Both the position numbers and the translations under genes were made by a program. The notes under the pieces were generated by a model. The model was not told the DNA's origin and made no database searches. It worked only from the letters and a program-made list of their open reading frames with translations. Below, in pieces: positions 1 to 16,756 of a DNA stretch of 16,756 nt. Positions within the stretch are counted from its first letter, which is position 1. Each line of letters starts with the position of its first letter. Source of the stretch: a virus (lineage: Duplodnaviria; Heunggongvirae; Uroviricota; Caudoviricetes); IMG/VR virus record IMGVR_UViG_2703719347_000008. One strand, written 5' to 3'.

Positions 1-1143
1 TCATACTGCTTTTTTACCAACAACGATCCACTCTTTGCCGCGGTCATCATTGTATATGTCAGTCATTTTCATTGTTTTGTGGCCCAATAGTTTCTGAGTG
101 TCTATTCCTTGCTCACGATACAATCGCTCTGAAAGAGACCTCTGTTCATGGAAAGTCGGTGCTGTTCCTTCTTCCCAGGTAAGACCGCTTTTATCCCGTG
201 CTTTCTTGAACGTTGAAGTAAGTGTTTTGGCTGACACTTGGTCACCACGACTAGCCTGTGAGGTGCTATGGCGAAAATGAACAAGATATTTACTCACCAC
301 AGCATCTCTACATTTTGAAATAACATCACTCAGAGTAATATTTAACGCCTCATTTCTGAGAGAAAGGGGAATGGCTAAACGAGTTCCTGTTTTCTCCTGC
401 TCAATATGCAGCATATCATCCCATACATCCGAAAACTTCATATTGCAAATATCCCCGAGGCGTTGCCCTGTTACAATGGCAAGCAACATTCCACATTGCA
501 AATAAGGTTGTTGTTGTTCGGCGGATGTATAAATAGCCTCCCATTCCTCCAGAGATAGCCTTTGTCTGCTTATCTTATTTCGTGGCTGTTTCGTTGCTTG
601 GGCAGGGTTGTATCCCGGAGGAACGTGACCAGCATGTTGAGCCTCTTTAAAAACATCTATTAGTACCATGCGTACAACTTGAGCCATCCTGTTATGACCC
701 TCTGCCTTAACAGCATCTGTTATTTCGGAAATATCAAGTGCTGTTATATCTTTTAGATATTGCATACCACAATGCTCACGAAAAAGACGAATTGGTTTAG
801 CTTTCTGTCGAAAAGAGTTTGGGCGCAGTTCGTTGTGTTTCAATCTTTCCTCCTGCACCAATTCATATTTGTCGAGCCATGAAGAAACTGTAATATCCGT
901 GCGGTTTCCTTTCATGCGAGCCAGACGCTCGTTAATACCAAGGATCTGCCTGGTGCGCTGCTCTGCAATAATCGTATTTGCTTCACTTGCCACCTGCTTT
1001 GCTTCAGCTTCGTCCGTGCCGAGGCTATGAAAACGACCAGAGATAGGGTGTTTGTATTGCCAGTAAACCTTTCCGGTACGTTTATCAAGTTTGCAATATA
1101 GGTTTGGAATAGTGATTTTATGGGTACGCGGTCTAGCTGCCAT
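1..1143 (-). CDS. int: Phage integrase, tyrosine recombinase family
   Basis: 380-aa ORF on minus strand; C-terminal region (LGHKTMKMTDIY) fits the His/Tyr catalytic end of tyrosine recombinases; sits at prophage end directly downstream of an Xis-like gene with 11-nt overlap. Stop codon is at the window edge, so no att site is visible. Confidence 0.9.
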   Translation of the reverse strand: MAARPRTHKITIPNLYCKLDKRTGKVYWQYKHPISGRFHSLGTDEAEAKQVASEANTIIAEQRTRQILGINERLARMKGNRTDITVSSWLDKYELVQEERLKHNELRPNSFRQKAKPIRLFREHCGMQYLKDITALDISEITDAVKAEGHNRMAQVVRMVLIDVFKEAQHAGHVPPGYNPAQATKQPRNKISRQRLSLEEWEAIYTSAEQQQPYLQCGMLLAIVTGQRLGDICNMKFSDVWDDMLHIEQEKTGTRLAIPLSLRNEALNITLSDVISKCRDAVVSKYLVHFRHSTSQASRGDQVSAKTLTSTFKKARDKSGLTWEEGTAPTFHEQRSLSERLYREQGIDTQKLLGHKTMKMTDIYNDDRGKEWIVVGKKAV

Positions 1144-1369
1144 CGCTAATTATCCGTCTCAGTTTTGGGTTAACATTTATTGGAAGTTGAGGTTCAGCAA
1201 CTACACCTATAAAACGAGCCTCTTTGTCAACCATCCAGCGCCGCCCGACTCTCATCGGTGGTGGTGCTATCATCTGGCCTTTAGCATATTTTTTTAATAC
1301 TCGCTCGCTAGGGGCTTCACTACCGAATTCATCTTTTGCCCATTCGAGTAAAGAGACCATACGTGACAT
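1133..1369 (-). CDS. xis: Excisionase (Xis-like DNA-binding protein)
   Basis: Small ORF directly upstream of and overlapping int; LLEWA...APPPMRVGRRW resembles lambda Xis (LQEWNA...FPPPVKDGREY). ATG at 1369 is preceded by GGAGAAGAA; the track's longer 1393 start is a TTG without a Shine-Dalgarno. Confidence 0.7.
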   Translation of the reverse strand: MSRMVSLLEWAKDEFGSEAPSERVLKKYAKGQMIAPPPMRVGRRWMVDKEARFIGVVAEPQLPINVNPKLRRIISDGS

Positions 1370-1432
1370 TTCTTCTCCATATACCGGCTGCAACCGGCTT
1401 AACTTCTACAATTCTTTTCTCCGGGCCAGTCG

Positions 1433-1624
1433 TCACTCGATAGGCTTGATGGTGTCGAGCAGCAGCCGGCGGCGCGTATTTTCTGCAAAATGACGGCATC
1501 CGGTCGCTTTGTGGTAAAACTCGTTTTTGCCAACGACCCACATCCGCTCTGTCTGATGCAGTTTTTTAAGCTTCGGACCGTCTTTGGTGATCACGGTACC
1601 GGTATGGGTTTTTATGATTGTCAT
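1433..1624 (-). CDS. Hypothetical small phage protein (63 aa)
   Basis: ATG at 1624 overlaps the TGA stop of the upstream ParB-like gene in an ATGA arrangement (translational coupling); the track's longer 1645 start is TTG. No recognisable motif. Confidence 0.5.
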   Translation of the reverse strand: MTIIKTHTGTVITKDGPKLKKLHQTERMWVVGKNEFYHKATGCRHFAENTRRRLLLDTIKPIE

Positions 1625-2406
1625 ACGGACTCCCCAAGCACCCAACGGAGTGCGCTTGCATACTCACCCTCGGCAGATTCCAGGGCTTTAGTAATTTCTT
1701 TGCGGGTTTTCAGACGCGGCTTTTCCTCACCGAGAATCTTACGCTGACGCCGGGCTTTTTCATGGCCGGTTGTACCAGCTGTCGCCAGCTCGATTGCTGA
1801 CACTTTGGCACGCTGCTCTTCAGGTGGGAGCGCACCAAGCTGACGCGCCTGGGTAACGGTGACAGTTCCAGATTCCACTGCATCGCGGACAGCCTGGGTG
1901 GCATCCAGCAGCGACAGCGTTGCACGTACTGTCTGAACACTCACGCCAAACATCAGCGATAAATCGTCCTCGTCGTGCCCGCGGTCCAGCGCATCAGCCA
2001 TTTTCTTTGCTCGGCCCAGCGGCGTATCAGCCTGGCGGATTTCGTTAGCACTTACCATCGCCTGCGCCATGCGAACGGCAGAGCCACGTTTAGCGACTGC
2101 CGGAACCAGTAACGGTTCTTTGCCCTCTTTCGACAGACGCTTGTTGGCTTCCAGTGTATGTCGCACACGCTGGCGACCATCAACCACACAAGACAGCCCT
2201 GTCTCCGGGTCTTTCCAGACGATAATCGGCTCAAGAACGCCCTGGTCCATGATGTTCAGCACCATTGCCTCGCTGATAGGCAGGTGGATACGCTCATCGT
2301 AAAGCGGGTGCGTTTTGTCGGTAACCAGGTGCAGGTTTTCAGGTTCGAACGTCAAAACGTTCGTTTTGCCACTCGCGCCATATACCAGCTTTGAGTCTTT
2401 AGCCAT
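1621..2406 (-). CDS. ParB-like nuclease domain protein (ParB/Srx N-terminal domain plus HTH)
   Basis: 261-aa ORF; N-terminal segment IIVWKDPETGLSCVVDGRQRVRH matches the ParB N-terminal arginine-rich box; central region LSLMFGVSVQTVRATL looks like a ParB-type helix-turn-helix. Confidence 0.75.
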   Translation of the reverse strand: MAKDSKLVYGASGKTNVLTFEPENLHLVTDKTHPLYDERIHLPISEAMVLNIMDQGVLEPIIVWKDPETGLSCVVDGRQRVRHTLEANKRLSKEGKEPLLVPAVAKRGSAVRMAQAMVSANEIRQADTPLGRAKKMADALDRGHDEDDLSLMFGVSVQTVRATLSLLDATQAVRDAVESGTVTVTQARQLGALPPEEQRAKVSAIELATAGTTGHEKARRQRKILGEEKPRLKTRKEITKALESAEGEYASALRWVLGESV

Positions 2407-2705
2407 CAGAGAGCCTCCACGTTACGGAAGCTGGTGGGGCAAATTGCTTTCAAATCGCGCATTGCTTCGAGGACATGCAGATTTATGCGCTTCTTGGTAT
2501 ATCGCTCAGTAATACGATCACACTCCTTCGCCCAAGATTTGACCTCTGCGAGAAGGGCGTCACGTTCGGTGCGTGTCTGGCGCAGAGCTACATTCGAAAC
2601 ATCGAGGACGGTAGCCAGTTCCTTGATGATTGCTGCCTGTTCTGGTGGCATAGTTTTGGCTATTTCGTACGCCTGTTTAATCAATTGATTTGCTGTCTTA
2701 GCCAT
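2406..2705 (-). CDS. Hypothetical protein (99 aa), first gene of the leftward early operon
   Basis: ATG at 2705 preceded by GGAGA with 7-nt spacer (track's 2756 start has none); stop overlaps the start of the ParB-like gene (coupled). Predicted helical, no known motif. Confidence 0.6.
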   Translation of the reverse strand: MAKTANQLIKQAYEIAKTMPPEQAAIIKELATVLDVSNVALRQTRTERDALLAEVKSWAKECDRITERYTKKRINLHVLEAMRDLKAICPTSFRNVEAL

Positions 2706-2978
2706 CTTTTGTTCTCCATCTGACGCGCTGCAACGCGTAAATTTAGGGTGCAGCAACCCAACCCATGAAAGTGGGTGAATAGCTGGTTAAAATTTCTTGC
2801 TGATGGGGGACCGCCACTGCAATGGCGGTACGTTAGTTCTCCACACAACTGGAAGCGCACTCCTTCAGTTACAAACCGATCCCCACCGGAAAGAAGGGGA
2901 ATGCGCTTCCATGTTGTGTTCTGTTCATCCTTGTCCGTAAGTTTCGTCATGTGCCGACGAGTAGAAGATAATCATAAA

Positions 2979-3015
2979 TTGCGAGTAACGCAATAGCTAT
3001 GTGCGTTACTCGCAA
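2979..3015 (-). promoter_or_regulatory. Candidate OL-like operator pair with leftward promoter (pL analogue)
   Basis: Two 15-bp sites TTGCGagtaaCGCAA (2979-2993) and gTGCGttactCGCAA (3001-3015), mutually reverse-complementary, matching the motif seen in the cI-cro intergenic region. On the minus strand a -35 TTGCGT (2993-2988) and -10 TATCTT (2970-2965) with 17-bp spacer overlap the first site. Confidence 0.45.
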
Positions 3016-3025
3016 TTTTATGGCG

Positions 3026-3050
3026 AAAAAAAAGGCCTCGAATGAGGCCT
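3026..3050 (-). terminator. Rho-independent terminator of cI
   Basis: 7-bp stem AGGCCTC/GAGGCCT with GAAT loop (3033-3050) followed on the minus strand by a run of 8 U (A-run 3026-3033 on plus), about 18 nt downstream of the cI stop. Confidence 0.7.
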
Positions 3051-3068
3051 AGTTTATGATGATGAATG

Positions 3069-3764
3069 CTATCCATGCCGTTTAAAGGACTGAGACTGGC
3101 TTATTAAAACCTTTCCATAGATATAGAATCTGTGTTCATTCTCTTTAGTTATATTCCATTCTCTATAACGAGGGTTATCAGAGATGACTAGCAGTTGGTC
3201 TGGTATCATCTGCAGGCGTTTAACATAAACTTTTCCATCAAAACCAAAGACGTAAATCCCATCCCCATCGAACTCATTGATAGTTACGTCCACAAAGATT
3301 AGGTCGCCAGGCTCAATCGTTGAGGCCATGCTATCACCGCGAACGTTGATGACCTTTACTCCAGATGGAGTCCTGCCACCAAACATTGCCAATGCCTGAT
3401 CATTGCTGAACTCGATAGCATGAATGACATCTATGACGTCACTACCGTGTATATGTCCTGCCCCGGCGCTTGCGCTCACATCAAGTACCTCGACTCTGTA
3501 TACATCCACATCCTTTACGGGAGATGCATATTTTTTACTGTTTATATGTACAGTAGTATCATTTTCGTCAGAGGTAAATAGGTCAGGTACACTTACGCTT
3601 AAAGCTTGAGCAAGTCGGTTAAGTGTCTGTTCTGAAAACTGCTTTTGTTTACCAGTTTCAAGCCTGGAAATATTGGCAGCATCAACGCCCACAGCTTCTG
3701 CAAGCTCTGCGATTTTAATGTTCTTCGCTAAGCGAAGTTGTCGTATGCGAGATCCTATTTTCAT
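3069..3764 (-). CDS. cI: CI-like repressor (N-terminal HTH plus C-terminal S24/LexA-type autopeptidase domain)
   Basis: 231 aa; N-terminus IRQLRLAKNIKIAELAEAVGVDAANISRLETGK is an XRE-type HTH; C-terminal GDSM (Ser nucleophile) and downstream VKRL Lys are the S24 catalytic dyad pattern; divergent from a Cro-like gene. Confidence 0.9.
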   Translation of the reverse strand: MKIGSRIRQLRLAKNIKIAELAEAVGVDAANISRLETGKQKQFSEQTLNRLAQALSVSVPDLFTSDENDTTVHINSKKYASPVKDVDVYRVEVLDVSASAGAGHIHGSDVIDVIHAIEFSNDQALAMFGGRTPSGVKVINVRGDSMASTIEPGDLIFVDVTINEFDGDGIYVFGFDGKVYVKRLQMIPDQLLVISDNPRYREWNITKENEHRFYIYGKVLISQSQSFKRHG

Positions 3765-3770
3765 TCACTC

Positions 3771-3847
3771 ATTACATGTTGTTTTTGCGTTTCGTGCAAA
3801 GCAACTTGCGCAATTCGCTAGCGTGGAATAGCATGCGTAATACGCAA
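3771..3847. promoter_or_regulatory. Divergent PRM/PR promoter region with three operator-like sites
   Basis: Sites TTGCGtttcgTGCAA (3785-3799), TTGCGcaattCGCTA (3806-3820), aTGCGtaataCGCAA (3833-3847). Rightward promoter: -35 TTGCGC (3806-3811), 17-bp spacer, -10 TAGCAT (3829-3834). Leftward promoter on minus strand: -35 TTGCAC (3799-3794), 17-bp spacer, -10 TGTAAT (3776-3771), ending a few nt before the cI ATG (near-leaderless, as for lambda PRM). Confidence 0.55.
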
Positions 3848-3861
3848 AAATAGGAGGCGTT

Positions 3862-4104
3862 ATGCAATCACCATTAAGAAAATTGCGAAAATCGCATGGC
3901 ATGACCTTATTGCACGTTGCAACCGGGGTACAGGTAGATCCTGCAACGTTGAGCCGCATTGAAAGATGCGAGCAAGTCCCATCTGTCGAACTGGCGGAGA
4001 GATTAGCCAAGTTCTTTAGAGGAGAAATAAGCGAATTACACATTTTGTACCCAAGTCGCTATCAAACAGATGACGTACCAAGTGCAAATAATCGTACTGC
4101 TTAA
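3862..4104 (+). CDS. cro: Cro-like HTH regulator
   Basis: 80-aa ORF divergent from cI; AGGAGG 5 nt upstream of ATG; HTH-like segment HGMTLLHVATGVQVDPATLSRIERCEQ. Confidence 0.75.
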   Translation: MQSPLRKLRKSHGMTLLHVATGVQVDPATLSRIERCEQVPSVELAERLAKFFRGEISELHILYPSRYQTDDVPSANNRTA

Positions 4105-4138
4105 GCGGTTATTCGATAACTACAAAAGGAAAATCAAT

Positions 4139-4600
4139 ATGGTAGAGCCAAACCTCAAAGAAGCCGTCAAAGCGATGTGCAAAGCATATCCAGGTGGGCG
4201 CGAAGCAATGGCTGGCGCACTGGGAATGACCGTGACGCAGTTCAACAACAACCTCTACGAGAAAAACGGCTGTCGATTTTTTGAAGTATCGGAGCTGGAA
4301 GCGATGGAAGACATTTCCAACACGTCACTACTGGCAGACTACTTCGCCCGCCGTCGTGGTGCTTTGCTGGTGGATGTTCCGCACCTGGAAGAGCTGGATC
4401 GCGTGGACTTGTTTAGCCGGGCAATGCGTACCTCTGCCGCCAGGGGACAGGTTGATCAGATTATCGAACAGGCACTTGAAGATGGCGTTATTGAAAGGCA
4501 CGAGGCCGAAGAAATCATGGTGCATCACCGCCGCCATCTGGCAGCTCGGGAAGAAGAGATTGCCGCAATTATCACGTTATTTTCACGCAAAAAGAAGTGA
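4139..4600 (+). CDS. CII-like transcriptional regulator (possibly CP76/YdaT-type)
   Basis: Position immediately after cro; ATG at 4139 preceded by AAAGGA (8-nt spacer), preferred over the track's upstream 4070 start that overlaps cro; N-terminal HTH-like REAMAGALGMTVTQFNNNLY. Family assignment is from memory of domain architecture, not a search. Confidence 0.5.
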   Translation: MVEPNLKEAVKAMCKAYPGGREAMAGALGMTVTQFNNNLYEKNGCRFFEVSELEAMEDISNTSLLADYFARRRGALLVDVPHLEELDRVDLFSRAMRTSAARGQVDQIIEQALEDGVIERHEAEEIMVHHRRHLAAREEEIAAIITLFSRKKK

Positions 4601-4837
4601 CGCCAGCGAGTTGCAGCTCCTGGCGTCGTGGCGTGTCGTTATCAGTGGAGATTACTAACGCATGAACAGTTTATCAACACAGTACCGCAGGTCGCAACTT
4701 GTAGCGCGGCCAGTTCCTGGTGGAGCAGGACCGGTGCAGTTCGTGTATGGGGTAAGAGTACCAGGCGGGTTCGAACCTGTCTGCTACCAGTTTGCTCAGT
4801 GGGTGGTAGGGGACTTTAACGGCCAGGCGGAGAAAGT

Positions 4838-5050
4838 ATGCGAGAACTTAACCGATGGTTCAGAGATCACTACGGTGTCCCGGTCAGGGTCATACGCTGG
4901 GAGCCCCAGACACAGCGCGTTATATACCTGCGCGAAGGGTATAAGCACGAGTGTTTCAGCCCCCTCGAGCAGTTCAGACGAAAATTCAGGGAAATAGAGG
5001 GGTCTTATGAGCCTGTTAATGCCATCAAGGCCGATAGTCATCAATCCTGA
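4838..5050 (+). CDS. Hypothetical small protein (70 aa)
   Basis: GGCGGAG Shine-Dalgarno 6 nt upstream of ATG; charged composition looks protein-like; overlaps the replication gene start by 44 nt in another frame. Competes with overlapping ORF 4662-4997. Confidence 0.4.
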   Translation: MRELNRWFRDHYGVPVRVIRWEPQTQRVIYLREGYKHECFSPLEQFRRKFREIEGSYEPVNAIKADSHQS

Positions 5051-5921
5051 CCTTGCGTACAGCATAGGCCTGAATGAAGCCATTGCGCTGCAGCAGCTTA
5101 ACTACTGGCTGCAGGAGACTAACTCAGGGCTGGAGCGTGACGGCGTACGCTGGATCTACAACACGACAGAGCAATGGCTGGAGCAATTCCCGTTCTGGTC
5201 TGAATCCACTCTGAAGCGCACCTTCACCCGGCTGAAGAGCCTGGGCGTGCTTAAAGTTGAGCAGCTGAACAAGTCCCAACGCGACATGACGAACTACTAC
5301 ACGATCAACTACGAGAGTGAGCTTTTAGATGAGGTCAAAGTGACCAAATCGAAGAAGTCAAAATGCGCCGTTCCATCAGGTCAAAATGACACGATGGAAG
5401 AGGTCATTGTGAAACGCTCCACCGGGTCAAAACGAACCGCTGTCATCAGGTCAAATTGGCACGATGATCTTACAGAGAATACAACAGAGAGTACTACAGA
5501 GATTACAGGTAAAGACTCTTGTCCGGTTGCGCTGCAACCAGACCAGACCGATCCGGCAGAACTCGTTCTGGATCATTTCAATCGGGTAACCAACTCGACC
5601 TATGGCAAGGGGGGACGAACCAAAACGACGCTGGGTTATATCCGGGGACGCCTGGCCGAAGATTACAGCCCTAAAGACCTGATGCTGGTGGTTGACTACC
5701 TGAACGAGAAATGGGCTCAGGATCCGAAGATGAGCGACTACCTGCGGCCCAAAACGCTGTTTGCTCCCGAGAACTGCGTCGAGTATTTCGACAAGGCCAA
5801 AAAATGGGAAGCAGCCGGGCGCCCAGCCTGGACTGGCGGAAAGTGGGTTAAACAAGACACGGCGTTCAAGTCCAGTTATTCCGACGTGGATTATTCAGTG
5901 CCAGCGGGGTTCCGTTCATGA
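5007..5921 (+). CDS. Replication initiation protein (O-like N-terminus with phage conserved C-terminal domain)
   Basis: 304 aa at the lambda O position after cro/cII; C-terminal region LDHFNRVTNSTYGKGGRTKTTLGYIRGRL...KTLFAPENCVEYFDKAKKWEAAG resembles the conserved C-terminal domain of phage replisome organisers; contains internal iteron-like repeats. Confidence 0.7.
   Translation: MSLLMPSRPIVINPDLAYSIGLNEAIALQQLNYWLQETNSGLERDGVRWIYNTTEQWLEQFPFWSESTLKRTFTRLKSLGVLKVEQLNKSQRDMTNYYTINYESELLDEVKVTKSKKSKCAVPSGQNDTMEEVIVKRSTGSKRTAVIRSNWHDDLTENTTESTTEITGKDSCPVALQPDQTDPAELVLDHFNRVTNSTYGKGGRTKTTLGYIRGRLAEDYSPKDLMLVVDYLNEKWAQDPKMSDYLRPKTLFAPENCVEYFDKAKKWEAAGRPAWTGGKWVKQDTAFKSSYSDVDYSVPAGFRS
5331..5505. 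repeat. Iteron-like direct repeats inside the replication gene (candidate ori)
   Basis: GGTCAAA-type core recurs at 5334, 5358 (AGTCAAA), 5381, 5403 (GGTCAtt), 5427 and 5451. Two long copies CATCAGGTCAAAATGACACGATGG (5375-5398) and CATCAGGTCAAATTGGCACGATGA (5445-5468) match at 21 of 24 positions. Followed by an A/T-richer ACAGAGA triple repeat (5471-5505). Confidence 0.5.
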
Positions 5922-6727
5922 GCAAGCCATTTCTGAAATGGGCAGGTGGAAAGTATACCCAGCAGGCTGACCTGTTCGTGCATATCCCGGCAGGGAAACG
6001 CCTGATAGAGCCATTCGTTGGTGGTGGGTCGGTATTCCTGAACAGCGATAAGCACGCAGATTATCTGCTGGCGGACGTTAACCCGGACCTGATTAATCTG
6101 TATCAGATGTTAGCGGTCGTGCCGGATGAAGTGGAATTGAAGGCCCGCTGGATGTTCGAGCACATGCGGTCACCAGATGGCTATGAGCTGATCCGTTCCG
6201 AGTTCAACGCTCAGACGCTGGATGCTACTGAACGCGCAGCTGCATTCCTGTATCTCAACCGGCATTGTTTCAATGGCCTGATGCGCTACAACCAGGCGAA
6301 CAAGTTCAATGTGGGATGGGGAGGCTACAAGGCGCCGTATTACCCGCTGGTCGAAATGAAATCCTTCGCCGCTATGGCGCATAACTGCGTCTTCATGACC
6401 GCTGATTACCGCCGGACAATCAGCCTGGCCGGGAAAGGGGATGTGGTTTACTGCGATCCGCCTTACGAACCGATGCCGGGAACAACCGGATTCACCGCCT
6501 ATGCCGCTGGTGGTTTTAGCTGGGAGAACCAGGTGGACCTGGCGAAGCAATGCGTATCTGCCTTTCACCGTGGCGCTCGGGTAGTGATTTCTAACTCATC
6601 TGCACCGAAGGTTCTCGACCTGTACCGGGAGCATGGTTTTAACCTGCAATTCATCAAAGCGCGCCGTTCGATTTCCTGCAAAAGCAGTACGCGGGAAGTC
6701 GCAAAAGACGTTGTCGCGATCCTTTAA
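5918..6727 (+). CDS. dam: DNA adenine methyltransferase, Dam family (N6-adenine, likely GATC)
   Basis: N-terminal KWAGGK and PFVGGGSVF SAM-binding motifs, DPPY catalytic motif (VYCDPPYEP); colinear with E. coli Dam; ATGA overlap with the replication gene stop. Confidence 0.9.
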   Translation: MSKPFLKWAGGKYTQQADLFVHIPAGKRLIEPFVGGGSVFLNSDKHADYLLADVNPDLINLYQMLAVVPDEVELKARWMFEHMRSPDGYELIRSEFNAQTLDATERAAAFLYLNRHCFNGLMRYNQANKFNVGWGGYKAPYYPLVEMKSFAAMAHNCVFMTADYRRTISLAGKGDVVYCDPPYEPMPGTTGFTAYAAGGFSWENQVDLAKQCVSAFHRGARVVISNSSAPKVLDLYREHGFNLQFIKARRSISCKSSTREVAKDVVAIL

Positions 6728-6736
6728 GGGGGCTAA

Positions 6737-7114
6737 ATGAAACTGACTTTACCATTTCCACCGAGCGTAAATAGTTACTGGCGCGCCCCGAGCAAGGGAC
6801 CGCTGAAAGGCAGGCATCTGGTAAGCGAGACAGGGCGCAAGTTCCAGCAGGCAGCGAGAGCGGCGATTATTGAGCAACTGCGGGCCGTTCCCCGGCCATC
6901 CTCTGATCTGGCCGAGGTTCACATAGTGTTGTATCCGCCGGATCAGCGCCGTCGGGATATCGATAACTACAACAAAGCGCTGTTCGATGCCCTGACTCTA
7001 ACAGGCGTCTGGGAAGACGACAGTCAGGTTAAGCGCATGCTGGTGGAGTGGGGGAACATCGTGAAGAAAGGGAAAGTAGAAATCACTATCCGTCGTTTTC
7101 GTGCAGCTGCCTGA
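6737..7114 (+). CDS. rusA: RusA Holliday junction resolvase
   Basis: 125 aa; LPFPPSVNSYW and RRRDIDNYNKALFDALT motifs match RusA (LPWPPSNNRYY, RRRRDLDNLQKAAFDAL); AAGGGGG Shine-Dalgarno. Confidence 0.9.
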   Translation: MKLTLPFPPSVNSYWRAPSKGPLKGRHLVSETGRKFQQAARAAIIEQLRAVPRPSSDLAEVHIVLYPPDQRRRDIDNYNKALFDALTLTGVWEDDSQVKRMLVEWGNIVKKGKVEITIRRFRAAA

Positions 7115-7126
7115 CGTGGAGATGAT

Positions 7127-8107
7127 ATGAGAGCACTACTAACCCCTGAGATTGCCCCACGCATGGGCGTTGTTCTGCTTCGCCCAGGTGCTGATCTCAT
7201 GCCGATGTTCAGGAGAGGGCGGGTACTGATTGAGCCTGCACCGGAAAAATACAGCGACTATGCAACCGGCGTCATTCCTCCCGCTACGCAGCCACTGGCA
7301 GAAGACCCAGTTTTGATACCAGTACTCGAAAACAAAGACGTCATTCTGCGCGCGGGTGGTATTAGCTCGCTGGAGGCCGAGCTGGAGCGTCGTTTTGAAT
7401 GCCAGTATCCCCACGGCTCATGGCACAGCGAAAATTTTACGCTGTTCCGGCATGAGCCTGGCAGCATCCGCCTTTGCTGGGCCTGCGATAACCTGCTGCG
7501 TGATCAGTACACAGAGACGCTGGCAGGCATTGCGCGTGAGAACCTGGTATCCTGGCTGATAACGGTCATCCGCTCACAGCTGGGGTTCAACGAAGACCAT
7601 CAACTGACGATCCCGGAGTTGTGCTGGTGGCTGGTGATAAACAATCTGGCGCACGTCATCCCTGAATCGCTGGCCCGGAAAGCCCTGCGATTGCCGGAAA
7701 TAAAGCATCAACCAGTGATGAAGGAGAGCGATATTGTGCCGGAGCCAGCGGCGAGCGAAGTGGTACAGAAAAAGATTCTCGGTCTTCGCGTAGATCCTGA
7801 AACGCCGGAATCATTCATGCTGCGACCAAAGCGCCGCCGCTGGGTAAACGAGAGCTGGACGCGCTGGGTTAAGTCCCAGCAGTGTGTCTGCTGTAACAAA
7901 CCAGCAGATGATCCCCATCACCTGATAGGCCACGGACAAGGTGGAATGGGAACAAAAGCGCATGACCTGTTTGTGTTGCCGCTTTGCAGAGCACATCACG
8001 ACGAGTTGCACGCTGACACCGTGGCATTTGAGGAGAAGTACGGCTCACAGCTTGAGCTGCTGTTTCGATTTCTGGATCGTTCGCTGGCAATTGGCGTGCT
8101 GGCATAG
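7127..8107 (+). CDS. DUF968-domain protein (Cys/His-rich HNH-like C-terminus; YdfU/NinH-region type)
   Basis: 326 aa; C-terminal CVCCNKPADDPHHLIGHGQGG...LPLCRAHHDELH is the Cys/His cluster typical of the DUF968 family found between the nin region and Q in lambdoid prophages. Confidence 0.65.
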   Translation: MRALLTPEIAPRMGVVLLRPGADLMPMFRRGRVLIEPAPEKYSDYATGVIPPATQPLAEDPVLIPVLENKDVILRAGGISSLEAELERRFECQYPHGSWHSENFTLFRHEPGSIRLCWACDNLLRDQYTETLAGIARENLVSWLITVIRSQLGFNEDHQLTIPELCWWLVINNLAHVIPESLARKALRLPEIKHQPVMKESDIVPEPAASEVVQKKILGLRVDPETPESFMLRPKRRRWVNESWTRWVKSQQCVCCNKPADDPHHLIGHGQGGMGTKAHDLFVLPLCRAHHDELHADTVAFEEKYGSQLELLFRFLDRSLAIGVLA

Positions 8108-8120
8108 TGGAGAACGCATA

Positions 8121-8699
8121 ATGATTAACCCGTCCGAGGTTGGAAAAGCTGGTGAAATGGTCAGGCTGAAAACGCTGGAGGCCATCTGGATTCAGGGGAA
8201 GCTGCGCATGTGGGGCCGCTGGTCTTACATCGGCGGCGGTAGTGGCGGCAATATGTTTAACCAGTTACTGGCTTCCGGGAAAGTCACTAAAACAGCCATC
8301 AACGAAGCATTACGCCGGATGAAGAAGTCTGGCATCTCGAAGCCTGAGCTTGAGGCGTTTTTTCGTGAAATACTCGCGGGGAAAAACAAAAGCGGCCTGG
8401 CCTTCTGTACAGACGATGAAGGACTGCTGATTGATAAGGTACTGGGGGCAGTCCTTATTACGGGTGGTCACAAAGAGCTGTATCACCTGCTGGTGGAGCA
8501 TTACCGGTTACGGAAGAGCAAACGCCGCATAGCGGAAGAGCTCTATGAAAAGCATCCTGACTGGTGCTTTATGACCTGTAGGAGAAGAGTTGATGCATGG
8601 ATAAGTTTGGCAGAATCGATGCTGTACGCACCAATGTGTGACGCATTCGGCACAAATCGCGACAGATTTTACTTGCAAAGTGAGCCAGAAACTGCTTGA
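8121..8699 (+). CDS. Q: Late-gene antiterminator Q (P22 gp23-like family)
   Basis: ATG at 8121 with GGAG 8 nt upstream (track ORF 7941 is an in-frame upstream extension overlapping DUF968); WGRW...CTDDEGLLID...YHLLVEHY resembles the WGAW...CCDDDAMII...LHDLLVDYY pattern of P22 gp23; sits just upstream of a terminator and the lysis cassette. Confidence 0.6.
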   Translation: MINPSEVGKAGEMVRLKTLEAIWIQGKLRMWGRWSYIGGGSGGNMFNQLLASGKVTKTAINEALRRMKKSGISKPELEAFFREILAGKNKSGLAFCTDDEGLLIDKVLGAVLITGGHKELYHLLVEHYRLRKSKRRIAEELYEKHPDWCFMTCRRRVDAWISLAESMLYAPMCDAFGTNRDRFYLQSEPETA

Positions 8700-8750
8700 A
8701 TTGTGATAGGCTCGGGACGTTAAAGCGAACTGAGCAGCAGAACAAAACAT

Positions 8751-8781
8751 AAACCCGCCAATGAGCGGGTTTTTTTATTTT
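8751..8781. terminator. Bidirectional rho-independent terminator (tR'-like for Q side; also terminates the convergent minus-strand gene)
   Basis: Stem ACCCGC (8753-8758) / GCGGGT (8765-8770) with 6-nt loop, flanked by an A-rich run upstream and TTTTTTATTTT (8771-8781) downstream; lies between the two convergent genes. Confidence 0.65.
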
Positions 8782-9371
8782 ACTAACTGAGCAATCATTG
8801 ATTGATAAGCACAATAGGAACCATAAGCAAATATGAAGATGGAACCGGCGCCGCATATACAAGCTACAGCATTTATTGTATGCCCGAGCCAAAGATAAAA
8901 TTTTTTGGTTCCAAGATATGATGATGCGAAGCAGCACTGTGAGAAATAGGATAAGCCCGAACAAAGTCCGGCCAGAACGACTCCTCCACAGAAAAGATAG
9001 AGAGCTGATGCGATAGCAGACGCAGCTTCAGCTGAGGAATTCTTGTTCCAAATATTTCCTAAAAAAGCCAACAGAGCGATTGCTGCACCTCCATTCATTA
9101 TTAGAAATGTTCTGCAAGCATTCGCACCAATACTGATAGCAGCTTTGAAAGACTCTATTTGAAAGCTATTTTCAATTTTCATTATTTCCAATTGGGTGGA
9201 GTTTTGATGTTTAATCCCTTCGAGAGTTAAAGCATTAGCCTCTGGCTGCTCTGTCACATCTATTTCTGAAAGATAGTGAAGTAAATTATCGACCGGGATG
9301 GTTTCTGAACCTTGTTGCTTTACATCACTTACATCTTTTTTGATCAATTCCAAAAGTTCTGAACTGGTCAT
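8775..9371 (-). CDS. Hypothetical membrane protein (N-terminal soluble domain, about 3 C-terminal TM helices); AT-rich moron
   Basis: ATG at 9371 preceded by GGAGCAAGAA (track's 9440 start is TTG with no Shine-Dalgarno); C-terminal hydrophobic stretches IALLAFLGNIW, ASALYLFCGGVVLAGL, AVACICGAGSIFIFAYG; about 35-40% GC by spot count of one 60-nt line against 55-60% in neighbours; antisense to the late transcript. Confidence 0.6.
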   Translation of the reverse strand: MTSSELLELIKKDVSDVKQQGSETIPVDNLLHYLSEIDVTEQPEANALTLEGIKHQNSTQLEIMKIENSFQIESFKAAISIGANACRTFLIMNGGAAIALLAFLGNIWNKNSSAEAASAIASALYLFCGGVVLAGLCSGLSYFSQCCFASSYLGTKKFYLWLGHTINAVACICGAGSIFIFAYGSYCAYQSMIAQLVK

Positions 9372-9500
9372 TTCTTGCTCCAGTGTTAAATCGAACGTAA
9401 AGATCCTAAGTATACCCTTAGAAGTACATACGGTATTCAAGTAAATAGAATTTATCTTTCCCCTCGATTGAGAGGACTCACAGCAAAAAGAGGGGGCTAA

Positions 9501-9896
9501 ATGTCCGATCCTGTTTCTGGCACAACGGTAGCTGCTGGCGGGCTGATGGGGGCCAGTATGTTCGGCCTTGCAACTGGCATTGATTATGGCGTGGTATTTG
9601 GTGCGTTCGCTGGGGCAGTGTTCTATGTCGCGACGGCGGTAAATATCAGCCGCCTAAAGCTGGTGGGCTACTTCATAACTTCATTCATCTTCGGTGTGAT
9701 TGGTGCTCCTCTGCTGGGGTCTTACTTCTCAAAGTGGACGGGGTACAGTGACAGGCCGCTTGATGCTCTCGGTGCTGTAATCGTTGCAGCAATAGCCATT
9801 AAATTGCTGACGTTCGTTAACAGTCAGGATCTGGGTAGCCTGTTTGGGATTCTCTCTCGCTTACGTGGAGGAGGGACAAGCAATGGTAACAAGTGA
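9501..9896 (+). CDS. Putative holin (multi-TM, Gly-rich)
   Basis: First gene after Q region; GAGGGGG Shine-Dalgarno; 131 aa with at least 3 hydrophobic helices and a charged C-terminal tail; immediately upstream of the endolysin. Confidence 0.55.
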   Translation: MSDPVSGTTVAAGGLMGASMFGLATGIDYGVVFGAFAGAVFYVATAVNISRLKLVGYFITSFIFGVIGAPLLGSYFSKWTGYSDRPLDALGAVIVAAIAIKLLTFVNSQDLGSLFGILSRLRGGGTSNGNK

Positions 9897-10164
9897 TCCG
9901 AGCGCAATCGTCAATGCGGTGATATGCGCTGTAATTGTTGGTGCGTTGATGTTCTACCGGCGCGACGGGTCAAGACACCGCCCCATGATATCGCTGATGG
10001 CTTACTTCACTGTGCTGGTTTATGCCAGCATCCCTTTCCGTTTCCTGTTTGGCTTGTACGAGTCATCCCACTGGCTGGTGGTACTGGCAAACATTCTTAT
10101 CTGCGGCGCGGTTCTCTGGTTCAGGGGGAATATAGCGCGTCTGGTTGATGCACTGAGGCACTAA
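9883..10164 (+). CDS. Second holin-like small membrane protein (holin/antiholin partner candidate)
   Basis: ATG at 9883 preceded by GGAGGAGGG; 93 aa with three hydrophobic segments; overlaps the first holin stop by 14 nt and its TAA overlaps the endolysin ATG (TAATG). Confidence 0.5.
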   Translation: MVTSDPSAIVNAVICAVIVGALMFYRRDGSRHRPMISLMAYFTVLVYASIPFRFLFGLYESSHWLVVLANILICGAVLWFRGNIARLVDALRH

Positions 10165-10793
10165 TGAATCAAACACAATTCCAGAAGGCGGCTGGTATCA
10201 GCGCCGGGTTAGCTGCGCGCTGGTTTCCGCACTTTACAGCCGCGATGAAAGAGTTTGGCATCACTTCCGCTATCGACCAGGCAATGTTCATTGCTCAGTG
10301 CGGCCATGAAAGCCTCGGGTTTAACAGGGTAGTGGAGAATTTCAACTACAGCATCGCCGGGCTTGCTGATTTTGTTCGTTACGGCAGGTTAACGCAGGAT
10401 CAGGCCAATTCCCTCGGGCGCAGCCAGTCGGAAACTGTGTTACCTCTGGAGCGCCAGCGGGCTATCGCCAACATTGTCTATAGCAAGCGGTTGGGTAACA
10501 GCAGGGCAACTGATGGATGGGTTTATAGAGGGCGCGGACTTATTCAAATAACCGGACTTTCTAATTACAGGGACTGCGGCAACGGGCTGAAGGTTGATCT
10601 GGTGGCACAGCCAGAATTACTGGAGCAGTCCTCCTACGCAGCCCGTAGTGCAGCATGGTTCTATGTCTCAAAAGGTTGCTTGAAATATCCGGGTGATCTT
10701 GTCCGGGTCACGAAGATTATAAACGGCGGACAAAACGGGATTAATAACCGGCGCGCTCGCTTCCTGAAAGCAAAATCGGTACTGGTGGTGTGA
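10164..10793 (+). CDS. Endolysin, glycoside hydrolase family 19 (chitinase class I-like lysozyme)
   Basis: FIAQCGHESLGF catalytic Glu region and YRGRGLIQITG motif are the GH19 signature; position within the lysis cassette. Confidence 0.85.
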   Translation: MNQTQFQKAAGISAGLAARWFPHFTAAMKEFGITSAIDQAMFIAQCGHESLGFNRVVENFNYSIAGLADFVRYGRLTQDQANSLGRSQSETVLPLERQRAIANIVYSKRLGNSRATDGWVYRGRGLIQITGLSNYRDCGNGLKVDLVAQPELLEQSSYAARSAAWFYVSKGCLKYPGDLVRVTKIINGGQNGINNRRARFLKAKSVLVV

Positions 10794-10794
10794 C

Positions 10795-11103
10795 ATGCAA
10801 CTGAAAATATGTGTGGTCGCTTTTGCGCTTCTTCTTTCTGCGTGTGATGCCAGCCCTGAACCTGCCAAATCGACTATGGCTGTATCATCCCAACTTTCTG
10901 CAGATGCAGACCGGATTAGCGTGACAAAAATGTCTGAGTTCCGCGATGGGCTTGCATATGGAAATTGGCGGGGTGTTTATCTCATTCAGGATAAGCAGAC
11001 CGGACAGGAATACATCGGTATCAGCGGTATTGGGATTTCCGAGGTAGGTTCGCATAGCCAGATGGTTGGCAAGGTTCCGCAATCAGTAAGGGATGAACGA
11101 TGA
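10795..11103 (+). CDS. Lipoprotein of unknown function in the lysis cassette (predicted inner-membrane retained)
   Basis: Signal peptide MQLKICVVAFALLLSAC with canonical lipobox L-S-A-C and Asp at +2 (CDAS); start is 2 nt after the endolysin stop; ATGA overlap with the next gene. Confidence 0.6.
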   Translation: MQLKICVVAFALLLSACDASPEPAKSTMAVSSQLSADADRISVTKMSEFRDGLAYGNWRGVYLIQDKQTGQEYIGISGIGISEVGSHSQMVGKVPQSVRDER

Positions 11104-11375
11104 GCTTAGAAATTATTGCTGGGCTGGTGGTCGTAATCCTGGGCACTATCGCTGGTGCATTCGGCATTGGTCACGCTCGCGGGACCAATAAGGCGGAAGC
11201 CAAAGCCGATCAGCAACGTACCGAAGAAAACGCCGCCGCCACCATCGCCGCGGCAGAACGTAAGGCGGAAGTTGTGAAAGGGGCCAGTAATGTACAGCAG
11301 ACTGTTAGCCATATGCCTGATGACGATGTTGATCGGGAGCTGCGCGAAAAGTTTACCCGCCCCGGTAGTCGTTGA
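11100..11375 (+). CDS. i-spanin-like protein (Rz-like; N-terminal TM plus charged periplasmic helix)
   Basis: N-terminal TM LEIIAGLVVVILGTIAGAFGIG followed by Ala/Lys/Glu-rich segment; 3' end overlapped in +1 frame by a lipoprotein gene, the classic Rz/Rz1 arrangement. Only 91 aa, shorter than typical Rz. Confidence 0.5.
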   Translation: MSLEIIAGLVVVILGTIAGAFGIGHARGTNKAEAKADQQRTEENAAATIAAAERKAEVVKGASNVQQTVSHMPDDDVDRELREKFTRPGSR

Positions 11376-11508
11376 TACGGCCTGCAGCTGGGTTCGCATT
11401 ATCTACCTGACCGACCACGATATCGACGTGCTGGATAGGCAGACCAAGCGCGACATTCTAACCCACAACAGAACAGTTAAAAGAAACTGTAACCAACTAA
11501 AAATGTGA
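11290..11508 (+). CDS. o-spanin-like outer-membrane lipoprotein (Rz1-like)
   Basis: Signal peptide with lipobox LIGSC followed by Ala at +2 (outer-membrane sorting), Pro-containing mature region with Cys residues; overlaps the i-spanin-like gene out of frame; AAAGGGG Shine-Dalgarno. Confidence 0.45.
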   Translation: MYSRLLAICLMTMLIGSCAKSLPAPVVVDTACSWVRIIYLTDHDIDVLDRQTKRDILTHNRTVKRNCNQLKM

Positions 11509-11520
11509 CGCAAGTCCCAA

Positions 11521-11597
11521 TTATCCATTGCGTTGCTAAGTGTTACAAAATCCATTGAATTATGATGTGTGTTTACACTCACATAGCAATGGATATT
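11521..11597. promoter_or_regulatory. Repeat-flanked promoter region of the AT-rich four-gene cassette
   Basis: TTATCCATTGC (11521-11531), ATCCATTGA (11550-11558) and inverted copy GCAATGGATAT (11587-11597) bracket candidate -35/-10 elements (TTTACA 11572-11577, 17-bp spacer, ATTTAT 11595-11600) immediately before the first cassette gene. Confidence 0.35.
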
Positions 11598-11598
11598 T

Positions 11599-12213
11599 AT
11601 GGCTACTTACAAATATTATAATATACAGATGCTACCTCTAACCAATAGTAAAAAACATATTGGTAAAGAGGGTTATATTAAATTATTCCAGCATCTGGGA
11701 GACAAACTTCGCAAAGTTTTGTCATCGGAAGGTGATTTAAGAAATATCGCTGTTCCATTGAGGAATGATTTCTTTTTTGCTCCGTATGAAATAAATGCTA
11801 GAGAGGACATGGTTTATGGTCGTTTTTTAAAGTTTGACAAGGTAGATGTTGTTAGAAAAACTATTAGCAGAGTTCAGACTTATGCAGCTGGTTTTGGCGA
11901 GTCTAGTAAGATTTATGAGTATAGGTTTGTATTTGATCCTGTATTGCATATCCTTGCTATCGAAGATAGCCCTTCATTACCTAGCGCAAGTGTTTTATAT
12001 AAGGTGCTTAATGAGGTGTTTAAAGATGCGCGCAGGAAATTATATCCATCCTTTCGCATGAGTGTTGATGAATTAACATCTTCTGCTAGTCTAGATAATG
12101 TTATAAAAGAGTCTAAAGGATATTATTCCTTTAAAACAGAAATAACTTTCTCTAACTCTAATGATTTTATTGAAGGACTAGAAGAATTGCTAGAGGGGTT
12201 GAGGCTGAAATGA
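11599..12213 (+). CDS. Hypothetical cytoplasmic protein (204 aa), cassette gene A
   Basis: AT-rich ORF (about 28-30% GC by spot count of one 60-nt line); no Walker, HEPN, nuclease or HTH motif recognisable; stop overlaps the start of gene B (ATGA). Confidence 0.6.
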   Translation: MATYKYYNIQMLPLTNSKKHIGKEGYIKLFQHLGDKLRKVLSSEGDLRNIAVPLRNDFFFAPYEINAREDMVYGRFLKFDKVDVVRKTISRVQTYAAGFGESSKIYEYRFVFDPVLHILAIEDSPSLPSASVLYKVLNEVFKDARRKLYPSFRMSVDELTSSASLDNVIKESKGYYSFKTEITFSNSNDFIEGLEELLEGLRLK

Positions 12214-12533
12214 AAGATAAAGGGATTGATAAGCTGGAGCATAAAGAGTCATCAGACAAAGACTCAATAATGACTGACGTTAGTACAATCGCGTTGGTTT
12301 ATGCAGGTTTATCATGCAAGTTTGGGAATACTGAAATATCTTATAAAGACAAAAGCAATAAGAAAAAAGTTTTCAAAATGGCCGATTATCCTGTAAGAAA
12401 ACGTGTGTCTGAGTCTATGAAAAAAAGGGCATCAATTTTAGACTATTATTATGATGTGAAAAACACAATTAATGCAGCTAATAATGAGTCCAGAACAGGA
12501 AGTGGATTGCTAAAGAAAATTAGAAAAGGATAG
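12210..12533 (+). CDS. Hypothetical Lys-rich small protein (107 aa), cassette gene B
   Basis: GAGG Shine-Dalgarno; translationally coupled to genes A and C (1-nt gap to C); one short hydrophobic segment TIALVYAGLSCKF. Confidence 0.55.
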   Translation: MKDKGIDKLEHKESSDKDSIMTDVSTIALVYAGLSCKFGNTEISYKDKSNKKKVFKMADYPVRKRVSESMKKRASILDYYYDVKNTINAANNESRTGSGLLKKIRKG

Positions 12534-12534
12534 T

Positions 12535-13164
12535 ATGATGAAAGTTGGTGGATGGGACATTAATCATGAGAATATACTTAAAATAATTAAGTCTATTCCA
12601 TATGTTGGTGCAATTTTTATCATTGCCAACTTTTATGCTAATTCTGGAGTTTTATCAGAAAGGAAGCGAATTGCAAATTTCAAAAATTGGGTGCGGAGGG
12701 TACTTTCTGGTGTTTTATTTACTTTTGTTTTAAGTTTGTTGATTGTGACATTTTTCAGAGATGGGCTTTACAATCCCAACTCAAACACTGCAGGTCTCGA
12801 CGCAACCCTTGTTGCTTTATCCATATTTCCGAGCATATTAGGTTTTGGCATTGGTGTGTTTGTTGTTGTTTTTGCCCTTCCGAATCAATTCATTGAGAAA
12901 ATAAATCTTATCAAACATAACGGTAAAAATAAAACATTTGGCGCATCGTTAATGGTTGTCGATATGGCTTATCCTCTAATGGTATATGCTGTTGTCCTGA
13001 TGGGTGAGTTTTTTCTGAAACTATTCCAGGTTGGGTTTATTACACATGTGTTGAGTATCTTTTTATTATTATATGGAATGCTGATGACTTTTGATTTAAT
13101 ATCTATGATTTTCATGACAGCGTATGCGCTTTTAGCTACGCAAGCATCAAGAAACCCTAAATAG
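12535..13164 (+). CDS. Hypothetical polytopic membrane protein (about 5 TM), cassette gene C
   Basis: AAAGGA Shine-Dalgarno; five long hydrophobic segments, e.g. VLSGVLFTFVLSLLIVTFF and ITHVLSIFLLLYGMLMTFDLISMIF; no known motif. Confidence 0.65.
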   Translation: MMKVGGWDINHENILKIIKSIPYVGAIFIIANFYANSGVLSERKRIANFKNWVRRVLSGVLFTFVLSLLIVTFFRDGLYNPNSNTAGLDATLVALSIFPSILGFGIGVFVVVFALPNQFIEKINLIKHNGKNKTFGASLMVVDMAYPLMVYAVVLMGEFFLKLFQVGFITHVLSIFLLLYGMLMTFDLISMIFMTAYALLATQASRNPK

Positions 13165-13297
13165 TAGTATTTTTAGTTCGTTCTTTGGCTCAATGATTTT
13201 GTCGATACAGCAGCCAAGTTCGATAACTAAAGTAATCAATAGAGAATCTTTGCAGTGTGTCAATAAAACGTAGGAAAGGTAAGTTAAGGCACTGCAG

Positions 13298-13733
13298 TAT
13301 GCAAATACTGGTTGTTTGTGATATGTTTAACTACTTGCACACAATCAGGTCGTTAAATATGGGCGAATATATAAGCGCTACTATTACTGGATTATGGGAA
13401 TGCTATTTGTCATGGTCCAAACAGAATCGAGAGCTAACATTATCCAAGTTGGAAGCGCTATCAAATTTATTGATAGATAATCGGGCCTACCTGAGGGATT
13501 TCGCACACCAAGGTGTTAAAGACGCTCAAAGGGAACTTGAACTTGCAAAGGAGTGGAGGCGTGTCGGTCTCTTGTTTCAAGATATTTCTCCTGAGTTGTC
13601 AGACATATGTGAGAAGAAATCAGACTACTGGATATATTCAGAACGATATACCAAGCAGAAAGTTAATGAGCTAGGGATAACAATAAGAAATCTCGAACAT
13701 AAGCTAAGAATGGCAAAGAAAAACCTTCTATAG
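13298..13733 (+). CDS. Hypothetical helical protein (145 aa), cassette gene D
   Basis: Same strand and AT-rich composition as A-C; ATG at 13298 preferred (AAGG upstream) over the track's GTG at 13257; followed by a strong terminator. Start uncertain. Confidence 0.5.
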
Positions 13734-13752
13734 AATCCCTTTGTAATTTATG

Positions 13753-13784
13753 AAAGCCACCTTTTAAACGGTGGCTTTTTTATT
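13753..13784 (+). terminator. Rho-independent terminator closing the AT-rich cassette
   Basis: Stem AGCCACC (13755-13761) / GGTGGCT (13770-13776) with 8-nt loop followed by TTTTTTATT. Confidence 0.7.
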
Positions 13785-13793
13785 GGAGTGAAT

Positions 13794-14084
13794 ATGGCGT
13801 CAAGTTCACCCTGGCATCATCTCTATAACACTAAACGGTGGTACCGGCTGCGTTATCACCAGCTTCAGAAGCAACCACTCTGCGAGTTTCACCTCAGGCG
13901 AAATCAGGTGATATCCGCAACCGTTGTTGATCACATCAAACCTCACAAGGGCGATGAAACCCTCTTCCACGACCCGAACAATCTTCAGTCGCTATGCAAG
14001 CGCTGCCACGACTCGGTTAAACAACGCATGGAGAAGGGCGGAACGGTTACCGAGTTCGACAATGAAGGCAGGGTTATCTGGTAA
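13794..14084 (+). CDS. HNH endonuclease (terminase-associated)
   Basis: ATG at 13794 with GGAG 6 nt upstream; motifs CEFHL...VDHIKPHKGD...NLQSLCKRCHDSVK are the HNH Cys/His pattern; located just upstream of small and large terminase genes as in HK97-like phages. Confidence 0.8.
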   Translation: MASSSPWHHLYNTKRWYRLRYHQLQKQPLCEFHLRRNQVISATVVDHIKPHKGDETLFHDPNNLQSLCKRCHDSVKQRMEKGGTVTEFDNEGRVIW

Positions 14085-14096
14085 CAGGAGCACGCA

Positions 14097-14306
14097 ATGC
14101 AAGACCTGAAGATTGAATACCAGGATGGCAAGCTGGTGGAGCTGAGCATTGATGGTATGAGCTTTCTTTCTGCATCCGCCATATCCTTCAGTCATACAGC
14201 AAAAGAGACGCTACCAACGATCATCCTGACAATGTCTGTCGGTGTCGGTGAGCGCCTGGTGTTACCCAGTCCTCCCCGTGAAAACCTGCGGATCATCGAG
14301 AAATGA
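14097..14306 (+). CDS. Hypothetical small protein (69 aa)
   Basis: AGGAG Shine-Dalgarno 7 nt upstream of ATG; no recognisable motif. Confidence 0.4.
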   Translation: MQDLKIEYQDGKLVELSIDGMSFLSASAISFSHTAKETLPTIILTMSVGVGERLVLPSPPRENLRIIEK

Positions 14307-14427
14307 TAGCTTTTCTCATTATCAGCCCGACAGGATGGGGGGAGGGGTAAAACTCTGGCCGCAATCGTAAAAAGACCGCGCCCCCAGTTTTCTTTTCAAA
14401 AACGTCCAGAAAAAAAGGAAAAAAGCG

Positions 14428-14862
14428 ATGGCACAGCGAGGCAGAAAATCTCTTGCCGCGACGACGGCTGTGTCGCTTCCGGCTCTGGCTGAAAGCAGGC
14501 TGCAGCCCTCGTTTCACCTTAGCGATCCAGAGATAAACGTTTGGATCAGACTGGTTAACGATAACCCGGCCAGCTCATTTACTGAAACACATCGCGACAT
14601 GATGGAAATGTACTGTCGGCATGTGGTGCAGGCGAGACTGTTAACCACTCAGATCGAGGAGTTTGAGCTGGAGTGGCTGGCTCGGGATGATGGGCTGAAG
14701 CGCTACGATAAATTGCTCACGATGCGCGAACGTGAAGTACGGTCTGCGTCTTCACTGGCAACGCGACTGCGTATCACCCGGCAGGCGACTGCTGATCCTA
14801 AAACAGTAGGACGCGCCAACAAAAATCTGCCGCGGGAGAAAAAACCCTGGGAAATTGAATAA
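14428..14862 (+). CDS. Terminase small subunit (P27-family type)
   Basis: 144-aa ORF directly upstream of the large terminase and downstream of HNH; AGGA Shine-Dalgarno; size and helical, charged composition fit P27-family TerS. Assignment rests largely on synteny. Confidence 0.65.
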   Translation: MAQRGRKSLAATTAVSLPALAESRLQPSFHLSDPEINVWIRLVNDNPASSFTETHRDMMEMYCRHVVQARLLTTQIEEFELEWLARDDGLKRYDKLLTMREREVRSASSLATRLRITRQATADPKTVGRANKNLPREKKPWEIE

Positions 14863-14871
14863 GGCTCTTCG

Positions 14872-16404
14872 ATGGCTAAAAAAACTCTGACAAGAGCCGA
14901 GAGGAATATCCTCTGGTGCGAAAGAAATATTTATATTCCCGAAGGTAAGTTTGTCGGCCAGCCGCTGAAAATGGCTGAGTTCATGAAGGATGACTTCAGA
15001 GCCATTTTCGACAACAAGCATGGTACACGTCGCGCAATCATCAGTCGCGGGCGAAAAAACGCCAAAACGGTGGAAACCGCCATGCTGATGCTGCTCTACC
15101 TGATAGGGCCCGAGGCTGCACCGAACTCGCAGCTGTATTCTGCGGCACGCTCACGCGACCAGGCGGCCATTCTGTTTAACCTGGCCTCGAAGATGTGCCG
15201 GATGAACCCGGTACTAATGCAGTACGTTGCGATCAAGGATTCAGCTAAAGAAATCCACTGCCCTGAGCTGGGTTCTTATTACCGCGCACTGAGTGCCGAA
15301 GCTACCACGGCCTACGGTTTCTCGCCGCGATTTGTCGCACACGACGAACTGGGCCAGGTGCGTGGTCCGCGAGATCCGCTTTATGAAGCGCTGGAAACCG
15401 CCACCGCTGCACAGGATAACCCTATTTCGATAATCATCAGCACCCAGGCGCCCGATGCGAGCGACCTGCTTAGCCTGCTGATTGATGATGGCCTGACCGG
15501 AGCCGATCCCCGGACGGTGGTCCGGCTTCAGACCGCGCCGGAAGATATCGATCCTTTCTCTGTCGAGGCAATCAGGCTGGCAAACCCGGCCTTCGATGTG
15601 TTCATGAACCAGAAAGAAGTGCTGGATATGGCCGCCAGTGCGAAACGCCTGCCGTCTCGCCAGGCAGAGTTTGAGAACCTTGTTTTAAACCGCAGGGTTG
15701 AAGCGAAAAGCCCGTTCGTTAGCCAGAGTGTATGGCATATGAACAAGGAGGAACCCGGCGAACTTGCGGGGGCTACCGTATGGGGCGGGCTCGATCTTTC
15801 CAGCGTGTCAGACCTGACCGCACTGGTGCTGAACACCACGCAGGGCGATGTGCACTGTAAATTCTGGCTACCGGAGGAAGGGCTGGCAGATAAGGCGCGT
15901 AACGATCGTGTGCCTTATGACATATGGGCGAAGCAGGGCTGGCTAAACACGACACCTGGTAAGGCTATCGAGTATGGATTTATCGCGAGGGAGCTGCGGC
16001 GCGTTTTTGATCTCTGTAACGTCAGGGCGCTGGCGTTTGACCGCTATAACATGCGCTTCCTTCGCCCGCATCTCATCGATGCTGGTTTCACAGATGTGGA
16101 GCTCGAACGATTCGTAGAGTTCGGTCAGGGGTTTGTTTCCATGTCGCCTGCTCTCAGGGAGCTGGAAGCCAAACTGCTCGGTGCGCAGCTGAAGCACGGC
16201 AATCATCCGATCCTCGAAATGTGCGCCAAAAACGCCACGGTAATCACTGACCCTGCCGGTAACCGCAAGTTTGTGAAAGGTAAGTCGAGCGGACGTATCG
16301 ACGGCATGGTAGCGCTGGCGATGTCTATTGGCGCGCAGACTAGTGACGAGGTAGAGGAGCAGGGTGACGTTAATGATTTCATTTACAACTTTTTGAGCGT
16401 GTAA
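14872..16404 (+). CDS. Terminase large subunit
   Basis: 510 aa; Walker A-like GRKNAKT near the N-terminus, Walker B-like VAHDELGQ; C-terminal nuclease region with GRIDGMVALAMSIG; canonical position. Confidence 0.9.
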   Translation: MAKKTLTRAERNILWCERNIYIPEGKFVGQPLKMAEFMKDDFRAIFDNKHGTRRAIISRGRKNAKTVETAMLMLLYLIGPEAAPNSQLYSAARSRDQAAILFNLASKMCRMNPVLMQYVAIKDSAKEIHCPELGSYYRALSAEATTAYGFSPRFVAHDELGQVRGPRDPLYEALETATAAQDNPISIIISTQAPDASDLLSLLIDDGLTGADPRTVVRLQTAPEDIDPFSVEAIRLANPAFDVFMNQKEVLDMAASAKRLPSRQAEFENLVLNRRVEAKSPFVSQSVWHMNKEEPGELAGATVWGGLDLSSVSDLTALVLNTTQGDVHCKFWLPEEGLADKARNDRVPYDIWAKQGWLNTTPGKAIEYGFIARELRRVFDLCNVRALAFDRYNMRFLRPHLIDAGFTDVELERFVEFGQGFVSMSPALRELEAKLLGAQLKHGNHPILEMCAKNATVITDPAGNRKFVKGKSSGRIDGMVALAMSIGAQTSDEVEEQGDVNDFIYNFLSV

Positions 16405-16406
16405 AA

Positions 16407-16643
16407 ATGGCAGATACCGATTACAGCATTGACCTGCGGACGCGATCGCCATTCTGGGCGCGCATGGCCTCTATCCTGACCGGCGGCCGCCTGGTGACAC
16501 CCGATAAGGGCTCGCAAATGGCGGGTACGTCAGCGCACGGTGTGGTTGGTGATTCTGTTGTGACTGATGAGCGTAATATGCAAATCAGTACGGTATGGGC
16601 CTGCATCAGGTTAATCGTAAGCGTGCAGCAAGAACCGTATTGA
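16407..16643 (+). CDS. Possible portal protein N-terminal region (ORF closes after 78 codons)
   Basis: Begins 3 nt after the TerL stop; motif ISTVWACIRLI resembles the conserved SAVWACVRLI element near the N-terminus of HK97-family portals, but an in-frame TGA occurs at 16641-16643 while another frame stays open to the window end. Confidence 0.35.
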   Translation: MADTDYSIDLRTRSPFWARMASILTGGRLVTPDKGSQMAGTSAHGVVGDSVVTDERNMQISTVWACIRLIVSVQQEPY

Positions 16644-16756
16644 CGGGGATGTGTTATTCAGTCGGCAGTGCTACGCGCCAGGGGGAGCAGTTCGCCGACC
16701 CGGTTTATCGGCCAGTCGGCTATGACGTCAAGGACATAGCGGAGGTAGCTTTCTGG

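Follow-up and report, generated by a model that had tools for sequence, protein, structure and literature searches.

What are the repeated 15-bp dyads of the form TTGCG-N5-CGCAA that lie on both sides of the repressor gene of this prophage, and which protein binds them? The window, by which we mean the whole stretch of 16,756 nucleotides that was analysed, is part of a lambdoid prophage that is 98% identical to the Klebsiella phages 1 LV-2017 and ST147-VIM1phi7.2. Its cI and cro genes are divergent, and the 97-bp intergenic region between them contains three of the dyads (sites A, B and C). An earlier note on this DNA had listed five sites sharing the dyad, three in this region and two beyond the cI terminator. 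All five are found at the coordinates given there, one as a perfect dyad and four with one mismatch, but the list missed a sixth site at 3883-3897, inside cro. Our reading, drawn from sequence comparison, is that the dyads are very probably the operators of CI (and Cro) in a lambda-type immunity switch arranged on both sides of cI. The features are given below, with scores from the weight matrix (PWM) described further on.

2965-2970, minus strand: putative -10 of pL, TATCTT, 17 nt from the -35, 4/6 to the consensus and uncalled by a consensus scan
2979-2993, no strand: OL1, the perfect dyad TTGCGAGTAACGCAA, kept in 72/76 distinct OL regions of relatives, PWM score 19.0
3001-3015, no strand: OL2, GTGCGTTACTCGCAA, 1 mismatch, 22 bp from OL1 and at about -57 to -43 of pL, PWM score 11.1
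3026-3050, minus strand: cI intrinsic terminator, a GGCCTC/GAGGCC stem (3033-3050) and then a run of eight T, ending 10 bp from OL2
3069-3764, minus strand: cI repressor gene, 231 aa, N-terminal HTH_3 (PF01381) and C-terminal S24 autopeptidase (PF00717), PHROG 4 and 6201 (repressor)
3771-3776, minus strand: putative -10 of PRM, TGTAAT, 6 nt upstream of the cI ATG and 17 nt from the -35 TTGCAC (3794-3799)
3785-3799, no strand: site A (OR3-like), TTGCGTTTCGTGCAA, 1 mismatch, at most 1 mismatch in 80/80 distinct relatives, PWM score 18.0
3806-3820, no strand: site B (OR2-like), TTGCGCAATTCGCTA, 1 mismatch, PWM score 13.2
3829-3834, plus strand: putative -10 of PR, TAGCAT (TAACAT, TAATAT or TAAAAT in relatives), 17 nt from the -35 at 3806-3811
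3833-3847, no strand: site C (OR1-like), ATGCGTAATACGCAA, 1 mismatch, at most 2 mismatches in 80/80 relatives, PWM score 21.1, the maximum of the window
3862-4104, plus strand: cro-like gene, 80 aa, HTH_3 (PF01381)
3883-3897, no strand: site D, TTGCGAAAATCGCAT, in cro codons 8-12, at most 2 mismatches in 78/80 relatives, PWM score 16.6

The motif is not randomly distributed. When up to one mismatch is allowed, the whole 16.7-kb window holds six matches, every one of them inside 2979-3897 (919 bp), where 0.92 matches would be expected in the window by chance and none of 200 dinucleotide-preserving shuffles reached six (maximum, four). Only the site at 2979-2993 matches exactly. At two mismatches, 14 dyads were counted in the window against 11.35 by chance, which is no excess, so the signal rests on the near-perfect sites. 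A PWM trained only on clades with less than 92% identity and then run over the window placed exactly the six dyads in its six top ranks, a test that is partly circular since the training sites had been picked by their likeness to the motif; the score of OL2 barely exceeds the best match expected in shuffled sequence (10.2). The scan of the window and of its relatives, which the earlier note had proposed as a check, gave clustered matches throughout: in two complete relative genomes, MK448232 (34.2 kb) and SfII (41.5 kb), the matches (6/6 and 3/3, respectively) all lie in the immunity region. The motif thus does not occur at similar frequency throughout the genome, an outcome that the note had set against operators.

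The positions of the dyads are also conserved. An IMG/VR scan with an alignment as the query was the source of 80 useful loci, and a scan of genome contigs with the single cI protein returned one locus, a doubtful one on a contig labelled Actinomadura. The collinear set comprises 53 distinct OR and 76 distinct OL regions with cI identities of 49-100% and the sites in register. Beside cI homologues of several genera, some 80 distinct relatives have the sites at the same positions, even where cI identity falls to 67% (ST64B, SfII, mEp460, Stx2a_1447 and phiNP), and A, C, D, OL1 and OL2 are retained in nearly all of them. The half-sites are conserved at 0.98 and the spacers are free to vary (0.73 for N5 and 0.79 for the remaining intergenic positions), a pattern that, together with the confinement of the motif to the immunity region, bears out the repressor-operator reading of the earlier note. 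Dyad and recognition helix are kept together in phages or prophages of Klebsiella, Escherichia, Salmonella, Shigella, Citrobacter, Kosakonia, Lonsdalea, Cronobacter and Yersinia hosts. The repressor family is also found in ST64B, SfII, mEp460, some Stx2a-converting phages, Citrobacter phiNP and many Klebsiella prophages, and a homologous module (about 70% identity) is present in about 1,060 of 5,426 complete E. coli genomes.

The proteins encoded next to the dyads are those that such a switch would need. CI matches PF00717 at 1e-20 and PF01381 at 4e-11 to 8e-12; all of 17 family members have its self-cleavage residues (the Ala-Gly site A100-G101, Ser145 and Lys182), and residues D28, N31, S33, R34 and E36 of its recognition helix are invariant family-wide. 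The entire HTH of Cro aligns with the N-terminal domain of CI, with a Smith-Waterman score of 62 against 23 +/- 4.3 for shuffles, an alignment that a BLASTP comparison of cI with Cro did not recover, and the two recognition helices are alike (VDAANISRLE in cI and VDPATLSRIE in Cro). The cII product is CP76-like. Rfam models, run over the full window at E <= 1, gave no hit in or near the region and only a weak Trp-leader-like terminator at 8695-8778. A CI dimer would sit on each dyad with one recognition helix per TTGCG half-site, the half-site centres lying 10 bp, or one helical turn, apart, and Cro, as a paralogous HTH_3 protein with a similar helix, would be expected on the same sites. Indirect support for binding by CI and Cro, and for its cooperativity, comes from the conservation of the half-sites, a recognition helix that does not vary, and A-B and OL1-OL2 spacings of 21-22 bp.

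In the intergenic region the sites lie over the promoters that we infer for cI and cro. Site A spans the -35 and spacer of PRM (about -35 to -21 of PRM, and -56 to -42 of PR), the left half of site B is itself the PR -35 (TTGCGC), the whole site extending from about -35 to -21 of PR and from -56 to -42 of PRM, and site C, at about -8 to +7, takes in the last part of the PR -10 together with the transcription start, which would lie near 3841. The PRM -10 is present as ATTACA in 50 of 51 distinct OR regions and, by analogy with lambda PRM, we would place this promoter so that a leaderless cI mRNA starts at about 3764. Every one of the putative -35 hexamers, those of pL, PR and PRM, coincides with an operator half-site. 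The hexamers of the three promoters are conserved, separated by 17-nt spacers and overlapped by the sites, yet they are weak, with 7-8 of 12 consensus positions (3/6 in the -35s and 4-5/6 in the -10s), and none was called by a consensus scan. With CI bound, site C would cover the -10 and start of PR, from which cro, cII and the replication genes would be read, and site B would cover the PR -35 just upstream of PRM, which it may stimulate; C and B together would therefore shut off lytic transcription. Site A, over the PRM -35, would give negative autoregulation of cI, which completes the logic of OR1, OR2 and OR3.

Site B departs from the general conservation. Its left half, TTGCGC, is invariant (50/50), whereas its right half is conserved at 0.52 only; of 80 relatives, 32 (about 40%) have a good full dyad and 45 carry at least four mismatches at this site. 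An arrangement with three OR sites is thus clade-specific, and the alignments indicate that the middle OR site is a full dyad in this clade only. B and C are 27 bp apart, a non-integral number of helical turns, so that lambda-style cooperativity between OR1 and OR2 cannot be assumed.

Site D lies 50 bp from site C, at about +43 to +57 of PR. All 43 distinct cro sequences have G at the third position of codons 8 and 11 despite amino-acid variation (L/V/M and S/A/E, respectively), in contrast to the other four-fold sites of cro, which are 33-70% conserved, and in locus L039, where cro is missing, site D is still present. This pattern indicates that site D is under selection at the DNA level. Its probable contribution is further repression or cooperativity downstream of PR.

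On the other side of cI, OL1 spans the -35 (TTGCGT, 2988-2993, minus strand) and spacer of a putative pL, at about -35 to -21, whose start would lie near 2958, reading leftward. The plus-strand sequence AAGATAA, 8-9 nt to the left of OL1, is conserved in most relatives, with TAATTT at this place in ST64B. This promoter would drive, and CI at OL1 would control, a structured leader of some 250 nt followed by genes for a 99-aa and a ParB-like protein and by xis and int; an N gene is not evident in the window's phage. An 89-aa ORF at 2681-2950 was a candidate for the first pL gene but was set aside: neither Pfam nor PHROG has a match for it, a 265-bp insertion breaks it in KY271401, and the homology with MK448232 stops within it. 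The OL pair does lie beyond the cI terminator, as the earlier note had it, the terminator stem separating cI from both sites, and a terminator is found at the same place family-wide with a differing stem sequence. The order of OL pair, terminator, cI, OR and cro agrees with the OR/OL-like layout that the note had also proposed. Of the 76 distinct OL regions, 72 keep the pair, and the OL1-OL2 spacing is 22-24 bp in 73 of the 76. In the OL2 of relatives the half-sites are retained and N5 changes (TAAAG, TAAAA, CAAAA and others), and among near-identical prophages the diversity of the OL2 segment is at least 10-fold above that of cI.

The variation in OL2 bears directly on whether the distal pair is made of two protein sites at all, since it could instead act as a hairpin or cruciform in DNA or RNA, that is, as a terminator or as a processing, recombination or replication signal. 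In favour of the hairpin, in the window itself the arms (2976-2992 and 3002-3018, with 9 nt between them) are 100% complementary over 17 bp, and not merely the 13 bp given by the earlier note, the DNA fold reaches -19.8 kcal/mol (z = -9.3), and a small stem at 2994-2978 (minus strand) is picked up by a terminator scan. However, the long stem is gone from relatives whose cI is 99% identical, where the N5 of OL2 is TAAAG or TAAAA and the folds of -9.7 and -11.1 kcal/mol reflect the individual dyads only. The central N5 is perfectly inverted in just 2 of the 76 distinct relatives, the two sites are direct copies of one another in many, and OL2 is an exact inverted copy of OL1 in the window's allele only. 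What is conserved is two pairs of half-sites at their 22-24-bp spacing and not the complementarity between the sites. The segment, moreover, lies downstream of the cI terminator and upstream of the putative pL start, and is thus probably not transcribed to any extent. A role as intrinsic terminator was rejected, the true cI terminator being the separate GGCCTC hairpin at 3033-3050 and the long stem not being conserved. We therefore regard the hairpin, which the earlier note had raised as an alternative, as hardly credible. The comparison indicates that the perfect 17-bp palindrome is a private, derived allele and not a functional hairpin, most simply explained by templated correction of a quasi-palindrome or by a short conversion.

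If the dyads are protein sites, their main binder could still be a regulator other than CI, such as Cro alone, a CP76-type CII or a host factor, in which case the likeness to OR and OL would be merely positional. Cro has an HTH of this class and its recognition helix is similar, and lambda CII, too, uses repeats that contain TTGC. Yet the motif travels with the DNA-binding domain of cI: relatives in which the recognition helix is unchanged also retain the dyad, and modules with a different DNA-binding domain (e14 and HK022) carry different dyads at the same places. Inverted dyads with half-sites spaced by 10 bp are what is expected of an HTH dimer, whereas lambda CII uses direct repeats; CI and Cro, but not CII, would be expected to have sites at OL; and the rest of the phage genomes is without the motif. 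LexA and other host regulators were considered as well and set aside; the motif is unlike the LexA box, CTGT-N8-ACAG. Another main binder is thus very unlikely, and we keep to CI, with Cro, as the protein that would occupy these sites.

How far does this switch resemble those already known? As in lambda, cI and cro diverge from a region that holds several dyad operators, a second cluster lies across cI over what is here a putative leftward promoter, the sites come in the same order relative to the putative promoters (an OR1-like site over the PR -10 and start, an OR2-like site over the PR -35 by PRM and an OR3-like site over PRM), the repressor is a self-cleaving S24 protein, and the cI mRNA is probably leaderless. 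Unlike in lambda, the DNA-binding domain is of the HTH_3 class (434, P22 c2, Cro-C1) and not of the lambda CI fold, the operator is a 15-bp TTGCG-N5-CGCAA and not a 17-bp TATCACCGCCAGTGGTA-like sequence, there are two OL sites and not three, an extra site lies within cro, no N gene is evident, the pL leader of 250 nt is structured, and cII is of the 186 CP76 type. OL adjoins the cI terminator without rexAB, so that OL and OR are about 0.8 kb apart and not 2.3 kb as in lambda.

The closest experimentally studied repressor that we found by sequence is HK022 CI, with 42% identity over residues 8-231; most of the similarity falls in the C-terminal domain of oligomerisation and cleavage, and the alignment is convincing only from about residue 85 onward. 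In HK022, too, OL and OR are close together (about 700 bp apart, as compared with about 820 bp here), OL-OR looping has been demonstrated, and an additional operator downstream of OR contributes to immunity (Carlson & Little 1993; Hao et al. 2021, PMC8053113). That operator lies about 300 bp downstream of OR, in contrast to the 50 bp that separate site D, inside cro, from the OR1-like site here, and HK022 has Nun and put, which are absent from the window's phage. By our own reading of its sequence, the HK022 intergenic DNA has GTTCA/TGAAC-type repeats in place of TTGCG-N5-CGCAA, and membership of the HK022 immunity group was rejected on this ground and because the N-terminal DNA-binding domains are unrelated.

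The HTH class is that of 434. Among PDB sequences the CI N-terminal domain is best matched by dh434 (1sq8), a designed variant (E 1e-5), and 434 repressor chains such as 1per match at E 1e-4. As in 434, the repressor has a paralogous HTH protein in Cro; the recognition helices of the two are alike, and both proteins would here be expected to use the same operators. The 434 operators, however, are 14-bp ACAA-N6-TTGT sequences, the similarity to the 434 repressor is weak and limited to the HTH domain, and the cleavage domain is nearer to that of HK022 CI; we thus rejected the 434 immunity group as well. Phage 933W likewise has two OL and three OR sites in a lambdoid switch with an S24 repressor, but its repressor specificity and operator sequences are unrelated. 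None of the published Stx-phage operators that we compared (933W, BAA2326, PST1 and PST3) resembles TTGCG-N5-CGCAA. The cryptic prophage e14 of E. coli K-12 (ymfK/ymfT) has a dyad pair, a terminator, an S24 repressor, intergenic dyads and cro-like and ymfL-like genes, but its DNA-binding domain differs and its dyads are of the GGTAC/GTACC type, indicating a different immunity specificity. Its YmfK was rejected as a family member, being similar in the C-terminal domain alone (35% over 66 aa). YmfK and HK022 CI thus have homologous C-terminal domains and the same layout, with the DNA-binding domains and the dyads swapped. A search of the literature with the motif string, and for Stx-phage regulatory regions, BAA2326, SfII/SfIV phages, ST64B and e14, gave no description of the operators found here.

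A CI-mediated loop of about 820 bp, in which CI tetramers at OL1-OL2 and at OR may join, is plausible by homology of the C-terminal domain to that of HK022 CI, which loops OL to OR over about 700 bp in vivo (PMC8053113). Indeed, all three of the lambdoid repressors tested, lambda CI, phiKO2 CB and HK022 CI, loop OL-OR (PMC8053113), and the OL-OR distance of about 800 bp is conserved in our set, as cI alone lies between the two. The operators could nevertheless be real while OL and OR each work by themselves and any loop over this distance lacks a function: OL has just two sites, sequence alone does not prove octamer formation, and the repressor of 933W, which also has two OL sites, forms a loop that plays no role in PRM regulation according to Bullwinkle & Koudelka 2011 as cited in PMC4848623. 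We consider such independence quite possible, leaning only mildly against it. A more elaborate form of the CI operator reading would be a six-operator switch of four plus two sites, in which D is a true CI operator that makes alternative loops with the OL pair or serves as a roadblock, an anti-virulence element like the far-right operator of HK022, except that D lies within coding sequence and would be kept by selection at synonymous positions, and in which the OL dyads, as a quasi-palindrome, would make the OL2 segment a mutational hot spot. We hold this only tentatively and think it rather unlikely as a whole; if true, the hot spot could tune or diversify immunity.

Overall, this is very probably an ordinary lambda-style switch that, except for the conserved operator inside cro, adds nothing conceptual to the lambda paradigm. 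It is, however, a very common immunity type whose operators are described in no paper that we found, and for which an operator consensus, (T/A)TGC(G/A)-N5-(C/T)GCA(A/T), is now defined. Together with the map of putative promoters, this consensus may serve to predict hetero-immunity and superinfection exclusion among these prophages, to design reporters and inducible constructs, and to interpret the induction of clinically relevant Klebsiella and STEC lysogens.

The window is lambdoid prophage DNA in which the dyad TTGCG-N5-CGCAA occurs between cI and cro and again just beyond the cI terminator, and the earlier note had read these copies as repressor operators. We found that the observation is real and that the operator interpretation is almost certainly correct. 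The surrounding genes are the following.

Genes and terminator of the immunity region and left operon (coordinates, strand, feature)
1-1143, minus strand, integrase
about 1136-1393, minus strand, excisionase
1621-2406, minus strand, ParB-like gene
start at 2705, minus strand, 99-aa gene (PHROG alignment)
3026-3050, minus strand, cI terminator (GGCCTC hairpin and T8 run)
3069-3764, minus strand, cI (HTH_3 and S24)
3862-4104, plus strand, cro (80-aa HTH_3)
4139-4600, plus strand, CP76-type cII

The probable start codon of the first left-operon gene is the ATG at 2705, with GGAGAA in front of it, in place of the TTG at 2756; in the longer ORF, the alignment to the PHROG 15091 profile begins at residue 18. 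Farther right, 8695-8778 gives a weak Rfam Trp-leader match (24.4 bits, E 0.36, under the gathering score) and is in practice a strong intrinsic terminator on the plus strand (CCCGC...GCGGG, then T7) between converging genes.

All five dyads of the earlier note were recovered. OL1 (2979-2993, TTGCGAGTAACGCAA) is the sole exact match in the window, while OL2 (3001-3015, ending 10 bp from the cI terminator) and the OR3-, OR2- and OR1-like sites A (3785-3799), B (3806-3820) and C (3833-3847) each deviate at one specified position. A sixth copy, absent from that list, is site D (3883-3897, TTGCGAAAATCGCAT), which covers codons 8-12 of cro. With at most one mismatch allowed, the 16,756-base window holds six matches, all inside 2979-3897, against 0.92 expected from 200 dinucleotide-preserving shuffles, none of which reached six (maximum 4). 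Two-mismatch matches are at background (14 versus 11.35), so that the signal is carried by the near-perfect copies. Rather than being spread genome-wide, the pattern that the earlier note had set against operators, the matches with at most one mismatch in the complete genomes of ST147-VIM1phi7.2 (34.2 kb, 6 of 6) and SfII (41.5 kb, 3 of 3) all lie in the immunity region.

We compared nine phage loci and 80 IMG/VR loci, oriented as the window. The 53 distinct OR regions are collinear: the cI ATG is followed by 6 nt, ATTACA, TTGCG-N5-(T/A/C)GCAA (site A), AGCAAC, TTGCGCAA... (site B), TAnnAT overlapping ATGCG-N5-CGCAA (site C), a Shine-Dalgarno sequence, the cro ATG and (T/G/A)TGCG-N5-CGCA(T/C/A) (site D). 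Likewise, the 76 distinct regions 3' of cI read AAGATAA, 8-9 nt, TTGCG-N5-CGCAA, 6-8 nt, (T/A/G)TGC(G/A)-N5-(C/T)GCAA, about 9 nt, an A run and the terminator.

Conservation of the dyad sites among distinct relatives
Site A, at most one mismatch in 80 of 80
Site B, at most two mismatches in only 32 of 80
Site C, at most two mismatches in 80 of 80
Site D, at most two mismatches in 78 of 80
OL1 and OL2, both with at most two mismatches in 72 of 76, spaced 22-24 bp in 73 of 76

A weight matrix trained only on sites of relatives with cI identity below 92% ranked the same six sites highest in the window (C 21.1, OL1 19.0, A 18.0, D 16.6, B 13.2 and OL2 11.1; next match 10.0, mean best shuffle match 10.2), a test that is partly circular since the training sites were picked by their likeness to the motif.

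The distal pair could alternatively act as a hairpin, as the earlier note had allowed. It is indeed a perfect inverted repeat, with arms of 17 nt and not the 13 first given (2976-2992 and 3002-3018, 9 nt apart), and folds at -19.8 kcal/mol as single-stranded DNA. However, relatives with 99% identical cI carry TAAAG or TAAAA as the OL2 N5, lack the long stem and fold at only -9.7 and -11.1 kcal/mol; the N5 is perfectly inverted in only two of the 76 distinct relatives, and in the SfII group OL1 and OL2 are near-direct copies. These comparisons speak against a functional hairpin. Across 50 distinct OR regions, the half-site columns are conserved at 0.98, N5 at 0.73, the right half of B at 0.52 and other positions at 0.79, and fixed half-sites around a free spacer are the footprint expected of a dimeric HTH protein, not of a structured nucleic acid.

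Four changes in the 17-nt arm set the window's OL2 allele apart from its nearest relatives, and every one of them adds complementarity to the OL1 arm; the surrounding DNA differs by about 1.5%. These clustered changes look like the product of one templated event, by quasi-palindrome correction or by a short conversion, and quasi-palindrome template switching may be what turned OL2 into the exact inverse of OL1. In a set of 13 distinct sequences whose cI is at least 98.5% identical, cI and cro show a diversity of 0.00-0.03, compared with 0.108 for 2987-3011 and 0.068 for 3012-3035; three to four alleles segregate at 2997, 3000, 3010, 3020 and 3021 of this patch, while the OL half-sites are fixed.

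A consensus promoter scan called none of the pL, PR or PRM hexamers, which are weak. We base the promoter assignment on their conservation in distinct OR regions (ATTACA in 50 of 51, TTGCGC in 50 of 50, TAnnAT in 50 of 50); the PR -10 is TAACAT, TAATAT or TAAAAT in relatives.

Putative promoters, all with 17-nt spacers, and operator positions relative to their starts
pL, minus strand, -35 TTGCGT 2993-2988, -10 TATCTT 2970-2965, start about 2958; OL1 at -35 to -21, OL2 at -57 to -43
PR, plus strand, -35 TTGCGC 3806-3811, -10 TAGCAT 3829-3834, start about 3841; A at -56 to -42, B at -35 to -21, C at -8 to +7, D at +43 to +57
PRM, minus strand, -35 TTGCAC 3799-3794, -10 TGTAAT 3776-3771, start at the cI ATG 3764; A at -35 to -21, B at -56 to -42

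Judging by this geometry and conservation, the -35 hexamer of each early promoter would be supplied by an operator half-site. C and B would repress PR, B would be placed to touch polymerase at PRM, A would switch off PRM and OL1 would switch off pL. PRM would yield a leaderless cI message, as in lambda.

The predicted pL leader (2706-2958, minus strand) is about 250 nt long, untranslated and strongly structured (-66 kcal/mol, z = -2.0), with a long stem at about 2844-2918 (core inverted repeat 2850-2863 / 2898-2911) and a hairpin at about 2810-2829. It has no Rfam match, and could be a put/nut-like or attenuator element. We rejected an overlapping 89-aa ORF (2681-2950), which has no family matches and is not conserved. 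A mosaic junction lies at about 2844, where KY271401 has a 265-bp insertion (3245-3510 of its locus, L001) bounded by the repeat CACAAC and where homology to MK448232 stops. Many clades (loci L004, L006, L034-L037 and L040-L055) share a conserved element, GCGTCCTGCCTGTT(C/T)G, roughly 20-40 nt past the pL -10, and it is also present in E. coli K-12 e14 (locus L092, 2655-2675), which has a different repressor specificity; the window's own leader lacks it.

The third bases of codons 8 and 11 are G in every one of 43 distinct cro 5' regions, although the residues vary (L, V or M, and S, A or E, respectively). Four-fold sites elsewhere in the first 40 codons show 33-70% conservation, and positions within the N5 of site D vary freely. 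The invariant synonymous bases thus indicate selection on the DNA itself and not a coding constraint. In one relative (IMGVR_UViG_3300011821_000009, cI 75% identical) the cro reading frame is missing and the site D dyad is kept at the same distance from cI; this locus has no OL pair, retains A and C, and carries a perfect TTGCGCGTTACGCAA 913 bp right of the cI start. According to PMC8053113, which cites Carlson & Little 1993, a CI operator about 300 bp downstream of OR contributes to immunity in HK022, and site D may, by analogy, be a more compact counterpart. Only two points of the region are unusual: this conserved predicted operator in cro, and the OL2 segment, which is hypervariable and quasi-palindromic.

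In an alignment of 17 CI members with identities as low as 50%, the region of the predicted recognition helix, VDAANISRLETGKQ, is nearly invariant and D28, N31, S33, R34 and E36 are identical in all, while the linker varies freely. The Ala-Gly cleavage site A100-G101, Ser145 and Lys182 are also invariant, which marks CI as an SOS-cleavable repressor. Cro aligns with the CI N-terminal domain over the whole HTH fold (score 62 versus 23 +/- 4.3 in 500 shuffles), and its recognition helix VDPATLSRIE resembles that of CI. Such a related pair would be like those of 434 and P22, whose repressor and Cro share operators. The C-terminal domain of CI is homologous to those of e14 YmfK and HK022 CI, which have different DNA-binding domains and, in the same module layout, different dyads: GGTAC/GTACC-type dyads, one pair abutting the terminator, in e14, and GTTCA/TGAAC-type repeats in HK022. 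The motif therefore tracks the DNA-binding domain instead of the host or the module's other parts. Read by eye, the e14 dyads lie between ymfK and ymfT and at the ymfK terminator (L092 2690-2735 and 3440-3525), and are apparently its operators.

The looping between OL and OR suggested by the earlier note seems to us somewhat more probable than its absence. It is made plausible by the HK022-like C-terminal part of CI (42% identity to HK022 CI overall, much higher beyond residue 85) and by the in vivo OL-OR loops of HK022 CI (OL-OR distance about 700 bp), lambda CI and phiKO2 CB (PMC8053113). Caution comes from there being two OL sites only and from 933W, whose loop is cited in PMC4848623 as having no role at PRM (Bullwinkle & Koudelka 2011). 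The A-B and OL1-OL2 spacings (21 and 22 bp) are near two helical turns; B and C are 27 bp apart, and cooperativity may therefore follow another scheme than in lambda.

As far as sequence can tell, the locus is a lambda-type immunity switch outside all characterised immunity groups, with a DNA-binding domain of the 434/Cro-C1 class and an HK022-like oligomerisation and cleavage domain. The operators of lambda, 434, HK022, e14, 933W, BAA2326, PST1 and PST3 are all unlike TTGCG-N5-CGCAA. We found no description of such operators in the literature searched, which covered few subscription journals, and an older one is possible.

The segment 2600-4200 is 98.4% identical to Klebsiella phage 1 LV-2017 and Kp48xx prophages, ST147-VIM1phi7.2 is 98.5% identical from 2844 rightward, and the immunity region is 98-99% identical in many Klebsiella pneumoniae prophages. 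Since 2940-3900 is also 100% identical in the chromosome of E. coli 5CRE51 (NZ_CP021175.1 4357518-4358478), recent prophage transfer between genera is indicated. A 1.4-kb contig labelled Actinomadura rugatobispora (NZ_JBHSON010000232.1) holds the N-terminal 109 residues of this enterobacterial cI (81% identity), probably through assembly contamination. CI homologues are abundant in Enterobacteriaceae, with 70-72% identity in ST64B, SfII, mEp460, Stx2a_1447/WGPS2 and phage 1720a-02, and less in phiNP (67%), Cronobacter ENT47670 (54%) and a Yersinia phage (49%). The family is common: a module of this kind is present in about 1,060 of 5,426 complete E. coli genomes (at least 80% of the query aligned, about 70% identity).

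Follow-up and report, generated by a model that had tools for sequence, protein, structure and literature searches.

A conserved phage lipoprotein with an inner-membrane retention signal, encoded between endolysin and i-spanin genes, as a candidate accessory envelope effector

Phage lysis of Gram-negative bacteria is usually described with holin/antiholin, endolysin and spanin, and a gene for a small lipoprotein precursor standing between endolysin and spanin genes raises the question which function such a protein exerts at this place. The case described here comes from a stretch of 16,756 nucleotides (IMG/VR record IMGVR_UViG_2703719347_000008; hereafter the window), which represents a lambdoid, HK97-like prophage adjoining icd in E. 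coli. The initial annotation of the window had read an open reading frame at positions 10795-11103 of the plus strand as a 102-aa lipoprotein precursor with the lipobox LLSAC and Asp at position +2. It had furthermore described the gene as tightly coupled to both of its neighbours and had called it an extra and atypically placed component of the lysis cassette.

The frame is present as described, and its product starts with MQLKICVVAFALLLSAC, which is followed directly by DASPEPAKS. Pfam and PHROG assignments of the surrounding genes, all on the plus strand, likewise agree with the earlier description: a holin (9501-9896; PF16931, E = 5e-39; phrog_198), a second holin with three transmembrane segments (9844-10164, with the RefSeq start at 9883; PF05449, E = 2e-18; phrog_217) and a GH19 endolysin (10164-10793; PF00182, E = 3e-8; phrog_181, E = 2e-84) precede the gene, and a 91-aa i-spanin (11100-11375; phrog_1026, Rz-like spanin, E = 6e-33) and an o-spanin lipoprotein, whose gene overlaps that of the i-spanin (11290-11508; phrog_1275, Rz-like spanin, E = 2.5e-32), follow it. 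The endolysin gene ends with the stop codon TGA at 10791-10793, and a single base, C10794, separates it from the ATG of the lipoprotein gene; the distance of "2 nt after the endolysin stop" given before is correct in the sense that the ATG lies two positions beyond the last stop base, with 1 nt in between. Downstream, the stop codon TGA (11101-11103) and the ATG of the i-spanin gene (11100-11102) overlap as ATGA at 11100-11103, so that the coupling is indeed tight on both sides. The encoded protein (RefSeq WP_042346304.1) matches phrog_16585, a family annotated as of unknown function, with E = 2.2e-22 over residues 4-102. A profile built from ten diverse members found 348 clusters at 90% identity, and an exhaustive HMMER scan (E <= 1e-3) found 424 clusters at 50% identity; throughout both sets the members measure about 90-130 residues and are never fused to other domains. 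Between members of the subfamily to which the protein of the window belongs, dN/dS over the mature part lies at 0.04-0.19, and synonymous sites are saturated or nearly so. Because of the phrog_16585 match, the size of the family and this dN/dS range, the frame at 10795-11103 is a genuine gene and more than a chance open reading frame. Of 5426 complete E. coli genomes, 10 contain the gene with 100% identity.

No sigma-70-like promoter was detected within the endolysin gene and no promoter- or terminator-like site flanks the lipoprotein gene. Since only 1 nt separates it from the gene upstream and an ATGA overlap joins it to the gene downstream, the simplest assumption is that it belongs to the Q-dependent late transcript. 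A moron in the strict sense was considered and rejected, as the gene has neither a promoter- nor a terminator-like site at its sides and is coupled to its neighbours instead; being optional and mobile is all that it shares with a moron. Its GC content, 0.49, is close to the 0.53-0.55 of the flanks. Two clear low-GC insertions lie elsewhere in the window and contrast with the GC content of this gene.

The layout of the precursor, MQLK-ICVVAFALL-LSAC, comprises a positively charged n-region (K4), a hydrophobic core and a lipobox, as expected of a lipoprotein precursor. The signal peptide (residues 1-16) together with the lipid-attachment residue Cys17 (codon 10843-10845) occupies 10795-10845, with L14-S15-A16-C17 as the lipobox, and is followed by Asp18 at position +2 (10846-10848), a tether of about 21-22 residues (A19-D39; 10849-10911) and a conserved domain of 63 residues (R40-R102; 10912-11100). 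An alignment of 116 sequences displays this organisation across the family as a variable signal peptide, a conserved Cys, a tether that varies in length and sequence, and a conserved core from R40 onwards; Cys17 is kept in 115 of the 116 members and L14 at position -3 in 106. The core can be written as R-[IFV]-x-V...F-x-D-x-L-A-Y...R-G-[IV]-Y-x-I-x-D-x-x-T-G-x-E, continuing directly with -[YF]-[IV]-G-x-S-G-x-G-I-[ST]-E-x-G-x-H...G-K...D-E-R-COOH. R59, D66, S77, G78, G80 and D100 are invariant in the alignment, E72, E83, H87, K93, E101 and R102 are nearly invariant in phages of beta- and gamma-proteobacteria, and 116 of 121 members end in DER at the C-terminus. The AlphaFold2 model (mean pLDDT 75, block means of 73-89 over the core) places a signal helix before an unstructured stretch, with no secondary structure at residues 15-40 and pLDDT below 50 at residues 29-36, and five beta strands at 41-50, 58-66, 72-76, 80-91 and 94-101. 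The mature lipoprotein is thus predicted to consist of a tether of about 22 residues and an all-beta domain of about 60 residues. The first strand of this domain loosely resembles a TonB box, a likeness to be taken as a lead only.

Asp at position +2 retains lipoproteins in the inner membrane by Lol avoidance, as established in E. coli, and it is a signal of this kind in Enterobacteriaceae. The earlier proposal that this residue acts as a retention signal is borne out at the level of the signal, as Asp is found at +2 in all 32 members with at least 60% identity, in which the signal peptide and the residue at +3 (A, T, S, N or R) vary. Judged from its sorting residue, the lipoprotein is therefore likely to be anchored to the inner membrane on the periplasmic side. 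Among members below 60% identity, position +2 is occupied by D in 15, by G in 14, by N in four and by scattered other residues; Asp is found there in named enterobacterial phages (Drexlerviridae and nin-region lambdoids), Gly or Asn in a Burkholderia jumbo phage and in Burkholderiales genome loci, with mostly G in phages of Burkholderiales, and the member of a Serratia jumbo phage has N-P-D after the Cys. As Asp+2 is not universal, inner-membrane retention may not be general in the family, or sorting rules may differ in those hosts. The o-spanin of the same cassette (11290-11508) has the lipobox LIGSC with Ala at +2, and so the two lipoproteins of the cassette carry opposite sorting signals.

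This difference bears on the explanation that the gene encodes a divergent spanin component, i.e., an extra o-spanin, a unimolecular spanin or an Rz1-like protein retained in the inner membrane, which the direct neighbourhood of the spanin genes could suggest. The initial annotation had named homology to a spanin as one finding that would overturn its reading, and the search came out otherwise: no spanin PHROG is matched, while the adjacent genes match phrog_1026 and phrog_1275 strongly, and a complete i-/o-spanin pair is encoded downstream. An Rz1-like o-spanin was rejected, as the gene lies upstream of the i-spanin gene, has Asp instead of Ala at +2 and matches no spanin family, and the true o-spanin is encoded at 11290-11508. 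A unimolecular spanin similar to gp11 of T1 was rejected as well, since the C-terminus is polar (…VPQSVRDER), offering no C-terminal transmembrane segment, and the domain is predicted as all-beta. Considering also that homologues are found far from any lysis gene, a spanin identity is hardly credible.

To which extent the gene belongs to the lysis cassette can be judged from related loci. In sequenced Klebsiella phages, 16 related lysis cassettes can be aligned with the regions to either side of the gene, and they are 297-307 bp shorter across this span, a shortfall that matches the size of the lipoprotein gene of 309 bp. In KY271401, which has no lipoprotein gene at this place, a gap of 7 nt separates the stop codon of the endolysin gene from the ATG of the i-spanin gene; its holins are 100% identical to those of the window, the endolysin 65% and the spanins 78-79%. 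As these cassettes are shorter by about one gene, the lipoprotein gene is an optional single-gene module, and the description of the gene as extra holds, the closest cassettes in sequenced phages joining endolysin directly to i-spanin. The description of its placement as atypical holds only with a qualification, as the arrangement recurs in about 30 IMG/VR contigs with three endolysin types. A neighbourhood survey covered 66 IMG/VR loci, with neighbours taken on the same strand only, and in all 30 viral loci with a copy of at least 74% identity the gene lies between endolysin and i-spanin. An endolysin gene precedes the lipoprotein gene in 29 of 67 loci (21 phrog_7 and 8 phrog_181), and a gene for an Rz-like spanin follows it in about 30 of 70. 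Three types of cassettes can be discerned. The first combines a GH19 endolysin with the 91-aa phrog_1026 i-spanin (8 loci); the second contains an R21-like SAR lysozyme, e.g., in locus L025, where its N-terminus reads MNPTLRNKLVGAIVGGSGAITIAAVMLG, followed by a lambda-type Rz (PF03245); and the third contains a soluble PF00959 lysozyme, e.g., in locus L015, again followed by a lambda-type Rz (PF03245). The endolysin and spanin partners of the lipoprotein gene are not homologous between these types. Nearly all loci with at least 74% identity retain the ATGA overlap with the spanin gene, and in L025 an ATGA overlap also joins the endolysin gene to the lipoprotein gene. Identity to the lipoprotein of the window groups by cassette type, with 82-100%, 80-85% and 74-77%, and this clustering suggests that the gene was transferred a few times and then descended vertically. 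A collection of 50,697 phage genomes contains no full-length copy above about 52% identity, and the lysis-cassette subfamily has so far been seen only in prophages and IMG/VR contigs.

These positions speak for a dedicated lysis modulator, that is, for an inner-membrane-tethered periplasmic protein that holds back or adjusts a step of lysis up to holin triggering, or that assists the last step. Its targets might be the released or SAR endolysin, periplasmic parts of the holin, or the i-/o-spanin complex. Besides the 30 loci, all with the gene exactly at the endolysin/i-spanin junction, the retention of the ATGA overlap with three classes of endolysins and two or more families of i-spanins and the apparent co-transcription of a gene that has no promoter-like site of its own point in this direction. 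On the other hand, the gene is dispensable in related cassettes that have the same holins, endolysin family and spanins, its non-homologous endolysin and spanin partners make a specific protein-protein inhibitor unlikely, and the protein matches no antiholin, lysozyme-inhibitor or spanin family. Moreover, members at 32-56% identity with the same invariant residues sit in several non-lysis settings. Enterobacter phage vB_Ecl_MII_001, Hafnia phage Pocitis76 and a Salmonella prophage encode them in the nin region after the replication genes, and an Alysiella prophage encodes one between large terminase and portal. In Drexlerviridae, e.g., PaulSarasin (Bas09) and NBD2, they are surrounded by genes without a known function, and no lysis gene is annotated within several kb; in jumbo phages of Serratia, Pectobacterium and Burkholderia they occupy a region without an annotated lysis gene. 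Outside of lysis cassettes no conserved partner gene was found, the neighbours varying between NinB, NinG, TerL, portal, primase and unknowns. The settings of these diverged members argue against a lysis-specific job, as far as gene neighbourhood can tell, and we consider a dedicated lysis modulator, although the strongest rival of the explanation favoured below, somewhat unlikely.

The wider family also bears on a lysogenic-conversion factor similar to lambda Bor, which the prophage would express to the benefit of its host, e.g., by serum or stress resistance. Lambda Bor is an optional prophage lipoprotein of about 100 aa that is located in the outer membrane and that lysogens express from a promoter of its own, and bor also lies near the lysis genes, at the lysis end of the late operon. 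The gene described here shares with it that it encodes a prophage-borne lipoprotein of about 100 aa near the lysis end of the late operon and that it is optional among related prophages. It differs from bor in that no promoter-like site lies upstream and that it is coupled to late genes, and the Pfam family Lambda_Bor (PF06291) is not matched at E <= 1. Furthermore, the family has members in the strictly virulent Drexlerviridae and jumbo phages, all of which makes a role in lysogenic conversion very unlikely.

In databases, family members, where named at all, are nearly always called hypothetical. A genome scan with a strict search pattern (13 loci), which serves as basis for the host range only, identified as hosts among others Enterobacter, Neisseriaceae (Snodgrassella and Alysiella) and several Burkholderiales. 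There is no Pfam or NCBIfam family for the lipoprotein, and its domain is without a Pfam match at E <= 10; Pfam, NCBIfam and PADLOC yielded only a sub-threshold DUF6491 hit and a match of 20 residues to UzuA on a GIY-like hairpin. The best hit of a sequence-profile search against the PDB has E = 0.79, and the predicted all-beta core of the mature domain has no fold match at E <= 1e-3 in Foldseek searches of PDB and BFVD. In the libraries searched, no profile or fold match connects the protein to a named exclusion, Bor-type or lysozyme-inhibitor family, including any Cor, Llp, MliC/PliC or Ivy family that these libraries contain, and a literature search by identifiers and subject found no published description of the phrog_16585 lipoprotein family.

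One name that is given would imply a different function altogether: PGAP calls WP_042346304.1 a GIY-YIG nuclease family protein in two genomes, known from two recent RefSeq records, while eight other records list it as a hypothetical protein. The sequence G60-V-Y-x10-Y73-I-G mimics the GIY-x10-YIG hairpin, on which the weak UzuA match of PADLOC also falls, and this hairpin likely triggered the name. A nuclease of this kind was rejected and is to be regarded as highly implausible. PF01541 is not matched at E <= 10, while the catalytic domain of I-TevI as a control is matched with 2.7e-19, and an hhalign comparison covers only 19 columns with a probability of 14.6%. The 27 residues that follow "YIG" are all predicted as beta, so that the helices with the catalytic Arg, Glu and Asn are absent. 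Moreover, the Tyr residues are replaceable, the first by F in 12 and the second by F or W in 40 of 116 members, and the protein would, by its signal, be exported as a lipoprotein.

The pattern of conservation invites the further explanation of a small enzyme or ligand-binding module in the periplasm that is directed at a conserved molecule of the envelope, e.g., peptidoglycan or a lipid. Its active or binding site would be formed by Ser77, His87 and Asp residues or by the acidic-basic DER at the C-terminus. The invariant and nearly invariant polar residues listed above, a dN/dS of about 0.05 and the motif G-x-S-G-x-G are consistent with this, and two members carry the name "secreted trypsin-like serine protease". 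This name is an uncurated, automatic label of JGI, no enzyme family or fold is matched, and a beta domain of 60 residues is very small for a hydrolase, and we therefore rate this explanation as quite unlikely. The invariant residues include a set that loosely resembles a Ser/His/Asp triad, which is again to be taken as a lead only.

The explanation that we favour, with a probability of roughly 0.45, is that of a single-gene accessory envelope effector, which works alone on a conserved component of the host envelope and rides on the late lysis transcript. The precursor would be exported and lipidated at Cys17, Asp+2 would keep the lipoprotein on the periplasmic face of the inner membrane, and the flexible tether of about 22 residues would hold the compact beta domain of about 60 residues in the periplasm. 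Lying in the Q-dependent late lysis operon between endolysin and i-spanin genes, the gene would probably be translated by coupling, and the protein would be made during lytic growth alongside the lysis proteins. The beta domain may then bind a conserved host envelope component, most likely without a partner protein. The lipoprotein would accordingly be an accessory factor that protects or conditions the envelope of the infected cell rather than a core lysis protein or a dedicated lysis timer; candidate effects are to block secondary infection, to resist attack from outside or to stabilise the envelope before holin triggering. That it would act alone on a conserved envelope component is suggested because the same domain is common to siphoviruses, myoviruses and jumbo phages of two classes of hosts (gamma- and beta-proteobacteria), because no partner gene accompanies it, and because the timing of its operons differs, as the operons that host the family would be early, delayed-early or late.

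Several observations count against an accessory effector or narrow what it can be. Every copy with at least 74% identity is located in a lysis cassette, and since the ATGA overlaps usually lie on the spanin side despite the differing endolysin and spanin types, the gene could be tied to lysis by its function instead of occupying a site that is convenient for insertion. Expression late in the cycle suits superinfection exclusion poorly, and near-invariant polar residues together with a dN/dS of about 0.05 are unusual in exclusion factors that engage in an arms race; they would fit an enzyme or a ligand-binding module equally well. Taken together with this dN/dS, the unusual invariance of polar residues is more in line with a fixed ligand, or even with catalysis, than with an exclusion factor in an arms race. 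A bolder explanation, which we regard as unlikely, is that the family represents a new functional class, in which a periplasmic effector tethered to the inner membrane is directed by phages of beta- and gamma-proteobacteria against one conserved envelope target during lytic growth and was recruited into the lysis cassettes of enterobacterial temperate phages as an additional function. Such an effector might keep the envelope from failing too early, assist in the last step at the membrane, or work as a minimal enzyme with the invariant Ser, His and Asp residues and the terminal DER.

Phage lipoproteins of similar size provide a frame for the accessory effector. T5 Llp and Cor of phi80, N15 and T1 are small, stand-alone, beta-rich superinfection-exclusion lipoproteins of about 60-85 mature residues, which are made in lytic growth, sorted to the outer membrane and plug the receptor FhuA; their genes usually lie beside receptor-binding genes and their sequences are variable. 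The present family resembles them as a small, stand-alone and beta-rich phage lipoprotein, and expression in lytic growth and lone action would be further common features if the reading given above is correct. However, it has Asp+2 in its enteric members, shows no link to tail genes, is extremely conserved and is without sequence or fold similarity to annotated exclusion families. T5 Llp is summarised in a recent preprint (bioRxiv 10.64898/2026.03.26.714494). Rz1 resembles the present protein as a lipoprotein encoded in a lysis cassette beside the i-spanin gene, and a study on imRz1, an engineered inner-membrane Rz1, describes that an inner-membrane-retained lipoprotein can still engage its lysis partners (PMC6139136). 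In contrast to the short proline-rich polypeptide of Rz1, with which it shares no homology, the protein described here is predicted to have a folded beta domain, and its cassette already holds a complete spanin pair.

The site itself has a precedent in that the R-Rz junction of lambdoid phages tolerates non-lysis genes, e.g., the Ant/Rha-like gene of Stx phages, which is likewise inserted between endolysin and Rz; unlike the lipoprotein, the Ant/Rha-like proteins are cytoplasmic regulators, and they are unrelated to the phrog_16585 family. Spackle and Imm of T4, SieA of P22 and Ltp of Streptococcus phage TP-J34 mediate exclusion at or near the cytoplasmic membrane, where they stop incoming phage genomes or tail lysozymes, Ltp being a membrane-anchored lipoprotein. 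These phage proteins face the periplasm or the outer face of the cytoplasmic membrane, as would be the case for the lipoprotein described here, but no sequence or structural relationship to it was found, and they are expressed early or from the prophage, whereas the lipoprotein of the window is expected to be late. SieA is covered in PMC10883804.

Taken as a family, the phrog_16585 lipoproteins are best filed with the small accessory phage lipoproteins Llp, Cor, Bor and Rz1, from which they differ by the inner-membrane signal, the extreme conservation and the recurrent slot in lysis cassettes. Strong constraint and recurrence at the endolysin-spanin junction with three unrelated endolysin types make the lipoprotein a concrete candidate for an additional player of the lysis cassette. 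Should it turn out to have no part in lysis, it would represent a novel type of periplasmic factor for exclusion or protection, which is anchored to the inner rather than to the outer membrane. The label "GIY-YIG nuclease" in new RefSeq records is misleading, and even a negative functional result would correct the annotation. Finally, the extreme conservation of the lipoprotein implies a conserved host target, and identifying this target could expose a vulnerability of the bacterial envelope.

In comparison with the endolysin at positions 2216-2845 of L001, the locus of Klebsiella phage 1 LV-2017 that has no lipoprotein gene between endolysin and i-spanin, the endolysin of the window (10164-10793) is mosaic. 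Since the holins of the window and of this phage are 100% identical, and since the endolysins, with an overall identity of only 65%, begin to diverge past residue ~60, the exchanged segment seems to comprise the C-terminal two-thirds of the endolysin together with the lipoprotein gene. The start of the second holin is placed at 9883 in RefSeq; if it begins instead at the alternative TTG at 9844, the holin ORFs share 53 nt (9844-9896).

The two lipoproteins of this single lysis cassette carry opposite sorting residues. While in the o-spanin (11290-11508) LIGSC is followed by A, an outer membrane signal, the lipobox LLSAC of the extra lipoprotein is followed by D (C and D codons at 10843-10848), an inner membrane signal. 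In RefSeq (PGAP), the protein identical to this extra lipoprotein, WP_042346304.1, goes by "hypothetical protein" in eight genomes, and two more recent ones list it as "GIY-YIG nuclease family protein"; for the product of 10795-11103 the nuclease label appears to be a misannotation triggered by a GIY-x10-YIG-like beta hairpin in the lipoprotein. The motif R-[IFV]-x-V-[TEV]-[RK] of its first strand in the beta domain (R40-M46; 10912-10932) shows a loose and faint likeness to the TonB-box consensus. The invariant residues S77, H87, and D100 together with G-x-S-G-x-G (S77-D100; 11023-11094) loosely resemble a triad, and two family members are termed "secreted trypsin-like serine protease" in the automatic naming of JGI.

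An island (11599-13700) with a GC content of 33-36% compared to ~53% in its flanks separates the o-spanin from the terminase region. Here, a DUF4747 gene is broken up into a pair of overlapping ORFs, 11599-12213 and 12210-12533, covering profile positions 1-184 and 191-255, respectively, and it is annotated as a single CDS of 261-280 aa in other E. coli genomes. These ORFs are followed by a 209-aa multi-TM ORF (12535-13164) without a family match, and PADLOC returned no match on the island, which resembles an insertion of the moron or defence type that carries a frameshift.

An antisense ORF of 221 aa (198 aa according to RefSeq; 8751-9440, minus strand) with a hydrophobic C-terminal half has the Q-like antiterminator (DUF1133/Phage_antitermQ; 8121-8699) on one side and the holins on the other. 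It yielded no match in Pfam or PADLOC. With its low GC content of 38-43% and a bordering bidirectional hairpin terminator (8751-8772), its architecture is that of a classic moron.

Follow-up and report, generated by a model that had tools for sequence, protein, structure and literature searches.

RexAB-type exclusion has been shown by experiment in lambda, in actinophages and in Pseudomonas putida (PMC12894663 for P. putida), and by the count of a 2026 paper just five RexAB-like systems have so far been reported (PMC12894663). The class is taken here to combine a cytoplasmic component with the RexA fold, acting as an intact sensor that forms a dimer with non-specific DNA binding, and a 4-TM partner encoded immediately downstream, both genes being needed and the membrane being damaged or depolarized on activation. 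Defence by the P. putida prophage P1 system RexABpp (PP_5643/PP_5644) requires both of its genes, and the sensor causes growth arrest and leakage of the membrane in a manner that depends on the partner; this system was placed in the RexAB type on the same kind of evidence as presented below and was then validated (PMC12894663). The actinophage pairs Sbash gp30/gp31, CarolAnn gp44/gp43 and Butters gp30/gp31 have 4-TM partners, are expressed from the prophage and confer heterotypic defence, and their cytoplasmic components were tied to DUF4747 in the literature by weak HHpred matches. DUF4747 has been linked to RexA, Sbash gp30 and CarolAnn gp44 (PMC6426596, PMC6426606, PMC7542560), and a "DUF4747/CarolAnn prophage system" is found among listed immune operons (PMC13373217).

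The window analyzed here is a stretch of 16,756 nucleotides from a virus of the Caudoviricetes, and open reading frame calls within positions 11509-13790 gave four ORFs (A, B, C and D), all on the + strand, with A coding for 204 aa, B for 107 aa and C for 209 aa. As had been described in the first-pass annotation, the short product of ORF B is rich in lysine (K+R = 24/107), and the ORFs are located between the lysis genes and the packaging genes, those for the Rz-like spanins (11100-11508; phrog_1026 and phrog_1275) lying upstream and those for HNH, TerS and TerL downstream. A G+C content of about 28-30% against about 55-60% in the flanking genes had also been reported. The contrast exists but is weaker than this, as G+C amounts to 35.1% in 11509-13790, 52.1% upstream and 53.7% downstream, and the median of 60-nt lines is 0.35 in the cassette and 0.52 outside. 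Horizontal acquisition of AT-rich accessory cargo is supported. As detailed below, positions 11478-13281 quite likely constitute a two-gene AT-rich RexAB-type moron that was inserted between the o-spanin gene and a pre-existing gene D.

ORF A (11599..12213, + strand) and ORF B (12210..12533, + strand) were identified by Pfam, by phrog_10040 and by alignment to intact homologues as the N-terminal and C-terminal fragments, respectively, of the same DUF4747 gene. ORF A matches Pfam DUF4747 (PF15931) at positions 1-184 of 257 (46.3 bits, E 4.7e-12) and ORF B at positions 191-255 of 257 (32.2 bits, E 9.3e-8), each above the curated gathering threshold of 27 bits, and in phrog_10040 (299 positions) A corresponds to positions 1-199 and B to positions 202-298. 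The intact homologue P0001 covers profile positions 1-255 of 257 of DUF4747 (86.9 bits, E 2e-24), a homologue with 98% identity to A+B is a single 311-aa protein, and each of the AB homologues recovered consists of one ORF of 302-337 aa, with the exception of two partial sequences. DNA alignment with loci L001 and L002 locates a one-base deletion in a run of G residues at 12195..12198 (+ strand), where intact alleles have G5 and the window has G4. Across the 936-nt gene, this loss is the sole difference from the intact allele of E. coli MRSN346595, whose locus (NZ_CP018109.1 1307661-1309472) contains the two genes of the module (WP_042346295.1 and WP_042346292.1). Because A and B are contiguous parts of one Pfam and one PHROG profile, because a 311-aa homologue exists and because the G5 to G4 lesion was found, A and B are, on this sequence evidence, halves of a single 311-aa DUF4747 gene frameshifted by one G lost from G5. 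With this G lost, codons 1-200 of A are native, the final four (LRLK) are read in the wrong frame and translation then ends, and Met205, a natural internal methionine of the DUF4747 gene, becomes the start of a second ORF. Translational coupling of A, B and C had been proposed from an ATGA overlap and a 1-nt gap. Both features are present, between A and B and between B and C, respectively, but A and B do not represent a pair of coupled genes, and the apparent coupling by ATGA, in which the stop of A overlaps the ATG of Met205, is a by-product of the frameshift.

An AF2 model of the intact A+B protein (pLDDT 84, pTM 0.83) was searched with Foldseek and matched RexA and RdgC, which share a two-domain DNA-binding fold. 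In the model, a split globular domain and a dimerization domain are predicted, as expected for a RexA fold. The first-pass annotation had recognized no DNA-binding motif in any of the proteins; for the A+B protein, this is superseded by the DNA-binding fold of its predicted structure. RdgC nearly equals RexA in Foldseek score against the model, and the model closely resembles RdgC and the RdgC-like proteins of phages in structure. RdgC (PDB 2OWL), with which the window protein has no sequence similarity, is a stand-alone housekeeping or phage recombination protein without a membrane partner, whereas C accompanies the window protein in every case.

At the sequence level, PDB searches with the single sequences A, C and D gave nothing meaningful, and profile searches of the AB family and the D family were empty or insignificant. 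The Pfam models PF15969/PF15968 and the PADLOC RexA/RexB models did not match A, B, P0001 or C, although in a control the same Pfam and PADLOC models matched the lambda proteins (E 1e-97, 8.5e-92, 9e-110 and 8.6e-61). Similarly, none of the four products had a significant match in PADLOC or NCBIfam, and no other PADLOC system matched, including the other sensor-plus-membrane systems of the library. With hhalign, the AB family showed no similarity to lambda RexA or CarolAnn gp44, and the C family none to RexB or CarolAnn gp43, the probabilities for the two CarolAnn proteins being <1% in what is a weak test with single sequences as templates. Neither gp44 nor gp43 of CarolAnn has a Pfam match, whereas the window protein is a genuine HMM-level member of DUF4747. 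As hhalign was negative in all comparisons, it is fold and gene architecture, rather than sequence, that link the module to Rex.

The position of the break in the model bears on whether the split sensor might still work, with A and B both being made, B by re-initiation at the ATGA, and reassembling into an active system. The break lies just past a low-confidence linker (residues 184-194), with a part of seven strands on its N-terminal side and one of four strands plus C-terminal helices on the other side, and by element count it resembles the boundary between the globular and dimerization domains of RexA (PMC11077077), a mapping that we infer. The overlap of the stop of A with the natural Met205 ATG and the persistence of the allele on 28-29 contigs would also suit a two-piece sensor. 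However, the break falls inside a helix predicted at 195-208, no homologue from another species has a natural split at this point, the 28 contigs may be one clone, and many lesions are found elsewhere in the same gene, a pattern that looks like decay and not like a designed split. A working split sensor is thus considered unlikely.

Gene C (12535..13164, + strand, 208-209 aa; phrog_27113) codes for the membrane partner, which is a putative RexB-like effector. Hydropathy and an AF2 model of low confidence predict that C contains four long hydrophobic helices (about residues 49-78, 90-126, 135-163 and 167-206), preceded by a short amphipathic part at the N-terminus. The polytopic nature of C, which had been noticed before, is thus retained, but the count of about five TM helices is reduced to four. 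The model was built from an alignment of 8 sequences and reached a pLDDT of 50, so it was left out of the fold search, and the fold and topology of C are only tentative. According to these predictions, C is a 4-TM membrane protein encoded immediately downstream of the sensor gene in the same operon, as in the RexAB type. The C family comprises 118 clusters among 1.84 billion representative proteins, and in 32/32 complete loci examined a C-family gene is located directly 3' of the DUF4747 gene, with gaps of -35 to +38 nt. AB and C diverge in step, AB identities of 80-83% going with C identities of 67-76% and AB identities of 33-40% with C identities of 31-40%; the correlation (r = 0.97) is driven by two identity clusters, with r of about 0 in the distant set alone, and is used only as a coarse statement.

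Like the window module, lambda RexA/RexB (RexA PDB 8TWQ) is accessory cargo of a prophage in which the sensor gene is directly followed, on the same strand, by the gene for a small polytopic membrane protein. The two differ in that Pfam, PADLOC models and hhalign detect no sequence similarity, in that the sensor has 311 aa in the window type and 279 aa in lambda RexA and the partner about 208 aa as compared with 144 aa in lambda RexB, and in that the sensor gene is frameshifted in the window. The window module lies between lysis and packaging genes and has its own upstream region, whereas lambda Rex is part of the cI operon; an immunity repressor adjoins the Rex-type module in lambda, CarolAnn and P. 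putida but not in the window. Sbash uses a promoter of its own away from the repressor, and this seems to be so for the window module as well. RexABpp, likened here by description, is also a two-gene prophage operon but is located near a CI-like repressor and is intact and functional (PMC12894663). In the case of the actinophage systems, the hosts belong to different phyla.

By analogy with these systems, AB-C is likely to be a RexAB-type abortive-infection module of a sensor and a membrane effector, the sensor being broken in the window. The product of the intact first gene (A+B) would be a DUF4747 protein of 311 aa that is located in the cytoplasm and has the two domains of the RexA/RdgC fold; by analogy with RexA, it would dimerize, bind DNA and sense an intermediate made by the phage, either DNA or protein-DNA. 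C would be an inner-membrane protein of about 200 aa that is triggered by the sensor and then permeabilizes or depolarizes the membrane, so that growth would stop and the superinfecting phage would be aborted. A soluble sensor with a membrane effector in abortive infection, as suggested in the first-pass annotation, is the reading of A+B and C best supported by fold, strict pairing and context. The suggestion that the system is undescribed does not hold, as DUF4747 proteins with a membrane partner have already been treated as the RexAB/CarolAnn type (PMC6426606, PMC6426596, PMC7542560, PMC13373217), and the module is probably a further member of this known type of prophage defence.

The AB-C loci form a clade of enterobacterial and vibrio pairs of a DUF4747 protein and a membrane partner that are common in prophages and near defence genes. 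The pairs occupy accessory slots of prophages and are elsewhere found beside GmrSD and an SNF2/PLD helicase or a PtuA-like PDC-M01 pair, or alone in core-genome contexts. Twenty-one loci were found on IMG/VR viral contigs, whereas 50,697 GenBank phage records contained no tblastn match to the intact protein. PADLOC v2 does not detect the clade, and no experiments on the enterobacterial and vibrio clade were found in the literature. This distribution also speaks to an alternative without defence, in which the RexA/RdgC-fold protein and its partner serve the prophage life cycle by biasing the switch between lysogeny and lytic growth, by RdgC-like recombination or by tuning lysis. Lambda RexA is described as acting on the bistable switch without RexB (PMC11077077), and this, together with the closeness of RdgC and phage RdgC-like proteins in structure and the location of the module directly 3' of the lysis cassette, is in favor of such a role. 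On the other hand, the pair occurs outside prophages in the contexts just named, the module can be dispensed with and is exchanged among phages that are otherwise collinear, it is marked as a moron by low G+C and an upstream region of its own, and C has no significant holin match. A life-cycle function is therefore judged quite improbable. Holin function for C was rejected separately, the best holin match having an E of 0.56.

As regards the allele itself, the exact A and B products of 204 aa and 107 aa are recorded on 28 and 29 E. coli contigs, respectively, from several sources and accessions, and the 90%-identity cluster to which they belong contains at least 8 further disrupted alleles. 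The other lesions in the sensor gene lie at unrelated positions and include a 13-nt deletion, C-terminal truncations and N-terminal frameshifts; several are at or adjoining A6, A7, G5 and G3 runs in E. coli and Klebsiella lineages. In these two hosts C remains intact while the sensor is knocked out repeatedly. A homopolymer sequencing or assembly error in a gene that is really intact might be suspected, as just one base of a G5 run is affected and as AB and C are both split in L013, a low-quality draft genome, but identical fragments on 28 and 29 contigs of several sources make this very improbable, and error was rejected as the cause of the A/B split. The window thus lacks the intact sensor of the RexAB type owing to the one-base deletion at 12195-12198, and as the sensor gene is broken, the window copy of the sensor is probably inactivated and the module probably non-functional, as far as the sequence allows this to be judged. 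The window copy would then represent one of several independent sensor knock-outs in which C is left intact. It is also conceivable, if rather doubtful, that the sensor gene is a mutational hot spot with recurring independent frameshifts and deletions, a sign either of selection against a sensor that is costly or self-killing or of a reversible on/off switch, similar to phase variation, in an abortive-infection system, and even that the window allele is a working two-piece sensor cut at a domain hinge.

Positions 11478..11598 (+ strand) comprise the left boundary of the AB-C block together with its non-coding upstream region, as homology to phages with D but without AB-C ends at about 11470-11477. 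A stretch of about 70 nt upstream of the start codon (about 11533-11598) is conserved and is also kept in Serratia and Enterobacter copies with about 80% protein identity in other genomic contexts. On the + strand, this region contains the -10-like hexamer TATGAT (11561-11566) and an ATGGAT box immediately 5' of the start codon of A. A promoter region flanked by repeats had been proposed; the ATCCATTG repeats are present, direct and inverted, but the promoter is only putative, as promoter-like sites are not enriched (10 versus 9.4 in shuffles).

Gene D and the terminator lie in a separate mosaic block (13282..13788, + strand) that has 89-95% identity to Klebsiella-type phages without AB-C, with the mosaic breakpoint between AB-C and the D block at about 13282. 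The D ORF (13299-13733, + strand) codes for 144 aa from ATG, or for 158 aa from GTG at 13257, the candidate starts being 13299, 13323 and 13359. The D protein is helical and matches phrog_28881 and phrog_12412, for neither of which a function is known; it gave no PDB and no Pfam signal, and one distant homologue (25% identity), also unannotated, was found in E. coli phages. An intrinsic-terminator-like hairpin (AAAGCCACC / GGTGGCTTT, inverted repeat I4) followed by a T-run is located at 13752..13785 (+ strand), within the block common to the D-only phages. The strong terminator that had been noted is borne out by this hairpin and T-run and by folding of 13752-13779 at -16.4 kcal/mol (z = -3.5), though a rule-based terminator scan did not flag the hairpin.

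Co-occurrence of the four genes had been proposed as a check. All of them are found together in 8/32 AB-C loci, which belong to one lineage with AB identity of at least 93%, whereas D is absent from 24/32 AB-C loci and is found alone in 10 Klebsiella-type phage loci. Judged by these sequence comparisons, D with the terminator is an independent accessory moron block unrelated to AB-C, and D does not form one unit with A, B and C. That A, B, C and D are a single novel four-gene operon and an undescribed defence system, as their shared strand, their low G+C and the 8 closely related loci holding all of them might suggest, is scarcely tenable, since A and B are one gene, D is so often missing from AB-C loci or alone and lies beyond a mosaic breakpoint, and the AB-C type is already in the literature.

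For annotation, the locus teaches that an ATGA overlap of two short ORFs can be the scar of a frameshift, and that adjoining AT-rich accessory genes need not represent one system. The intact E. coli allele is a candidate for a tractable Rex-type system in E. coli itself, and the module would allow study of the activation, by a sensor of the RexA fold, of a partner without homology to RexB. The repeated knock-outs of the sensor, with the effector being kept, hint at a measurable fitness cost of Rex-type sensors.

Inspection of the window confirmed four open reading frames (ORFs) on the plus strand, A (11599-12213, 204 aa), B (12210-12533, 107 aa), C (12535-13164, 209 aa) and D (13299-13733, 144 aa with an ATG start or 158 aa with an upstream GTG at 13257), at the positions where the first-pass annotation had placed them, together with the ATGA overlap of A and B and the single base between the stop of B and the start of C. 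The ATGA had been taken for translational coupling of two genes; it is better explained by one DUF4747 gene that has lost a G. The Pfam DUF4747 profile (257 positions) is matched by A over positions 1-184 and by B over positions 191-255, both with scores above the gathering threshold, and the PHROG 10040 profile (299 positions) is matched over 1-199 and 202-298, respectively. Database searches returned a 311-aa protein with 98% identity to the concatenated A and B as well as 311-aa relatives with 79-82% identity in Serratia and Enterobacter, and two contigs about 98% identical to and collinear with the window carry a single ORF of 936 nt. In the DNA alignment, window 12195-12198 reads GGGG where the collinear contigs read GGGGG, and over the whole gene the window differs from the intact E. 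coli MRSN346595 allele in this missing G alone. With the exception of two partial sequences, the 62 DUF4747 proteins from a profile search are single chains of 302-337 aa. As the shifted frame meets a TGA that overlaps the natural Met205 codon, the apparent coupling is a frameshift scar, and on this sequence evidence A and B are a single broken gene (AB).

The exact 204-aa and 107-aa products occur on 28 and 29 contigs, respectively, every one labelled E. coli, which makes a sequencing error an unlikely origin of the split. Many further shortened products were found within the 90%-identity cluster of the window DUF4747 gene, namely a 280-aa form ending in KKRHQF before the stop (43 contigs), another ending in KKGHQF, 265-aa forms ending in KKKFSKWPIIL, a 251-aa form, and forms with a restart at residue 21, 27, 33 or 41. 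Three further lesions were verified in the nucleotide sequence: one G is lost from G3 after an A7 run in comparison locus L054, a 13-nt deletion spans an A6 run in L053, and a C is lost after a different A6 run in L032; gene C is intact in all three. C and D occur as exact protein matches on 401 and 256 contigs, respectively, and the shorter C entries among those listed are mostly marked partial, being cut at contig ends. Among 5,426 complete E. coli genomes, only 10 contain the AB-C module; one of these was checked to be intact, seven have matches of equal length and score, and two carry different lesions. Clonal sampling influences all these counts, but it stands firm that the sensor gene has taken several independent hits and C none. 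Independent lesions of the DUF4747 gene lie at or beside short homopolymer runs (window 12195-12198, 12358-12371 and 12421-12430; L032, L053 and L054; E. coli, Klebsiella-type). In the draft genome of Photobacterium sp. JCM 19050 (L013), the DUF4747 and C genes are each split into two ORFs, for which a low-quality assembly is a more likely cause than biology.

An AlphaFold2 model of the intact 311-aa protein, obtained with a 60-sequence alignment, was confident (pLDDT 84, pTM 0.83). A Foldseek search of the PDB gave lambda RexA (8TWQ) as top match (E 1.4e-6) and RdgC as the next (E 2.3e-6), with no other match below 1e-2, and among predicted viral structures the top matches were uncharacterised phage proteins of similar size, followed by phage RdgC-like proteins. 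The report on the RexA structure (PMC11077077) likewise notes the resemblance to RdgC and describes a globular domain, containing a seven-stranded sheet, that is split by an inserted four-stranded dimerisation domain. Our model shows, in order, seven strands (before residue 184), a low-confidence linker, four strands plus helices, and long C-terminal helices, and by element count the frameshift at residue 201 would fall just past this hinge-like linker. No sequence-level link of the DUF4747 family to lambda RexA or CarolAnn gp44 was found, and the PADLOC RexA/RexB models matched the lambda proteins and not those of the window module.

The structure check proposed in the first-pass annotation thus placed intact A+B in the RexA/RdgC fold, but for C it yielded a low-confidence model (pLDDT 50) with four long helices and short N-terminal ones. 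The expected polytopic nature of C was supported by hydropathy, with four hydrophobic segments (about residues 52-79, 90-120, 136-157 and 159-201) instead of about five transmembrane helices. Positively charged stretches preceding helix 1 and within the loop joining helices 2 and 3 suggest an N-in, C-in topology with a central cytoplasmic loop. The C family is small (118 clusters in 1.84 billion representatives) and without a Pfam family, and profile similarity to RexB or CarolAnn gp43 was not found. A C-family gene lies directly 3' of the DUF4747 gene in 32 of 32 complete loci (the window, 5 protein look-ups, 5 genomes and 21 viral contigs, partly redundant), with gaps of -35 to +38 nt. Loci with AB identities of 80-83% have C identities of 67-76%, and those with 33-40% for AB show 31-40% for C.

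Gene D does not belong to this set, contrary to the four-gene unit proposed earlier, as the co-occurrence search found it in only 8 of the 32 AB-C loci, all in the lineage whose AB identity to the window is 93% or more, and 10 Klebsiella-type phages carry D but no AB-C in this lysis-terminase slot. AB-C copies in Enterobacter, Serratia, Vibrionaceae, Halomonas and others lack D. In BLAST comparisons with the D-only phages (89-95% identity), common sequence stops with the o-spanin gene at about 11477 and resumes at about 13282-13788 (D and terminator), so AB-C (11478-13281) is a block swapped in beside a resident D. The Serratia chromosomal copy has only 11544-13154 in common with the window, which defines the minimal mobile unit as the upstream region and two genes. 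D matched only PHROGs of unknown function, gave no Pfam or PDB signal, and has a relative in E. coli phages with 25% identity that is likewise unannotated. Start codons at 13299, 13323 and 13359 are all candidates for D, and this distant homologue aligns only from about residue 25. In RefSeq (PGAP) entries for E. coli genomes with the region (L052-L054), D is left unannotated, despite the many contigs with the exact 144-aa product.

The slot is bounded by Rz-like i-/o-spanin genes (11100-11508) and by HNH, TerS and TerL genes, with a GH19 endolysin and two holins further upstream of the spanins. A break in G+C is real but milder than spot counts had indicated (35.1% over 11509-13790 vs 52.1% and 53.7% in flanking phage genes). 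The suspected terminator was recovered by folding as a hairpin with T-run (13752-13779, -16.4 kcal/mol, z = -3.5). The ATCCATTG repeats of the supposed promoter region are present, but the promoter itself was not borne out, promoter-like hexamer pairs being no commoner than in shuffled sequence. The strong terminator-like hairpin (13752-13788) lies within the late region, immediately 5' of HNH/TerS/TerL, and presumably Q-type antitermination carries late transcription through it; one copy of the 10-nt direct repeat TAAACGGTGG falls within the hairpin (13765-13774) and another within the HNH gene (13832-13841). An ATGGA(T/A/C) box about 7-12 nt 5' of the DUF4747 start codon, probably a ribosome-binding region, occurs in the window and in loci L009, L010, L037, L038, L040 and L048, even where protein identity is only 33-40%; the window copy is the right arm of an inverted repeat noticed previously.

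Two further sites were observed. Between the Q-like antiterminator and holin genes, an AT-rich ORF (8775-9440, minus strand, G+C 0.39) encodes 221 aa from a TTG start, with hydrophobic C-terminal helices and no Pfam or PHROG match; related phages carry different cargo there (a 165-aa ORF in L001, a GhoS-like 95-aa ORF in L005), and this looks like another variable accessory-gene site. Between endolysin and i-spanin, ORF 10795-11103 (102 aa, lipoprotein-like, with signal peptide and lipobox LLSAC) matches phrog_16585 (unknown function); an identical protein is named 'GIY-YIG nuclease family protein' in one RefSeq record, which looks like a mis-annotation.

Elsewhere, AB-C again lies between spanin and HNH/terminase genes in an Enterobacter prophage and a Salinivibrio prophage-like region, is separated by 0.6 kb from a PtuA-like PDC-M01A/B pair in Serratia, directly follows a GmrSD enzyme and SNF2/PLD helicase in Halomonas, and is inserted between roxA-like and phoPQ genes in another Serratia. 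This distribution is as expected for a mobile defence module, an association and not proof. In the Serratia chromosomal locus L004, the PtuA-like pair lies downstream of the module, and an o-spanin remnant (L004:5759-5887, residues 25-67, 60% identity, E 1e-16) immediately precedes the DUF4747 gene in otherwise non-prophage surroundings; this module probably derives from a prophage, since decayed, in which spanin and DUF4747 genes met at the same junction.

DUF4747 has been tied to lambda RexA, Sbash gp30, CarolAnn gp44 and Butters gp30, each with a 4-TM partner protein (PMC6426596, PMC6426606, PMC7542560), and the immune operons listed in a 2026 survey include a "DUF4747/CarolAnn prophage system" (PMC13373217). 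AB-C is therefore read as a RexAB-type sensor-effector abortive-infection module, in which, by analogy, recognition of a phage DNA or protein-DNA intermediate by the sensor would lead C to compromise the membrane. It differs from lambda RexA/RexB in failing both sequence-family tests and in not lying beside an immunity repressor. The earlier cassette observation was thus largely real but its anatomy was misread, with one broken gene and a separate D, and the defence idea is supported in kind, although for a type already in the literature and not for an undescribed four-gene system. The window copy has no intact sensor gene. According to PMC12894663, surplus sensor alone sets off the effector in lambda and P. 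putida, and by analogy a sensor-less copy may therefore be tolerated or even favoured. The window module is a new putative member of the RexAB type, here probably inactivated, and its interest lies in a candidate defence clade that is invisible to PADLOC and in the recurrent loss of the sensor gene.

Follow-up and report, generated by a model that had tools for sequence, protein, structure and literature searches.

[quoted passage not shown] How prophage abortive-infection genes stay silent yet ready, and how they spare the phage that carries them, is poorly understood. Among bacterial promoters, the class I CRP-dependent type has its CRP site centred near -61.5, -71.5, -82.5 or -92.5 from the transcription start; in lac P1, the model of the type, the centre is at -61.5 (the Busby and Ebright model). 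In the locus described here, a mobile Rex-like moron of two genes occupies a variable slot between lysis and packaging genes. Its promoter and leader are best placed in the interval 11504-11598, and the conserved protein site of that interval is, by prediction, a CRP-type palindrome.

The window, meaning the whole stretch of 16,756 nucleotides that was analysed, is the late region of a lambdoid prophage and holds holin and endolysin genes, the i- and o-spanin genes, a low-GC segment, an HNH endonuclease gene, and the terminase genes. The i-spanin is encoded at 11100-11375, and the o-spanin, an Rz1-like lipoprotein with a lipobox-type N-terminus in its translation, at 11290-11508 on the plus strand (PHROG 'Rz-like spanin', E 2.5e-32). 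The low-GC cassette that follows has a GC content of 33-36%, compared to 50-55% in its flanks. Its first gene, at 11599-12533 on the plus strand, encodes a DUF4747 protein (Pfam PF15931, E 8.4e-25) that is 311 aa long in relatives. Here, the gene is split into 204- and 107-aa portions by the apparent loss of one nucleotide from a run of G at 12195-98, while nine of ten E. coli copies are intact; the 204-aa ORF that the first-pass annotation had taken for the first cassette gene is present, but is the front portion of a frameshifted 311-aa gene. The second gene, at 12535-13164 on the plus strand, encodes a 209-aa membrane partner with 4-5 hydrophobic membrane-spanning segments by hydropathy, whereas the DUF4747 protein itself has none. 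The partner gene follows the DUF4747 gene in all loci, and we infer a RexB-like role for its product.

Database searches added little to these assignments. The partner protein has no Pfam match, the PHROG families of the cassette proteins are of unknown function, PADLOC 2.0 returned no match for either protein, and a PDB sequence search found no relative. An AlphaFold2 model built from a 5-sequence alignment was unusable (pLDDT 38.5). Searches of Pfam and PHROG, at the level of sequence, recognised neither a helix-turn-helix nor any other DNA-binding domain in the cassette proteins.

The cassette is absent or present between related phages, and is also found in other phage and in non-phage contexts with its upstream region attached. 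Ten complete E. coli genomes carry identical copies of the cassette together with this region, and cassettes that are ~80% identical at the protein level are found in prophages whose lysis and terminase modules differ from those of the window, as well as in a non-prophage Serratia locus. A profile protein search returned only a sister clade (~34% protein identity), with nothing intermediate to the window's clade. The comparison with a cassette-free relative that the first-pass annotation had proposed places the boundaries at 11470 and 13269, the points at which homology with the closely related Klebsiella phage ST101-KPC2phi6.3 stops, inside the o-spanin gene, and restarts; in another E. coli prophage the same slot is filled by different small genes. 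The core that is common to cassettes in different contexts extends from about 11530-44 to 13158, and by eye the shared part reaches back through the palindrome into a decayed spanin 3' end. Cassettes in other contexts keep remnants of the spanin 3' end, which points to spanin genes having recombined by homology, and not to a site-specific insertion.

The suggestion that the region upstream of the cassette is its place of regulation has held up well. The region is a 90-nt gap between the o-spanin stop codon (11506-08) and the cassette ATG (11599), and was compared amongst twelve distinct versions of the interval that align without gaps from the palindrome to a -10-like hexamer. These represent 10-11 diverged cassette lineages in addition to the window's own lineage, whose members are >93% identical. 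A conserved non-coding block at 11533-11570 (plus strand) is 66-79% identical between lineages, compared to 31-46% identity at the four-fold degenerate sites of the adjacent gene, which are saturated. The block is therefore under purifying selection, and is a candidate core promoter and/or 5' leader.

Upstream of this block is a strandless, CRP-type palindrome, TGTGA-CGCAAG-TCCCA, at 11504-11519, which matches the core at 9/10 positions. Its centre at 11511.5 is 87.5 nt upstream of the ATG, and the o-spanin TGA (11506-08) lies inside its left half. A match to TGTGA-N6-TCACA, the consensus of enterobacterial cAMP-CRP, is found with no more than one mismatch in every cassette lineage and in a 40% identical metagenomic homologue (L019), with its centre 85.5-91.5 nt before the ATG. 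Lineages L020 and L003 match the core at 10/10 positions, and 10/10 sites within one mismatch of TGTGAT-N4-ATCACA fall at this one spot in 306 kb of fetched loci, where ~0.7 are expected. Across lineages the half-sites are kept while the six central bases are free to vary. The window and L020 match at only 10 of 29 positions over 11504-11532, and nine of those ten belong to the half-site cores, the only portion of this stretch in the window's lineage that still matches relatives. The window's own palindrome is the most degenerate in the family (TGTGAC...GTCCCA, 9/12 extended positions), and a Salinivibrio homologue (L029) with only half a CRP site was treated as uninformative. The palindrome had been overlooked in the first-pass annotation.

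Downstream of the palindrome, on the plus strand, is the -10-like hexamer TATGAT (11561-11566), which reads TAAGAT, TATGAT or TAAAAT among relatives and has a weak PWM score. The distance from the palindrome centre to the first base of the hexamer is 49.5 nt, without gaps, in all 12 lineages, and the L019 homologue independently has TGTGATTATTATCACT and TTAACT-17-TAAAAT at the same offset. If TATGAT is the -10 element, the predicted CRP site would lie at -61.5, which fits a class I promoter with a predicted start near 11573. The -35 element of such a promoter is poor, and its PWM score is low. An alternative promoter, with ATCACA as -35 and TAAACT as -10, would start near 11549; it is compatible with four lineages, and some lineages suit it at least as well as the class I arrangement. 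The candidate -35 and -10 elements that had been placed between the repeats fall below the threshold of a consensus scan, which found no promoter-like match on the plus strand in 11509-11598, and promoter-like matches across the region are at chance level (10, with 8.7 expected). A simple promoter does not account for the conserved spacer TATAAAATCC, which might be bound by a protein. A second strandless palindrome, TGTGT-TTACAC-TCACA at 11568-11583, is specific to the window's lineage, being absent in relatives, whose spacing differs at this point.

The repeats that first drew attention to the interval share an exact 8-mer, ATCCATTG, at 11523-30 and 11550-57 on the plus strand and at 11587-94 on the minus strand. 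All three copies lie inside 75 bp of the 90-nt gap, with centre-to-centre spacings of 27 bp between the direct copies and 37 and 64 bp between the inverted ones. Copy 1, TTATCCATTGC, is at 11521-11531 on the plus strand, and forms the 5' arm of an outer inverted repeat of 13 nt (11519-31 with 11586-98) that is complementary at 12/13 positions and whose 3' limit abuts the ATG. Copy 2, ATCCATTGA, at 11550-11558 on the plus strand, is the complement of the ribosome-binding region and a candidate anti-Shine-Dalgarno sequence; with copy 3 it forms an arm pair of 11 nt, 10/11 of them complementary (11547-57 with 11587-97). Copy 3, which lies on the minus strand and reads GCAATGGATAT on the plus strand, holds the sole Shine-Dalgarno-like bases, GGA at 11591-93, 5 nt ahead of the ATG. 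The first two copies, the near-exact reverse complementarity of the outer pair and the weak Shine-Dalgarno sequence, for which this GGA is the only candidate, are thus as the first-pass annotation described them. The third 11-mer, however, is at 11586-96 rather than 11587-97, and the gene begins 2 nt, not 1 nt, after it.

The triple repeat is only moderately beyond chance. The 8-mer occurs nowhere else in the 16.7-kb window, where 0.65 copies are expected, and at least three copies were obtained in 5 of 200 shuffles. In block-wise Markov simulations over the whole window, which allow for the whole window having been scanned by the reader, some non-trivial 8-mer appeared three times within 100 nt in 199 of 2000 simulated windows (10%), and in 88 of 2000 (4.4%) such a triple also included, as here, a pair extended to 10 nt or more, making the repeat a 4-10% event.

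Comparison amongst lineages separates the copies from one another. Copy 1 is absent from all cassettes outside the >93%-identical lineage (L003-L006, L011, L012, L017, L020, L024 and L026), sits in a stretch that is variable across the family (alignment indices 19-28), and within the window's own lineage has already acquired a point mutation, to ATCAATTG in L010. Copy 2, which is contained in the conserved block together with the -10-like hexamer, reads ATCCATTA or ATCT(A/G)ATG in relatives, and copy 3 reads CATGGAT or CAATGG(A/G)T in all of them; only ATCCA/TGGAT is common to the two copies across lineages. The absence of the repeats from related cassettes, which had been named in advance as evidence against an operator or a scar, is therefore found for copy 1, and in part for copies 2 and 3. 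In the sister clade, ATGGA is present 13-15 nt upstream of the ATG with no upstream ATCCAT, suggesting that the sequence of copy 3 is set by translation initiation and not by a palindromic operator. Taken together, the repeats look like a lineage-specific quasi-palindrome around a ribosome-binding site, neither a conserved operator nor a scar of insertion.

At the level of RNA, the copy 2 segment AAAUCCAUUG is complementary to the ribosome-binding region directly before the AUG. The whole interval, in which copy 1 pairs with copy 3, has a predicted folding energy of -26.9 kcal/mol (z = -3.07, with none of 200 shuffles as stable), and the hairpin of copies 2 and 3, which has the second palindrome at its apex, one of -15.7 kcal/mol (z = -2.98). 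The predicted pairing probability of the Shine-Dalgarno window is 0.82, compared to 0.59 for shuffled leaders, only 2% of which reach 0.82. The register of a 10-bp helix is kept in all three sequence groups, with 82% of cells paired as opposed to 27-49% when the register is slid; because the sequences are related to one another, the persistence of this pairing counts as weak evidence. Six cells are changed in the 5-bp ATCCA/TGGAT core, and all six still pair through one-sided changes to G-U. RNAalifold and pair counting detected no compensatory double changes in the helix of copies 2 and 3 amongst these related sequences, for which a shuffle control was uninformative. In most relatives the ribosome-binding site is not significantly occluded, a fraction of 0.11-0.51 of shuffles being at least as paired, and occlusion is not general in the sister clade. 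A search of Rfam with 11300-11800 gave nothing above threshold, the only hit being a chance snoRNA match of 22 bits against a gathering score of 55. A consensus scan found no terminator-like sites in 11000-14200. With no terminator from the lysis genes to the cassette, and with the terminase genes downstream on the same strand, Q-dependent late read-through across the cassette is expected.

The reading that we prefer, at a probability of roughly 0.4, is that the interval serves as a promoter-leader under CRP control, and that in RNA the Shine-Dalgarno region could pair with copy 2 or, in this lineage, also with copy 1. Host cAMP-CRP at the palindrome, in the class I, lac-like position at -61.5, would drive a weak promoter with a start near 11573. 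The ATCCATTG copies would then not be protein sites, copy 3 being the translation-initiation region and copy 2 (with copy 1 here) its complement. An RNA that holds both arms would fold into a hairpin that buries the Shine-Dalgarno bases, and could originate by read-through from the upstream Q-dependent late operon or from the alternative start near 11549. Such a hairpin would limit how much is translated of a defence pair that could harm its own host cell, and in read-through RNA it would spare the phage from making the pair while it grows lytically. A transcript that starts inside the hairpin, at about 11573, would be without the 5' arm and so present a free ribosome-binding site. Copy 1 would most likely be recent, either favoured because it lengthens the stem or produced by template switching at a quasi-palindrome. 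An abortive-infection pair could be toxic, and it is plausible that this one is tightly controlled, as had been suggested from the weak Shine-Dalgarno sequence.

A somewhat unlikely alternative is that the repeat has no function. The ribosome-binding region would determine the sequence of copy 3, and the conserved promoter or leader block that of copy 2; their 5-8 nt of complementarity would be incidental, and copy 1 would have arisen without selection in an unconstrained segment, by chance or by a templated quasi-palindrome mutation. The simulated frequencies of 10% and 4.4%, the position of copy 1 in a family-variable segment and its mutation in L010, the complete lack of covariation in the helix, and the insignificant occlusion in most relatives all speak for such an origin. 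On the other hand, an exact 10-mer complement of the ribosome-binding region would hardly appear in a diverged segment of ~25 nt unless it was templated or selected, the interval is much more stable in folding than its shuffles (z about -3), and the helix register is kept in all lineages. Should the promoter-leader reading fail, the repeat would be a lineage-specific curiosity of no consequence.

A further possibility, which we regard as rather doubtful, is that promoter choice acts as a translation switch that insulates the abortive-infection cassette from the phage's own late transcription. In Q-antiterminated late RNA that reads through the spanin genes, the 75-nt quasi-palindrome would fold, with copy 1 or 2 paired to copy 3, and hide the weak Shine-Dalgarno sequence, so that the phage would not produce the Rex-like pair as it grows lytically. 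The cAMP-CRP promoter (start about 11573) would leave the ribosome-binding site open when the lysogen is short of carbon. If transcription does start at about 11573, the hairpin could form only in read-through RNA, which would make it an effect of promoter choice rather than a sensor.

Also to be weighed is a DNA operator, as the first-pass annotation had suggested for a dedicated regulator, with a repressor acting on the ATCCATTG sites that is encoded elsewhere in the phage or by the host, or is the DUF4747 protein itself. Three exact copies do flank and overlap the conserved promoter block, copies 1 and 3 are 64 bp apart on roughly the same helical face and could loop out the promoter, and conservation like that of the sequence around copy 2 (TATAAAATCC) is not what the spacer of a plain promoter usually shows. 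Moreover, RexA of lambda and RexA of P. putida bind DNA, albeit non-specifically (PMC11077077, PMC12894663). A three-site operator is nonetheless improbable, and several lines of evidence disagree with it. Copy 1 is missing from all diverged cassettes, and copies 2 and 3 share only their 5-bp core. Spacings of 27, 37 and 64 bp do not suit dimeric half-sites, which are about 10-21 bp apart from centre to centre. The cassette encodes no regulator, in that a DNA-binding domain is not recognised in the sequence of either protein. The motif is found nowhere else in the prophage, immunity region included. Finally, copy 3 is the ribosome-binding region, and its core is kept in the sister clade without a partner site.

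That the repeats are a scar of the insertion event, as a target-site duplication, terminal inverted repeats or att-like sites left by a delivering element, is extremely improbable despite their position near the left edge of a low-GC cassette, because no copy of the motif lies at the right end (13158-13269) to match the three within 75 bp at the left, cassette-free homology ends about 50 nt upstream of copy 1 and inside the spanin gene, spanin 3'-end remnants accompany cassettes in other contexts, and no recombinase or transposase was found near the cassette.

A number of other assignments for elements in the interval were considered and set aside. The repeats do not resemble the operators of the prophage immunity region (TTGCG...CGCAA), from which the motif is absent. 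By eye, TTATCCA matches a DnaA box, TTATCCACA, at only 7/9 positions, and in copy 1 only, and the IHF consensus does not fit. An invertible promoter was rejected on account of the 54-bp segment between the arms, which is too short, and the lack of an invertase, and an intrinsic terminator for want of a T run. An upstream ORF beginning at the ATG in ATGGAT has no Shine-Dalgarno sequence, and in the sister clade it does not stay in the same frame with respect to the main ORF. In type III toxin-antitoxin systems, the toxin gene is preceded by tandem direct repeats, each about 35-45 nt long, which are conserved along with it; here there are only two 21-nt units, 71% identical, and the 5' unit is absent in relatives.

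The sister clade provides an additional perspective on the CRP-wired promoter-leader that we favour. LexA boxes are found in 10 of 13 sister-clade loci, compared to none of the 11 loci of the window's clade, suggesting that the regulators to which the DUF4747 family is habitually connected are global ones of the host, not dedicated ones. The two clades of DUF4747 cassette are thus predicted to carry operator sites for different host global regulators, of CRP type here and LexA in the sister clade. If this is true, DUF4747 defence cassettes would be self-contained units with portable operator sites for host global regulators, and in the window's lineage one small interval would both respond to host CRP and, through its RNA fold, prevent read-through late transcripts from being translated.

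Compared to the described systems, the elements of this locus belong to known kinds. In common with class I CRP promoters, the interval has a 16-bp TGTGA-N6-TCACA palindrome with A/T-rich flanks at a fixed 49.5 nt from a -10-like hexamer, and the poor -35 in the window is what would be expected of an activator-dependent promoter. It differs in that the window's site is degenerate, the spacer between -35 and -10 is unusually conserved, and the right half-site is possibly itself a -35. Similarly, the leader is like hairpins that occlude ribosome-binding sites, such as the ROSE and FourU thermometers and toxin-gene leaders, in that AAAUCCAUUG could pair with the Shine-Dalgarno region and the predicted stability is well beyond that of shuffles; unlike them, it has neither an Rfam match nor covariation.

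The cassette genes, a putative exclusion pair, match the Rex-like systems of Sbash, CarolAnn and Butters in the order of a cytoplasmic DUF4747 protein and then a multi-pass membrane protein, and in being prophage-borne and of low GC content. The likeness to lambda is more distant. No homology to lambda RexA was detected, as RexA matches PF15969 only and not DUF4747 in current Pfam, and hhalign against the family profile gives a probability of 0.2%. Lambda RexB has 144 aa and four segments, compared to 209 aa and about five hydrophobic segments for the cassette partner, and lambda rex is in the immunity region under PRM, whereas the cassette in the window is in a late operon between spanin and terminase genes. 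With regard to lambdoid morons, which are autonomous transcription units added between conserved genes, the cassette is unlike them in having no terminator-like structure after it and a left junction inside the spanin 3' end. It is like them in its presence or absence in homologous phages, its deviant composition, its own upstream regulatory region, and its location in a variable slot after the lysis genes.

Upstream of every DUF4747 cassette in the window's clade lies a conserved CRP-type palindrome, TGTGA-N6-TCACA, which is held at a fixed spacing from the -10-like hexamer. The palindrome is found at 11504-11519 of the window, where it overlaps the stop codon of the o-spanin gene, and at L020 2963-2978, L003 3902-3917, L017 1219-1234, L019 127-142, and L026 2965-2980 among the fetched loci that carry related genes. 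The copy at 11504-11519 was absent from the first-pass annotation. A second CRP-like palindrome, TGTGTTTACACTCACA (11568-11583), is found in the window lineage only, and it both forms the apex of the hairpin made by leader repeat copies 2 and 3 and covers the predicted start site. A third CRP-like site, TGTGACATTTTTCAGA (12744-12774), is located inside the membrane-protein gene and overlaps the region's best plus-strand promoter-like match (GTGACA-18-TACAAT, 10/12), an arrangement that, judged by sequence, recalls an internal promoter.

The regulatory elements upstream of the sister-clade DUF4747 genes, which are about 34-36% identical and come from Serratia, Buttiauxella, and IMG/VR prophages, are of another kind. 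Exact LexA/SOS boxes (CTGT-N8-ACAG) are positioned 101-146 nt 5' of the ATG in 10 of the 13 sister-clade loci (L031 1765-1780, L032 1874-1889, L034 1882-1897, L035 1892-1907, L036 1847-1862, L038 1850-1865, L040/L041 1885-1900, L049 1892-1907, and L051 1891-1906), and in none of the 11 loci of the window's clade. Because of these boxes, SOS-inducible expression is predicted for the sister-clade genes.

The leader also includes a 10-codon upstream ORF (11589-11631) that begins at the ATG within ATGGAT and overlaps the main start out of frame; no Shine-Dalgarno was found ahead of it. Its +1 offset to the main ORF is retained in the window's clade (10 or 13 nt) but not in the sister clade. A 12-mer, CATTGAATTATG, found in the window leader (11553-11564), recurs in the leader of one sister-clade cassette (L040, about 1920-1935); the match could be coincidental or could mean that the two leaders are deeply homologous.

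The DUF4747 gene of the window is split into 204 and 107 aa by a frameshift, with one G lost at 12195-12198 (G4 vs G5 in E. coli genomes), representing either real decay or a homopolymer sequencing error; the gene is likewise shortened, to 261 aa, in E. coli 5CRE51 (L055). Downstream of the cassette, a 158-aa ORF of PHROG 28881 (unknown function; 13257-13733) has no annotation in the E. coli copies of RefSeq; it lies outside the cassette, since it is also present in the cassette-free Klebsiella phage. A second low-GC segment (8775-9440, minus strand; 38-43% GC), with a 221-aa minus-strand ORF, has the DUF1133/Q-like gene on one side and the holins on the other and is probably another moron; GhoS-like genes (L004) or HicAB genes (L005) occupy the corresponding place in relatives.

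In the Serratia locus L003 (3460-4000 and 6175-8591), the cassette is located outside any prophage, yet the 3' end of an o-spanin gene persists upstream of it in decayed form. Next to this cassette are a gene for a LacI-family regulator and a pair of AAA_15/AAA_21 ATPase genes, surroundings that possibly constitute a defence island.
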